A DNA stretch of 64,000 nucleotides, from contig QFXH01000010.1 in the NCBI GenBank assembly GCA_003402345.1, positions 5,409 through 69,408 on the forward strand. The letters run 5' to 3'. The stretch's first letter is position 1. The number at the start of each line of letters is the position of its first letter. The DNA comes from Candidatus Nitrotoga sp. MKT. Lineage in GTDB: Bacteria > Pseudomonadota > Gammaproteobacteria > Burkholderiales > Gallionellaceae. Both the position numbers and the translations under genes were made by a program. Shown piece by piece: positions 1 through 64,000 of this stretch. Below the pieces are notes generated by a model. That model saw only the letters and a program-made list of their open reading frames with translations. It made no database searches and was not told the DNA's origin.

Positions 1-53
1 ACTCCGCAGTACCGCTACCAAGCTAGGTAGCGGGCTTGGGTAAAATTTAATTT

Positions 54-1010
54 ATGGTTTCTGAATTTGAATTGATCCGCCGTTTTTTCACCCGCGTTAC
101 GCCCGGCGCGATCTTAGGCGTGGGCGACGATGCCGCGCTTGTGCAAATCAGGTATGGCATGGAGCTGGCAGTGTCAACCGACATGCTGGTGAGTGGGACG
201 CATTTTTTCCCGGATGCGGATCCTTTTTTTCTTGGACACAAGGCACTGGCGGTAAATCTTTCCGACATGGCGGCGATGGCGGCGCAACCGCGTTGGGTGA
301 CTTTGGCACTGTCATTGCCCGAGGTTAATGAGATGTGGCTGAAAAAATTCAGCGCGGGGCTGTTTGCGTTGGCGGATGAGCATCAAGTAGCGCTGATTGG
401 GGGTGATACTACCCGTGGGCCGCTTAATTTATGCGTTACGGTCATGGGTGAAGTGCCACATGGTGCGGCGTTGCGGCGTTCGGGGGCACAGGTTGGTGAC
501 GATGTTTGGGTGTCCGGCGTGTTGGGTGATGCCGCGCTGGCATTGGCCCATATACAGGGGCATATACAATTGGCGGCGAAGGATTTTGCGGTCTGTGCTT
601 CGACGCTGCACCAACCCATGCCGCGTGTGGCACTTGGGCTGGCACTTCGCGGTGTGGCGCACAGTGCAATTGATATTTCAGATGGATTGCTGGCAGATCT
701 CGGCCATATATTGACGTGTTCTAACGTTGGGGCCGAAATTGCATTCGCCGCCCTGCCAATTTCCTGCGCATTACGGCCTTATTTAGGGCAACCATTAGCC
801 CAGCACTGCATGCTGGCCGGAGGCGATGATTACGAGCTATGTTTTACTGTGCCTGTTGCGTATCGCCCTGAAGTGGAGAAAATTGCCGGTAATCTTGGTT
901 TGTTACTGACACGTATCGGTACTATCACGGCGGAAAAGAAGTGCATAGTAAAGGCTGCGGATGGCAGCATTATCAACATCGAGGAATCAGGCTATGACCA
1001 CTTCCGCTGA
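54..1010 (+). CDS. thiL: thiamine-monophosphate kinase
   Basis: GVGDDAA, STDMLVSGTHF, NLSDMAAM, GGDT, IDISDGL and GGDDYELCFT motifs. Confidence 0.95.
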   Translation: MVSEFELIRRFFTRVTPGAILGVGDDAALVQIRYGMELAVSTDMLVSGTHFFPDADPFFLGHKALAVNLSDMAAMAAQPRWVTLALSLPEVNEMWLKKFSAGLFALADEHQVALIGGDTTRGPLNLCVTVMGEVPHGAALRRSGAQVGDDVWVSGVLGDAALALAHIQGHIQLAAKDFAVCASTLHQPMPRVALGLALRGVAHSAIDISDGLLADLGHILTCSNVGAEIAFAALPISCALRPYLGQPLAQHCMLAGGDDYELCFTVPVAYRPEVEKIAGNLGLLLTRIGTITAEKKCIVKAADGSIINIEESGYDHFR

Positions 1011-1497
1011 TTTTCGTGTGCAACCTTCGTGGCGTTTTGTCTTTAGCCATCCGGCGTATTTCCTTTCCTTTGGTTTTGGCAGTGGCCTGTTTCCCGGATC
1101 GCCCGGCACGGCGGGCACATTGGTTGCTTTCCCGATTTATTGGATTCTTGCGGAACATCTAACTGATGCCCTGTTTATCGTGGCGTTGGTCTGGGCCTTC
1201 GCCGTAGGCGTGTGGGCGTGTGAAAAAACCGGCAAAACGCTAGGTGTAGCGGATCACGGGGGGATGGTGTGGGATGAGATTGTCGCTTTCCTGCTGGTGC
1301 TTTTTTTTACGCCCGAAGGTTTTTTTTGGCAACTGCTGGCATTTCTACTGTTCCGATTTTTTGACATCGTCAAGCCACCGCCCATCCGTCATTTTGACCG
1401 AACATGGCATGGCGGTCTTGGTGTTATGTTCGACGATATACTCGCGGCGGGCTACACCCTATTGGTCTTGGCGCTGGTAAAAAGTACGCTGCTGTGA
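994..1497 (+). CDS. pgpA: phosphatidylglycerophosphatase A
   Basis: GFGSG..PGTAGT, DHGGMVWDEI, FRFFDIVKP, GVMFDDILA; follows thiL; start at ATG 994 behind GAGGA. Confidence 0.93.
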   Translation: MTTSADFRVQPSWRFVFSHPAYFLSFGFGSGLFPGSPGTAGTLVAFPIYWILAEHLTDALFIVALVWAFAVGVWACEKTGKTLGVADHGGMVWDEIVAFLLVLFFTPEGFFWQLLAFLLFRFFDIVKPPPIRHFDRTWHGGLGVMFDDILAAGYTLLVLALVKSTLL

Positions 1498-2141
1498 AGA
1501 ACGTCCTTAAAAGTGGATTGGTAGCTGCTCTATTTCTACTCGGCACACTCAATGCCACTCACGCTGAAGAATTTTCAGCCAAGGTTATCGCCGTGATGGA
1601 TGGTGATACGGTTCTTATATTACGCGGCAATAAGCAAATCAAGGTGCGATTGGCCGGAATAGATGCGCCAGAAAAGGCGCAGGCGTTCGGTGAAAGTTCC
1701 ACGCAATCGTTGACCGAGCTGATGCTCAATAAATACGTAAACGTGAATAGCCAAGCCGTGGACGATTATGGCAGGTTGGTGGCATCCATTACAGTGGGCG
1801 AATTGAACGTTAACCATGAACAGGTACAGCGCGGAATGGCATGGGGGTCTTCCCGTTCCAAGGGTAAAGCACTGCTCGCATTGCACAATGATGCCAAGAA
1901 AGCTAAGCGCGGATTATGGGCACAGACCGATCCGATGCCGCCAAGGGAATGGCGCAAAGTACATGCAGCGCCTCGGCAACAATATGTTGCGCAGCACAGC
2001 ATTTGCGGTAGTAAGCGATATTGTTCACAAATGGACTCGTGCGAAGAAGCAAATTTTTATCTATCGCATTGTAATGCCAGGTCTTTGGACAAAAATCGCG
2101 ATGGGGTGCCGTGCGAGCATTTATGCCCGGCTAAAAGGTGA
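1494..2141 (+). CDS. thermonuclease (SNase) family protein with C-terminal Excalibur Ca-binding domain
   Basis: Signal peptide, DGDT, VRLAGIDAPE, DDYGRL, GLW; C-terminal CSQMDSC...LDKNRDGVPCE; GTG start overlaps pgpA stop. Confidence 0.85.
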   Translation: MKNVLKSGLVAALFLLGTLNATHAEEFSAKVIAVMDGDTVLILRGNKQIKVRLAGIDAPEKAQAFGESSTQSLTELMLNKYVNVNSQAVDDYGRLVASITVGELNVNHEQVQRGMAWGSSRSKGKALLALHNDAKKAKRGLWAQTDPMPPREWRKVHAAPRQQYVAQHSICGSKRYCSQMDSCEEANFYLSHCNARSLDKNRDGVPCEHLCPAKR

Positions 2142-2859
2142 TCATTTCCCAACTGCATCTTGCTGCATCGCAGCGCAAGGCATTTCCGGTACTGTGCCAA
2201 TCACCTAATACCCAACGCTCACAACTATGGCCATCCACCATATGTAAGTGACGCTTTAGCCGATGGGTATGCCCGTGGATCATGCGTGGGTAATTATATT
2301 TGCGTAGCAAGTCCGCAACTGCATCCAGATTAACGTCCATGATATCGTGGCTTTTATGTTTTTTGTTATTCTCGCTACGTGCACGCAGTTGCGCAATGAG
2401 GGTCTTGCGTTGTATCAGCGGCTGATCAAGGAATTGCTGTTGCCAGGCGGGGTCATGTACTTGTTTGCGGAAATTTTGATAATCAATATCGTCAGTACAT
2501 AGTATGTCGCCATGGGTAAGTAATGTTGGCGTGCCATATAAGTTAAGCAGGGTAGGATCAGTTAATAGCGTGGCGCCACTGGCTTGTGCCAGTTTTTGGC
2601 CCATTATTAGATCGCGGTTACCGTGCATAATGTGGATGCCAGTGCCGCTGGCAGAAAGTGTACGTAAGGCATCGGTGATTTGATGATTAAATGGGTCGTC
2701 GATGTCATCATCGCCAGCCCAATATTCGAATAAGTCACCGAGGATATAAAGTGCTTCGGCTTTCGGCGCAATCTGCTGAATGAAATGCAGGAATACCTGC
2801 ATGCTTTGCGGTTGTTCAGCGCAAAGATGCAGGTCAGAAATAAATAAACTATGGGCCAC
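2131..2859 (-). CDS. lpxH: UDP-2,3-diacylglucosamine diphosphatase
   Basis: ISDLHL, LGDLFEYW.GDD, HGNRD, THGD.LCTDD, IHGHTHR, LGDW. Confidence 0.93.
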   Translation of the reverse strand: MAHSLFISDLHLCAEQPQSMQVFLHFIQQIAPKAEALYILGDLFEYWAGDDDIDDPFNHQITDALRTLSASGTGIHIMHGNRDLIMGQKLAQASGATLLTDPTLLNLYGTPTLLTHGDILCTDDIDYQNFRKQVHDPAWQQQFLDQPLIQRKTLIAQLRARSENNKKHKSHDIMDVNLDAVADLLRKYNYPRMIHGHTHRLKRHLHMVDGHSCERWVLGDWHSTGNALRCDAARCSWEMITF

Positions 2860-3019
2860 GGAATAGGTGGGGCGCTGAAGAACTTAAAAGAAGTTTGTTA
2901 TACAGATGGTTGGTCTATCTATGTTTCGTCGCGTTTTGGTTATCCCAATGAAACGCGACGAAATTTGTTTTTGCCGCCTCAAGTTCAGTAAGCTTGTGTG
3001 GTCACTACTGTTCCTTGAG

Positions 3020-3625
3020 TTATTGCACCACTTCCGCTTTAGTAATGATTACATCTTCCAGCGGCACGTCTTGGTGGCCAGCGTTATTACCTGTTTTGAC
3101 CTTGCGGATAGCATCCAGTACTTCTGTACCTGACACTACTTTCCCGAATACGCAATAACCATAACCTTGGCTACTGGATGCAGTGTAGTCGAGAAACATG
3201 TTGTCTTTTAAGTTAATAAAAAACTGCGCTGTGGCAGAATGCGGATCTGAGGTGCGCGCCATGGCGATGGTATATTTATCGTTTGTCAAACCATTGGCTG
3301 CCTCGTTCCGAATAGGCGCTTTGGTAGGTTTTTCTTTCATACCGTGTTCGAAGCCGCCGCCTTGGATCATAAAGCCATCGATTACGCGGTGGAACAGCGT
3401 ATTATCATAAAATCCGCTGGTTACGTAGTCGAGGAAGTTCTTGGTCGTGTTAGGCGCTTTTTCAGCATCCAGTTCAATAGTGATATTGCCGAGGTTGGTA
3501 TGCAGTTTGACCATGTTAATTTTTCCTTTTTGTGCTGGATGGTGTTGAGAAATGGGAGCCGCTTGTGCTGTGCACAATAGCAGGCAACTAAGCAACAGAG
3601 TAACGAATATTTGTTGAAGTTTCAT
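3020..3625 (-). CDS. ppiB: cyclophilin-type peptidyl-prolyl isomerase with N-terminal signal peptide
   Basis: [37 protein letters not shown]; start MKLQQ behind GAGGA. Confidence 0.88.
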
Positions 3626-3744
3626 TATATGATTTCCTCGTAAATGATATGAAGACAATTACCGCTTTTAACTAATGTTCACGCGGCTTAATACGATAAG
3701 CTTCTCGGTTTGTACAACCGACAAGTTCTCAAGCGCTATTTTTA

Positions 3745-4272
3745 TCACTGCACTTCTTCAGCTTTTTTGAGGACGACATCCTCTAATGGGACGTTTTCAA
3801 GCCCGTAGCGACTGCCGACTGCAACCTTGCTGATAACATCCACAACTTCTGTGCCTGCCACTACCTTGCCAAACACACAGTAACCATAACCTTGCTTATC
3901 GGGTGCAGTGTAATTTAGGGAATTATTATCTTTCAAGTTAATAAAAAATTGGGATGTAGCGGAGTGGGGGGCAGATGAACGCGCCATGGCAATAGTGTAT
4001 TTGTCATTCTTCAGGCCATTGGCAGCCTCATTTTTTATGGGCGGATTGGTAGATTTTAGTGACATCTTTGTAAGGCTGCTCATCGAGACTGTTCCCAGTG
4101 AGTAGTTATAGCCGCCTCCCTGAATTACAAATCCATCGATCACGCGATGGAATAAGGTCTTGTAGTAAAAACCACTGTTAACATATTCGAGGAAATTTTT
4201 AACAGTGGCAGGCGCCTTCTCGGCATCCAGTTCGAGTGTGATGATTCCATAATTGGTATGCAGTTTAACCAT
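3745..4272 (-). CDS. cyclophilin-type peptidyl-prolyl isomerase, second copy, no signal peptide
   Basis: [29 protein letters not shown]; AAGGAG RBS and an in-frame stop just upstream. Confidence 0.88.
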   Translation of the reverse strand: MVKLHTNYGIITLELDAEKAPATVKNFLEYVNSGFYYKTLFHRVIDGFVIQGGGYNYSLGTVSMSSLTKMSLKSTNPPIKNEAANGLKNDKYTIAMARSSAPHSATSQFFINLKDNNSLNYTAPDKQGYGYCVFGKVVAGTEVVDVISKVAVGSRYGLENVPLEDVVLKKAEEVQ

Positions 4273-4528
4273 GCTAAATTCTCCTTATATTGTTGAAGGT
4301 TATGAAGAGTGCCAGTTGGTGCGGCGCACCATCGCATACAACTGAGCGGCAGGGAAAGTGATGTGTCCGGGGTTTCATATGCTATCTCTAAATATGCGTG
4401 TGATATATACGCGGCATAGCATTGCATTTTCCGGTATGTATTGAAGATATGAAATCAATATGGATGTCAGTGCAAGTCAGGGCCAGCGACTGGTGGACAT
4501 CGGCAGTTAAACTGAAAGACATGTTAAA

Positions 4529-5536
4529 TTATTTTGCGGCACGCTCTTCTTGGATTAGCCATTTGTCGTTGGATTTTACCAGAAGCATGATTTTGTCGAA
4601 GGACGTGTTTAGGTAGTCGGAGCGATAGGATTGGTGAAAGGTAACAGTGGCATGATTTTCATCCAGAAAGCTGATCTTTTCATTGCTGATATTGATCTCG
4701 ATATATTTGGGTGCGCTGACCCGCGCCTTGCTTGCGCTTTCCCACTGGTCGCGGCTTTCGCCGTTCGGGGTTTTGAAATCGATCGCATAGAACTCTAAGT
4801 ATTTGTTGATATTTTGGGACGACCATACTTCAACCCATTCATGCAATGTCTTCAACACCTCAGCGTCATTATGGGCAGCCGGTTTTTTAATCATTGCAGG
4901 CTTTGTGGATGAAGCGGATTCGAGCACGGCAGTAACTATTTTGGGCGATGCAGGTGCTGTCCCAGAAGCGGCGGCTTGCGGCTTGGCTGCACTAACAGTG
5001 GCGGCGTTCGGTTTATTCTTGGGGAAAAGGTCATTAATCAGGGCAAGTTTGCTCTGTGTGGCGGGATTTTTCCGGTCTAGCTGTAGCGCGCGCTCATAAG
5101 CTTGACTTGCCATTTTTGCATAGATGTCGCCTAAATTTTCCTGTGCGGTGGCATAGTTTGGATGGTTGTGGATCGCCCTTTCCAATGCGGTTTTGGCTTT
5201 GTCGTATTGGCCTAGACCCGCATATAACACGGCAAGGTTGTTATATGGTTCCGGTAGTTCCGGATAGTCCTCAGTCAACGATTGGAATATGCTGATCGCA
5301 TCATTGGTTTTAGACTGAGTAGTGAGGATTAGCGCTTTCAGAAAGCGTGCCTGTGCGTCCTTGGGCTTGTTGACAAGATAGGCGTCGACCCGTTTCAGTG
5401 CTTGCGCATGCTGATTCTGTTTGAACAGTTTGTTGATATCCTGAATTTCATCCGCGCCTACTGTGAAGCCGAAGCTTAATAACAGCGCGCCCCCACATAA
5501 TGTTACGTAGCGGCCAAAACGGTTGAATTTATCCAT
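4529..5536 (-). CDS. exported TPR protein with C-terminal NTF2-like domain
   Basis: Signal peptide, PEPYNNLAVLYA TPRs, Ala/Pro linker, W...WS...YL.FY...F and VTF.QSYRSD. Confidence 0.8.
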   Translation of the reverse strand: MDKFNRFGRYVTLCGGALLLSFGFTVGADEIQDINKLFKQNQHAQALKRVDAYLVNKPKDAQARFLKALILTTQSKTNDAISIFQSLTEDYPELPEPYNNLAVLYAGLGQYDKAKTALERAIHNHPNYATAQENLGDIYAKMASQAYERALQLDRKNPATQSKLALINDLFPKNKPNAATVSAAKPQAAASGTAPASPKIVTAVLESASSTKPAMIKKPAAHNDAEVLKTLHEWVEVWSSQNINKYLEFYAIDFKTPNGESRDQWESASKARVSAPKYIEINISNEKISFLDENHATVTFHQSYRSDYLNTSFDKIMLLVKSNDKWLIQEERAAK

Positions 5537-5838
5537 TATGTGGTACTTTACCGGAATGATTTTATGGTTGATACGAAAGATTTTGTTCGCTTAGGCGTAT
5601 AAATAATTACGCCACGTTTTACCAAAATTTCTCTATCAGTCAATCCTGCGCGATCATCACGCGAAATTTATGAAGCATTCAGAATAAATGGGTACCCAAT
5701 GAAACCGGATTCTATCAAACCTGCCCATTTTTTTCACAGCTTATCGTATCGGCTGACAAGGTGATCCTGCGTCATCTGTTTGAGTAAGGAGATTTTCGGG
5801 TAAAATTGTTGCTCTTGCCTTAAAAGAACCATCGAATA

Positions 5839-7515
5839 ATGAGCAGCCAGACACAAGCACCCATCCCCCACTTCATCCGCAATATTATTGAGGCCGATCT
5901 GGCGAGTGGTAAACATACCGATATTGCCACACGCTTCCCGCCGGAGCCAAATGGGTATCTGCATATTGGCCATGCCAAGTCTATTTGCCTGAATTTTGGT
6001 CTGGCAGGCGATTATCAGGGCCACTGCAATCTACGCTTCGACGATACCAATCCGGAAAAAGAAAGCGAAGAATATGCGCGTGCTATTCAGGAGGACGTTC
6101 AATGGCTGGGCTTTCAGTGGCAAGATGGGGTGCGATGGGCATCCGATTACTTCGAACAACTTTATGGTTACGCGGTCGAGTTAATCAAACAGGGCAAGGC
6201 TTATGTGGATGATCTCAGTGCTGAGGAAATGCGCGAATATCGTGGCACGCTTACGCATCCAGGCAAGCCCAGCCCATACCGTGAGCGTTCCATAGATGAA
6301 AATCTTGACCTGTTTCAGCGCATGCGCGCAGGAGAGTTTGCCGATGGCGCCAAGGTGCTGCGCGCTAAAATCGACATGGCTTCTGGCAATATCAATTTGC
6401 GCGACCCGGCGATTTACCGCATTCGTCGCGCACACCACATCCGCACGGGTGATGCGTGGTGTATCTATCCGATGTATGACTACACTCACTGCATTTCCGA
6501 TGCGCTGGAGTGCATTACTCACTCGTTATGTACGCTGGAGTTTGAAGACCACCGACCCTTATATGACTGGGTGCTGGATCAGTTGGCTGTACCGTCCCAT
6601 CCCCGACAAATTGAATTTTCGCGCCTGGAATTACGCTACACCATAACCAGCAAGCGCAAGCTGTTGCAACTTGTCACCGAGCAACATGTATCCGGCTGGG
6701 ATGATCCACGTATGCCAACCATTATCGGTATGCGCAGACGCGGATACACACCGCAAGGCATCCGCGAATTTACTCGCAGGATCGGTATTTCCAAGAGCGA
6801 AAATGTGGTTGATATGGCTGTACTGGAAGCATGCATCCGCGAAGATTTAGAGGCGCGTGCGGCGCGCGTGATGGCGGTGGTTAAACCGCTGAAGGTCATC
6901 ATCAGTAATTTTGTGGCGGGTGAGAGCCAATCACGCGAAGCGGGCTTTCATCCAGAACACCCAGAATTCGGTAGCCGCATAGTACCGTTCAGCAAAGAGA
7001 TTTGGATTGAAGTTGACGACTTTACCGAAAATCCACCTGCGGGCTGGCAGCGTTTGACACCCGGTGGTGAGGTGCGTTTGCGCTACAGCTATGTGATGCG
7101 CTGTGACGAAGTAGTAAAAGATATTGCCGGTAATGTAATCGAACTTCGTTGCTCTATTGATACAGATACGCTGGGCAAAAATCCGGTAGGACGCAAGGTG
7201 AAGGGCGTAATCCACTGGCTGTCCGCTGAACATGCGCTGCCTGCGGAGATTCGTTTGTATGACCGCTTGTTCACGGTACCGGAACCAGATAACGACAAGA
7301 CGCGCGATTTCTGTGAATTCATCAACCCAGCGTCGCTGACTGTAGTGCAGGGCTGGGTTGAACCTGCCGTGCGTGACGCGGCACCTGAAACACATTACCA
7401 ATTTGAACGTCTTGGATATTTTTGTACCGATCGGCATGAGCACGAACCGGGTGAAAAACTGACGTTCAACCGCACCGTGACCCTCAAAGATTCGTGGGCA
7501 AAAGATCAAAGTTAA
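5839..7515 (+). CDS. glnS: glutamine--tRNA ligase
   Basis: [47 protein letters not shown]. Confidence 0.97.
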
Positions 7516-7648
7516 ACACGCGGTATTAATTCATATGCGTATTGTGGTGTCTGTGGATGAATAATATGGTGGAAGGTGAAATCCGTACAGCATCCAAACC
7601 AGCGTTGCTAGTACGTAGACAATCAAGAAAAGTTTGCCCTAAAGGTTT

Positions 7649-9100
7649 TTGATGCTGAAAATTTACAATACTCTCACCCGCGACAAGCAGGACTTTATTC
7701 CCATCGAACCCGGCAAGGTTCGAATGTATGTATGCGGCATGACGGTTTATGACTATTGCCATCTCGGCCATGCGCGGGTGATGGTGGCATTCGACATGGT
7801 ATATCGCTGGCTTAAGGCGAGCGGGCTGGACGTAACCTATGTGCGTAATATCACCGATATTGACGACAAAATTATCAAGCGTGCGGCGGAAAATTCTGAA
7901 TCTATCCATGCACTCACGCAGCGTTTCATTGATGCGATGCACGAGGATGAACGTGCATTAAGCATTCTGCCACCGGATTTTGAACCCCGGGCTACTCAAT
8001 ACATACCGCAAATGCTAGACATGATCGCCAAGCTGGAAGCTAATGGATTAGCCTATCAAGCAGCTGATGGAGATATGAATTATGCGGTGCGCAAATTTGC
8101 CCATTACGGCAAATTATCTGGCAAAACACTGGCGGATTTGCGTGCCGGCGAGCGTGTGGAGGTGAATGATGGCAAGCTTGATCCGCTCGATTTCGTACTG
8201 TGGAAACATGCCAAAGAGAGCGAGCCCGACGAAGTGAAATGGGACTCTCCTTGGGGGGAAGGGCGGCCTGGTTGGCATATTGAATGTTCGGCGATGAGCC
8301 TGGCAACGCTGGGTAAACATTTCGATATTCACGGTGGGGGGGCTGATTTACAGTTTCCGCACCACGAAAATGAGATCGCGCAAAGTGAGGGGGCGTGCCA
8401 GTGCAAATCTGTGAATGTCTGGATGCACAATGGCTTCGTGCGCGTAGACAACGAAAAAATGTCGAAAAGCCTTGGTAATTTTTTCACCATCCGCGAGGTG
8501 CTGAATAAATATGATGCGGAAGTTGTGCGCTTTTTTATCCTGCGCGCGCATTACCGCAGCCAGCTGAACTATTCCGATGCGCATCTGGACGATGCCAAAC
8601 AGTCATTAAACCGCCTGTACACGGCATTAAAAAATATTGCTGTGCCTATCGAAACGAGTTCAATCGATTGGAACGAACCTTATTCACAGCGTTTTAAAAC
8701 GGCAATGAATGACGATTTCAACACGCCTGAAGCGATGGCAGTCCTGTTCGATCTGGCAAATGAGGTGAATCGCAGCCAATCAGTAGAAGCTGCAAAGAAA
8801 CTTAAGATGTTAGGTGACGTGCTCGGCTTGTTGCAGGAAAATCCTGATGATTATCTGCAAGGACGACATCGTATCGATGTGAATGTTTCAGTTACAGGTC
8901 TTACAGCTACCGCAAAACTAGGTATCGTTGACTTTATTCCATCGGGCATGACCAAGAGTATCCAAGCCCTTATTGCCGAACGAACTGCCGCTAAACAATC
9001 CAAAAATTTCGCTGAATCCGACCGTATCCGTAAGGAGCTTTTAGAAGCGGGAATTGTGCTGGAAGACTCTGCATCCGGCACCACTTGGCGACGTTCGTAG
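7649..9100 (+). CDS. cysS: cysteine--tRNA ligase
   Basis: [49 protein letters not shown]. Confidence 0.97.
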
Positions 9101-9327
9101 GCCTGTCGAAAGATGAGTGGATTTCGACAAACCCAACCCGAACGGGGTTAATATTTCATCATGCCAGATCAATAGGTTAAACGAATATAGCAGTAGTTAA
9201 GTAATTTAGGATATAACGACTCGAAGACAAAGGACGATAGGGGCTGGCAGCTACTAGGAATTGCATAGGATTCTGATTAGAATGTATCACCGCGTTGATT
9301 AAAATGTAATTTTAAGTGTAACGACAA

Positions 9328-9774
9328 ATGCAATTTACCCACTTTACCGATTATTCATTACGTACCTTAATTTATTTAGGCGCGCAGCAAAACATGTTGG
9401 TTACGATCAATGATGTTGCTGAAAAATATGGTATTTCGCAAAGTCACTTAACGAAAGTCGTACACCAACTAGCCAGTCGCGGCTATATTCAAACCACGCG
9501 CGGCAAAGGCGGAGGAATGCGCTTGGCGCGCTTACCCCAATTGATCAACATCGGCGATGTAGTGCGCGATATGGAAGAAAATATCAACCTAGTCGAGTGT
9601 TTCAATGCAAAAAAACAAGGTTGCCCCTTAATACCCACGTGTATCCTCAAATCAGTGCTAGCAGAAGCGAGCAAAAACTTCTTTGCCACTTTAGACCGCT
9701 ATACTCTCGCAGACTTATTGACTAATCAATCATCTCTGAAAAAAATGCCTGAACTCCAAAAAAGCCCGCATTAA
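9328..9774 (+). CDS. nsrR: Rrf2-family NO-sensing repressor NsrR
   Basis: FTDYSLRTLIYL, HLTKVV, RGKGGG.RLA, three Cys (LVECF...GCPLIPTC). Confidence 0.82.
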   Translation: MQFTHFTDYSLRTLIYLGAQQNMLVTINDVAEKYGISQSHLTKVVHQLASRGYIQTTRGKGGGMRLARLPQLINIGDVVRDMEENINLVECFNAKKQGCPLIPTCILKSVLAEASKNFFATLDRYTLADLLTNQSSLKKMPELQKSPH

Positions 9775-9843
9775 AGCCAATCTTTAAGATTTATTGTTGG
9801 CGTCTTAGCTCACCCTAGGGCCACAATAAAAAACCCAACGAAT

Positions 9844-9894
9844 TAAACCCAGATGGTCCATTGGAAGCACGAATCCAATGACCATCTGGGTTTA
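9844..9894 (+). terminator. long hairpin after nsrR, probable terminator
   Basis: TAAACCCAGATGGTCCATTGGA-AGCACGAA-TCCAATGACCATCTGGGTTTA, one-base bulge, followed by TTTATT. Confidence 0.55.
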
Positions 9895-9986
9895 TTAATA
9901 CGTATCTATCGCTACACAGCAACGGCACAAGGGTCAATAACAACAAAATTACTGATAACCGCTTCGTGCTAAAAGAATTTTTCATG

Positions 9987-10016
9987 TTTTATTCAATACC
10001 CAAGTATTGAATAAAA
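9987..10016. promoter_or_regulatory. perfect AT-rich inverted repeat, operator-like
   Basis: TTTTATTCAATAC-CCAA-GTATTGAATAAAA. Confidence 0.45.
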
Positions 10017-10222
10017 GTGGTTAAAAACACCTGATCGTTCACCACGAAAAATGTACAAAAGATCGCTTATTGTCGGCGGCGTATAAACGTTCAATTAAGA
10101 CGTAATAAACTTTTCTATCCCGCGGGACATTCCTTGCTAGACTCTAACAACTGGCGCTCATCAACATTATGGGGCAGAACGTTTCTGGTTTCGACTCTAA
10201 TTGCATATTGATAAGGGAAGTA

Positions 10223-13200
10223 ATGATGTCGAACTTGCTTAAGATATTAAGGACGGTAACAACTAAAAAAATATTCGCGATACTTTTTGCGTTCTTCGTG
10301 TTTCATGCCACGATCTTTAAGACATACGCAGCGCCGATGCTCGACAGTTCGTTCGGAAGCAACGGCATCGCGCGCATCGGAGTGCCCGCCAGTGCGGAAG
10401 ATACGCCATCCGCGTCCGCCCTGCAGCGCGACGGCAAGTTGCTGCTTGCCGGTTTGACGATGGGACGGCAATCACGCATTTTTGTTCTCCGACTACTTTC
10501 GAACGGCGCCCCTGATGCCACGTTCGGCCAGAATGGCGTTGCCTTGTTCGATTTGCCCAATGTTTACAGAGTCCAACAAATTGAACAGGGTGCCGATGGA
10601 TCAATACTAATAAATGGATCAAGCGCAAGCGGCCTTGTGCTGACCCGGCTGACGGCGGCTGGCATGCTCGACACTCGCTTTGGCACGCAAGGTTTATTCA
10701 GTGCGGACGTAACCCCAGCGCGCTTCGTGCAACAGCCGGACGGCGGTTTACTGATCGTCTCGGACGCCACGCAAGTTTCGAACCCCGCGCCAGGGGAGCA
10801 ATTTGTATTGCGACTCACACGCCTTAATCCAGCCGGCGTGCGTGATTCGACCTATGCGCCGAACGGCGAAAAGATACTCAGCGGCTTGCCTTCGAATTTC
10901 TATATGGCCTCGGACGCCTCAGTTGTCGCCGAGCCGGATGGCGGCTTTACAGTTATGGCAAGAGCAACCATTAGCGGCGGCTCCTATCTGTTGGTTCGCA
11001 TAACGGCCGCTGGTACGCTCAATTTTGGCTTTGGAGAAGGTGGTTTTGTCAGGGGGTACACCGTAGACAACCACTTTGATAAACCGGCCGCAATGGTACG
11101 CACCGCTAATGGCGGATTGCTTTTGATAGGCGATGAAGTTACCCCCCCATCCTATCCCTTCGATACTACATCCGCGAGCACCAAGATCGTGTTGTGGCGA
11201 ATCACTGCCAGCGGCTTGGCCGATGCGTCTCTCGGTGCTGCCGGTCGACTTGAGATCGGCAGTGGCGACTCTGACGGTTTTCGATTGGCAGCGCTGAATG
11301 ATGGCAGTATCGCATTGGTCAATGTCGTCTCCACTGGTGAAACCACCGCTGCACACGTGAGTCGCCTCGATGCCAGCGGAGTCCTGGATAGTGCTTTTGG
11401 CTCTGCCGGCAGCACGACGATTGCACTTGCCGGCTACAGTGCGTTTTCCGCCATAGGCATCCTGCCAAATGGCGTAGGCGGCTTGTTGATACCCGCAGTG
11501 GCCGGACTGACCTTGGTATGCCGATTCGATTGCGTTCTTAGCGGCGCACATGCTGCTGTCGCAAGCCTCGATGGCAGCGGTCATCTTCAAACCAGCTATG
11601 GCCGAGGCGATGGCTTCTCTGTCGTAAACAACGTTAACAAATACAGCAATGACAAGATTGACGCGATACTAGTTGATACTTCAGAAAAAATTGTGCTTGC
11701 AGGTAGTTCAGATGCAGACGCAACCTTTGATTATTTGCTTGAACGCCTGACGGCAAATGGTGTCCCTGACGTCTCATTCGGGACGAACGGGCGCGCGGCA
11801 CCGAGGCAATTAATCCGTTTTAAGGGTAAAGTGCGTGCAGTAAAACAAGAAAGCGGTGCAATAACGGTCGTGACTGGAACTTCGGCCGGATCTCATGGCC
11901 AATTCGGCACCGTTACGGCGTTTCGGCTTGACTCTGCCGGGATACTCGACGCCGGATTCGCGCCCGCTCTTGCAGCACCGTCGTCAGGCAATACGGATAT
12001 TGCGTTAGGTGTGCGTCCAGATGGGCGCTTGCTTTACGGAACGACAGCGTACGACGGAACTGCAATTTTGCAACAAATAATGCCGGATGGCATGCCTGAT
12101 GTGAATTTCGGCGTAGGCGGTAAGATTGAATTCCCGTTGCCTGCTGGAGAGCAATCGCGACAGGCGGATCTGATTTCGCTTGGCGACGGCTCAGTGGTCT
12201 TTGCCGTGCTGACAGATCGGAACCTGCGTCTCTATAAGGTCGATGCGCATGGGTTGCCGGTAGCTTCGTTTGGTACGGTCGGTCAGTTTGCCTATGCTGC
12301 TGCGGATTTTGCTAATGCATACTCCATTGGAATACCATTCTCCTTGCTCTCACTAAGCGATGGCTCCCTGCTGGTTGGCATTCGCAACGTACCATCCGGT
12401 TCGCCAAGCGGATCGCTGCTCGTGATTCGGATTTCCAGTAATGGCACACTGATCGGAGCGAGCAATTTGTTGGCGGGTCAGGGTGAATTCAATTGGAGTG
12501 TTGCAGCACTACCCGACGCCAGTGTGGTGATAGCGGGCAACCGTTATGTTGGCACAACGAAATCGGCAGCGCTATATCGCCTGCTTCCGAATAACAGTCT
12601 GGATACAAGTTTTGGCGTCGGTGGAGCGTATCCGCTACCCGGCATGTTTAGCGTTGATGCGCTGGCGCTCGATGCTCATTCTCGTTTGCTCGTTGCGGGA
12701 CAGGATGCGACGAGCGCCGTTCTGGCTCGCTATGATCTAAGCGGAGCGCTCGCCAGCACACCTATCGTTGAGTTCTATAACACCCATCTGGATCATTATT
12801 TCATCACCGCCGACGCCAATGAAGCTGCGGGCATTGATGGAGGGAGCGCGGGGCCCGGCTGGATTCGCACCGGAAATAGTTTCAAGTCGGGCGGCAGTAC
12901 GCCCGTTTGCCGGTTCTACGGTAGCCAGGTTCCTGGCCCCAATTCGCATTTCTATACTGTAGCAGGCGCTGAATGTGATGGCCTTAAGCAGCTTCAGGCC
13001 ATTACACCCTCCACGCAGAAGCGCTGGAATTTTGAAAGCCTGGATTTTATTTCAACTCCGCCAACCAATGGCACATGTCCGACCGGTACAACGCCGGTCT
13101 ATCGAGCTTATAACAATGGGTTTGCCCGCGGTGTCGACAGCAACCATCGCTTTTCCAGTGATGCAACAGCTATCCAGGAAGTCGTCACGCGTGGCTGGAT

Positions 13201-13231
13201 CAATGAGGGTGTGGCTATGTGCGCCCCCTAA
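10223..13231 (+). CDS. secreted delta-60 repeat protein with C-terminal DUF5648-like domain
   Basis: Signal peptide; many LDxxFGxxG / QxDGKLLLAG repeats; C-terminal VEFYN..LDHYFIT...GW.RTG..F...CRFYG..PNSHFYT...YRAYNN...NHR. Confidence 0.8.
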   Translation: MMSNLLKILRTVTTKKIFAILFAFFVFHATIFKTYAAPMLDSSFGSNGIARIGVPASAEDTPSASALQRDGKLLLAGLTMGRQSRIFVLRLLSNGAPDATFGQNGVALFDLPNVYRVQQIEQGADGSILINGSSASGLVLTRLTAAGMLDTRFGTQGLFSADVTPARFVQQPDGGLLIVSDATQVSNPAPGEQFVLRLTRLNPAGVRDSTYAPNGEKILSGLPSNFYMASDASVVAEPDGGFTVMARATISGGSYLLVRITAAGTLNFGFGEGGFVRGYTVDNHFDKPAAMVRTANGGLLLIGDEVTPPSYPFDTTSASTKIVLWRITASGLADASLGAAGRLEIGSGDSDGFRLAALNDGSIALVNVVSTGETTAAHVSRLDASGVLDSAFGSAGSTTIALAGYSAFSAIGILPNGVGGLLIPAVAGLTLVCRFDCVLSGAHAAVASLDGSGHLQTSYGRGDGFSVVNNVNKYSNDKIDAILVDTSEKIVLAGSSDADATFDYLLERLTANGVPDVSFGTNGRAAPRQLIRFKGKVRAVKQESGAITVVTGTSAGSHGQFGTVTAFRLDSAGILDAGFAPALAAPSSGNTDIALGVRPDGRLLYGTTAYDGTAILQQIMPDGMPDVNFGVGGKIEFPLPAGEQSRQADLISLGDGSVVFAVLTDRNLRLYKVDAHGLPVASFGTVGQFAYAAADFANAYSIGIPFSLLSLSDGSLLVGIRNVPSGSPSGSLLVIRISSNGTLIGASNLLAGQGEFNWSVAALPDASVVIAGNRYVGTTKSAALYRLLPNNSLDTSFGVGGAYPLPGMFSVDALALDAHSRLLVAGQDATSAVLARYDLSGALASTPIVEFYNTHLDHYFITADANEAAGIDGGSAGPGWIRTGNSFKSGGSTPVCRFYGSQVPGPNSHFYTVAGAECDGLKQLQAITPSTQKRWNFESLDFISTPPTNGTCPTGTTPVYRAYNNGFARGVDSNHRFSSDATAIQEVVTRGWINEGVAMCAP

Positions 13232-13280
13232 AGCCAGCGGTTTAAACCTTGTAATTAATCATTAACAACGACAAAAACTT

Positions 13281-14135
13281 ATGAAAAAATCAAATTTCTT
13301 TGAACTGATTTGGGCATCAGCGATATATATATTGGTGGCCAGCGCAAATGCAACACCCATGAACAAATCCCAGGAAGATAACGTTCAGCAATCTCAAGGG
13401 ATAAGCATACAAAAACCGATTCGAGAAACCGTGATAATAACGGATGAGGAATTAACAAAGCTTGCGGCAAACCATAGTGGTAATTGCAATGCCGCGCCTG
13501 ACCCTGCAAAAACGCAATACATTATTGGCTATGGTAGCTTGATGCAAGATGAATCACGTAAACGGACGACGCCCAACGCTAACATTGCTTATCCCGTTAA
13601 GGTCAATGGGTATCAACGTGGCTGGTTTACTAAAGGCAGCGGGGTTGGTTTTAGCACCACTTTTTTGGGTGTCGTACAGAACAAAGAGCGTATGCTGAAT
13701 GCCGCAATTTATATTATCGATGCAACAGAAATCACCACTATGGATAAACGGGAATTTTCTTATTGTCGATTAGCAGTAGAACCAGAAAACTATTCATTAC
13801 TTAAGCAAGACATTCCGCTGTCACCCGGACAAACCTGGATTTATGTCAATAAACCAGAAACCATTGCTACAGCAAACAAACGCTATCCCATTGTTCAATC
13901 TTATGTGGATATTTTTTTATCCGGCTGCCTGGAACTGGAACAACGTTTTGAACTAAAAGATTTTGCCAAGCAGTGTCTTGTTACCACGAGTAATTGGTCA
14001 ACTCAGTGGGTAAATGATCGCATTTATCCACGGCGTCCTTTTATCTATCAACCCAAAGCCGGGCGAATTGACCAGCTTCTCAAAGAACATCTGCCACAGT
14101 ATTTTCAGCATATCCATATTGAGCAATCGGAATAA
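13281..14135 (+). CDS. exported gamma-glutamylcyclotransferase-like (GGCT/ChaC fold) protein
   Basis: Signal peptide, YIIGYGSLM loop, D.RE..Y. Confidence 0.65.
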   Translation: MKKSNFFELIWASAIYILVASANATPMNKSQEDNVQQSQGISIQKPIRETVIITDEELTKLAANHSGNCNAAPDPAKTQYIIGYGSLMQDESRKRTTPNANIAYPVKVNGYQRGWFTKGSGVGFSTTFLGVVQNKERMLNAAIYIIDATEITTMDKREFSYCRLAVEPENYSLLKQDIPLSPGQTWIYVNKPETIATANKRYPIVQSYVDIFLSGCLELEQRFELKDFAKQCLVTTSNWSTQWVNDRIYPRRPFIYQPKAGRIDQLLKEHLPQYFQHIHIEQSE

Positions 14136-14188
14136 TCATGCCAAATATTTTCTAATACGTTACGAAAAACCGTAAGATGGTTCCCCTT

Positions 14189-15145
14189 TCACTTTTCAGG
14201 TAGCTCACTCTTATTGGCGCTCCAGTAGGTGATCGGGCTCCAAAACGACGGCCCTTCGTTACCGATTGGCCCGACGTCGCAATTACCGCAGACAGACATT
14301 GCTACGCGATTATCTGTCTGCTGCTGCTTGAACTTACGACGTGCTTCACCGACTAAAATGTCACTGAATTTCTGTGTCATGAGATTGCCCAATACACCAG
14401 CTTTCGGATGCATACAGCAGGGTACCACCGTACCATCGGCATCAACATATAGCTGATTGATTTCACCAAACCAGGGATGTGCATCGAATTCTTTGGCGTC
14501 AGCCACAAATGTACAAGAACCGCGTGGCACCGTGAGCGAGCGCCCGGTTTTATTCTCCTGTGCTTGCGGCAGCGCCATCCAACGCCTGAATTCCGGAGTC
14601 CAGCCGCGCGGGCGCAACACAGATTCCCATCGGCGCGCATCTTCCTCAGAATGAATGACGGTTCGCGTCAAAAGCTGCATCCCGGGCGCCCACCGGTCCC
14701 GTAAGCTGGCCGCTCGCTCCAGAAACTCAATTAGCTTTCCCCACTTCGACGGCGGACGTAAATGCTCGTAGCTTTCTGGCGTGCCATTACCATCACAACT
14801 CACAAACAGCTTGGTGACAACCTCTAACTTAAGCATTTCCTCAAAGTCATCCCAATAAACTTTTTGGGCGTTGGTGCTGATTTCGACGACAGACACCTTC
14901 CAGCTCTGCTTAGGAATTTGCGCAACGATCGACGAAAGTTGCTTATGCAACAAAGGCTCCCCATAATTAAAAAGACGCAACGAGTGGATACGCTCGACAT
15001 CCATGTTGCCCAGGCAGCGGGCAAAATCATCTACCGAGATACGATAGATTTCTGGCTCCAGCGTCGAATTTGGACAACCTACACATTTTAACTGGCAGCC
15101 GTGTACGATATCAAAATGAACGGAGTAGAGGTGCTTCGGGTGCAT
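14189..15145 (-). CDS. radical SAM protein with SPASM/Twitch domain
   Basis: CQLKCVGC (CxxxCxxC), NYGEPLLH, STN, C-terminal DGTVVPCC...GNL...C.NC. Confidence 0.87.
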   Translation of the reverse strand: MHPKHLYSVHFDIVHGCQLKCVGCPNSTLEPEIYRISVDDFARCLGNMDVERIHSLRLFNYGEPLLHKQLSSIVAQIPKQSWKVSVVEISTNAQKVYWDDFEEMLKLEVVTKLFVSCDGNGTPESYEHLRPPSKWGKLIEFLERAASLRDRWAPGMQLLTRTVIHSEEDARRWESVLRPRGWTPEFRRWMALPQAQENKTGRSLTVPRGSCTFVADAKEFDAHPWFGEINQLYVDADGTVVPCCMHPKAGVLGNLMTQKFSDILVGEARRKFKQQQTDNRVAMSVCGNCDVGPIGNEGPSFWSPITYWSANKSELPEK

Positions 15146-15446
15146 ATAACTCCTTGTAAATATAAAACTAATTCAGCGAAGTGACCAACGGAGGCCATTC
15201 CCCCGCATTAAGCCATTTTCAGCGCCATCAACGGACGGTTCCGGCGTACAAATCAGCGCTTATCATACATATGCGCTTCCGTACCCCACTCACTGCGTTG
15301 CGGCACTAACCAGCTTACCGAGCGAAAAAATCAATTTCGAAAGCATAAAGTAACCTGATAAAACAGATATTACACAAATCATACATGCCAATTGTGGGGC
15401 ATCTAGAATGTAACAATAACAACCCGCACCATTTCCTTACCCAAGT

Positions 15447-16664
15447 TCAATTATCCTCCTCTACGGCGATAAAACTGGCTCTTGTAGGTATCCATTCATG
15501 CTCTAAACGACATAAACCATAATCACGGGTTTGCCCAGTAATCCGCACCGTAGTATTCACCGTATCAAAAAGCCGCAAGCCTTCCGGATCCATGGCATGC
15601 GCACGGATGGTATATTTCCCCGGCAATAACTGAAGATTGGAAAGACGAACACAAAAACCAAATTGCGAAGGAGAAACTTTATTTAGAAGATATGTAGTTT
15701 CATTTGAATGGGTACCATAAATCGATGTTCCATCAGCCCGGGCAACACCAAACAAAATTACTGGCGGCCGCCCATCAGGAGAATACGCTACCCCACAAAG
15801 GTACAACGTCCCCCCCATTTCAACCACAGTAATTACTGCACCCAAATCATTTTCCAACCACAGCTTACGAATTTGGTATATCCCGCTCGGCTGCACCGCA
15901 CTTTCCATGTGCGCAGCTTTACTATTTTTCTCTTCGTGATAGGTCAAATATTCTCGCGTCACATCGAAGCTATTGCCATACATATGCATCTGTCCGTCAT
16001 GAATCCATACCGCTTTCTGGCACAGGGTCTGGATGTGGAACATACTATGCGAACACAGCAATAGTGTTCCACCTTGACTCAAATAACCTTCAATCCAGCG
16101 AATGCATTTTTTTTGAAATGATTCATCACCCACAGCCAATACTTCGTCAGTAATCAAAACATCCGGTTGCATGGCGGTTGCCACGGCAAAACCCAATCGA
16201 ACCACCATGCCAGACGAATAATGCTTAATCGGTTCTGCAATATGGGAGCCAATATCAGCAAATTCAATTATAGAATCCAGCTTGCTGTCGATTTCTGCAT
16301 TGCTCATACCCATCAACGCGGCCGCCAAATGGATATTTTCCAGACCACTATATTCGGGATGAAAACCGCTACCCAGCTCCAGTAACGCGCCAATTCGTCC
16401 ATTGACCACCACTCGGCCAGTAGAAGGCTTAACTACCCCGGCGATGATTTTCAAAAGCGTGGATTTACCCGCACCATTTTCACCGATTAAGCCTAGCGAT
16501 TCTCCTGCTTTCAGCTCCAGGTTAACCCCCTGCAGCGCGCAGAAACTCGGTGTTTCGCCACGCTTAAAAAGCAAAGCAGCAATCGTACGCAGCCGATTAC
16601 TACCCGTGGCTACGCTAGGATAACTCTTGCCGATATTACTTAGGCTGATAAGAGGTATTTGCAC
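15447..16664 (-). CDS. wzt: polysaccharide ABC exporter ATPase with Wzt C-terminal carbohydrate-binding domain
   Basis: [41 protein letters not shown]; about 160 aa beta-rich C-terminus. Confidence 0.9.
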
Positions 16665-16740
16665 AATATCCGTGTCTGTTACAAATTAGAAGGAGATACA
16701 ATTTGGAGAAATATAGCCATGTTACCTATTCATTCACGCA

Positions 16741-17529
16741 CTAAATAAAATCCTCAAAATAGGGTGACAAGCGATTGAAAAACCAGCGCCCAGCCAAAAA
16801 AATCAACAAACTTCCAGCCAGCATTACCATATCCTGCCAGCCAATCTGATTATTACCAGTCATCAATAATCCGCGAATTCTGGCAACAAAAAAAGATAGT
16901 GGATTCAATGCAATAACCTGCTGTATCTGCTGCGGTACCAAACTGGCCGGATAAAGAACGGGGGTGGCGTAGAACCAAATCATGAATAACGGCGTCAAGA
17001 AGTGCTCAACATCCTTGAGCAACACTTGCAAAGCAGCAAGTATCAGCGCCAAGCCACTGGTGCATAATAGCTGCATACAAAATAACAACAACACCAATGG
17101 CAGAGATGAGAAGTACAGATCATTGCCGGTGAGCGCAAGCACCGCAATCACTAATAAAAAACCGATTACATGGACGGCATAAGTGGAAAGAACCGCACCA
17201 TACACCAGCAACTCATGCGGGAAAGCGACTTTCTTGATAAGACCTCCGCCATTCTGCACTGCCAACGCACCACGTTGCGCACCTTCCTGAAAGCACAACC
17301 ATGGCCATAGCCCTACCGCAACAAACAAAATAAAACTGTGGTCTTCCAGTTCGGGAAACTTTACCTTGAAAATAGCCGTGAATACCACCGCATACACCGC
17401 CAACAACGCCAGTGGGTGTAGTAGTGCCCAAAAAATTCCACTGACACTGCCTACATAACGGCTTTTAATCTCTCGCGATAGAAAATTAAGCAGCAGCCAG
17501 CGGTATGGCCACAAATTTTTTATCTGCAT
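16741..17529 (-). CDS. wzm: polysaccharide ABC exporter permease
   Basis: REIKSRY.GS..GIFWA.L.PL, WFYATPVLYP, LNPL, FF.RL...FED. Confidence 0.9.
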   Translation of the reverse strand: MQIKNLWPYRWLLLNFLSREIKSRYVGSVSGIFWALLHPLALLAVYAVVFTAIFKVKFPELEDHSFILFVAVGLWPWLCFQEGAQRGALAVQNGGGLIKKVAFPHELLVYGAVLSTYAVHVIGFLLVIAVLALTGNDLYFSSLPLVLLLFCMQLLCTSGLALILAALQVLLKDVEHFLTPLFMIWFYATPVLYPASLVPQQIQQVIALNPLSFFVARIRGLLMTGNNQIGWQDMVMLAGSLLIFLAGRWFFNRLSPYFEDFI

Positions 17530-17532
17530 AGA

Positions 17533-18486
17533 CTAATGTTTTGCGGCCTCGGATTTATTTATTTCTGATGGTTTAACACCACCTGATTTCGCATCAGGGT
17601 TTGTCCAGAACTGATTGACAGCCTCTTCATTTAATTTCAATGAGGGATCGGTCAGTATTCCACCGACAAGCGTTTTGCGGTATTCATTTAAATACTTCTC
17701 GCGCTCCCCCTGTATGATTTTCTCCTTCACCTCTTCAAATGAACGTACCAGCTTCGGTTTCTTTTCATTAAGCTGAATAATGTGAAAACCAAAAATTGTC
17801 TTCACCGGTTCGCTGATATCGCCTGGAGCACTGATGGCAAAAGCTGCGTCAGAAAATGGCTTGACCATTTTTCCTTCTTCAAAAAAACCAAGGTCACCTT
17901 TGTTCCCTTTAACACTCGGATCATCTGAATATTCCAGTGCTAGCTCTTCAAATTTTTTGCCACCAACCGCCTGCTCACGGACTTGCTTGATGCGCTGTAA
18001 CGCCTCTTCCGGCGTGCGGGTTTTAGTGTCCACCAGGATATGGGAAGCATGTACTTTCGTAGGCACAGTATATTTTTCGATATCAACCTGATACAACTCA
18101 CGGGCACGCGCGTCAAAGTTGGGTATCTTAATTTCCTTAGTGATACGACTGATTTGTTCCTGCGCCAGCAATTTATCAGCTGCCATTTCTATCTGTTTAC
18201 CCATCAGAGGTTCGCGATCAATTCCTACACTACGCGCTTGTACTGCCAATGTCTTATTAATCAGCATGCTCTCCAGTAATTTGGCAATCCGAGCCTTACT
18301 TGCTAGTACTTCCGCGCGATGCTCTAGTGGAATACGCAGTAAATCCGCCTCAAAGTCCAAGCTCGTAATTCTGACCTTGTCGGATTCGATTAAAATTTGT
18401 TCCGCACTTACAGCTGGAGCGGTAGAACAAACCATCACGACGAGCACCGTTAACTGCTTTAACAACATACGACCCATTATTCTCAA
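17533..18486 (-). CDS. exported PpiC/parvulin-type foldase
   Basis: Signal peptide, VHASHILV, FEELALEYSDD, KGDLGFF, MVKPF.DAAF, V.T.FGFHII. Confidence 0.85.
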   Translation of the reverse strand: MRIMGRMLLKQLTVLVVMVCSTAPAVSAEQILIESDKVRITSLDFEADLLRIPLEHRAEVLASKARIAKLLESMLINKTLAVQARSVGIDREPLMGKQIEMAADKLLAQEQISRITKEIKIPNFDARARELYQVDIEKYTVPTKVHASHILVDTKTRTPEEALQRIKQVREQAVGGKKFEELALEYSDDPSVKGNKGDLGFFEEGKMVKPFSDAAFAISAPGDISEPVKTIFGFHIIQLNEKKPKLVRSFEEVKEKIIQGEREKYLNEYRKTLVGGILTDPSLKLNEEAVNQFWTNPDAKSGGVKPSEINKSEAAKH

Positions 18487-18501
18487 CCTCGTGGTAAATT
18501 C

Positions 18502-18539
18502 AAAAAAATAAAAAACTCCTCCATCTTAAGATGGAGGAG
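18502..18539 (-). terminator. rho-independent terminator
   Basis: Perfect palindrome CTCCTCCATCTTAAGATGGAGGAG followed by a long T tract on the minus strand. Confidence 0.75.
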
Positions 18540-18574
18540 GGGAGAACACAAATACATTCAGACCTAGCAGTAAC

Positions 18575-19207
18575 CTACCACAGAGGTAAAAATATTTGTG
18601 TAGGCTTGCCTGCCTGTATTACCTTAAGGTACGCCATGTAACCCACCGCTTCAGCCTTTAGGTTATGAGGGATATTATTCCTTGTTTCAAAAGCATAATT
18701 CCATGCTCTAATATCTGCAAGGGGTGATAATGATGTCGGCGGAGTTGTTCTCGTACCTGGCACTTCTCCGCCTGTATTTGGCGTAACTATAATTTCTTTT
18801 GCAGCAGTGTTACCTTTGCCAATACTATTGATGCCAGCAACTGAATAAGTAGTAGTACTTGTTGGGCTAACAGTACGACTACCACCTGTAAAGGTGCTTC
18901 CAGTCCATTCATAAGAAGTGGCCGCAGGGCTACAACTTGCAATCAACGTGGAAGTCCCACCTGTGCTGATTGTAGAAGGTGAGGCAGTCAGTGTGCATGA
19001 TGGCGCTTCTGTAGGGGTTTGTGCTGTGTCCGTACAGGTTACTGTCAGATTGCCACTAGCATCCGCACTATAGCCAGTATAAGAAGAACACGAGTTTCCC
19101 GTTACTCCAGTCAAAGTCACCGTGCCAGCCAAAACCGAGCCTGAATTAACCATCATAAAAGTCAAAACAACAGACGCAATCTTTGTATTTATTAATTTAA
19201 AATTCAT
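18575..19207 (-). CDS. secreted Thr/Ser-rich protein with Ig-like domain
   Basis: GGAGG RBS, signal peptide, two Cys pairs, CTLTASP.TI..G..STL..SC and SPT.TTTYSV Ig-like pattern. Confidence 0.7.
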   Translation of the reverse strand: MNFKLINTKIASVVLTFMMVNSGSVLAGTVTLTGVTGNSCSSYTGYSADASGNLTVTCTDTAQTPTEAPSCTLTASPSTISTGGTSTLIASCSPAATSYEWTGSTFTGGSRTVSPTSTTTYSVAGINSIGKGNTAAKEIIVTPNTGGEVPGTRTTPPTSLSPLADIRAWNYAFETRNNIPHNLKAEAVGYMAYLKVIQAGKPTQIFLPLW

Positions 19208-19487
19208 GCTAACCTCCAAATAATATAGAGTTTAATTACCAGTTCGCGGAATCGCGCTTACATAAAAGCGAAGAGTGGTATGCAACACAACGTAAAAACA
19301 TAACAGATTTTCAATTCAAAAAACTTCATTTCAAATCGGACACCCTAGCTGATAGACACAATATAGGCATTAACATTTAGTAGCAAATCTATTCTGCTGG
19401 ATGGTAATAATATGGGAATGAATGGCGATTTTTAGCAAAAATTCGCATGGATACTTTTAAAGTTTAAATACATAACAATTTTTAATG

Positions 19488-19523
19488 AAAAACGGGAGCA
19501 GAATTTCTTCGTACTCCCGTTTT
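19488..19523 (-). terminator. terminator after the S-layer-like gene
   Basis: AAAACGGGAG...CTCCCGTTTT stem with T tract on the minus strand. Confidence 0.6.
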
Positions 19524-19588
19524 AACCAACACGCATAACCGCTACATGTTGACTCCTAGTAAAGACAACTAACTATTAAAGGCTATAT

Positions 19589-21082
19589 TTAGTCATTGAA
19601 TATTGAAACTGTATACTTATGACTGAAATTACCGCCATATGTTGCCAAAACCCCAGGTGCAGCATTTTGGTTAATAAAATCTTGCAACATAAAGCCAACT
19701 GTAGGCAAACCGATATAAGTATCGCCATCAACGCTAGTCAATGATTGATCAGCAGTTGTTGTCAGACGTTTTACGCCATCGCCATCAACTTGACCATTAA
19801 CAGCAGTGATTCCAGTAGCATTAAAGGCCATCCGCAACCAGCCATTCTCGAAGTTAACTGGAACATTTACCTCATTAGCCGAACCCAACAAGTGACTGTT
19901 ATTAAAGGTCACAACAGTTGTTTCCCAGCACAGGGATGTACCGCCGCCTGGAGCAGGTGGTGAGAAGTCAACGATAGCGACGTTACCTTCCTCACGGTTC
20001 CAATAGCTCAAACCAACTGGCTCGCACGCACCATTAAGCCAAAACTTGTGGGTAAATGGGCTAAACAATTGAGTTGCGTCAGTTGACAGCGCCGTGTTAT
20101 GAACAGGCACATTGTATCGCTTGGTCGGCATTGTTACCACCCAATCGGTACCGGACAGGGTTGCATTATCCAACACAAATTCATTGATAATATTGTTATG
20201 CATCAGTAACGCACTGACAGTACTATCACCACTCAGCCAAGTGCTTGTTACAGTTCCACCACCATTGAATATTATGCTGGTCAAATCTGCGAATGTCAGA
20301 TCTGGGAAAATACTGCCAGGAGGATTCCAAATATTCTGTACATTAGACGGTGCAAAAGCATCCAATGCGACCGGGTCGTAACCAAAATCTGTACCCGCTG
20401 CAACACCTATCAGAGAAGCCGTACCTGCCAGACCACCGGTTGACGGATTTGCTCTAGCTGATTGCCCACCCACTATCAATGCGCTAGCAGGACCCATATC
20501 CATATTCGCGGCCTGAACTACCGAACAATTAGCCGGAACACCACTTACGTGAGTAATAGCTGCATTGATCGCGGTATTTGTGATTGTACCCATTTCGATA
20601 ATTTCAAAATAGCCTTCACGGGTACGATCCAAGGATTGGGTCTCACCATCCCCACCACTTTGCTGAATACCTTCAAGAGCGGTACCAGAATATGCGAAGT
20701 TCACAAAATCTTTACCGTTAGCAGGAATCGCAGGAGCCGTGCATGACTTATCAGCGGTAACCATCTTTGCGCCGGTAGCAGTGTTCACAACCGCAGCAGT
20801 CCACATGTCATTCGGGGACAGATAAAGGTTAAAGTCCAATACTTCGCGACTATTTTTACCTTCTGTAAAACGTACTTTTACAGCTTTTGATGAATTAGTA
20901 GTATTAACTACAGACAGGTATGTGTCTGTTCCTGCACGTGTCGTGTAGTATGGATAAATCAGAACCTCACCCAAACCATTGGAGTTTACATGTACAGCAG
21001 CACTTGCCGTATTTGCGATACCAACCGAGCTTACTGCCGCTACTAAAGCAAGATAAAGTGACTTTCTCTTAAATTTTTGCAT
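19589..21082 (-). CDS. probable S-layer / cell surface protein
   Basis: Signal peptide; GEVLIYPYYT, SVVNTT...KAVKVRF.EG.NSREVLDFNLYLSP.DMWT, EGYFEIIEMG, GLP.VGF, YGGNF.HKY; Ala/Thr/Gly/Asn-rich; own RBS and terminator. Confidence 0.7.
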   Translation of the reverse strand: MQKFKRKSLYLALVAAVSSVGIANTASAAVHVNSNGLGEVLIYPYYTTRAGTDTYLSVVNTTNSSKAVKVRFTEGKNSREVLDFNLYLSPNDMWTAAVVNTATGAKMVTADKSCTAPAIPANGKDFVNFAYSGTALEGIQQSGGDGETQSLDRTREGYFEIIEMGTITNTAINAAITHVSGVPANCSVVQAANMDMGPASALIVGGQSARANPSTGGLAGTASLIGVAAGTDFGYDPVALDAFAPSNVQNIWNPPGSIFPDLTFADLTSIIFNGGGTVTSTWLSGDSTVSALLMHNNIINEFVLDNATLSGTDWVVTMPTKRYNVPVHNTALSTDATQLFSPFTHKFWLNGACEPVGLSYWNREEGNVAIVDFSPPAPGGGTSLCWETTVVTFNNSHLLGSANEVNVPVNFENGWLRMAFNATGITAVNGQVDGDGVKRLTTTADQSLTSVDGDTYIGLPTVGFMLQDFINQNAAPGVLATYGGNFSHKYTVSIFND

Positions 21083-21286
21083 TATTGCTAGACTCCTTAT
21101 ATTTTATTACGAAATGTTGAAGTTTGACTTCGGGAAAAGATTATTACCTTTTATAAAGCATTACCTCAATAATTACTACAGTCGACTTTAGAAATTACTG
21201 CGATGTTATTGTATAACATAGTTGTTTCATTCTACAAGTGATTTTTTGTGCACATAATCCTCCTAATTTAAATCCATAACCCCTAA

Positions 21287-21706
21287 TTATCTGCGCGGGA
21301 CGTACCACCATTCCCCGTCTTGACGCAACCAATTCTCGTCCAGACGAGTCTCAAGTGATTTGATATCGCGATAGCTATACTCAATTGCCATTAGTACCTT
21401 GCACTGGTCTTGTTCGCATGAGACAGTATCCACGTTAGCTCTCTTCCAAATGCCGCCACGGATTTTAGCTCTATATAAATCCAACGACATAACATCACGC
21501 GTGCCTGGACTCAGATAACTATACGCTTTGGCGAAATCCTTTTGCATTAAGGCCTCCCAACGAGCAGCGGCCCGTTGGGCAACCAATTTTTGCGGTTCAA
21601 CCTGCACTCTCTGTGTTGAGCCACCCCCAGATCCTGCACAACCCATCACTCCAATACTCAGGATAAGCGCCACCAACCCTCGCGACTTGCAACCCATTTC
21701 GCACAT
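21287..21706 (-). CDS. small lipoprotein between secretin and S-layer gene
   Basis: Lipobox VMGC; RAAARWEAL...DF.KAY.YLSP; ENW...DG.WWYV (NTF2-like pattern); start uncertain. Confidence 0.65.
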   Translation of the reverse strand: MCEMGCKSRGLVALILSIGVMGCAGSGGGSTQRVQVEPQKLVAQRAAARWEALMQKDFAKAYSYLSPGTRDVMSLDLYRAKIRGGIWKRANVDTVSCEQDQCKVLMAIEYSYRDIKSLETRLDENWLRQDGEWWYVPRR

Positions 21707-22170
21707 CCATTTTTTCAAAAGCTCACCCAAAATATCTATGTTTTTTATTTTGACTATAGTCACTCTTGCGTTAATGCACTGTCAAGGACAATCTAAATTC
21801 TTTCGTTACATCGTCTCTTTTTTACAACACATAAAGCTATAAACTAGATTCAACCCATCTACTCTGCGAGTACTAGTCCGTTTAATGACTCCAACATCCG
21901 ATAACTTATACTCCAAATTTATTTACGAAATCTTAAGTCCAAAATTAAATCTACTATGTAATACGGCCAAGTGAAGTTTAAAGTGGCGGTACCGTCACTG
22001 TGCGGTTTGACTAGCAGGTACGTTCAAACATTCCTGGCCGGATCAATAATTAAAAACGAACAGGAATTCACTTTTCGCACCTCATCCATATTCATCTTGA
22101 ATATCACTTTACGACAAGGTGTAGAAATACTTTAGCGCACTCCAAGGTTTTCTTGCATACAAACGGAAAA

Positions 22171-24444
22171 CTATCTGAGCAAAGGTGCTTGCTTAACTTG
22201 CTTATCCATTTGTTTGAGTATATCGCCGGGCTTCCCAACCCTTTCTAAAAGCTCATTCAATCCGGTAGGCTTCTTCGGCATTTCGCTAGATTTTCCAAAA
22301 TTTTCCAAAATATCACTTAACCCACTGAGTTTTTTTCGGAATTCTTCGCTTACATCATGTGCCTGCTGGTTATTGGCCACCAAACGCGGTGTAATCAGAA
22401 GCACCAGTTCGGTACGATTTTCAGAAAATGTCTGGACGCCGAATAGCCCGCCGATAAACGGTATTTTCGACAGATATGGCAATCCGCTGCTTGCTATGGT
22501 TTTATTATCCGTAATTAATCCACCTAATACCATGGTTTCACCGGATTTAACCACTACCGTAGTTTTTACCCCGCGCTTACTAATAGTAGGCGAATTAATC
22601 GAAGATGTTGTAGTTATCGAAGCCGCACTAACCTCTTGATTAATATCCATCGTTACCTGGCCGCCAGCATTGATGCGCGGTGTAACCGTTAACAGAATTC
22701 CAGTATCAATGTACTGAATGGAAGCAATCAACCCTGTGGCAGAACCCAAAACAGATTGAGTTTGACTAGTAATCGGCACGCGATCACCAACCTGAATCTT
22801 GGCTGTCTGATTATCGGTGACCATTATATGTGGTGAGGAAATCACTTTGACGCGCGAATCAGTTGCCAATAAATTAAGCGCAGCGGCCACCCCACCCGCT
22901 ACATTCGAATTACTCCACGTATAAGAAAAACCGGGTGCTAACGCACTAATCCCAGAACTACCTGTATCAAGCTTGCCATTTCCGCGCTGTCCATTTTTAA
23001 AGGCCCACTCCAATCCAAACTTCAAATCACCTGTTAGCGTTACCTCGGCGATGGTGACATCTATCAGCACCTGCCGTGGTGCCACATCAAGCCTGCGAAT
23101 AGCCGTTTCAATTTTTTCATAATTGGCTTGTGAAGCCAAAATTAACAATGCATTATTGTCCTTATCAGCAAGCACTCGAACATCACCCTTAACCGCAACA
23201 TTATCGCCAACGGTCGCTTGCTGCTCTGGGGCTCCATCCACAGGGGTCGTTTCTGTCGATTTCACCTCTGCTGGCGCCAAACCAGGAGCAAGCGCAGGCG
23301 GGGGTATAGTTGAAGCTGTTGATTTGCTGAATACATTATTGAGCAATGCCGCCAGCTTTTCCGCCATTCCATTCTGGACCGGATAAACAAATAAGCGCAT
23401 ACCGCCACCGACCCCGCCAGTGTGATCTAAACGCTCAATCCATATTTTTGCCTGCTCTAGATACTTAGGCTGCTGCGTGATTACCAAAATGGCATTCAGA
23501 CGCTCAATCGGCACCAACTTGACCACCCCAGCTAACGGGCTTAACGCCTGAGCACCAAAGATTTTACCGAGGTCAGCCACGGCAGTTTTCACCTCGACGC
23601 TTTGCAACGTGAATAAGGCAACTGACATACCAGATAGCCAATCTACATCGAACATGGCAATAGTGTCCTGCAAATGCCGTAATTCGCGCTCAGTGCCGGA
23701 AAGAATCATCAGGTTGCGCGCTTCATCAATACGCACGGCGTTCGCTTCAGTTACAAATGGCTCAAGAATCTTTACCATTTCTTTGGCGGCAATAAATTTC
23801 AACGGCGCGATCTGAACGCTGTACCCGCGACCACCTTGCAATACTATCTTGTCGTCTCCCAATTGTGGCGTGATCGAGCCACGCGTGGCAGTAGCAGCCG
23901 GCACCACTTTGTAAACGCCCTCTTCCCTGATAATCGCTGCACCATTCATACGTAACAAGGTTTCCAGTGTTGGCAGCAAATCTTTTCGCTGAAGTGGGCT
24001 GCTTGTATGTAAATTAATTGTTCCTTGCACCTTAGGGTCGATGATGTAAGTTTCATTGAATATATCGCCAACAATTGCTTTGACTACCTCACGCAAGTCA
24101 GCACCCTCAAAATTAAGCATCATTTCGTCTCCTGCAGCCGGCTTAACCACGCTTGCAACTGGCGGCGACGCTTTTACAAATACTCCAGTACCGGGGTACA
24201 ACTTGACTTTTTCCGAACCATCAACGACAGCAGGTTTTTCCTCTTTCTTACTCTTAGTCTCGGCATCGCTAATATTCCGCGTAATAAAATGTGACTCCCC
24301 AGCCCCGTCACTCTTTTTTTCATTACTTTTTTTCTCATCACTCTTCTTTACTTCGAACGCCTTAAAAAAATTAGCACATCCCCCCAGTACAGGTAGCATG
24401 ATCATAACCAGTATCCAACGTAGGTAAACTTTATTCATGCCCAT
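22171..24444 (-). CDS. gspD: T2SS secretin, lipoprotein type
   Basis: Lipobox LGGC, LNFEGADLREVV, QVLIDVTIAEV, DNQTAKIQVGD.VP, G.PYLSKIP.IGGLF, RTELVLLITP. Confidence 0.92.
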   Translation of the reverse strand: MGMNKVYLRWILVMIMLPVLGGCANFFKAFEVKKSDEKKSNEKKSDGAGESHFITRNISDAETKSKKEEKPAVVDGSEKVKLYPGTGVFVKASPPVASVVKPAAGDEMMLNFEGADLREVVKAIVGDIFNETYIIDPKVQGTINLHTSSPLQRKDLLPTLETLLRMNGAAIIREEGVYKVVPAATATRGSITPQLGDDKIVLQGGRGYSVQIAPLKFIAAKEMVKILEPFVTEANAVRIDEARNLMILSGTERELRHLQDTIAMFDVDWLSGMSVALFTLQSVEVKTAVADLGKIFGAQALSPLAGVVKLVPIERLNAILVITQQPKYLEQAKIWIERLDHTGGVGGGMRLFVYPVQNGMAEKLAALLNNVFSKSTASTIPPPALAPGLAPAEVKSTETTPVDGAPEQQATVGDNVAVKGDVRVLADKDNNALLILASQANYEKIETAIRRLDVAPRQVLIDVTIAEVTLTGDLKFGLEWAFKNGQRGNGKLDTGSSGISALAPGFSYTWSNSNVAGGVAAALNLLATDSRVKVISSPHIMVTDNQTAKIQVGDRVPITSQTQSVLGSATGLIASIQYIDTGILLTVTPRINAGGQVTMDINQEVSAASITTTSSINSPTISKRGVKTTVVVKSGETMVLGGLITDNKTIASSGLPYLSKIPFIGGLFGVQTFSENRTELVLLITPRLVANNQQAHDVSEEFRKKLSGLSDILENFGKSSEMPKKPTGLNELLERVGKPGDILKQMDKQVKQAPLLR

Positions 24445-24493
24445 TCTCTTTTCTCTATTAAATAGCATATGACTTCTCAATAAAAATGGTTTG

Positions 24494-25240
24494 TTATTCC
24501 GGTGACGGTTGTCGTAGTGCACGGCGACGCTCAAAAACAGATCGAGGATCAGCAACACTCTCCGTCGGAGCGGTAACTGGCGCCCCAGGCAGTGATGCAG
24601 CGGGGGCAGCAAGTTGCGCTGGCACACCAGGACTACCGGGCCGTCCCGGCTGACTCGGCCCTGTTTTGATTTTTAGTACCAGCTCCTCACGTTCATCACC
24701 TTGTTTGAAGGTGATTTTATCACGATCCAATTTCTCAATTTGCATGCCATTAATTTCTTGACCTAACTCGACACGTACCATCTTGCGGGTAACAATTTCA
24801 CGCAACAGTGCAATATTTTTGTCCTTGGTAATAATGATGCCGTCCAAAATAAACTGTCCTTTGCGCATAGTTGGCTTAGGAGGCGCTACCGGCACAGGCA
24901 AGGGCGGTGGAGATGAGGGGGTCAGTGGCGAGAGGCGGCGAGAAGATATGGAAGAAGATACATGCTGGCGAGGCACGAACTTGGACGGTAGCGGGCGGCG
25001 GGATGAAGCAAACAATGGCCGTGCTAATATTTCAGTATAGGATCGCTCCAGTGGCAGTAAAGCAAACTCCGGCTGCACTGGCAGTACTGCTGGCCTGTTT
25101 TTTTGCAATTTTGGCTGCGGCAGGGGCACATTAATGCGGTTACCCCAACCAAGTTCGGAGCCAATTGTCCCAATCAGCAACCCTATCAATACCAACAATA
25201 ATATTGTTGTGAAATGGCGAGGTTCAAAGTGGCTTTTCAT
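24494..25240 (-). CDS. T2SS GspC/XpsN-like protein
   Basis: Single N-terminal TM, RPLF..SRRP, Pro-rich linker, HR-like L.GIII...ALL; lies between gspM and gspD. Confidence 0.7.
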   Translation of the reverse strand: MKSHFEPRHFTTILLLVLIGLLIGTIGSELGWGNRINVPLPQPKLQKNRPAVLPVQPEFALLPLERSYTEILARPLFASSRRPLPSKFVPRQHVSSSISSRRLSPLTPSSPPPLPVPVAPPKPTMRKGQFILDGIIITKDKNIALLREIVTRKMVRVELGQEINGMQIEKLDRDKITFKQGDEREELVLKIKTGPSQPGRPGSPGVPAQLAAPAASLPGAPVTAPTESVADPRSVFERRRALRQPSPE

Positions 25241-25818
25241 TTGCTATCCGCTACCAACGCATAGCCAAATACATCGAACTGCGCTATTAATTCTGGCTCT
25301 GCCACAGGTATACCCTTATTCAAAGTATTGGCCTGCGAGCGTATGCTGACATTATCAAGCAACAGATAAGGCTGCACCGTCTCTACAGCATAAAGAATTT
25401 TTCTCAACGTGGGCATATTGCTGATAAATTGGACATTGACCGTAACACGGCGATAGCCGCCGTCGTCCTTGAATGGCACCACCTGCATACTGACCAGCTT
25501 GCCACCATTAGCCTCGATCAGGCTTTTTACTGTTTCCTGAATTTCTGAAGCGGCCAATGCAGCACCAGTGTTTCTAAGAAAATGCTGGCGGCCGTTTTTG
25601 TTCTTCACCTGATCGAGCGCCAACTGCACTTCAGCATGAGTCGCTATAACGTGCCGATAACGCCCCAAGTAATCAGCCATACTATCCAGCGACTGATCGT
25701 AATAGCGATGCAACATGTTAACCGGAATGAACAGCAGCAAGCCCCCAATTGTCAGGAATAAGATTAACAACCCAATGGCCAAGCCACGGCTTTGATTTTT
25801 ACTGAGGGCTTGCATCAA
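25237..25818 (-). CDS. gspM: T2SS protein M
   Basis: N-terminal TM, coiled coil, ferredoxin-like C-terminus (L...E...PYLLLDNV.I). Confidence 0.8.
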   Translation of the reverse strand: MMQALSKNQSRGLAIGLLILFLTIGGLLLFIPVNMLHRYYDQSLDSMADYLGRYRHVIATHAEVQLALDQVKNKNGRQHFLRNTGAALAASEIQETVKSLIEANGGKLVSMQVVPFKDDGGYRRVTVNVQFISNMPTLRKILYAVETVQPYLLLDNVSIRSQANTLNKGIPVAEPELIAQFDVFGYALVADSK

Positions 25819-27200
25819 GATTTAACCTCAGAATAAGGCGCTGTCTTTATTGTTTGCTTAACTGGCGTATTCGAAGCTGGTAGCGCTGGCTTGAGGGCTG
25901 GGACTCGTAGCGGCAATGATGAATTAAATTTTTCCGCTTCAATCTTGCTGGAATCAGGGGTAGATTGCTCTGGTTTGTTGTTGGTACCATTATCGGGCGT
26001 ACCTAATTCAGGCTCACCAGTCGATGACGATAGTTGCGGTACAAGTTGTCCAGGCACGGGCGCAATGACTACGGCAGCTGGCACGGTCTTAATTTCTGCC
26101 GCCAGATGGTAACGCTCGCTGTTTGGCATATCCCCCTTTGTCAGCGGCGAGCGGAAGTTAGCGTCATGCAAAATCCTAGTACTCTCAATCAAAGCGATTA
26201 ATTTCGACGAGGAGCCGGTTTCCCCCTGAATTTGAAGCTCCTTGCCTTTAAGGTTAAATTGTTGCACCCAGGTATCGTCCGGCAACAGGCGAGACAACTC
26301 ATCCAGCAGTATCACTAATGGCGGGACTGCCTGTTTTTTATCCAGCATAAAATTGAATTCTGCCGCCAGTCTTTCCTGCTCGCGCCGTAGTGCATCGGTT
26401 TCTCTCGCTTGCTGCTTAGCACGGTCAACTATCGGCAGCAGGGCAATCACGGCTTGTCGCTTTTGCCAAACCGGGATAGTTATGGCGGCCATTGCCAAAA
26501 GCAGTGTTAACAGCAACAATCCAAGATTGACTCCGCGCAGCTTGGAAGGTTGGGTAGCAACATTGCGCTCGGTTGGCATCAGGTTGATGGCATCGCCGTC
26601 CGGCACAGCAATGCTGGCGACATACGCAGCATTGGCTGGCGCGCCCCAACGTTCCAGCAGATCAAGTGAATTATCCATCGTTGAACGCGGTATAACCACC
26701 AGCTTGACGACAAGCCGATTTTTTTGATTATCCACACGCAATACGCGAAAGTCGAAATAAACTTGCTCAGCTTTGAATGGGGTATGGCGATCCATTTCGA
26801 AACCTAACACTTGGCGCAGATTTTTGGCTGCTGCCAGAGGCAGTTCGATCTGCTTGCTCAGGCATTGAGTATCCGCGAGCCACAACGCAACCCGCTCGTC
26901 GCGTTTATGCAGCTTACTAAAAAGCACCCGAAAAGCAATGTCTTGGGTATCATTATCACCAGATTGCCGATCAACCCGACCCTGCTCGGTCAAGCTACCT
27001 TGCAGCCAGCGCTGCAATATAACAGCTTGAGGAGTAACCTCTATCAGCAGTTCATTCGCAGCGTTTGCACTAGATTGCCGCAACCATTGCGGCACAAGCG
27101 CGATAAGTTCATCCGACCACCAACGCCAAAAGCGCCCAACCGGGGAGTTCCTATCAAAAGTAAAGCGCGGCTGGCGCGCAACTTGAATTTTATTTATCAT
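25815..27200 (-). CDS. gspL: T2SS protein L with PilN-like domain
   Basis: FWRWW..EL, LP.AA..NL.QVL.FEMDR.TPF....VYFD, LSRLLPDDTWV. Confidence 0.85.
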   Translation of the reverse strand: MINKIQVARQPRFTFDRNSPVGRFWRWWSDELIALVPQWLRQSSANAANELLIEVTPQAVILQRWLQGSLTEQGRVDRQSGDNDTQDIAFRVLFSKLHKRDERVALWLADTQCLSKQIELPLAAAKNLRQVLGFEMDRHTPFKAEQVYFDFRVLRVDNQKNRLVVKLVVIPRSTMDNSLDLLERWGAPANAAYVASIAVPDGDAINLMPTERNVATQPSKLRGVNLGLLLLTLLLAMAAITIPVWQKRQAVIALLPIVDRAKQQARETDALRREQERLAAEFNFMLDKKQAVPPLVILLDELSRLLPDDTWVQQFNLKGKELQIQGETGSSSKLIALIESTRILHDANFRSPLTKGDMPNSERYHLAAEIKTVPAAVVIAPVPGQLVPQLSSSTGEPELGTPDNGTNNKPEQSTPDSSKIEAEKFNSSLPLRVPALKPALPASNTPVKQTIKTAPYSEVKS

Positions 27201-27692
27201 CTAGCACTGAAGTACGCATGTGACGTTCCTCTCAATTTTAGCGAAGAGAGGCTTAGGGGCAATGAGATCTGCCTGATCAACAGAAGTAACGTATGATCAT
27301 TAACGGTTACTATAATTCCCTCAGCCTTTATCAGCATCTACTTTTAGATACCGCCACGAATCAACGACACATCCCATAGCTTGTTATAGTCATGCTATCT
27401 ATCGTTAAGTTCAACCAAAGCTTGATACTCATCAAAAAAATTTAAACTGATGCGTCCATCGGGACACTGCCAAACGGTTACACAAAATTTACTCATTGCA
27501 ACATGCTCAACATAAAATGCTGACATATGCTTTTAGCCCGACCTAAAAAATATCCTCAAGATGCATAGCTAGATGATGCAATACCCGGCACTCATATTGG
27601 AATGTTTGAGTAAACATCAATGATGCACATTGTGCGATCAGCTTTTCTTGTCGCTGAACGCAAATGGAACGTGGATTAATCGCGCGCAATCG

Positions 27693-28628
27693 TTAATGAA
27701 TGGTTACTTGTTCCTCAACGATTGGCTTTAAAGTCGCCGTCCCCTCTTTCCAGGAAAAAAAAACGAACTTGCGAACGGCACCTTGATCAATTTTTACCAC
27801 AGCCTCACGGACGAACACTGTACCGTCTAACGACACCGCTTCAGCACGAACACTATACACGGAACCGTCGTCACCCGCTACGGCAGCGGCTCCTGGAGCA
27901 AACGGCGGCGGCGGTAAATTTTTAAGCAAGGCTTCCTGGCGCGCCAGAAGATAAGCATCAACCAGCGCTACATTAGCACCAGGCAGCGCCAACAAAACTT
28001 TTCTTGGCGCAATGGCCGCATTTACTCCAGCCTGATGTGAATCTACGGTCAGTGTATCTGCCAAATTAGCATACAACTCCGGTGTCATGCCCAATACCCG
28101 CTGCAATTCATTAACCGTTTCAAATGGTGCATTGGCCGGACGGTATTTCAATCCGGCCGCTTTGTATTCAGCAACCTCAGCACCTTTAGGGCGTGGCAAA
28201 TCATCGTCATCACGCCAATCTACAATAGCATCCAGCAAAATATTGCTTTCTTCATCGTTAAGCCCGACACTTTTCAGTAGGCCCTTCAGCAAATCGTCTG
28301 ATGCACTGTTAAGGTCAATTTTACCGGACACGTCCAAGAGCGAAATATTGAGCTTAGCCCCTCCAAATTCCCACTGATGGGGCACGCCATCACCCTTCCA
28401 TCGTTGCAGATCGCCAATTGGCTTGAACATTTCATAGAACGCACGCTGCATGCCAGCGTCAGCCACCGCTTGCGCGCGCGCTGCAGCCGCCAAATTCTGG
28501 CCCAGCAACGTATCAGTGCGCATGCTGAAAGCAAAACTCGCAGCAATCACAGTCAACAATGTGGTTGCCCACAACACTAATACCAAGGCAATGCCATGTT
28601 GATGTTTTTTGTTAATCATGGCCTTCAT
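27693..28628 (-). CDS. gspK: T2SS minor pseudopilin K
   Basis: GIALVLVLW, D.SGKIDLN, AIVDWRD.D, ELQRVLGMT. Confidence 0.9.
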   Translation of the reverse strand: MKAMINKKHQHGIALVLVLWATTLLTVIAASFAFSMRTDTLLGQNLAAAARAQAVADAGMQRAFYEMFKPIGDLQRWKGDGVPHQWEFGGAKLNISLLDVSGKIDLNSASDDLLKGLLKSVGLNDEESNILLDAIVDWRDDDDLPRPKGAEVAEYKAAGLKYRPANAPFETVNELQRVLGMTPELYANLADTLTVDSHQAGVNAAIAPRKVLLALPGANVALVDAYLLARQEALLKNLPPPPFAPGAAAVAGDDGSVYSVRAEAVSLDGTVFVREAVVKIDQGAVRKFVFFSWKEGTATLKPIVEEQVTIH

Positions 28629-29302
28629 TCACTCACACATCGATTGGCAGCGGTGTCCCACGCACAGCCAGTATCAGAGCCGATCAACGGTGCCACTACC
28701 AAATCCGGCCAAACGCGGCCATTACTGAACTTGACCCGAACACGGATCAGATAAGGTAACCGCTGTTGACTATCCCGATTTCCCCACTGGTCGCGCCATT
28801 GCGGTTCGGCATCTTTGGTTTCAGCACCAAAATAGGCGAAATTTAATTCCTCTACATGATCCGCCAGCACGATTTTTTCGGCTGTCTCCAATGCGGTAAA
28901 ATCAACGCTGCCTGCCTCTGGAATAACGCGCCTCATTACTAGTTGGCCAATATTATTATCCTGTACCAACTCCAAACCAATCAAAAATAAACCGCCCGTA
29001 CCTAATCGCACGGCAATCGGAGCTACCAGCTTGATACTATCTGGCTGACCGATGAACGCCAGATTCATATCTGCTTTTTTCTTCCAGTGAAATGGCGTGA
29101 CCTGACTTAATTCACGCCGCAAAAATCCTTGCAGTAACGCCAGATGTGTCGAATTTTCTGCGCGTATCTCGCCGGCATCCCAACTACGTACGCCCAGACG
29201 CATGCCACCAAACAACAAAACCAAAATAAAACCAAGCAACGACATGGCTATTAGCAATTCCAGCAAGGTGAAACCGGTAATTCTGTGTTTATCCAGGATC
29301 AC
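28625..29302 (-). CDS. gspJ: T2SS minor pseudopilin J
   Basis: GFTLLELLIAM N-methylation motif; YFG...W...W....LP. Confidence 0.85.
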   Translation of the reverse strand: MILDKHRITGFTLLELLIAMSLLGFILVLLFGGMRLGVRSWDAGEIRAENSTHLALLQGFLRRELSQVTPFHWKKKADMNLAFIGQPDSIKLVAPIAVRLGTGGLFLIGLELVQDNNIGQLVMRRVIPEAGSVDFTALETAEKIVLADHVEELNFAYFGAETKDAEPQWRDQWGNRDSQQRLPYLIRVRVKFSNGRVWPDLVVAPLIGSDTGCAWDTAANRCVSE

Positions 29303-29739
29303 AAAGCCACTCCATTCACCAGTCGCAACGTTTTAAGACTGGCCGAGCGCGGCTGGTCACTGCCACCCCATAACACTTGGATTTCCACTTCCAGCAGTGA
29401 CACAGGCAAAATCGGCACTGGCAGTCCAGTCTGGTCGCTCGTCTGTGCCGGAGCCACCAAGTATGGTCGAATACTGACATGCCAACGGTAAACGGCATCA
29501 AACTCGCCATTACTCTCACTTATTTTCAGAGGCGTCTCGATGCCAATCGATGCTAACTTACTTTGACCCAACAACATTGCGCGCTGATATTCATCAACAC
29601 GACTGGCATTACGCAAACCGCCAGAAAAAATCTGCATCAATACGCCCAATATCAGTGCCAAAATTACAAATGCCACCAGCACTTCAAGCAAAGAAAAACC
29701 ACGATTGAATTTATGCATGCCTAAGGGGATTGTCAGCAA
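29299..29739 (-). CDS. gspI: T2SS minor pseudopilin I
   Basis: GFSLLEVLVAF. Confidence 0.85.
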   Translation of the reverse strand: MLTIPLGMHKFNRGFSLLEVLVAFVILALILGVLMQIFSGGLRNASRVDEYQRAMLLGQSKLASIGIETPLKISESNGEFDAVYRWHVSIRPYLVAPAQTSDQTGLPVPILPVSLLEVEIQVLWGGSDQPRSASLKTLRLVNGVAL

Positions 29740-29847
29740 ATAACCTGAACATTTTCGCGGATCTTAATTGATGCAACGTCACACCAACGACCGCATACAT
29801 CAATATCCAGCCAAAATTTCCAAAACGTCCAGGTTCACATGCCGCCC

Positions 29848-30303
29848 TTAATTGAGAACGGAGACCTGGCCGGTCAGCCAGTCGACATTAATATCGTATT
29901 TACGGGCACCAGATGTTAACGTGATGCGACCGCCGGTGGAGCTTCCGTCCGAATAAAAACGGATCGCGCCGACTTTGTCGGGCAGCAATTCAGATTGTGC
30001 TGTGAACAAGCTGATGTCTAACTTTGCAGGCAAGGCGTAACGACGCTGGTCACCACTCACCTTAAAGTTTCGCTTTTCAACATCCAATATCAATGTCGAC
30101 TCTTCTTTACGTGTGACCGCTTGGCTGCGCGCTTGGCGTAAGCCAGCCGCCAGCTGGCGCGCCGCGCCCTTTAGTTCGGTGCCGGGCAAGCCGGCAGAAA
30201 TCGTCGGTATCGCCAAGGCATATACCATCGCCATTAACATTAGCACCACCAATAATTCAAGCAGAGTAAAGCCGGCGCTGGTACGCGATTTTATTCGCCC
30301 CAA
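29848..30303 (-). CDS. gspH: T2SS minor pseudopilin H
   Basis: GFTLLELLVVL, IRFYSDGSSTGG. Confidence 0.85.
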   Translation of the reverse strand: MGRIKSRTSAGFTLLELLVVLMLMAMVYALAIPTISAGLPGTELKGAARQLAAGLRQARSQAVTRKEESTLILDVEKRNFKVSGDQRRYALPAKLDISLFTAQSELLPDKVGAIRFYSDGSSTGGRITLTSGARKYDINVDWLTGQVSVLN

Positions 30304-30731
30304 TTATTGATATCCTTGTTTTCGCCCTCGCCACCTTCACGGTTATCAAGACCAAGCGAACTGATATCAAAATCTTTATTGTGCTGTCCCGGAGAAGCGT
30401 AATGGTAATCGTTGCCCCACGGATCTTTTGGCACTATCTTCGCCCCTTTAATATAAGGGCCGTTCCAACCGGTCGCACCAGTTGGTGCCTCGATCAATGC
30501 CGCCAAACTTTCCTGTGAAGTGGGATAGCGTCCTACTTCCAGCTTGAACAATTCCAAGCTCTGTCCAAGTTGCTCGATTTGCAGCTTACCCGTTTTGCTT
30601 TTCGATGTACCCAGGTAATCCATTACTTTTGGCCCTACCAAGCCAGCCAGCAGGCCTAAAATTACCAACACTACCAGCAACTCAAGCAAGGTAAATCCCC
30701 TTTCCCGCCGTACCTGATTTATTCTGTTCAT
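30291..30731 (-). CDS. gspG: T2SS major pseudopilin
   Basis: GFTLLELLVV, GRYPT, WNGPY, DPWGNDY.Y..PG, S.G.D..EGGEG. Confidence 0.95.
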   Translation of the reverse strand: MNRINQVRRERGFTLLELLVVLVILGLLAGLVGPKVMDYLGTSKSKTGKLQIEQLGQSLELFKLEVGRYPTSQESLAALIEAPTGATGWNGPYIKGAKIVPKDPWGNDYHYASPGQHNKDFDISSLGLDNREGGEGENKDINNWGE

Positions 30732-30860
30732 AATACTTTCCTCCCAAAATGTACCATTTTTATTTCCCTATGTTTTCCATGATTCCTGAACACATCATTG
30801 CTTAATGACAAGGTTCAATAAGATTAAGCGCTGTCACACAGTCGAACTCTCAACCCCTGA

Positions 30861-32081
30861 TTACATCGCCAAGTCGTTAACACTAAGGATGGCAAGCAGA
30901 ATTGACATAATGATACCGCCAATCAACAGCCCCAGCCCTAAAATCAGCACTGGCTCCATTAGACTTAACATACGCTTGACCGTTGTTTGCACCTCATTGT
31001 CATACACATCTGCAACGCGCAGCAGCATTTCTTCAAGCTGACCCGTTTCTTCGCCAACGACTACCATGTGAACCGCAAGCTTGGGAAACAAACCGGTTTC
31101 CATCATTGGCTTACCTAAGCCCAACCCTTGCTTGAGCTGATTTGCCACAGTGTCAAGCCCTTCAGCCATGACACTATTACTCAAGGTCTCTTTAATAATA
31201 AAGAGCGCATTCAATAAAGTCACCCCATTACCTAATAAAGTACCCAAGCTGCGACTAAAGCGGGCCACCTCGATCTTTGCCACTAGGTCGCCTACCAACG
31301 GCAGGCGTAAAAACATGCCATCCCAACGGTAGCGACTGCTCGGGTTACGCATTTGCTGCCGCAGCAGCACATAAATGGCTAACGCGCCAATTAGCAACGT
31401 CCACCAGTCATGACGTAGAAAATCACCGGCGGCAATGACGATTTGTGTTGGCAGCGGCAAAGTTTTACCGGATTGCTGAAACATTAAAGAAAACTGCGGC
31501 ACAACGAATATCAACAACATCATCACAGAACTGGCTGCCACCACCATCAGGATGGCGGGATAAATTAATGCAGATGTAACAGTTTGCTTGAGTGCTTTAG
31601 CGCGCTCCATAAATTCAGTGATACGTGTCAGCACCGGACCAAGCGCGCCCCCAGCCTCGCCAGCGCGCACCATATTGAGGTAGAAACGGGAAAAAACGCC
31701 TTTTTGCGCTTCCATCGCCGCGGAAAGCGAAGCCCCACCACGTACGTCGTCACGCACTTGGGTCAGCAGGTTACGTACTTTTTCGTTTTCAGACAGTTCA
31801 ACCAGAATTTCCAGGGCACGGTCCAGCGGCAGACCAGCATGGAGCAGGGTAGCAATTTCACTGGTAAAGGTGCCAATTTCCGCCTGGTTGACCCGCTTCG
31901 AGCGCAACCAGGAAAAAGAGGCTCTTTCCACGCTTCGCTTCTCCTGCGCTTGTTCAATCTGAATCGGGATATAACCCATGGTGTGCAGACGCTCTGCCAC
32001 TGCTTCATCACTACGGGCTTCCATCTCGCCTTCGAGCGTTTCCCCGTCTGCGGTAACCGCGTTGTATTGAAACATTGGCAC
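30861..32081 (-). CDS. gspF: T2SS inner-membrane platform protein
   Basis: AGLPL..AL, AGEAGG.L, ALIYP, GEETG.L, EP. Confidence 0.93.
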   Translation of the reverse strand: MPMFQYNAVTADGETLEGEMEARSDEAVAERLHTMGYIPIQIEQAQEKRSVERASFSWLRSKRVNQAEIGTFTSEIATLLHAGLPLDRALEILVELSENEKVRNLLTQVRDDVRGGASLSAAMEAQKGVFSRFYLNMVRAGEAGGALGPVLTRITEFMERAKALKQTVTSALIYPAILMVVAASSVMMLLIFVVPQFSLMFQQSGKTLPLPTQIVIAAGDFLRHDWWTLLIGALAIYVLLRQQMRNPSSRYRWDGMFLRLPLVGDLVAKIEVARFSRSLGTLLGNGVTLLNALFIIKETLSNSVMAEGLDTVANQLKQGLGLGKPMMETGLFPKLAVHMVVVGEETGQLEEMLLRVADVYDNEVQTTVKRMLSLMEPVLILGLGLLIGGIIMSILLAILSVNDLAM

Positions 32082-32083
32082 GA

Positions 32084-33847
32084 TCAGCTCTCCCGCGTTA
32101 CGCGCAATACTTCCTCGATGGTCGTGACCCCTGCCACCACCTTGCGCAAACCGCTTTCAAACATGGTACGCATGCCCTCCTCGATTGCGAGCTTGCGGAT
32201 TTCGCCAGCTGTGGCGTGCCGCATCACCAGACTGCGAATGCCATCACTCATGGTCAGAATCTCCACGATATTAACCCGGCCAATATAGCCGGTATAGCCA
32301 CAATGCTGGCACCCGACCGCATGGTACAACTCGATCGGATTAGCGTCAGTAAAGCGATGGAGCTCCATTTCCTCAACCACTTCGGGCAACACTACGCGCA
32401 ATTCGCGGCATTGCGTACATAGCGTACGTACCAGGCGTTGCGCCAAAATACCGATCACGGTGGAAGTCAGCAGATAATCATCCATGCCCATGTCGAGCAA
32501 ACGGTTGATCGTGGCTGCGGCATCGTTGGTATGCAGGGTGGATAACACCAAGTGGCCAGTAAGGGCGGCTTGTACGGCAATTTGGGCAGTTTCCAGATCG
32601 CGGATTTCACCGATCATAATTACATCCGGATCCTGGCGCACGATCGAACGCAGGGCATTGGCAAAGGTCAGGCCGATCTGCGCCTTAACCTGGATCTGGT
32701 TTACGCCTTCCATTTGATACTCTACCGGATCTTCCACGGTAAGAATCTTGACATCCGATTTATTCAAAGTTTGCAGCGCGGTATAGAGTGTAGTTGTTTT
32801 ACCGCTACCGGTCGGACCGGTGACCAGAATAATGCCGTGGGGTTGCTGCAAAATTTCCAGGAAAATTTTGAGAATATCCGGGTCAAATCCCAGCCTAGAA
32901 AAATCCAGGGTCGTGCCGCTTTTATCGAGAATCCGCATTACCACGCTCTCGCCATGCATGGTCGGAACCGTGGAGACACGCAAATCAATTTCCTTGCCCT
33001 GAATGCGCAATTTGATACGGCCATCCTGTGGCAAGCGACGTTCGGCAATATCCAGACTAGCCATGATTTTAATGCGTGAGATGACAGCGCCGGACAGACG
33101 CCGTGGCGGCGATTCGACTTCGTGCATCACCCCGTCTACCCGGTAACGCACGATCAGGCGATTTTCGAATGGCTCGATGTGAACATCGGATGCGCGCGCC
33201 TCCAGCGCATGGCCAATAATCAAGTTAACCAGGCGGATAACGGGCGCCTCGCTTGCGAGATCTTTAAGATGCTGCACATCGTCGCTCGCACCTTCTTCCT
33301 CAAGGGTTTCGATGTCGCCGACAATCTCCCCCATCGACGTCTTGCCGCTACCATAAAGACGTTCGAAAGCGCTTTCCATATCCTGCTGCACGGCCACACG
33401 CACGCAAACCGAACGATGGGTCAACAAACCAAAAGCATTAATGGCATATTGATCAAGCGGATCCACTAGGGCCAGTACCAGTTCGTGCGCATCTTCATGT
33501 AGCGGCAAGGCTTTAGACTCTTTGAGGAAACGCACCGATACACGCTCTTCCAGCAAGGGCACTTGGGGATAATCAGCTGGCTCCACCAGTGCGAGTCCAA
33601 GTTGTGCTGCCAATGCCTCTGCCACATCACGGGCGGAAACCACTCCCAGCTTTAATAGCAGCGTACCAATACGCTCATGCTCACCAACTTCATCTTTTTG
33701 CAAGTCTAGCGCGCGCTCCAACTCAAGTGCATTCAGCTTCCCTTGCTCAACTAACCATTCTCCTAAACGTTTCCTCAACTTAATGCTTTCTGTGCGAAAA
33801 AGTGCGGGAATGGTATCACGAACATACGGATTTTCGCGCCAAGCCAC
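32084..33847 (-). CDS. gspE: T2SS ATPase with N-terminal MshEN domain
   Basis: ASDVHIEP, ERRLPQDGR, GPTGSGKTTT, EDPVEY, RQDPD.IMIGEIRD; start may be about 60 nt later. Confidence 0.95.
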   Translation of the reverse strand: MAWRENPYVRDTIPALFRTESIKLRKRLGEWLVEQGKLNALELERALDLQKDEVGEHERIGTLLLKLGVVSARDVAEALAAQLGLALVEPADYPQVPLLEERVSVRFLKESKALPLHEDAHELVLALVDPLDQYAINAFGLLTHRSVCVRVAVQQDMESAFERLYGSGKTSMGEIVGDIETLEEEGASDDVQHLKDLASEAPVIRLVNLIIGHALEARASDVHIEPFENRLIVRYRVDGVMHEVESPPRRLSGAVISRIKIMASLDIAERRLPQDGRIKLRIQGKEIDLRVSTVPTMHGESVVMRILDKSGTTLDFSRLGFDPDILKIFLEILQQPHGIILVTGPTGSGKTTTLYTALQTLNKSDVKILTVEDPVEYQMEGVNQIQVKAQIGLTFANALRSIVRQDPDVIMIGEIRDLETAQIAVQAALTGHLVLSTLHTNDAAATINRLLDMGMDDYLLTSTVIGILAQRLVRTLCTQCRELRVVLPEVVEEMELHRFTDANPIELYHAVGCQHCGYTGYIGRVNIVEILTMSDGIRSLVMRHATAGEIRKLAIEEGMRTMFESGLRKVVAGVTTIEEVLRVTRES

Positions 33848-34052
33848 CCGAATTCGCTGTTAACCAAAGCACAATTAAAGTATATACAGGACGTTTCAAA
33901 TCCCCAGTGTAAAAAACGCATCATGGTGCTACTTGAAGCCAAAATCATCTGGCGTGAGTAATTGTGAGGATGTTTCGACTCGAGTTATTTTCGTGGGTTC
34001 CGTGAGTGAAAATTTAGTTTCCACACGCCCAGAATGAACGATGGACGTTTAC

Positions 34053-34838
34053 TTAAGGGTAAAACAAAAATAAACGATACCCCGTTGCTTTAAGGTCGGC
34101 AGTGTCAAGATGCAATTTGATGCCTATCTCATGATTGGGCAGTAGCCCTTGTTTTTCGTCCTCGCTGGGTTTGAGATATTCCGCTGGAAGAAAAATACGG
34201 CGTGCCAGTACCTCATCCATTGAGTTGATAAGCGTAAGTTCGAGATTGGGATAGGTTTGCGCAAAAGATGCACGGTTTCGCAAAATGGCATTGAGAGCAA
34301 TAACCCCCGCTTGTTTCGGATCGAATTCCAGGTCAGAGGATTCAATACTCCACCGGTCAATTTTTTTCGGTAGCGGGATATCACAATTAGATAACTTGCA
34401 ATAAGACGTGAGCACTAACTTAATACCCGGCAGATGCGCGGCGAGTTCAACACGAAAGAAATAGGCGGTTTGTGCCAATAACACTATGAATAACAATAAT
34501 ATGACTACTACCCACGACCAGTGAACATTCTTTTTAATAACTGCGGAACTGGTTTCCAGTGCCTTGTCCGCGCTTGCCGTAGCGAGATGGCTGAAATCAT
34601 ACTTATCGCGGATTACTGGGATATGCTCTGTCGAAATTTTAACAGGCGCTTCCTGCATTTTTTCCTGAGGTAGGGCTAGGTTAAGTTGCGGGCTGGGTTC
34701 ATCATCTGCCAATTGTTTTGTTGCATTGAATACCACCTGACAACGTCCGCAACGCACCATGCCCTGATGCATATCCAACTGGGTTTGGCTGACCTTAAAA
34801 CGGGTACTACACTCCGGACACTGAGTGACTGCATTCAT
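34053..34838 (-). CDS. zinc-ribbon and DUF3426 domain protein
   Basis: CPEC.TRFKV...G.VRCGRC..VF, TM, LRNRA.FAQ.YP.LELTL; usual neighbour of prmA. Confidence 0.85.
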   Translation of the reverse strand: MNAVTQCPECSTRFKVSQTQLDMHQGMVRCGRCQVVFNATKQLADDEPSPQLNLALPQEKMQEAPVKISTEHIPVIRDKYDFSHLATASADKALETSSAVIKKNVHWSWVVVILLLFIVLLAQTAYFFRVELAAHLPGIKLVLTSYCKLSNCDIPLPKKIDRWSIESSDLEFDPKQAGVIALNAILRNRASFAQTYPNLELTLINSMDEVLARRIFLPAEYLKPSEDEKQGLLPNHEIGIKLHLDTADLKATGYRLFLFYP

Positions 34839-35725
34839 CGCTTCACGCCAGATAAGCACGCCCAACCTTCTTCCACAACCAGTGGCCTAAAATCAAACCA
34901 CTGACCATAAGTTTTCATAACGTCTTCGGCCTGTTCGCTAAGTACGCCGGATAAAACAATCTGGCCGCCTTGCCGCGTTGAGCCTGCCAGCAATGGAGCG
35001 AGTACTTTGAGAGGATTAGTAAGAATATTGGCTACTACAATGTCAGCTTGTTGTTTCAGTGTGGCATTAGGCAGGTAGAACTGCGCGTCAACTTGATTAG
35101 CCATTGCATTGTCGCGGCTAGCTTGCACGGCTTGTGCATCCACGTCCACGCCAGTGGCGCTGGCAGCGCCAAGTTTAAGCGCCGCAATAGTCAAAATACC
35201 CGAGCCGCAGCCATAATCCAGGACAGACTCACCCCCTTGCAAATGACTGTCCAACCAGCGCAAACACAAACGGGTCGTGGGGTGACTCCCGGTACCAAAA
35301 GCCAAGCCGGGATCAAGCGTAATGTTAATGGCACTGGAATCGAGCGGGGTGTGCCAGGTGGGTACAATCCATAAGCGCTGCGAAATGCGGATGGGGTTAA
35401 ACTGCAATTGAGTCAAGCGCACCCAATCGTTGTCCGCCAAGGTTGTGACGGCATAATTTGGCGGTTGTTGCAACCCGATGGCGTGTGCCGCTTCCAGCAT
35501 AATTACGTCTATCGGCGTATCTTCGACAAACAGAGCAGTAACACGATTGTGTAACCATAAATGGGGGACGGGCTCGCCCGGCTCGCCAAATATGGCTTGC
35601 TCATCCAAAGTATCGGCATCTGCATCATGAATATCCACCGATAGTGCGCCGAGTGCTAACAGCGCCTCACTCAGCATCTCCGCTTGGGACGCAGATGCAG
35701 TAACCGTCAGCGTAAGCCAAGCCAT
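34835..35725 (-). CDS. prmA: ribosomal protein L11 methyltransferase
   Basis: LDPGLAFGTGSHPTT, LDYGCGSGIL, VANIL. Confidence 0.96.
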   Translation of the reverse strand: MAWLTLTVTASASQAEMLSEALLALGALSVDIHDADADTLDEQAIFGEPGEPVPHLWLHNRVTALFVEDTPIDVIMLEAAHAIGLQQPPNYAVTTLADNDWVRLTQLQFNPIRISQRLWIVPTWHTPLDSSAINITLDPGLAFGTGSHPTTRLCLRWLDSHLQGGESVLDYGCGSGILTIAALKLGAASATGVDVDAQAVQASRDNAMANQVDAQFYLPNATLKQQADIVVANILTNPLKVLAPLLAGSTRQGGQIVLSGVLSEQAEDVMKTYGQWFDFRPLVVEEGWACLSGVKR

Positions 35726-35726
35726 G

Positions 35727-37082
35727 TTATTTTACCTTGAGGCGTTCGGCTAACTTGTGTTCCAGATAATGAATGCTGGTGCCGCCCCGTAAAAAAGCAG
35801 CATCTAACATCAATTCCTGATGCAGTGGGATGTTAGTCTCAATACCTTCTACCGCCATTTCAGATAAGGCAGTACGCATGCGGGCTATCGCCTGTTGGCG
35901 ATTATCACCATATGCGATGATCTTGCCGATCATGGAATCGTAATGCGGCGGCACGAAGTAATTGGCGTACACGTGCGAATCCACGCGGATACCAGGACCA
36001 CCAGGAGTATGCCAAGTCGTAATGCGGCCGGCCGAAGGCGTAAACTTGTAGGGATGCTCGGCATTGATACGACATTCGATGGCATGACCTTTAAGCGCTA
36101 TATCATTTTGCTTGAAACTGAGTTTTTCACCGGCAGCGATACGAATCTGCTGTTGCACAATATCTATGCCAGTGATCATTTCGCTGACCGGATGCTCTAC
36201 CTGTATGCGCGTATTCATTTCGATGAAGAAAAACTCGTCGTTTTCATACAGAAACTCAAAAGTTCCCGCGCCGCGATAGCCAATCTTGCGGCAAGCTGCC
36301 GCACAACGCTCACCAATTTTGTTACGAAGACGAGTATTAAGCAGGGGTGCTGGCGCTTCCTCAAGAATTTTTTGGTGACGGCGTTGCATAGAGCAATCAC
36401 GCTCGCCTAAATATACCGCATTGCCATAAGAATCAGCCAACACTTGAAACTCGATGTGGCGCGGATTCTGCAAAAATTTTTCCATATACACCACAGGATT
36501 ATTAAATGCCGCCTGCGCCTCACTACGCGTCATAGTCACGGCATTGAGCAGAGCGGCTTCAGTATGCACCACACGCATGCCGCGTCCCCCCCCGCCTCCG
36601 GCGGCCTTTATAATGACCGGGTAACCAATACTGCGTGCAATCTTTGTTATTTCGGCTGGACTGTCTGGCAGTGCGCCATCCACGCCCGGCACACAAGGAA
36701 TTCCCGCTTTTTTCATTGCGTTTTTGGCGGACACTTTGTCGCCCATTAAACGAATGGTCTCTGGCCGTGGACCAATAAATACAAATCCACTTTTTTCCAC
36801 ACGCTCGGCGAAATCAGCATTTTCAGACAAAAAACCATAGCCAGGATGAATGGCCTGTGCATCTGTAACTTCCGCCGCGCTAATAATAGATGGGATGTGC
36901 AGATAGCTTTGTGACGAGGAAGCCGAACCAATACACACTGACTCGTCGGCCAGTTTGACATACTTAGCATCTGCGTCAGCTTCGGAATGCACTGCTACGG
37001 ATTTAATGCCCATCTCGCGACACGCACGCTGAATCCTTAAGGCAATCTCGCCTCGGTTTGCGATGAGAATTTTTTCAAACAT
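35727..37082 (-). CDS. accC: acetyl-CoA carboxylase, biotin carboxylase
   Basis: [38 protein letters not shown]. Confidence 0.97.
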
Positions 37083-37085
37083 TAT

Positions 37086-37529
37086 TTAACTGATGATAAA
37101 AAGAGGTTGGCCATATTCCACCGGCTGGCCGCTCTCGACCAGAATCGTGCTAATGATACCGCTTTGGTCAGCTTCGATTTCGTTAAGCAACTTCATTGCT
37201 TCAATGATACAAAGGGTGTCACCCACGCTCACGCTTTGGCCTACCTCCACAAAAGGCTTGGCGCCAGGGGAAGGGCTACGGTAAAAACTACCGACCATCG
37301 GCGACTTCACTACATGGCCATCCGGTGCTGCAGGTTCGACTGGCTCCGCAGGCACATCAGCCAGCTGCGGGGCAAGCGTGGTCATATGCTGCGGCGCAGT
37401 ATAAACATGCTGCACCGCAGCACCAGAGCGAACAATGCGCACACGTTCTTCGCCTTCACTGATTTCCAGCTCGGCAATACCGGAACCTTCAACTAGCTCA
37501 ATCAACGTCTTAAGCTTACGTAAATCCAT
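37086..37529 (-). CDS. accB: biotin carboxyl carrier protein
   Basis: MDLRKLK, SPMVG.FY, EAMK. Confidence 0.97.
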
Positions 37530-37531
37530 AA

Positions 37532-37975
37532 TTAACTCCTAACAGAATACTGCAGCGCGTACTGCACTGCGAGTTCATAACCGGTTGCACCCAAGCCGCT
37601 AATAACACCGATCGCGAGATCAGAGAAATATGATTCTTTGCGGAACGGCTCACGTGCAAACACATTGGAAAGATGGACTTCAATAAATGGGATAGCCACC
37701 GCCGTTAATGCATCACGTAAAGCCACACTGGTATGCGTAAACGCAGCAGGATTAATGACAATAAAATTAGCACCATCCTGACGCGCTAAATGTATTCGAT
37801 CTATTAAAGCGGATTCAGAGTTACTCTGGAAATGCAACAGATTTGCGCCTTGCATACGCGCCAAATGCTGCAATTTGTTATTAATTTCGTCTAACGTGGC
37901 ATGACCATACACACTTGGCTCGCGGCTACCGAGCAAGTTCAGATTAGGGCCATGTAGAACCAGAATGATGTTCAT
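37532..37975 (-). CDS. aroQ: type II 3-dehydroquinate dehydratase
   Basis: [36 protein letters not shown]. Confidence 0.96.
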
Positions 37976-38037
37976 AAGCGCAGTTTGCCGCAAATTAGGG
38001 CAATTTGTCTATTTTTTAGCAGAAATTGAAGAAACAG

Positions 38038-38451
38038 TTATACGAGACGTTCTTCTTGCAAACGTTTACGCAATTCCTCAACGGTGAGGATAGGGGGGAT
38101 AAAGCTTCCTCGCAATGCGAGTAAATCTTTTTCAAAACTCACCAAAGCATCTACCTTGGCTTTGTGGGCTACTGCCAAAAATACTTGGCTAAATATACCA
38201 TGCGATGGCATCCAGCTAGATATGGAAGCCGTTTCACAGTACGGAAAAAAATCTTCCAGCAACAGATCCTGTTCAGCAATCGACAGATTAAACTTTGGGT
38301 AATTCAATGAGTCAAATAAATCTTCTTTTGTTGCGCTGCTAATTACCGGGCGAATAGATTTCGCCTGCCAAGCATTTTTCAGCCACGCCAAATTCCCGTT
38401 GGCGAACAACAATGCAGAAAGTATTACATGGGTATCGAGAACAACACGCAT
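38038..38451 (-). CDS. PIN-domain putative toxin, degenerate active site
   Basis: MRVVLDT.V.LSALLF, YPKF, DALVS...DLL; starts right after the antitoxin stop. Confidence 0.75.
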   Translation of the reverse strand: MRVVLDTHVILSALLFANGNLAWLKNAWQAKSIRPVISSATKEDLFDSLNYPKFNLSIAEQDLLLEDFFPYCETASISSWMPSHGIFSQVFLAVAHKAKVDALVSFEKDLLALRGSFIPPILTVEELRKRLQEERLV

Positions 38452-38452
38452 G

Positions 38453-38680
38453 CTATTCTTTAGATCGACGCGCCCAAACACAGGCATCTGCTATATCTTT
38501 TTCTGAGATACCTAATACAATCAATTTATCACGAACGACATCAGCAGTTTGAACCAAATCTGACGCCAGAGCAATGGCAGCCCTGTCAACTTCAACATCG
38601 GAATATCCAGCGACCTCCATTTGGGAAACAGTTTGATCCAGCAACGTGATCTGGTCGTTTGGAGTGATCTTGACGTGCAT
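38453..38680 (-). CDS. AbrB/MazE-like antitoxin, diverged
   Basis: KIT..DQITL N-terminus; ADVVRDKL..LG.SE.D.ADA..WAR C-terminus. Confidence 0.6.
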   Translation of the reverse strand: MHVKITPNDQITLLDQTVSQMEVAGYSDVEVDRAAIALASDLVQTADVVRDKLIVLGISEKDIADACVWARRSKE

Positions 38681-39156
38681 AATAGTAGCTACCTCAGCGG
38701 CAAGCATAGAGTTACAAGGTAAATAGATGGTAAAATTATACCTGAAAAAAACGGGCGCACGCAAGCTCAAGCCATTGTCCCATTAAGGAGTGGGCGGGCT
38801 TTATCGGCCTCACTGTCATTAAAATTCGTAGCATTTGTCTGTACCCCGCGCAAAGGTACGTTGCGTTTATTTAGGCGACAACTCGTCGTTTCTCATGCGA
38901 GTTATGCCACATCGACACATACGGGCAGTACATTTCAAACGATTGCTCAGACCGACATCCCTCAAATGAAGTGCGAATGGCTCGTTGAAAAGCACGATTC
39001 CCGCAAGTGAACGTTAGGTACAAAACCCTGGAATAATACAGATAACTATTTTTCTCCTGTTGCCCTAAACAGGGCGGTACGGCATAATTACCTACTGTTT
39101 GTTGTAAAAATGTTTTATTTATTCTTTGATAAGAGATGTCAGGAGGTTAGTGAAAG

Positions 39157-41172
39157 ATGGCTGCGGCGCGTAAAGTACACCCCCCCAAGTTTAATGACAT
39201 AACTGGAGCGATCCGCGCTTTGGCAATGGATGCGGTTCAAAAAGCAAATTCTGGCCACCCTGGCGCTCCAATGGGCATGGCAGAAATCGCTGAAGCGCTG
39301 TGGATTCACCACCTGCGCCACAATCCGGCTAACCCTAAATGGGTTGACCGTGACCGTTTCGTGTTTTCCAACGGCCATGGCTCAATGCTGATCTATGCCC
39401 TGCTGCATTTGACTGGTTACGACTTATCAATTGATGAGTTGAAGCGCTTTCGCCAACTGCATTCCCAGACTCCAGGTCACCCTGAATATGGTTACACTGC
39501 TGGTGTCGAAACCACTACTGGTCCACTGGGTCAAGGCATTACCAATGCGGTGGGTTTTGCCTTAGCGGAAAAAATGCTGGCAAATGAATTCAATCGTCCC
39601 GGCCATGAGATCGTTAACCACCATACTTATGTATTCCTCGGTGATGGCTGCATGATGGAAGGTATTTCGCATGAATCCTGCGCACTGGCCGGTACCTGGG
39701 GATTAGGCAAGCTGATCGCCTTCTGGGACGACAACGGCATCTCCATTGATGGACATGTTGAAGCCTGGTTTACTGACGATACCGCCAAACGCTTCGAATC
39801 TTATGGTTGGCATGTAATCGCCAATGTGGAAGGCCACGATCCCGAAGCAATAGATGACGCCATCAAGGCTGCCAAGGAAGTAACCGACAAGCCCACACTG
39901 ATCTGCTGCAAGACCATCATCGGCGCGGGTTCCCCAAACAAGGCCGGTACGCATGACGTACATGGCGCTGCATTGGGTGATGCGGAAATCGCCGCTACGC
40001 GCGAATACATAGGCTGGAAATATCCCCCGTTCGAAATTCCAGCGCACGTTTATCAAGCGTGGAATGCGCGTACCAAGGGCGAGGGTTTGGAAAAATTATG
40101 GAACAATAAATTTGCAGAATACCGCAAGGCTTTCCCCCAAGAAGCGGCTGAGTTTGAGCGTCGCATGAAGGGTGATTTGCCGGCAGACTGGGCACAACAT
40201 GCTGCAAACATGATCGCCAAAACCAATGAAAAAGCAGAAACCATTGCCTCGCGCAAGGCATCGCAGAACACGATTAACGGTCTGGTGCCAGCACTACCTG
40301 AGTTTCTTGGCGGTTCAGCGGATCTTACCGGTTCGAATCTGACTAATTGGACGGGCGCCAAGCACGTTCATGGAAAAACGACAGGTAACTACATTAGTTA
40401 CGGAGTGCGCGAATTCGGTATGTCAGCCATTATGAATGGCGTGGCGTTGCATGGCGGCTTGCTACCATTTGGCGGCACTTTCCTGATGTTCTCAGAATAT
40501 GCACGCAATGCACTGCGCATGGCTGCGTTAATGAAACAACGCGTGATTTTCGTATACACGCATGACTCCATCGGCCTGGGCGAAGACGGCCCAACTCACC
40601 AGCCAGTGGAACAAACCGCTACACTACGCTACATCCCAAATATGGACGTTTGGCGTCCTTGTGATACGGTGGAATCTGCCGTGTCATGGGTTGCAGCGGT
40701 TGAGCGCAAAACTGGCCCGAGCAGCCTTATCTTCAGCCGCCAAAATTTAGCATTCCAAAAACGCGATGAATCTCAAATCACCAACATTCGCAAGGGTGGC
40801 TATGTGCTGTCAGAAGCCGCCAATGGCAAACCACAAGCGCTCATTATCGCGACTGGTTCTGAAGTGGGTCTGGCAATGGACGCACAAAAAGCCTTGGCTC
40901 AAGACGGCATCAATGTACGAGTAGTTTCCATGCCTTCAACCAATGTATTTGATCGTCAAGATCAGACATACAAGGACAGCGTGTTACCAAAGGGCAGCAA
41001 GCGAGTAGCTGTCGAAGCGGGCGTGACCGGTTTTTGGTACAAATATGTTGGTTTGGACGGTGCGGTAATTGGCATGGATGCTTTTGGCGAATCTGCTCCG
41101 GCAGGTGACTTATTCAAACACTTCGGCTTTACCATTGAAAATGTGGTGAAAGCCGTGAAAAGCATACTTTAA
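39157..41172 (+). CDS. tkt: transketolase
   Basis: [45 protein letters not shown]. Confidence 0.97.
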
Positions 41173-41510
41173 ATTTCTGGTAGCGATACAGCCGAATCCT
41201 TAAGAACGCGAAAAATGTCTACCATGATTTGCTGCGATGATTATCGCAAGACCATATCGAGTCAGCTTCAGTGTTGCGATGGCGCACAGCTAATGCGAAC
41301 ATCGGCGTTCACTACTGCTAATTTCCGTCAAAGTGGGCACTAGCATTGTAGCGGAGGGACCGGCGGCATACTTCTTAAAGCTGTCCTGTCAACCAAATTA
41401 CCTGTGGCACAGCATGTAAAGATACTGAAAGTTTAAATATTGATTAGTGTAGCTACAGCATCAGAACAATATCGAAAAATTTGTCTGAATAGTTACAATT
41501 TTAGTTATAA

Positions 41511-42524
<1,014 letters not shown>

Positions 42525-42607
42525 ATATGCATGCAAGGTGAGGAACTACCTCACCTTTTTGCATTTTTTCTTATCGTTTCACCTCGAATGCTTAATTGGA
42601 GAAAGAA

Positions 42608-43792
42608 TTGTCCGTAATCAAAATGACTGATTTGGATCTCAAGGGCAAACGTGTCCTGATCCGCGAAGACTTGAATGTTCCCCAAGCCGATGACGGCACC
42701 ATAACCGATGATACCCGCATCCGGGCAAGCATGCCTACCATCCAGCATGCCGCGCAGGCAGGTGCCAAAGTAATGTTAATGTCCCACCTCGGCCGTCCTG
42801 AAGAAGGCGTATATTCCGAAGCTGATTCCCTAAAGCCTGTAGCCAAGCGTTTGTCTGACTTGTTGGGTAAAGAGATACGGGTAATTAAAGATTGGCTGGA
42901 TGGCGGCTTTACCATCGCCGATGGCGAAGTCGTACTATTTGAGAACGTGCGCTTCAATAAAGGTGAAGGCAAAAACAACGACGAGCTATCCCAAAAAATG
43001 GCTAAGTTGTGCGACATCTATGCAATGGATGCATTCGGTACCGCACATCGCGCGCAGGCTTCCACCCACGGTGTGGCGAAGTATGCACCAGTGGCATGTG
43101 CTGGCCCACTACTGGCAGCAGAACTGGAAGCATTGGGCAAGGCATTGAAAAGCCCGGCTCACCCCCTGATCGCCATCGTCGGCGGTTCTAAAGTTTCAAC
43201 CAAGTTGACCGTATTGGAATCGTTGTCCCACATCGTGGATCAATTGATCGTCGGTGGCGGCATTGCCAATACTTTCATCAAAGCGGCTGGTTATAACGTC
43301 GGTAAGTCGCTATATGAACCGGATCTTGTCGCCGAAGCCCAGCGTTTAATACAAGCCGCCAAGACCAAGGGCGGATCGATTCCAGTACCCACCGATGTGG
43401 TCGTAGGTAAGAAGTTCGATGCCAATGAGCCAGCCGTGATTAAGAACGTGGCTGATATTACCGATGATGATATGATTTTTGATATTGGCCCCGAAACTGC
43501 CCAGACTTATGCAGCCTATCTGAAGAACGCCGCAACCATCGTATGGAATGGCCCAGTAGGCGTATTTGAATTTGACCAGTTTGGCGCCGGCACCAAAACG
43601 CTAGGTATGGCGGTTGCGGAAAGTCCCGCATTTTCTATCGCTGGCGGTGGGGATACGTTGGCGGCGATTGCCAAATACGAGATCAGTGATCAAGTAAGCT
43701 ATATTTCCACGGGTGGCGGTGCATTTCTAGAATTCCTCGAAGGCAAAAAATTGCCAGCGGTGGAAATTCTTGAGCAACGTGCCACGAAGTAA
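42608..43792 (+). CDS. pgk: phosphoglycerate kinase
   Basis: [41 protein letters not shown]; TTG start behind GGAG. Confidence 0.97.
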
Positions 43793-43808
43793 ATAAGACG
43801 AGAAATTT

Positions 43809-45248
43809 ATGTTACGCAGAACCAAGATTGTTGCCACTCTGGGACCAGCCTCCAGCGACCAGAAAGTACTGGAGAAAATGATACTTGCTGGCGTGGATGT
43901 GGTGCGCATGAACTTTTCCCATGGTACAGCGCAGGATCACGTGGCGCGTGTTGAAAAAGTGCGCGCTGCAGCGGCTGCATGTGGCCGTATTATAGGGATT
44001 CTTGCCGACCTGCAAGGTCCCAAAATTCGGGTGGGAAAAATTGAAAATGACAAGATCATTCTCAAACAAGGGGATACTTTTATTCTGGATGCGGAATGGA
44101 CCGGCCTCGGCAATCAAGAACGAGTTGGCCTCGACTACAAGAACTTACCTAAGGATGTCAGCAAAGGTTCAGTGTTGTTACTGAATGATGGCATGCTGGA
44201 ATTCGATGTAACTGAAGTTAAGGGCGCGCAAATTATCTGCAAAGTAGTGTGCGGCGGTGTGCTGTCAAACAACAAGGGCATTAATCGCAAGGGCGGCGGT
44301 TTGACTGCACCCGCGCTTACCGACAAGGACAAGGAGGACATTAAGACTGCAGCCCTAATTAAAGCGGATTATCTGGCGATTTCCTTCCCGCGCTCGGCTG
44401 ATGACATGAAATTGGCGCGCAAGCTGATGCATGCGGCTGGCGGCAAAAGCTTATTGATGGCTAAAATTGAGCGTGCCGAAGCCATTGCCGTACTGGACGA
44501 AATTATTGATGCATCCGACGCTATCATGGTGGCTCGAGGCGACCTTTCCGTGGAAGTGGGAGATGCAGCCGTGCCAGGCTTGCAAAAACGCATGATCCGT
44601 ATGGCGCGTGCCAAAAACAAGCTGGTTATCACTGCCACACAGATGATGGAATCCATGATCACTAACCCGATTCCTACCCGTGCGGAAGTATCGGACGTGG
44701 CAAATGCAGTACTAGATGGCACCGATGCGGTAATGCTATCAGCAGAAACTGCGGTGGGCGACTATCCCATCGAAACCATAAAATCCATGGTGCGGATCTG
44801 TATTAACGCGGAAAGTGAAATGGAAGATATCGCCACCAGTCACCGTCTGCTACAAACGAAGTTCGCACGTATCGATCAAGCTATCGCCATGTCTGCGCTA
44901 TATGCAGCTTCTCACTTTACGATCAAAGCGATTGTGGCGCTGACCCAGTCCGGTTCGACTCCTCTGTGGATGTCCCGTATGAATGCAAGGGTACCGATTT
45001 TTGCGTTAACGCCAACTGAATCAACCTTGAGTAAGGTAACTCTATTCAGCGGAGTACATCCGATTGCGTTTAACACTACCTCGAAACTTCCTTCAGTAGA
45101 GTTGCGCGCAGCGGAGGACGAACTGGTACGTTTGGGATTAGTGCAAGACGGTGACATGATTGTGATGACAATAGGTGAAGCCGTTGGCAAGGCTGGCTAT
45201 ACCAATACCATGAAAATTGTTCGGGTAGGCGATCACCGTAAGCACTGA
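43809..45248 (+). CDS. pyk: pyruvate kinase
   Basis: RRTKIVATLGP, DLQGPKIR, KIER, MVARGDL, TQMMESM. Confidence 0.97.
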   Translation: MLRRTKIVATLGPASSDQKVLEKMILAGVDVVRMNFSHGTAQDHVARVEKVRAAAAACGRIIGILADLQGPKIRVGKIENDKIILKQGDTFILDAEWTGLGNQERVGLDYKNLPKDVSKGSVLLLNDGMLEFDVTEVKGAQIICKVVCGGVLSNNKGINRKGGGLTAPALTDKDKEDIKTAALIKADYLAISFPRSADDMKLARKLMHAAGGKSLLMAKIERAEAIAVLDEIIDASDAIMVARGDLSVEVGDAAVPGLQKRMIRMARAKNKLVITATQMMESMITNPIPTRAEVSDVANAVLDGTDAVMLSAETAVGDYPIETIKSMVRICINAESEMEDIATSHRLLQTKFARIDQAIAMSALYAASHFTIKAIVALTQSGSTPLWMSRMNARVPIFALTPTESTLSKVTLFSGVHPIAFNTTSKLPSVELRAAEDELVRLGLVQDGDMIVMTIGEAVGKAGYTNTMKIVRVGDHRKH

Positions 45249-45338
45249 TAAATTGAAGCGCGGCTCAGTTTTCCCGTACACTGCCAGATTCTATTTTTGA
45301 TTTTGTTTGATAACTTTTAAATTTGCTAGGAGAAAAAA

Positions 45339-46403
45339 ATGGCTCTTGTTTCATTACGCCAGCTGCTGGATCATGCAGCCGAGAACGGATACGGCTTGCC
45401 CGCATTCAACGTCAATAATTTGGAACAGGTCAAGGCAATCATGGAGGCAGCGGATGAAACTAACAGCCCAGTGATTATGCAAGGCTCCGCTGGCGCCCGC
45501 AAATATGCAGGCGAAGCTTTTTTACGCCACTTGATTCTCGCTGCTGTAGAAACTTATCCGCACATTCCAGTAGTCATGCACCAAGATCATGGTGCCTCCC
45601 CGGCTGTTTGTATTAACGCCATTCGTTCCGGATTCTCCAGCGTAATGATGGATGGTTCCCTAAAAGAAGATGCCAAAACTCCATCCTCTTATGAATACAA
45701 CGTTGAAATAACAAGTAAAGTTGTCGATATTTCCCACGCGGTCGGCGTATCCGTTGAAGGTGAGCTGGGTTGCTTAGGCTCACTTGAAACCGGCATGGGC
45801 GAACAAGAAGATGGGCAAGGCGCAGAAGGCAAACTAGATCACTCGCAACTACTTACCGATCCAGAAGAAGCAGCCGATTTTGTCAGGAAAACTGGGGTAG
45901 ATGCACTGGCCATAGCAATCGGCACCTCGCACGGTGCATACAAATTCACCCGCCCACCCACAGGTGACACTTTAGATATTAAGCGTATCAAGGCGATCCA
46001 CGCGCGCATCCCCAATACCCACTTGGTAATGCATGGATCTTCTTCTGTACCACAAGAATGGTTGAAGATTATTGACCAATTTGGCGGCGACATGGGAGAA
46101 ACCTATGGCGTGCCAGTTTCGGAAATAGTCGAAGGTATCAAACATGGCGTGCGAAAAGTTAACATCGACACAGACCTACGCATGGCATCTACTGGTGCGG
46201 TACGTCGTCACTTGGCACAAAACCCCAAAAATTTCGATCCACGTAAATTCTTAGCAGAATCAACTATAGCCATGAAGGAGATTTGCAAGGCACGTTATGA
46301 AGCCTTCGGTTCTGCTGGCCAAGCTTCGAAAATAAAAGCTTTATCACTGGATGCGATGGCCATTAGGTACACCAAAGGTGAGCTCAAAGCTATCGTCAAA
46401 TAA
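45339..46403 (+). CDS. fba: class II fructose-bisphosphate aldolase (CbbA-like)
   Basis: [41 protein letters not shown]. Confidence 0.96.
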
Positions 46404-46421
46404 TTCAATGTAAATACAATT

Positions 46422-46449
46422 AAAAAAGCGGTTTTCGAACCGCTTTTTT
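46422..46449. terminator. bidirectional rho-independent terminator
   Basis: AAAAAAGCGG-TTTTCGAA-CCGCTTTTTT. Confidence 0.8.
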
Positions 46450-46489
46450 CTTATCCCCAGAATTCCCTGTTTTTTATCAAACATCCTCT

Positions 46490-47050
46490 CAAGAAACACA
46501 ATATTAAAGTAGGCTCTAAGCACCGACTGGCTTTTGTGAAGTGGGGTGGCCTCTAACCGCAAAGAAGACTGAGCGGCGCGATTAGTTGTGGGCTTGGATG
46601 TGCCTGAGCGTATTTTACCCCCGGAAACTTTAGTCCTAACCAAGGTGTAAAACACTTCACAATCAAAACGGGTAGGTTCGCACATCGAATTGCGGTGCAT
46701 TTTTGGAGTTCGATGCACATCGCGCCCGGATCACTATCATCATCCCCGATGATGTCTGAAACCAGGTTGGCCAGTTACACATTCATCCGGATTAACGCTT
46801 ATTGCATGTACTGTTGCAGCCACGTGCAATCGAAAACATCTGGCTTGTGGCTGGAGACATTTTACCTGTCATGCATTGGATTCACGGCCAATCCACGCGC
46901 TATGGGAATCCCGTAGTACGGTCGATGCCCCATTGCCACCGTATACACGCCGCAGCGCATTAGCCAGTCCGCCCACTCCTCCAGGTCTTCTATAAAACGT
47001 TTAAACTCCCGGCTCACATCTCGCCGCATCGCGTGCCTATCAAACGTATT
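46490..47050 (-). pseudogene. eroded IS110-family transposase
   Basis: Collinear fragments: REF..FIEDLEEWADWL..CGV.TVAM; NVS.HK.DV.DC.WLQQ; MNV*LANLVSDIIG; VK.FT.WLGL; TKVSGGK...NRAAQ..RL.A..L..SQS.L.AYF. Confidence 0.85.
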
Positions 47051-47139
47051 GCGACCGAAGGCCGGTTACTACGTTTATTTCATGTTGGAAGAGGCTGGAG
47101 TAGTTTGACCACCGAGGGTATTTCTGTTAAATTGAAAAC

Positions 47140-47316
47140 ATGGATAGCAATGAATTTAAACAATGGCTTGTTAAGCAAGGCGCTACATTTCAGCCAGGCC
47201 AAGGAACTCATATCAGGGTGTTTCTTAATGGTCGTCAATCAGTTCTGCCGATGCATGGCACAGAACTGAAAATTGATACTATTGAATATATTAAAAAACG
47301 GCTAGGGTTGAATTAG
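47140..47316 (+). CDS. hicA: HicA-family toxin (58 aa, missing from the ORF track)
   Basis: Hand translation MDSNEFKQWLVKQGATFQPGQGTHIRVFLNGRQSVLPMHGTELKIDTIEYIKKRLGLN; directly upstream of hicB. Confidence 0.85.
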   Translation: MDSNEFKQWLVKQGATFQPGQGTHIRVFLNGRQSVLPMHGTELKIDTIEYIKKRLGLN

Positions 47317-47326
47317 GGAGCTTGCG

Positions 47327-47596
47327 ATGTTTGAATATCCAGTGGACTTGATACCTGCCAAGGATGGCGGATTTGTCGTAACTTTTCCCGATGTACCGGA
47401 AGCCATTACCCAGGGCGATGATAGGGACGAAGCACTGCAGTATGCCAGTGAGGCGCTGGAAACCGCACTTGGTTTCTATATAGGCGATCGTCGTCAGCTA
47501 CCCTTGCCCTCCCTTGCAGCCGGGCGTCCCACTGTTACGCCCGATGCAATAGTAATTGCCAAAATGATTTCAAACTGGTTATCTCTAAAGAAATAA
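47327..47596 (+). CDS. hicB: HicB-family antitoxin, C-terminally truncated
   Basis: YPV.L.....GFVVTFPDVPEAITQGDD.DEAL..A.EAL...L..Y; ends where the DNA-binding domain normally starts. Confidence 0.85.
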   Translation: MFEYPVDLIPAKDGGFVVTFPDVPEAITQGDDRDEALQYASEALETALGFYIGDRRQLPLPSLAAGRPTVTPDAIVIAKMISNWLSLKK

Positions 47597-47753
47597 CCAA
47601 GAGTGGTGGGGTTTAAGAAACAGAATAGGCATTTTGCTTTATGCAAAAGGTTTATGACGAATCAAATTCAACACTCCAACTTCGCTATTTCTCGCATAGT
47701 ATTACTTCTTCGTTGGAATAGCGTCAATTCAGTTTTCTGACATAATCCCAGTA

Positions 47754-48941
47754 TTAAACTGCCACGCGCAATACAAGTCCCTTGAGATATGCGCCTTCCG
47801 GGAAGTTCAATAATATCGGGTGATCCGGCGCGGCATGCAGTTTGTGTATTATGTGCGCAGTTACTCCAGCGTCCAAGGCAGCACCGGCAATAATTTTTTG
47901 GAATAGGTCATCATTTATGCCGCTGGAACATGAATAGGTGGCGAGCAATCCTCCCGGTCTAAGCAGCTTGAAGCCTAACAGGTTAATATCCTTGTAGCCA
48001 CGCGCAGCTTTTTCGGCGAAAGCTGCGGTAGGTGCAAATTTGGGTGGATCAAGAATAATTAGATCGAATTTTCGATTCTGGTCACGCAGCTTGCGTAGTG
48101 TCTGGAACACGTCGTCACATTGCCATTCAGCGCAGCTGGCATCCAGCCCATTAAGTTCCACATTACGCTGTGCCAATTGCAGCGCTTCATTCGAAGAATC
48201 AATTGATAGCACTGATTTCGCGCCGCCACGCAGTGCATACAGCGAGAAACCGCCGCTGTAGCAAAAGCAATTCAAAACATCCTTGTCTTGCGCCAGGGTT
48301 CCAATCAGTTCACGGTTGTCACGCTGATCGAGATAGAAGCCCGTCTTCTGCCCGAGTGCTACATCCACGGCAAAATGCAACTTATGTTCAACAATGGATA
48401 ACGATTCGGGCAAGTTGCCACGTAATACGTTATTACGTTCCGGCAAGCCTTCTAATGCACGTGAGTCAGAATCAGAACGCTCGTAAATACAAACCGGATT
48501 GCACATCTCTTGCAGTATGTCAGCGCAAGTGTCGCGCCAACGTTCCGCTCCCGCACTGCCAATCTGCATAACCAGCACATTACCATATTGATCTACTATC
48601 AGCCCGGGCAAACCATCAGATTCACCATGGATCAGGCGCAAGCCAGTACTATGTTGCGCCAGTTTGAGATCTTTGCGCAATGCCAGTGCATGGGTGATTT
48701 TCGTGCGGAAAAAATCTACATTAATGCTTTGCTCCGCATTCCATGACCACACTCGCGCAGCAATTTGTGAATGTGCATTGTATGCGGCATGGGCGATAAA
48801 AGCGCCTTGTGTAGAGTATATCTGTACTGTGTCACCATCAGCAGGTGAGCCTTCCACACGTTTAATTGCTCCGGAAAATATCCAGGGATGACGACGCAGA
48901 AGGGATTTCTCCCTTCCTTCCTTGAGAATAATTTTATTCAT
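47754..48941 (-). CDS. rlmI: 23S rRNA m5C1962 methyltransferase-like protein
   Basis: RRHPWIFSG PUA domain, GQKTGFYLDQRDNR, VLNCF.YSGGF, LDPPKF. Confidence 0.9.
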   Translation of the reverse strand: MNKIILKEGREKSLLRRHPWIFSGAIKRVEGSPADGDTVQIYSTQGAFIAHAAYNAHSQIAARVWSWNAEQSINVDFFRTKITHALALRKDLKLAQHSTGLRLIHGESDGLPGLIVDQYGNVLVMQIGSAGAERWRDTCADILQEMCNPVCIYERSDSDSRALEGLPERNNVLRGNLPESLSIVEHKLHFAVDVALGQKTGFYLDQRDNRELIGTLAQDKDVLNCFCYSGGFSLYALRGGAKSVLSIDSSNEALQLAQRNVELNGLDASCAEWQCDDVFQTLRKLRDQNRKFDLIILDPPKFAPTAAFAEKAARGYKDINLLGFKLLRPGGLLATYSCSSGINDDLFQKIIAGAALDAGVTAHIIHKLHAAPDHPILLNFPEGAYLKGLVLRVAV

Positions 48942-49861
48942 GAAGTTTTCTTTTTGGCCCGCGGATGCGCGGCATCGTAAATTTTACTGAGATATTGGAA
49001 ATCAAGATGAGTGTAAACCTGCGTAGTAGAAATGCTGGTATGGCCGAGCATTTCTTGCACTGCCCGTAAATCTCCGCTGGATTGCAGCACATGTGAGGCG
49101 AACGAATGGCGCAACAAGTGCGGGTGAACGCCGCTGGTGATGCCCTGTTTGATGCCCCAGCCAGACATGCGTAATTGCACCGCGCGCGAACCAATGCGGC
49201 TACCATTGCGATTAACGAACAACGCCGTTTCATCCTGTTTGGCCAATTGTCCGCGCAGTGTCAGCCAAGCTTGCAGCGCGGAAATCGCATAGCGACCCAG
49301 CGGTACGATGCGTGTCTTGGCACCTTTACCGACAACGCGTACAGCTGCATCTGCAAAATCAAGCGCAACAGGATCGAGGCTTACTAGCTCTGCCAAGCGC
49401 AGACCGGAAGAATAAAATAACTCAAACATCGCTTTATCACGCACCGCCAGAATGTCGCCTGCTGTGGGTAGTTCCATCATACGTACAGCTTCGTCCGGGG
49501 AAAGTGCATGCGGCAGATTGCGCGCTGATTTGGGCGCACGCAGCCCGATACACGGGTTGTCTTTAAACTGGTGGTCGCGTATTAGATAAGAATAAAAACT
49601 ACGCCATGCCGACAGCATACGCGCCAAACTCTTGCCACCCAAACCGCCACCATGCAATTGGGCTACAAAACGGCGAATTTGATGGTTTTTTAGTTCGTTT
49701 AGTGGTGTAACACCAGCAAGCTTAAACAAACGGCAAATATCGCGGGAGTAATTTTCCGCAGTCAGTGGGGAGTAACGGCGCTCGTTACGCAGATGATCGA
49801 GAAATCCGTGCAGTGCAACTTGGTTAAAAGCGGTAGCCTGCTGCACGGTGCTGTTTATCAT
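48938..49861 (-). CDS. xerC: tyrosine recombinase XerC
   Basis: YSSGLR..EL, GKG.K.R.VP, HPH.LRHSFASH, LGH..ISTTQVYTH; dapF-DUF484-xerC order. Confidence 0.93.
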   Translation of the reverse strand: MINSTVQQATAFNQVALHGFLDHLRNERRYSPLTAENYSRDICRLFKLAGVTPLNELKNHQIRRFVAQLHGGGLGGKSLARMLSAWRSFYSYLIRDHQFKDNPCIGLRAPKSARNLPHALSPDEAVRMMELPTAGDILAVRDKAMFELFYSSGLRLAELVSLDPVALDFADAAVRVVGKGAKTRIVPLGRYAISALQAWLTLRGQLAKQDETALFVNRNGSRIGSRAVQLRMSGWGIKQGITSGVHPHLLRHSFASHVLQSSGDLRAVQEMLGHTSISTTQVYTHLDFQYLSKIYDAAHPRAKKKTS

Positions 49862-49865
49862 CGTT

Positions 49866-50486
49866 TTATAGCGAAGGACGTAGCGCACTGCTCACAATTT
49901 CCGCAATACGCTGCAGAAACAAAGTACCCATGCCGGGATAAAAGCGCTGCGCATCTTCACTAGCCAATATTAACAGACCGATGGATTGCTCATCCGTCCG
50001 CAGCGGTAAATAAGCAAATGAATGCAAATGAACCGCGCTTTCACCAAACCAGGCCAAAGTGTCATGAAGAGCGTGATGAACACAGACGGGTTGTAGTTGC
50101 TGATCCACAAAAGTAAGTACTTCCAAGCTAGGCGGTAACCCTTTCCAGATATGCAGTACAACATGTGGCACGGCAAAAATTTCACGCAAATTCTGCGTAA
50201 TGACATTTTGCAAACTCATTAGGTCACGCGCACCAAATAACGCAAGGGTGAATTGATGCACTTTTTGCTGTAATGAGTCGTTTTCCTGAGCAAACCTTAC
50301 CATCTCGTGCAGTTTTTTTTCCAGGCTTTTGTTCTGCTCACGCAAAGTCAGTAACTGCCGCTCATTTAATGAAATGGTACGTCCGCTATACGGATGGGGG
50401 ATAGTGACTTCCGCTAACATATCAGCGTGATCTTCAAAGAACTGGGGATTATTTTGTAAATATAGTGCGATATCTGCGGATTTCAT
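49866..50486 (-). CDS. DUF484 family protein
   Basis: YL..NP.FF, ISL.ERQ...LR, L.S.D..RF.PGMGT.FL; position between dapF and xerC. Confidence 0.88.
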   Translation of the reverse strand: MKSADIALYLQNNPQFFEDHADMLAEVTIPHPYSGRTISLNERQLLTLREQNKSLEKKLHEMVRFAQENDSLQQKVHQFTLALFGARDLMSLQNVITQNLREIFAVPHVVLHIWKGLPPSLEVLTFVDQQLQPVCVHHALHDTLAWFGESAVHLHSFAYLPLRTDEQSIGLLILASEDAQRFYPGMGTLFLQRIAEIVSSALRPSL

Positions 50487-50495
50487 GTCGTCCTC

Positions 50496-51326
50496 TTATA
50501 AATTTATTTCACCTTCAAATACAGCAATCGCTGGTCCGGTCATAAATACCGGTGTGCCGTTTCCGGCCCAAGCTATGTTTAGCACCCCACCGCGCGTGGC
50601 AACATTCACACGCGCGTCCAATAGGCCGCGACGGATGCCGGTTACCACTGCGGCGCATGCGCCAGTGCCACAGGACAAAGTTTCACCAGCACCGCGTTCA
50701 TACACGCGTAATTTGATGTGTTGATGATCTACTATCTGCATGAAGCCTGCATTCACCCGTTGCGGAAAACAAGGGTGATGTTCAATGAGCGCCCCCTGTG
50801 TGATAACTGGTGCATGTTCCACATCAGTCACCACCTGTACCGCATGTGGATTGCCCATCGATAGTGCCGTAATCTGCACTGTTTCGCCCGCTATTTCTAG
50901 CGTTTGGATAACAGCATCATTACTGCCAAGAAATGGAATACGTGCAGCCTCAAAAATCGGCGCACCCATATTTACTGTAACTTGACCATTGTCCTCAAGG
51001 CGCGGTGTAATCAAGCCATTTTTTGTTTCTACCACGATTTCACGCTTGAGCGTCAGTTTTTGATCGTGCACAAAACGCATAAAGCAGCGCGCGCCATTGC
51101 CACATTGTTCCACCTCGCCACCATCACCATTGAAAATGCGGTAACGAAAATCCGCGTCGGGATGCTGAGCAATTTCCACTAACAAGATTTGATCGCAGCC
51201 CACGCCAAAGTGCCGATCGGCTAACAGGCGCAACTGCTCCGGTGTCAGCTGGACACGCTGGCGTAATCCATTGAAGACTACGAAATCATTACCGGCACCA
51301 TGCATTTTGGTGAATTTTAGTCTCAT
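50496..51326 (-). CDS. dapF: diaminopimelate epimerase
   Basis: [42 protein letters not shown]. Confidence 0.97.
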
Positions 51327-51612
51327 CTCTTCGTCTCTATTAATTCCAAATGCCTAAAGTAATCCATTGTGTGCTGGTTTGCCATGCCAGTTGCCCGTAT
51401 CCCTTAGCAAAGACTTTTATGCGCGCCATGACAGGCAATGGCACTTGATGTCGAATTGGCCGAAAGCTGACGGGTAGTTTAGCCGTTTTTCAAAAATGGC
51501 GGTGCAGCTCAGCCCCACCTGCGCGCATCCTTATCGCACCGCAATACGCGTCATTCTTGGTCATAACAAACCCGGTACAGTTTATCCCGCATAAGCTTAC
51601 GTATTCCTAATG

Positions 51613-52407
51613 CTAAATAAATTTTATTAACAAATGTGTCGCCAATGCCAGCATCAGTATTGCGAAAAGTTTACGCAATAGCCCAATCTTCATGCGATGC
51701 GCCACCTTCGCGCCAAACGGCGCAGTAATAACGCTAGCAAGTACGACCCACAATAACGACGGTAGGTACACGAAACCCAGGTTAGGAGAGGGTAGTGCAT
51801 AGGAACTAAGACCCATAACAATGTAGCCTATTGTGCCACCTATGGCGACCGGAAAACCGATCGCCGCAGAGGTACCAATTGCATTGCGTATTGGCACATT
51901 GCACCAAATTAAAAACGGGACTACAACCGTACCGCCGCCAATAGATACCAGGCTGCTGATCCAGCCGGTGAACATACCCGTTAGCGTCATGCCGGTCATG
52001 CCAGGTAATTGACGTAAGGCTTGCGGGCGCAATTCAAACAAAATTTGAATTGCTGCAAAATATACAAATAAAGCAAAAAATATTCCTAGTCCACGTGGCG
52101 AAACAGATGCGGCGCATAGTGCACCCAGTGCTGTTCCGAACAAAATGCCAGGAGTTATAGTACGAACCACGGCCCAGTTCACCGCACCATGCTGGTGGTG
52201 TTTGCGCATACTAGCGAGGGATGTAAACAGAATGGTTGCCATCGAGGTACCCAGCGCCAGATGCATAACATAAAGGGCAGGGAAGTGCTGCATTTTGAAC
52301 AACATCAGCAAAACTGGCACCAAAATGGTTCCGCCGCCAATGCCGAACATTCCGCTAAATAACCCAACCAATGCACCCAGCGCAAGATAGGCAAAAGCCC
52401 ATTCCAT
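51613..52407 (-). CDS. sulfite exporter TauE/SafE family membrane protein
   Basis: SGMFGIGGG...VP, A.GTS, IGGG...VP, GYV.LP pattern; about 8 TM segments. Confidence 0.88.
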   Translation of the reverse strand: MEWAFAYLALGALVGLFSGMFGIGGGTILVPVLLMLFKMQHFPALYVMHLALGTSMATILFTSLASMRKHHQHGAVNWAVVRTITPGILFGTALGALCAASVSPRGLGIFFALFVYFAAIQILFELRPQALRQLPGMTGMTLTGMFTGWISSLVSIGGGTVVVPFLIWCNVPIRNAIGTSAAIGFPVAIGGTIGYIVMGLSSYALPSPNLGFVYLPSLLWVVLASVITAPFGAKVAHRMKIGLLRKLFAILMLALATHLLIKFI

Positions 52408-52408
52408 A

Positions 52409-52873
52409 TTAATCGCGTACCAGATGCTTCAAAATGAACCTCCACTCAGCAGGATCAACCGGTGTGATGGACAATCGGTTGCCCCGTTGCAAAACACGCA
52501 TGCCTTCTAATTGTGGATGACGGCGCAGCTCTGCCAATGAAATGGGTTCAATTTTCTTTACCCATTGCACATCTACATTAAACCACCGCGGCGTTTCCTG
52601 CGTGGCCTTGGGATCGAAATATTTGCTATTACGTTCGAATTGGGTTGCATCGGGATAGGCAGTGCTGGAAACGCGCGCAATGCCTGCAATGCCTGGTACA
52701 GCGCAATTAGAATGATAGAAAAATACCGCGTCGCCTTCGCACATCTGATCGCGCATGAAGTTACGTGCCTGATAGTTACGGACACCGTACCATGCCACTG
52801 TCTTGTCGGGCAAGTTAGCGAGGTCATCAATGCTAACGTCGCTCGGTTCAGACTTCATTAGCCAGTAACGCAT
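52409..52873 (-). CDS. EVE domain protein
   Basis: YWLMKSEP, W.GVRNYQARN, FFYHS, YFDPK, RLSI.PV...EW. Confidence 0.93.
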   Translation of the reverse strand: MRYWLMKSEPSDVSIDDLANLPDKTVAWYGVRNYQARNFMRDQMCEGDAVFFYHSNCAVPGIAGIARVSSTAYPDATQFERNSKYFDPKATQETPRWFNVDVQWVKKIEPISLAELRRHPQLEGMRVLQRGNRLSITPVDPAEWRFILKHLVRD

Positions 52874-52935
52874 ATCAATTCCTCGTTTTTCCTTAAAACA
52901 CCTGATATTGCTGGCTGTGCCTTGTTGTATTCAAT

Positions 52936-52964
52936 TTGACAATTCCTGAGTATTCCCGTAAATT
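52936..52964 (+). promoter_or_regulatory. sigma70 promoter of the integrase
   Basis: TTGACA-17 bp-TAAATT. Confidence 0.7.
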
Positions 52965-53036
52965 CCCACCCAATCCGGTTAAAAACCCCACCCAGAATCC
53001 CACCCAAAAAACTCCCACCCAATTCCACCCCAGAAT
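52964..53036. repeat. clustered CCCACCCA repeats, probable integrase arm-type sites (left end)
   Basis: TCCCACCCAA at 52964 and 53013, CCCACCCAGAATCCCACCCAA at 52987, variant at 53024. Confidence 0.75.
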
Positions 53037-53042
53037 AAAACC

Positions 53043-54377
53043 ATGACCAAGAAGCTATCTGCAACAACCTGCGAGACAGTAAAGCCCAATCCGCTACGCG
53101 ACCGGCTGCTTGGCGATGGCGATGGATTGTTTCTGCGAGTGAGGCCGCACGGAACAAAAACATGGGTAATCGAATATGAATTTCAGGGTTGTCGCACAAA
53201 ATACACCATTGGCAGCTATGCACGCAACAGTGCAACGGGAGAGAGTATTCCAGATTGGCTGCGGAACGGCCAGCAATCCTTGACCCAAGCCCGTTCGATT
53301 GCCGGAAATTGGAAAGCTGCACGGCGCGCCGGGCGTGATCCAGTGGCAGAATGGGAAGCTCTGCTAACCCAAGAGCGGGAGACGGTGGAGACCAGGTTGG
53401 CGGCGGTGGCATCCGAGAGGGCGCAGCCGACCGTGAATGAAGCCGTCGAGTCTTTCATGGCGAAAATTATGGCCGGGAAAAAGTGCGCGCCCGCGATCCG
53501 CTATCGCCTTGACCGTCTGACGGCAATCATTGGTGACAAGAAAATTCGCGACGTGACGCGGCAGGATGTTATCGCGGCGCTGGATACCATCGCGGAAGGC
53601 CAGCGGGAAGGCAAGACGGCAAAGCAATTGAGCGGCGAGGTATTGACCCAAACAAAACGGCTATGGCGCTTCGCCAAATCGCGGGAATGGGTAGCAGTAT
53701 CCTGCGTGGAAGAGCTTACCCGGCGCGACTTCGATGCCAAGCCAACAAAGCGCGATGTGACCCTGCGGCTTGACGAATTGGCGGCAGTCTGGCGGGCGCT
53801 GGATAACCCAGAGCAATGCAAGTCTGATCCCGTGACCATCGCGGCAATGAAGCTGCTGATACTCACCGGACAGCGTGAAAGCGAAGTGACAGAAGCCGAA
53901 TGGACAGAATTCGACCTCGCGGTTGGATTGTGGAAAATCCCTGCGGAGCGCACAAAATCGGCACGCGCTCACCTTGTACATCTTGCCCCGCAAGCGGTGG
54001 CGATCATTGAAGCCCTAAAACAAATTACCGGGAAAAAGCGCCATGTGTTTGAATCGCCATTGAAGCCCGGTCAGGCGATCTACGGGCGATCCGTGAATAA
54101 CGCGCTGGCGACCCTGTTCAAGGGTGAAAAGCTGCCGAACGTGACGCGCTGCCATGTACATGATTTTCGGCGGACGCTGATAACCCGCTTGCCTGATCTG
54201 GGCTTTGAGCCATTCCTGGGCCACAAGATTGCAAATCACGTTCTATCTGGTGTGTTTGCGCACTACAACCACAACACTTACGAAGTGCAACGCGAGGCGG
54301 CGCTAAAAGCATGGGCCGCAAGGCTGGAAACGTTGGTGATGGGTAATAACGTGTCCCAATTGCACCGGGTAGCATAA
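53043..54377 (+). CDS. P4-like tyrosine integrase with arm-binding domain
   Basis: DGDGLFLRV...GTKTW arm-binding domain; TGQR.SE, K...AH.V.L, HD.RRT, ANH, Y. Confidence 0.93.
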   Translation: MTKKLSATTCETVKPNPLRDRLLGDGDGLFLRVRPHGTKTWVIEYEFQGCRTKYTIGSYARNSATGESIPDWLRNGQQSLTQARSIAGNWKAARRAGRDPVAEWEALLTQERETVETRLAAVASERAQPTVNEAVESFMAKIMAGKKCAPAIRYRLDRLTAIIGDKKIRDVTRQDVIAALDTIAEGQREGKTAKQLSGEVLTQTKRLWRFAKSREWVAVSCVEELTRRDFDAKPTKRDVTLRLDELAAVWRALDNPEQCKSDPVTIAAMKLLILTGQRESEVTEAEWTEFDLAVGLWKIPAERTKSARAHLVHLAPQAVAIIEALKQITGKKRHVFESPLKPGQAIYGRSVNNALATLFKGEKLPNVTRCHVHDFRRTLITRLPDLGFEPFLGHKIANHVLSGVFAHYNHNTYEVQREAALKAWAARLETLVMGNNVSQLHRVA

Positions 54378-54384
54378 CCAGTTT

Positions 54385-54436
54385 GCTGCACCTAGCCCGA
54401 CGGGGCGAACACGGGAAGCCTTACCCGCTGGTGCGA
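54385..54436 (+). ncRNA. structured element after the integrase, C4/int-alpA-like
   Basis: GCACC(T)AG/CTGGTGC closing stem enclosing CCC-GAC-GGG and CGGG-AAGCCTTA-CCCG hairpins. Confidence 0.4.
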
Positions 54437-54455
54437 CATCTCAATAAGGCATGGC

Positions 54456-55061
54456 ATGAAAGGCGATGCGATGACTCACCAATCTCCCACCGAACGCAAA
54501 TACCCCAAAGTATTGATAGACAAGTTTGCGTTTGCCCTATCAGAGTTCCACAAGGTAGGGAATTCACACAAGGAACGCCACGAACTGTTGACGCGATATA
54601 GAAAAAATAGGTTGCGTCGTATTGCTACATGGGGCATTACATGGGGCAAAAGCGACAGCGAAATTAGCGCCACTTTTCGTGCTCCGATAGCCAATTTAGA
54701 GCATATCCCACACGAACATTACGACGCTATTGCACGAATGGATGAGGTATTTCACGAGATGCACCACTTCTTAGATGGAGGCGCAGAGGACTATTGTGCC
54801 AAATCCATTACGGCAATTGTTGAAGGAGAACTGAACTCGAAAAGTGCTAAACATGCTGCTGATATGCGGCACAGCAAGCCCGGTGGAAGCCGCGATAAAC
54901 AAACAAAAATTCGCTTGTTATGGGCAAGCGGAAAATATACAAATCGTGATATTTGCGCCGAGCAGGAAGGAGCACATCTTGGCTTTGGTTCATTCAAGAC
55001 TGCTCGCAATGCGTTAAAAGGCACTGACGACCCAAATCCTTGGCCTGCAAAATCTCAATAG
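54456..55061 (+). CDS. hypothetical protein with C-terminal HTH-like region, possible repressor
   Basis: Between int and alpA; C-terminal RHSKPGGSRDKQ..IR.LWASGKY..RD.CAE...ARNAL. Confidence 0.55.
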   Translation: MKGDAMTHQSPTERKYPKVLIDKFAFALSEFHKVGNSHKERHELLTRYRKNRLRRIATWGITWGKSDSEISATFRAPIANLEHIPHEHYDAIARMDEVFHEMHHFLDGGAEDYCAKSITAIVEGELNSKSAKHAADMRHSKPGGSRDKQTKIRLLWASGKYTNRDICAEQEGAHLGFGSFKTARNALKGTDDPNPWPAKSQ

Positions 55062-55185
55062 ATTGCCTGCCCGCTGCCTAGCACAGGGCACCCGCTGCCG
55101 GGCATAGGGTATTCGCGCCACCTTGTTTCATGTTTAGTGTTCGCATCGCCGCACGTTTCCGGCACAACTAGGAAAGGTAAAAACG

Positions 55186-55422
55186 ATGCAAACCACTACA
55201 CCACAAAGCGCACCCGCGCACGTTCAGCAACTCCAGACCGCACTGATCCGCCGGAAAGAAGTCGAGCGGCTTACCGCCCTTTCACGATCCCGCATTTATG
55301 ACTTGATGAAGCAAGGCGCATTCCCTAGGCCCGTGACATTGGGCGCGATGAGTGTCGCCTGGTTGGAAATCGAAATCAGGGAATGGATAGCTTCACGCAT
55401 CGCTGACAGGGCGGGGGTGTGA
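55186..55422 (+). CDS. alpA: AlpA-family regulator/excisionase
   Basis: LIRRKEVERLTALSRSRIYDLMKQGAFP.PV.LG..SVAW.E.EI.EWI. Confidence 0.92.
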   Translation: MQTTTPQSAPAHVQQLQTALIRRKEVERLTALSRSRIYDLMKQGAFPRPVTLGAMSVAWLEIEIREWIASRIADRAGV

Positions 55423-55425
55423 ATC

Positions 55426-55785
55426 ATGAACACCACAAACAACAATGCCGCCCCGCGCAATGGGGCGGCATCAACGCCACACGCCCACTCTACCAAAAGC
55501 CGATGGAATTACAAGGGCGGTTTTGATCGTGTGAGATTGCCGCACCCTTCGGATTACTTCGCACAGCAAGGCTTAAAGCTGACCGGCGGAGGCGAATGGA
55601 AAAACGCAATTTGCCCCTTCCACGAAGACACAAAGCCAAGTCTGAGAGTGCGCCTTGATACCGGCGGCTTTCGCTGCATGGTGTGTGGCGCGCACGGCGG
55701 CGATGTGCTGGCATTCCACCAGCAACGGCATGGGCTGAGCTTCAAACAGGCCGCGCAACAGTTGGGCACATGGAGGGTTGCATAA
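55426..55785 (+). CDS. stand-alone CHC2 zinc-finger (primase Zn-binding domain)
   Basis: CPFHEDTKPSL.V....GGFRCMVCGA.GGDV..F. Confidence 0.88.
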   Translation: MNTTNNNAAPRNGAASTPHAHSTKSRWNYKGGFDRVRLPHPSDYFAQQGLKLTGGGEWKNAICPFHEDTKPSLRVRLDTGGFRCMVCGAHGGDVLAFHQQRHGLSFKQAAQQLGTWRVA

Positions 55786-57995
55786 TGGAAAAGGAAATCA
55801 TCGAAGCAACCCAAACCGCTGCGCTGAGGCTGACTAACAAACCCCGCAAGGACGGCTATTCACTTGACCCGAAGCACGGCGGGGCGATCCACCACTATAC
55901 CGACCGCGAGGGTGCAATCACGTTTGCGCGGCTTCGCTTGAAACATCCCGAGACTGGCGACAAATGGATCAGGCCATTGCGCCGTGATGCGGCCGGTATC
56001 TGGTGCGAATTGAAAACACCCGAGTTCACCGGCGGTGCGCCGCTCTACCATCTGCATCATCTGTGCGATCCGGCGCGGCAGTCTGAGCGCGTGATTCTAG
56101 TCGAGGGCGAATACTGCTCGGACAGTCTGGCAGTACGCGGCATCCTGGCCACCACGAGCGGCGGGGCGCAATCGGTAGATACAACGGACTGGCAACCATT
56201 AGCAGAACGCAACGTGCTGATATGGCCAGACAACGACAAGGCAGGTTCTGACTACGCACAACACGCGGCGGACAAGCTGCGCGCCCTGGGTTGCACCGTG
56301 TCATTCATCGACGTGTCGGTATTGGATTTACCCGCGAAAGGTGATGTAGTGGAGTGGCTCAAAGCCTTTCAGCAACAGCACGGACGCAAGGCAACGGCGG
56401 CGGATATTTGGGCATTGCCGGTTATTGAGCGCGCACCGGAAAAAATCGAGGCCGTAGGATGCGATTCTAGCCCTTCGATTGCATCGAGTGATGCTACGCC
56501 CTTGCCGGAAAACGCCGCGCAAGCTGACACGCCACCAGTGCTGTCAGACGATAAAACTATCAAGTGGCTGGCATCGCTCAAACCGCTGGAATATGAAAAG
56601 GCGCGCATTGATAAAGCAAAGGCAATGAGTTGTCGCCCTGCTGTATTGGATGGCCTGGTAAAAGCGGCGCGATCCGAGGGCGGCGAAGCGGACAGGTTGC
56701 CCTTCGCTGAAATCGAGCCGCACCCCGAACCGATAGACCCGGCCATATTGTTGAGTGACGTGGTGAACCTAATCCGGCAGTTCATCGTGCTGGACACTGA
56801 GCAAGCTACCGCATCAGCCTTGTGGGTTGCACTTACTTGGTTTATTGACGTGGTACAGGTTGCGCCGCTGCTAGTCATTACTGCACCTGAAATGGCGTGC
56901 GGTAAATCACAGCTTCGCGACTTGCTTTCAAGGATCGTGATGCGCCCCCTATCCACCAATAACATGAAGGCGGCAACCCTATTCAGGATTGCTGAAAAGT
57001 GGCATCCGTCATTGATGCTTGATGAAGTGGATTTAATGCTGAAGTCAGACGATGAAATTATCAATCTGGTGAATGCCGGACACCATCGCGGCGCAAGTCA
57101 GGTGTGGCGATTAGTGGGCGACAATCATGAACCGAAATCCTTTGATGTATGGGGCGCAAAATGCTTTGCCGGTATTGCCCTTGAAAAGATATTCCCAGCG
57201 TCAACACTGAGCCGCGCGATCATCATAAAGCTACGCCGGAAACTATCGCACGAATCGGTAAGCAGGATGCGCCATGCGGACGGCGATATATTTATCAGCA
57301 TCGCTGAAAAGCTGGCACGGTTTGCGGTGGACTATGCGCACCAGGTCAAGCAGGCGCGCCCCGTGTTGCCCGAGGTATTGAGCGACCGCGATCAGGACAA
57401 CTGGGAATGCCTACTGGCGATTGCATCATGCGCGGGGGCTGAGTGGTTGGCCAGGGCAACAGCGGCGGCATTGAAGTTATCCGGCGCGGCTGAAAAAACG
57501 GTCAGCATGGGTAATGAATTGCTGGCAGATATCCAGCACATCTTCGAGACCAAGCGCGTGGACAAGATCAGCACGGCGGATTTAATCGCGGCGCTGTGCG
57601 CTGACGAAGAGGCGGCATGGGCGACCTGGAATAGAGGCAAGCAGCTATCGCCCCGGCAGCTTTCGCGACAACTGGCAGGGTATAGCATCACGTCAAAAAA
57701 TATCCGGCTTGGTTATGGAATATCTAAAGGCTTCGAGTTGTCGCAGTTTGCCGATGCTTTCATGCGCTATCTGTCCACCCCCCTGAATTTGCCGCTACTT
57801 CCGCTACAAACGCCGGAAGCCAATAAACACGGCGCTATCAGCGTAGCGGACAATCCGCTACAAAAAGCTATCCGTAACAATTCCGCTACGCTGGAAGCCC
57901 CGCCGTTGCTGGATTGTAGCGGTGTAGCGGATAAAAAGCCGATTTTGGGGGGAGCCGAGACACCCCGCCCCACCACTTCACATTTGAGGATATAG
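55785..57995 (+). CDS. Toprim primase fused to DUF3631-type helicase/replication domain
   Basis: VILVEGE, TTSGGA, IWPDND.AG; A..LWV..TW, CGKS, LDEVD, LN.GH.RG, R..DNWE.LL.IA, L...EE..W; TAATG coupling to the CHC2 gene. Confidence 0.85.
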   Translation: MEKEIIEATQTAALRLTNKPRKDGYSLDPKHGGAIHHYTDREGAITFARLRLKHPETGDKWIRPLRRDAAGIWCELKTPEFTGGAPLYHLHHLCDPARQSERVILVEGEYCSDSLAVRGILATTSGGAQSVDTTDWQPLAERNVLIWPDNDKAGSDYAQHAADKLRALGCTVSFIDVSVLDLPAKGDVVEWLKAFQQQHGRKATAADIWALPVIERAPEKIEAVGCDSSPSIASSDATPLPENAAQADTPPVLSDDKTIKWLASLKPLEYEKARIDKAKAMSCRPAVLDGLVKAARSEGGEADRLPFAEIEPHPEPIDPAILLSDVVNLIRQFIVLDTEQATASALWVALTWFIDVVQVAPLLVITAPEMACGKSQLRDLLSRIVMRPLSTNNMKAATLFRIAEKWHPSLMLDEVDLMLKSDDEIINLVNAGHHRGASQVWRLVGDNHEPKSFDVWGAKCFAGIALEKIFPASTLSRAIIIKLRRKLSHESVSRMRHADGDIFISIAEKLARFAVDYAHQVKQARPVLPEVLSDRDQDNWECLLAIASCAGAEWLARATAAALKLSGAAEKTVSMGNELLADIQHIFETKRVDKISTADLIAALCADEEAAWATWNRGKQLSPRQLSRQLAGYSITSKNIRLGYGISKGFELSQFADAFMRYLSTPLNLPLLPLQTPEANKHGAISVADNPLQKAIRNNSATLEAPPLLDCSGVADKKPILGGAETPRPTTSHLRI
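57792..57931. repeat. iteron-like CCGCTAC repeats in both orientations, probable origin
   Basis: CCGCTAC at 57792, 57801, 57855, 57883; variant CCGTAAC at 57872; inverted GTAGCGG at 57843, 57916, 57924. Confidence 0.7.
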
Positions 57996-57998
57996 ATC

Positions 57999-58385
57999 AT
58001 GGGCGCACCTGACCTGATTTTTGAATTGAGGCGCAAGGGATATTCCATCATGGCGGACGGCGGCATTCTGGATATTTCACCGGCGGACAACATACCGCCC
58101 GAGCTGGTAAAAGCTATCCGGCAAAGCAAGGCCGCAATTCTGACCGAGCTACTGCGGGAAGCACGGGCGGAATGGCGGCGGCAAAAAGTCATTGCCATGC
58201 TGGATGCTGCACCCGGCACGCAACGGGCAATCTATACCGACACCGACAGCGATCCGCACAACGTCATATTGACCGTGGCTGTGCGCGCCTGTCAGCAAAC
58301 CTGCGAAATGCTGATACCGAAAGTAAAATATGACCCGTGGCAGTTGCTGGAGTTGATTGAACGGCTAGGCCAAACCACACACTGA
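57999..58385 (+). CDS. hypothetical protein, TubC N-terminal docking-like N-terminus
   Basis: LI.ELRRKGY.I..DGG.L.I.P...IP.EL...IRQ.KA.IL..L. Confidence 0.55.
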   Translation: MGAPDLIFELRRKGYSIMADGGILDISPADNIPPELVKAIRQSKAAILTELLREARAEWRRQKVIAMLDAAPGTQRAIYTDTDSDPHNVILTVAVRACQQTCEMLIPKVKYDPWQLLELIERLGQTTH

Positions 58386-58398
58386 CGGAAGGGTAAAC

Positions 58399-58668
58399 AT
58401 GCCACCAAAAAAGGCAACGAAACCGCCTGTAATCCACGAAGGGCAAGTGTTGAGGGCGATCCCTACCCCCCAGATCAAACTTGCCACAATTGAAGATTGT
58501 CGGCGGGAAATGGCGCGGGTTTATCGTGATGCGCGGACAGCCACCACGGACACGGCGGACGCTTCGAGGCTGGTTTATATGCTGGCTACGATTGCGAAAA
58601 TGATTGAGATCGGGCAGCTTGAGCAGCGGCTAACCGCACTGGAGAAAAAGCAGCATGGCAAAAATTGA
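58399..58668 (+). CDS. small helical protein ending in RLTALE, resembles the C-terminal part of DUF5681/small terminase-like proteins
   Basis: L.TIEDCRREMARVYRDAR....D.ADASRL.Y.L..I...IE..QLEQRL.ALE. Confidence 0.6.
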   Translation: MPPKKATKPPVIHEGQVLRAIPTPQIKLATIEDCRREMARVYRDARTATTDTADASRLVYMLATIAKMIEIGQLEQRLTALEKKQHGKN

Positions 58669-58846
58669 ACAGAGAATTGCGGCACTGGAGCAGCAGGCCG
58701 TTAATGTGGCCCGCCAGGTTTTCATGATTGATTGCGCTGGTGCAACACCAACGCCCGAAGAGCAAGTGCAGATAGATGATGCGGATCGGCGCGGCATGTT
58801 TGTGATTTACCGATTGATTGTGTCGCCCCTGAAACAAAGCATTTAG
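58655..58846 (+). CDS. small hypothetical protein with N-terminal RIAALE coiled coil
   Basis: Overlaps the upstream gene; MAKIEQRIAALEQQ. Confidence 0.6.
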   Translation: MAKIEQRIAALEQQAVNVARQVFMIDCAGATPTPEEQVQIDDADRRGMFVIYRLIVSPLKQSI

Positions 58847-58858
58847 GAAAGGGAAAAC

Positions 58859-59128
58859 ATGGCAACTCTTAAGACAAGGCTGGCAAGGATCGAGGCTCAG
58901 ATTGCACCAGAAATTCCGTCGGATGTGTGCGACACCAAGCTGGTTGAATTGACCCGGCAGATACTCGGGCAGGATTTCCCGATTGAGAGCATCCCCTGCG
59001 GTATCTCGGGCAAAAAGGTTTTGGATATGGTGCTAAAAGATATGCAGGAGCATTGCAGCACTTTGCCGGTCATCGTCGATGATGCGCCGAAAAGTGGAAT
59101 GAAAGGTGGGCAGTATGGCTACGTTTAA
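58859..59128 (+). CDS. small hypothetical protein with N-terminal RLARIE coiled coil
   Basis: AGGAAAGGG RBS; MATLKTRLARIEAQI. Confidence 0.6.
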   Translation: MATLKTRLARIEAQIAPEIPSDVCDTKLVELTRQILGQDFPIESIPCGISGKKVLDMVLKDMQEHCSTLPVIVDDAPKSGMKGGQYGYV

Positions 59129-59297
59129 CAGCCGATTGGAAAAGCTGGAAAACACCATTATCAATAGGCCGTTGTCGAGCCTTAGTGACGATGAGCTGAA
59201 TGCCCGTATCGTTGAACTTTTTGGCTATCTGCCAAGTGAAGAAGAGATTTCAAAATTGCTTAAAGAACTTCGGCAGGAGTTGAATGCGGGGAATTGA
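59115..59297 (+). CDS. small hypothetical protein with N-terminal RLEKLE coiled coil
   Basis: MATFNSRLEKLENTI...LSDDEL; overlaps the upstream gene. Confidence 0.6.
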   Translation: MATFNSRLEKLENTIINRPLSSLSDDELNARIVELFGYLPSEEEISKLLKELRQELNAGN

Positions 59298-59378
59298 CCA
59301 AAGGGCAGGTTCGGCGCAGGATGCGCAACATAGTGAAGCAGCCACCATTCATGGCTGCCAATTAAATGGGCTGCTTAA

Positions 59379-59681
59379 ATGAAAAATTTTATTTTAGCTG
59401 TGTTGTTGTTTGCTTCAACAGCCGCATTCGCTGCGCCATTCTGTGCTGTATTTTCGTATGGAACACAGTGTTATTACTACGACATGGACTCTTGTCGTAG
59501 TGCTGCTGGCAATCTAGGTGCTTGCATCATCAATCAAGAAGAAGTAAAGCAACCATCTGGGGGTGCGCCATTCTGCGTTGTCACTAGCTATGCCACTCAA
59601 TGCTGGTATTACGACGCACAATCTTGTCGCGAAACCGCATTCTCAAGTGGTGGTACGTGTGTAGTCAACACAAATAGATAG
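59379..59681 (+). CDS. secreted Cys-rich protein with two 4-Cys repeats (DUF3551-like)
   Basis: Signal peptide; APFC...SY.TQC.YYD..SCR......C..N twice. Confidence 0.7.
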   Translation: MKNFILAVLLFASTAAFAAPFCAVFSYGTQCYYYDMDSCRSAAGNLGACIINQEEVKQPSGGAPFCVVTSYATQCWYYDAQSCRETAFSSGGTCVVNTNR

Positions 59682-59707
59682 TCACTCGTGATTTTAAGGG
59701 GAGGGTA

Positions 59708-60733
59708 ATGAGTAAAGTCATTTTGATGATGCTGCTGTCTGTTGTGAGCAGTAGTGCGATGGCGGAGTGGGTTGAGGTTTACATGTTTGAAGGTATGACC
59801 ACATACGTCGATCCCTCTACCATTCGGAAAGCGGACAGCAGGGTAAAAATGTGGGGCATGTATGACTTAGAGACAGCTGACGAATTGTCAGTTGGTCGGT
59901 ATATGTCATCAAAAATCCAAGTGGAATACGACTGTACGGAAGAGCAATCTCGAATACTTGCTTACTCTTATCACTCTGGAAAGATGGGCATTGGCAAAGT
60001 GGTTCTTAGCAGCGACACTCCTCAGCAGAAATGGACGCCAGTATTCCCCGGAAGCACAGGCCAAGCTATGTGGGAAATCGCCTGCGGGAAAGCACCTGTC
60101 CCAAAAAATAATCTTCTGGATGATAGTGCAGTGGCGGAGTGGGCAACAGTGGTGCGCTTTGAAACACTTACTACCTACGCCGACCTAGCCACCATTCACA
60201 AGAACGCCGATATGGTAAAGATGCGGAGTCTTAATAATTTCACGACGGCAAAAACCCTTGGAGAAACCACATACATGTCGTCAAAGGGGCAACGTGAATA
60301 CGACTGCAAAAAAGAGCAATCACGGACGCTATATTTTTCTTTTCACTCCAAAAGTTTTGGAGAAGGTGAAGTAATTTTTAGCGCCCCCGATATCTCAATG
60401 AAGTGGGAGCAAAACTCCCCTAGAAGCGTAAACGAAGCTCTATGGAAAGTGGCCTGCGGGAAAGTGGATTTCTCCAAAAAAGAGACACCTAAAGGGGCGG
60501 AAGATGGTAAACCACCCGATCTTGTATGGCAGAATAATATTAAAAACTTCATTCAGATGGTAAAGATTATTGAGGGTTTCGACTATTATGCAAGCGAAAA
60601 CTCTAATCTATTTACAGCATTCGATAGCGAAGTTAAAAGACTGGGAAATGATGTAAAAAATGCTGACAAAGACGGCTACTTTTTCTTGCGCACGGCCCAT
60701 AAGAATGTGATGAATAAGCGGCAATCTCAGTAG
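59708..60733 (+). CDS. secreted protein with two surface-adhesin-E-like domains
   Basis: Signal peptide; AEW...TY.D..TI.K....VKM...YMSSK...EYDC..EQSR...W..AC twice. Confidence 0.7.
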   Translation: MSKVILMMLLSVVSSSAMAEWVEVYMFEGMTTYVDPSTIRKADSRVKMWGMYDLETADELSVGRYMSSKIQVEYDCTEEQSRILAYSYHSGKMGIGKVVLSSDTPQQKWTPVFPGSTGQAMWEIACGKAPVPKNNLLDDSAVAEWATVVRFETLTTYADLATIHKNADMVKMRSLNNFTTAKTLGETTYMSSKGQREYDCKKEQSRTLYFSFHSKSFGEGEVIFSAPDISMKWEQNSPRSVNEALWKVACGKVDFSKKETPKGAEDGKPPDLVWQNNIKNFIQMVKIIEGFDYYASENSNLFTAFDSEVKRLGNDVKNADKDGYFFLRTAHKNVMNKRQSQ

Positions 60734-60738
60734 CTCAC

Positions 60739-60949
60739 ATGCCGTGCATTCTCACTCCCCCTCATCATTGCCGCCTCGCTTGCGGCATTCCCGCCTGCCT
60801 TCGCACGCGAGCACGGCGGCCATCACAACAGCAACTACGCATAAGCGGTACACACACATGCAACAAATATGGATGGTTGCATGAGTAAAGCTATATTGAT
60901 GAGCCTACTGACTATTGTGCGAAGTAGACTTGCCCTCTACCGCAACTAA
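60739..60949 (+). pseudogene. two signal-peptide-only gene relics
   Basis: Frameshifted (M)RAFSLPLIIAASLAAFPPAFAR at 60739; MSKAILMSLLTIV at 60881, paralogous to the start of 59708. Confidence 0.5.
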
Positions 60950-60978
60950 TCTAATTCATACGACGAAAGAATCAACGA

Positions 60979-62580
60979 ATGCGCCCCTTGTTTCGACACG
61001 CCACACTTGCTACCGTCCTCCTCTTTGTGGCATTCACCGTCCACGCCAAGACCGCCAACGAAATTTATGAACAGGCCGCAAGAAGTACGGTCGTCGTGGA
61101 AAATATCGGCGATAAGGAGAAAATCCATGCAATGGGTAGTGGCGTCGTACTTGCCGACGGATATGTAGTGACCAATTGCCACGTTGTCAAAGGCGCCAGC
61201 CAGCTCAAGGTACGCATCGGGGCCAAGGAGCACTCGGCTACTCTGCGCTATTCCGACTGGGATCGGGATGTATGCTCCCTCAGCATCGCGGGCCTTGGCG
61301 CCTCGGCTGTCGTGGTCGGCAGCACCAAAACGCTCAAAGTCGGTGCGAAGGTCTATGCCATCGGCGCCCCCAAGGGCCTCGAACTCACGCTCTCGGACGG
61401 CATCGTCTCCAGCCTGCGCGAGGTCGAAGGCGGCCACTACATCCAGACCACCGCCGCCATCTCGCCCGGCTCCAGCGGTGGCGGACTGTTCGATGAGAAC
61501 GGCGAGCTGGTGGGGCTGACAACTTTCTATCTCACGGAGGGGCAAAATCTCAATTTCGCCGTACCCATCGAATGGGTGAAAGACCTCGCCAAACGCAGCA
61601 CCACGGCATCGGCAGTCGCGCAACCCGTGACACAGTGGCTGAACAAAGTCATTGAATTGGAAAGCCGCAAGGACTGGCCAGCTATGCTCGAACACAGCAG
61701 TCGCTGGACGAAGGCGCAGCCTAGCAATAGCATGGCGTGGTACAGCCTAGGCTTCGCCTACGCCAAGGCCGGTCAGTCCACCAAGGCCATCGAAGCCTAC
61801 CAGCAGGCCCTGCGCATCAACCCGGAATATGAAGGTGCATGGAACAGCCTGGGCAACGCCTACGCCAAGGCCGGTCAGTCTACCAAGGCCATCGAAGCCT
61901 ACCAGCAGGCCCTGCGCATCAACCCGGAAGATGCCGATACATGGAACAGCCTGGGCAACGCCTACGCCAAGGCCGGTCAGTCCACCAAGGCCATCGAAGC
62001 CTACCAGCAGGCCCTGCGCATCAATCCGGAACATGCCGATGCATGGAACAACCTGGGCAACGCCTACGGTATGGACGGTCAGTCTGCCAAAGCCATCGAA
62101 GCCTACCAGCAGGCCCTGCGCATCAACCCGGAAGATGCCGATGCATGGAACAACCTGGGCGTCACCTACCTTAATACTAGCCAGACCACCAAGGCCATCG
62201 AAGCCTGTCAGCAGGCCCTGCGCATCAATCCGGAATATGCCGATGCATGAAACAACCTGGGCAACGCCTACGGTATGGACGGTCAGTCTGCCAAAGCCAT
62301 CGAAGCCTACCAGCAGGCCCTACGCATCAACCCGGAATATGCCGGGGTGTGGTACAACCTGGGTTCCGTCTACGATGACGTTGGTCAGCCCGCCAAGGCC
62401 ATCGAAGCCTTCCAACATGCCCTGCGCATCAATCCGGAATATGCCATGGCGTGGAACAACCTGGGCGTGGCCTACGCACGGTCAGGGCAGCGTGACAAGG
62501 TGCTCGAAGTCTACAAGCGGCTCAAGACACTTGACCCTGCGCGCGCGGAACGCTTCTTCAAAGCGGCAGTGATCCCCTGA
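60979..62580 (+). pseudogene. exported trypsin-like serine protease with 8 TPRs, interrupted by in-frame TGA at 62248-62250
   Basis: TNCHV, D.C, ISPGSSGGGL triad; the frame continues after TGA with NNLGNAY. Confidence 0.85.
61729..62544 (+). repeat. eight tandem 102-bp TPR-coding repeats
   Basis: AAGGCCATCGAAGCCTACCAGCAGGCCCTGCGCATCAA core recurs every 102 bp; last repeat divergent. Confidence 0.9.
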
Positions 62581-62872
62581 TGTTCTAGCACAGTGACATC
62601 GGACAAAGCGCAGAAGGCAAAAACCCGCCCTCTGCTTTAGCTCCGTTGCCCAGTGTGTTCGCTCTGTTGCCGCCGCACGTTTCACCACTGCGCACCTAGC
62701 GAAAGCCCCCTCGCAAGGCGCTTGCGATTCGCAGGCGGCTGGCGGTGGTCAACTGGCCGTACAGCGCCCGTTCGATACTGTGCAAGGCGTTATGGTTATA
62801 CTGCCTTTGTCTTCTGTTCCCCGCCCGCCCAGGGGCTCCCTAAGAGCACTGATGCGTAGGCTTTCATTCAGC

Positions 62873-62957
62873 TTGACTGAGCCTGCGGATGACGCATATA
62901 GTTTACCTAACAATACCCGCCACGCCTCTGATTCAAGCGTACCCCGGCGGGTTTTTT
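62873..62957 (+). ncRNA. promoter plus abiF-like hairpin RNA
   Basis: TTGACT-18 bp-TATAGT, then CCCGCC-ACGC-loop-GCGT-ACCCC-GGCGGG-T6. Confidence 0.55.
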
Positions 62958-62967
62958 ATTCCCGCGT

Positions 62968-63000
62968 TCTCGTGGATTGACCATCCCGGATGAAGCCCGC
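62968..63000 (+). pseudogene. 11-codon relic of an Abi (AbiF/AbiD, Abi_2) gene N-terminus
   Basis: Translates SRGLTIPDEAR, matching the RGLxIxDE motif of Abi-family N-termini. Confidence 0.55.
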
Positions 63001-63037
63001 ACCGGCGCGATTAAGACCTGCTGTAACTGATATGACG

Positions 63038-63403
63038 CTATGCCATCGCCTTGCCTCGTGTGCCGGTTAGCTTGGTAGATGCGGTGCGCGCCTTTGCTGC
63101 TGGCTGTTGAGCGATGTGATCGAGCAATACGGGCGGGCGGTTGGGGAAGCGTGCGACCAGGTCGAGTTCGCCGCCCATTGCCTGAACATAGCGGCGCAGT
63201 GTGGAGAGTAGCAAGTCGCTACGGCGTTCAATGCGCGAGATCGTGTCCTGTCCTACCCCAAGGCTCGCGGCGAGGTCTTGTTGGGTGTGTTCAACGGCCA
63301 AGCGCAAGTCCTTGAGCGTTGCCAGTTCACCCGCGCGCTGTTCCACTTTTGCGCGACGCTTGGGCGGCAGCGCAGCCAACACATCATTTAGATTTTTTGC
63401 CAT
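63038..63403 (-). CDS. XRE-family HTH antitoxin (HigA-like)
   Basis: LKDLR......Q..LA..LGV.Q..ISRIERRSDLLLSTLRRYV.AMGG.L. Confidence 0.88.
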   Translation of the reverse strand: MAKNLNDVLAALPPKRRAKVEQRAGELATLKDLRLAVEHTQQDLAASLGVGQDTISRIERRSDLLLSTLRRYVQAMGGELDLVARFPNRPPVLLDHIAQQPAAKARTASTKLTGTRGKAMA

Positions 63404-63788
63404 GATTTTTCTCCTTTACTTGCTTTGAAATGCTGGTGGTTTTGAGCGTAGCCAGATGCCCGTCAAATCTTGCATCGGCGCTGGCAATCAGCTTTTTATA
63501 GAATCGCCGCTGATCTGCGCCACCCTTGTCGCCGCCCACCAGCAGGATTGCTGCGCGTTCGGTATCAAATGCGAAAGCCACCCGCCATACCCCGCCTTCA
63601 CAATCAAAACGCAACTCTTTCATATTCGCGTGCTTCGAGCCTTTGAGCGTATCTACCGTTGGCCTGCCCAAGTGTGGGCCGAATTCCTGAAGGAGCCGGG
63701 CGTGAGCGAGCAACTCATCCTGGAGCGCGCCACCCATCGCCTGAAACTCGGCGTGAAAGTCATCGTGAAAGAGTACGTTCCAAGGCAT
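63384..63788 (-). CDS. RelE/ParE-family toxin (HigB-like, toxin-first)
   Basis: L...GP.LGRP.VDTL.GS...NMKELR......WR..FAFD..R.AILL.GGDK. Confidence 0.9.
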   Translation of the reverse strand: MPWNVLFHDDFHAEFQAMGGALQDELLAHARLLQEFGPHLGRPTVDTLKGSKHANMKELRFDCEGGVWRVAFAFDTERAAILLVGGDKGGADQRRFYKKLIASADARFDGHLATLKTTSISKQVKEKNHGKKSK

Positions 63789-63915
63789 GAGCGGATTATG
63801 TTCTTAAAGACATATTATTTCAAGGTGGCCGTGACGGTGCATTGCTTCAAGATAAAAGGTTAACGAAGGGATACTTACTCGACCACGACCACCGTAAGGC
63901 AGACACATCAAATGT

Positions 63916-63936
63916 CCCACCCAGAATCCCACCCAA
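63916..63936. repeat. right-end copy of the 21-bp repeat
   Basis: CCCACCCAGAATCCCACCCAA, identical to 52987-53007. Confidence 0.85.
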
Positions 63937-64000
63937 GCTAAAGAATTGCTAAATGCAGCGGTTTGGAGTGATGCCTAAAGCCTAGTATTTGCGTGTCTTC

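Follow-up and report, generated by a model that had tools for sequence, protein, structure and literature searches.

Promoter, abiF RNA and toxin remnant at the MKT locus

The locus described here lies in a 64-kb stretch of DNA from Nitrotoga MKT (hereafter the window) and opens with a sigma-70-type promoter on the plus strand (62873–62902), in which the −35 hexamer TTGACT (62873–62878) and the −10 hexamer TATAGT (62897–62902) are separated by an 18-nt spacer and together match 10 of the 12 consensus positions, with 5 of 6 matched in the −10 hexamer. A promoter scan of the 1.7-kb region returned 3 promoter-like sites where 0.6 would be expected, and the placement of the two hexamers is kept across 32 aligned abiF loci, whose consensus reads TTG...TATAnT and ends 6 nt before AACAACA. 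The abiF RNA motif itself (RF03085; 62916–62952, plus strand) starts 13 nt past the promoter. Its score with the RF03085 covariance model is borderline, at 37.1 bits relative to a gathering score of 37, with all of model positions 1–37 covered, and the intact abiF RNAs of congeners reach 39.1 bits with the same model. The E-values for this interval are 0.0043 for the 64-kb window, 4.3e-5 for the genome, and 1.1e-4 for a local search, so that the abiF identity proposed in a sequence-only reading of this DNA held up, if narrowly, when the family model was applied.

The minimum free energy fold of 62916–62952 (−15.8 kcal/mol, z = −2.19) gives a hairpin with an outer stem of CCCGCC/GGCGGG plus an A-U pair, an inner stem of ACGC/GCGU, an 11-nt loop, and a bulge of ACCCC. 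Membership of the abiF family was judged structurally by a 6-bp outer stem, a 3-bp inner stem, a loop of ~11 nt starting with (C)CUCU, and a 3' bulge of 5–7 nt, and the MKT RNA forms all 9 of the 9 pairs, with the loop CUCUGAUUCAA and the bulge UACCCC. The structure of the family is backed by covariation, as compensatory changes occur in 6 of the 9 pairs, a level reached by 0 of 500 shuffles. With a T6 run (62952–62957) directly 3' of the hairpin, the promoter and terminator predict a primary transcript of ~49 nt (62909–62958, plus strand) made up of the leader AACAAUA, the abiF hairpin, and the U6 run. Sequence and structure both place the MKT locus in the abiF RNA family, and the ~49-nt RNA is probably still made from the intact promoter.

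Downstream of the hairpin is an N-terminal remnant of an Abi_2/AbiF gene (62956–63003, plus strand), which comprises ~15 codons (~48 nt) and reads (L)FPRSRGLTIPDEART. It corresponds to residues ~14–30 of the 300-aa AbiF of Nitrotoga SPKER, where the aligned counterpart is VLLRARGLTITDEDRA. The codons SRGLTIPDEAR (62968–63000) fall within the frame GFLFPRSRGLTIPDEARTGAIKTCCN*, in which a usable start codon is absent, and the remnant is 88% identical in DNA to congener AbiF N-termini over 33 nt and shares 9 of 12 residues with RARGLTITDEDR. The alignments also place it colinear with the abiF RNA, as in the intact congener loci, and by this evidence the SRGLTIPDEAR fragment is true AbiF homology, more than a motif resemblance. 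The sequence-only reading had described the near-consensus promoter, the bulged hairpin, the T6 run, and 11 codons lacking a start, and each of these is found where it had been placed; the 11-codon remnant is real, while its extent had been drawn too short, since homology to AbiF DNA continues over the whole of the ~15-codon interval given above. The presence of this remnant beside the RNA demonstrates that RNA and toxin were formerly linked.

Alignments to intact loci reveal two lesions in the toxin gene. The first lies right behind the U-run, with its junction at 62953–62959 (plus strand) in a TTTTA(T/C) microhomology, and has taken out 61 nt, which leaves the gene without its RBS, its ATG, and codons 1–16 (MSFTKPAIDIDAQIVL); all intact relatives carry about 46–65 nt at this site, start codon included. 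At the second lesion, AbiF homology ends at ~63003 and the sequence of a Gp49/HTH cassette begins at ~63005–63007, and the HEPN domain of AbiF is wholly missing from the locus. No adjacent same-strand Abi_2/AbiF gene follows the MKT RNA, only the ~15-codon remnant, no Abi_2 was found elsewhere in the MKT genome, and when the SPKER AbiF was used as the query of a permissive tblastn search of the island and the entire genome, only noise was returned beyond the remnant. The earlier proposal that the toxin was lost on both sides of the fragment is thus upheld by the intact-locus alignments together with the genome-wide lack of Abi_2, and the MKT locus has ceased to belong to an AbiF system. What is left of the gene departs from its relatives at only two unique residues.

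The replacing cassette (63005–63830, minus strand) is convergent on the abiF RNA and, by its Pfam domains, encodes a Gp49/DUF891 (HigB/RelE-like) toxin (63384–63788, minus strand) and an XRE-HTH antitoxin (63038–63403, minus strand); the promoter scan places a promoter-like site for it at 63823–63795 on the same strand. A precise NCBIfam name was found neither for the Gp49-like toxin nor for AbiF. Copies of the cassette with 88–90% identity occur in unrelated contexts in two genomes (G013 and G022), and a degenerate copy is present in a third (G004), with homology beginning at ~63007. The fact that the cassette is a discrete unit elsewhere, with a boundary at ~63005–63007, means that the body of the AbiF gene was replaced by a mobile TA cassette of opposite orientation.

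Intact relatives and the 11.2-kb island

The MKT RNA is identical at 36 of 37 positions to the RNAs directly upstream of intact Abi_2/AbiF genes in Nitrotoga SPKER (G014/L011; RNA at 5825–5861, with a 300-aa ORF from an ATG at 5884) and Nitrotoga BS (G001/L012; RNA at 3488–3524, then a 305-aa ORF), and likewise to Gallionellaceae copies. The promoter hexamers read TTGACC and TATACT in the congeners, relative to TTGACT and TATAGT in MKT. The same order of promoter, RNA, and AbiF is present in an uncultured Gallionellaceae genome, a Gallionella genome, and six metagenome contigs. The SPKER protein contains an Abi_2 domain (E=2.7e-56) and matches the AbiF of the AbiF-ncRNA complex 8VZ6 over its full length (E=7.7e-51), including the ...SRGLTIAD... 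segment, and in the closest plasmid matches (Legionella pLPP and Acinetobacter plasmids) annotated Abi genes follow the RNA. Across genomes, metagenomes, and plasmids, then, the closest matches to the MKT RNA lie upstream of Abi genes, the outcome on which the sequence-only reading had staked its claim. The orphan allele of MKT was seen in no other genome or metagenome contig searched, and a search of the phage collection with the promoter, RNA, and fragment found nothing.

In the BS genome, the abiF RNA and AbiF form a mini-island of ~1.6 kb by a tRNA gene, accompanied by a broken integrase N-terminus and bounded by direct repeats of ~115 bp (L012 2930–3050 and 4585–4700). This mini-island is a minimal mobile package of the AbiF system.

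In MKT, the abiF locus belongs to an int-alpA-primase island of 11.2 kb, close to its right end (~1 kb away), and the borders of this island follow from comparison with the congener G016. The left copy of a 16-bp target duplication, TTAGCCAGTAACGCAT, lies at 52858–52873, and the right copy, TTAGCCAATAACGCAT, at the window-equivalent positions 64032–64047 (32–47 nt past the window end), with core homology resuming at 64032; G016, the closest species (96% identity in the flank), has one unbroken copy of the target and hence an empty site. The target duplication and the empty G016 site together put the island at ~11.2 kb and mean that it was gained recently, or else lost recently in the sister species. 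Just inside the borders is an exact 21-bp direct repeat, CCCACCCAGAATCCCACCCAA (52987–53007 and 63916–63936, both plus strand), which is probably an arm-type site of the integrase. The island encodes a tyrosine integrase with Arm-DNA-bind_3 and Phage_integrase domains (53043–54377, plus strand), an int-alpA RNA (RF02996, 53 bits; 54385–54450, plus strand), which is a marker of int-alpA type mobile islands, a CHC2 zinc-finger ORF (55426–55785) that precedes and overlaps the primase in another frame, and the Toprim-DUF3631 primase itself, as identified with Pfam (55683–57995, plus strand). Further cargo consists of small genes, an adhesin-E-like protein, and a trypsin-TPR protein. The carriage of the MKT RNA on a mobile element is evident from the 16-bp target duplication, the integrase, the int-alpA RNA, the primase, and the empty site. 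Homologues of the primase are found in other Nitrotoga genomes and as a second copy within the MKT genome, and the abiF cargo is not shared by the related islands of the genus.

Several further features of the island were recorded. The primase homologues (G020:C222, G000:C11:35517-37802, and G029:C76), one of which lies in the second MKT island, each contain one in-frame TGA, which could be due to conserved recoding or to parallel decay. Repeats of the CCCACCCA type occur as the exact 21-mer at both island ends, and a very similar string is found by the promoter of an orphan abiF RNA in Gallionellaceae UBA2239 (L020 ~1606–1630), a similarity in sequence that suggests related integrase arm sites in the MKT island and the UBA2239 element. 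The trypsin-like protease with its TPR array (60979–62580) is split into ORFs at 60979–62250 and 62275–62580, and the array consists of seven overlapping registers of a 102-bp unit. An element of ~140 nt at 62600–62740 has copies of 75–86% identity in many Nitrotoga genomes and in one other family; it opens with a terminator-like hairpin, also adjoins the SPKER abiF locus on the opposite strand, and in the Gallionellaceae contig L028 two copies of it apparently precede the abiF RNA, judging from ORF translations. No Rfam family matched this element at 62600–62740, and its fold was no better than that of shuffles.

Solo abiF RNAs across related genomes

To place the MKT locus among other abiF RNAs, we consider two censuses in which each species was represented by a single genome and hits had to pass a cut-off on the hairpin score, so that the orphan fractions are rough. 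The order-level sample of 401 genomes contained 9 with an above-threshold abiF RNA, 4 of them with Abi_2 directly downstream and 5, MKT included, with no Abi_2 genome-wide. A class-level sample of 400 further genomes added 18 threshold-passing loci besides MKT, which divide into 8 with an intact adjacent Abi_2, 1 that is frameshifted (G591), and 9 orphans. Within the roughness of such censuses, about half of the threshold-passing abiF RNAs in ~800 related genomes have no Abi_2 beside them. Among metagenome contigs carrying the exact MKT RNA, 3 of 10 have no Abi_2 downstream.

The solo or orphan loci (L016, L018, L020, L021/L026, L052, L054, L057, L059, L060, L069, L071, L063, and L074) are set either in defense islands, with hsdM, hsdR, PIN, Panacea, and HigA-like modules, or at the ends of mobile elements and beside convergent integrases. 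The surroundings of ten orphan loci were read in detail. Downstream of the orphan RNA there is a Panacea-antitoxin pair in G136, a DUF3800 gene in G076, a HigA-like gene and hsdR in G531, and nothing in G238, while in G116 two tandem motifs are followed by a PIN toxin pair beside hsdM. The two orphans of G589 each face a convergent integrase 8 nt away, and the convergent gene is kinase-like at G641 C5 and a DUF1016 fragment at G721. In G755 (L052, G755:C17, 1313–1600, minus strand), the RNA is accompanied by an AbiF N-terminal stub of ~37 residues, which is colinear with AbiF residues 3–39 (pairwise E=0.01) and is followed by a different small gene and integrase fragments.

A toxin-linked copy in comparable surroundings was observed on the Acinetobacter plasmid NZ_CP032285.1 (L076, 2501–3487), where the abiF RNA and its Abi gene sit inside a type I R-M operon. 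The flanking genes are a NucS-domain gene and hsdR, which parallels the hsdM and hsdR neighbors of the orphans in G116 and G531.

The G755 stub is one of several parallel intermediates of decay, the others being an Abi_2 gene truncated after ~95 aa and lying beside transposase fragments (G251), the frameshifted gene of G591, and a fragment with a stop (G602). Orphan and toxin-linked loci are alike in stem integrity, U-run, and −10 quality, with a mean −10 match of 4.87 vs. 4.80, and this −10 comparison is not circular since the promoter lies outside the search model. The selection of intact hairpins by the search does, in turn, favor young relics in the census. The well-kept promoters of the orphans fit young relics and also fit selection for a solo RNA.

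It is also important to consider whether the MKT RNA itself has begun to decay. Relaxed constraint was at one point suggested by a C25 to U change in the bulge and by a leader of AACAATA rather than AACAACA, both apparently unique among 15 close copies. This signal was dropped after alignment of 32 loci, in which position 25 is G or A in the intact loci G534 C2, G589 C262, and G641 C34, and the leader variant AACAATA is also present in the intact G269 locus. In the same 32 loci, U25 is seen only in MKT and in one further orphan, G531. The frequency of U25, 2 of 18 orphans vs. 0 of 25 toxin-linked copies, does not differ significantly (Fisher exact p ~0.17, calculated by hand). Neither the MKT RNA nor its promoter gives any sign of decay, with 9 of 9 pairs, the U-run, and both hexamers kept. 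The orphan paralogues of G589 are 94% identical overall, with 3 differences in ~50 RNA positions and thus about 6% divergence in RNA and flanks alike, a comparison that says little on constraint.

Probable decay of an AbiF system and alternative readings

We consider it likely that the MKT locus is a decayed AbiF/AbiFr type III toxin-antitoxin (abortive-infection) locus, formerly cargo of the island, in which the RNA has outlasted its toxin. The observations from which this reading starts are the homology to intact loci, the two lesions, the absence of Abi_2, the island borders, and the empty site. In the intact system, a constitutive promoter gives rise to a short hairpin RNA with a terminal U-run, and this hairpin serves in cis as an attenuating terminator that limits read-through into the toxin gene and in trans as a ligand that binds and inhibits the HEPN RNase AbiF. 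In MKT, the 61-nt deletion at the TTTTA microhomology has stripped the gene of its ribosome-binding site, its start, and 16 codons, and recombination at ~63005 has exchanged the rest of the AbiF gene for the convergent Gp49/HTH cassette. Both lesions leave the promoter, leader, hairpin, and U-run untouched, and the RNA has no partner in the MKT genome.

The fact that losing the antitoxin first kills the cell means that every viable intermediate has kept the antitoxin and lost the toxin, and the RNA would persist in MKT for two reasons, the need for an antitoxin to be lost after its toxin and the recent date of the event. That the toxin was lost recently is probable from the two unique residues of the fragment and the absence of the allele from other assemblies. 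We infer that the surviving RNA is neutral, and the order and age of the lesions are inferred in the same way. Against decay stand the undegraded state of the RNA and promoter, the orphan state of about half of the family, and the position of the locus on a mobile element amid cognate AbiF systems that circulate in the genus, a setting in which carrying a solo antidote would be of advantage.

A different explanation, which we regard as unlikely, is that the RNA has been selected as a stand-alone antidote, with the island's abiF RNA neutralizing the AbiF of recipient hosts or of competing addiction-module elements and thereby aiding establishment of the island or a helper phage. RNA and promoter are whole while the toxin was destroyed twice, the island that carries them is missing from the nearest species, and congener AbiF systems with a 36/37-identical RNA exist for such an antidote to act on. 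Neutralization in trans by an abiF-motif RNA has been shown for RCd22 (10.1101/2025.04.15.648962), the PhiTE pseudo-ToxI (PMC3475682) and orphan protein antitoxins (PMC11825919; PMC11541004) offer precedents, and as a class the orphan abiF RNAs are both common and well preserved. However, the toxin scar marks an ordinary TA locus, and not acquisition as a solo RNA, as the origin of this copy, there is no second independent copy of the orphan allele, and neither the related islands of the genus nor the phage collection contain abiF cargo or a match, respectively. In the G589 orphan pair, the only such pair compared, the RNA differs as much as the flanks, by about 6%, and survivorship, with the toxin lost first, yields the same picture without selection. 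An extended form of this explanation is likewise unlikely in our view. In it, the MKT RNA would be a selected trans-acting anti-AbiF antidote born by deletion of its own toxin in a satellite-like island, and would document one such birth within a broader and so far undescribed class of solo RNAs, which account for about half of the abiF loci in the sampled Gammaproteobacteria, lie at the borders of defense islands and mobile elements, and would be used by mobile elements to disarm AbiF abortive infection or AbiF-based addiction. Where the sequence-only reading had left a choice between a fossil and a stand-alone anti-defense RNA, the evidence favors the fossil.

Two other readings seem less plausible still. 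The hairpin might have been exapted by its new neighbor, either to terminate and insulate the convergent Gp49/HTH operon or, through read-through from the abiF promoter, to supply an antisense RNA that tunes this operon, which we judge to be quite improbable. The TA operon ends at 63038 with no terminator-like site before the hairpin 86 nt away, and other orphan hairpins are also located at the 3' end of a convergent gene (twice in G589, and in G641 C5 and G721). Read on the minus strand, the hairpin runs into UAUUGUU, just as the leader AACAACA gives UGUUGUU in all family members, but this is a poor U-tract; in addition, the promoter is intact although a terminator has no need of it, and other copies of the TA cassette lack an abiF hairpin. 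The prospect of an artifact, be it a chance GC-rich terminator hairpin or a deletion or junction created by assembly error, draws on an RF03085 score just 0.1 bit over threshold and on the draft state of the 2.7-Mb MKT genome (23 contigs), and we find it scarcely credible. At intact AbiF loci there are RNAs that match the MKT copy at 36/37 positions and share its flanks, the MKT RNA is then followed by a colinear AbiF N-terminus, and both junctions lie in unique sequence within an 83-kb contig of an assembly with an estimated completeness of 100% and contamination of 0.02%.

The proposed origin as a decayed system can be compared with what is known of abiF-motif RNAs, which are type III antitoxins (bioRxiv 10.1101/2025.04.15.648962). 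In C. difficile, RCd22 acts in cis by premature termination, which reduces expression of abiF, and in trans by binding the toxin directly and thereby neutralizing it (bioRxiv 10.1101/2025.04.15.648962), and in the PbAbiF structure the bulge nucleotides of AbiFr inhibit the HEPN RNase (reviewed in PMC12737573). Like the AbiFr of the Prevotellaceae AbiF (8VZ6) and the RCd22 of the phi027 AbiF, the MKT RNA has a two-tier hairpin, a loop starting with CUCU, a 3' bulge, its own promoter, and a U-run, and the AbiF of its relatives is a full-length homologue of PbAbiF, as in the 8VZ6 system. It differs from these systems in having neither a toxin gene nor a partner AbiF in the genome, and from RCd22, which has two motifs, in having a single one.

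Among toxin-less antitoxins, the pseudo-ToxI RNA of phage PhiTE mimics a type III antitoxin against ToxIN (PMC3475682), and orphan protein antitoxins act as counter-defense or anti-addiction factors in phages (DarG-like; PMC11825919) and in plasmid leading regions (PMC11541004). The MKT RNA resembles all of these in being an antitoxin without a toxin on a mobile element, with cognate toxins in related hosts. In those cases, however, neutralization has been demonstrated and the solo state is conserved, whereas the MKT copy is known from sequence and still has a piece of the toxin gene it once accompanied.

Cas13 and its crRNA have been proposed to descend from AbiF and its RNA. If the solo RNAs are more than scars, they would amount to a simple RNA-only device for counter-defense or anti-addiction, comparable to the PhiTE pseudo-ToxI and to antitoxin proteins that lack their toxins. 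As scars, they would instead gauge the speed at which defense cargo is turned over, and they would serve as a warning to annotators that a match to the abiF RNA does not imply an AbiF system.

The MKT locus taken alone is an ordinary but unusually legible case of TA decay, in which both lesions, the replacing cassette, and intact relatives are all visible; its wider value lies in the class-level pattern of solo abiF RNAs. It resembles decaying chromosomal TA loci and the cargo turnover at the variable end of P4-like or int-alpA-primase islands, where one TA or defense cassette is supplanted by another. Unlike the usual decaying TA locus, the scar in MKT is not a protein pseudogene but an RNA gene that is complete and still has its promoter.
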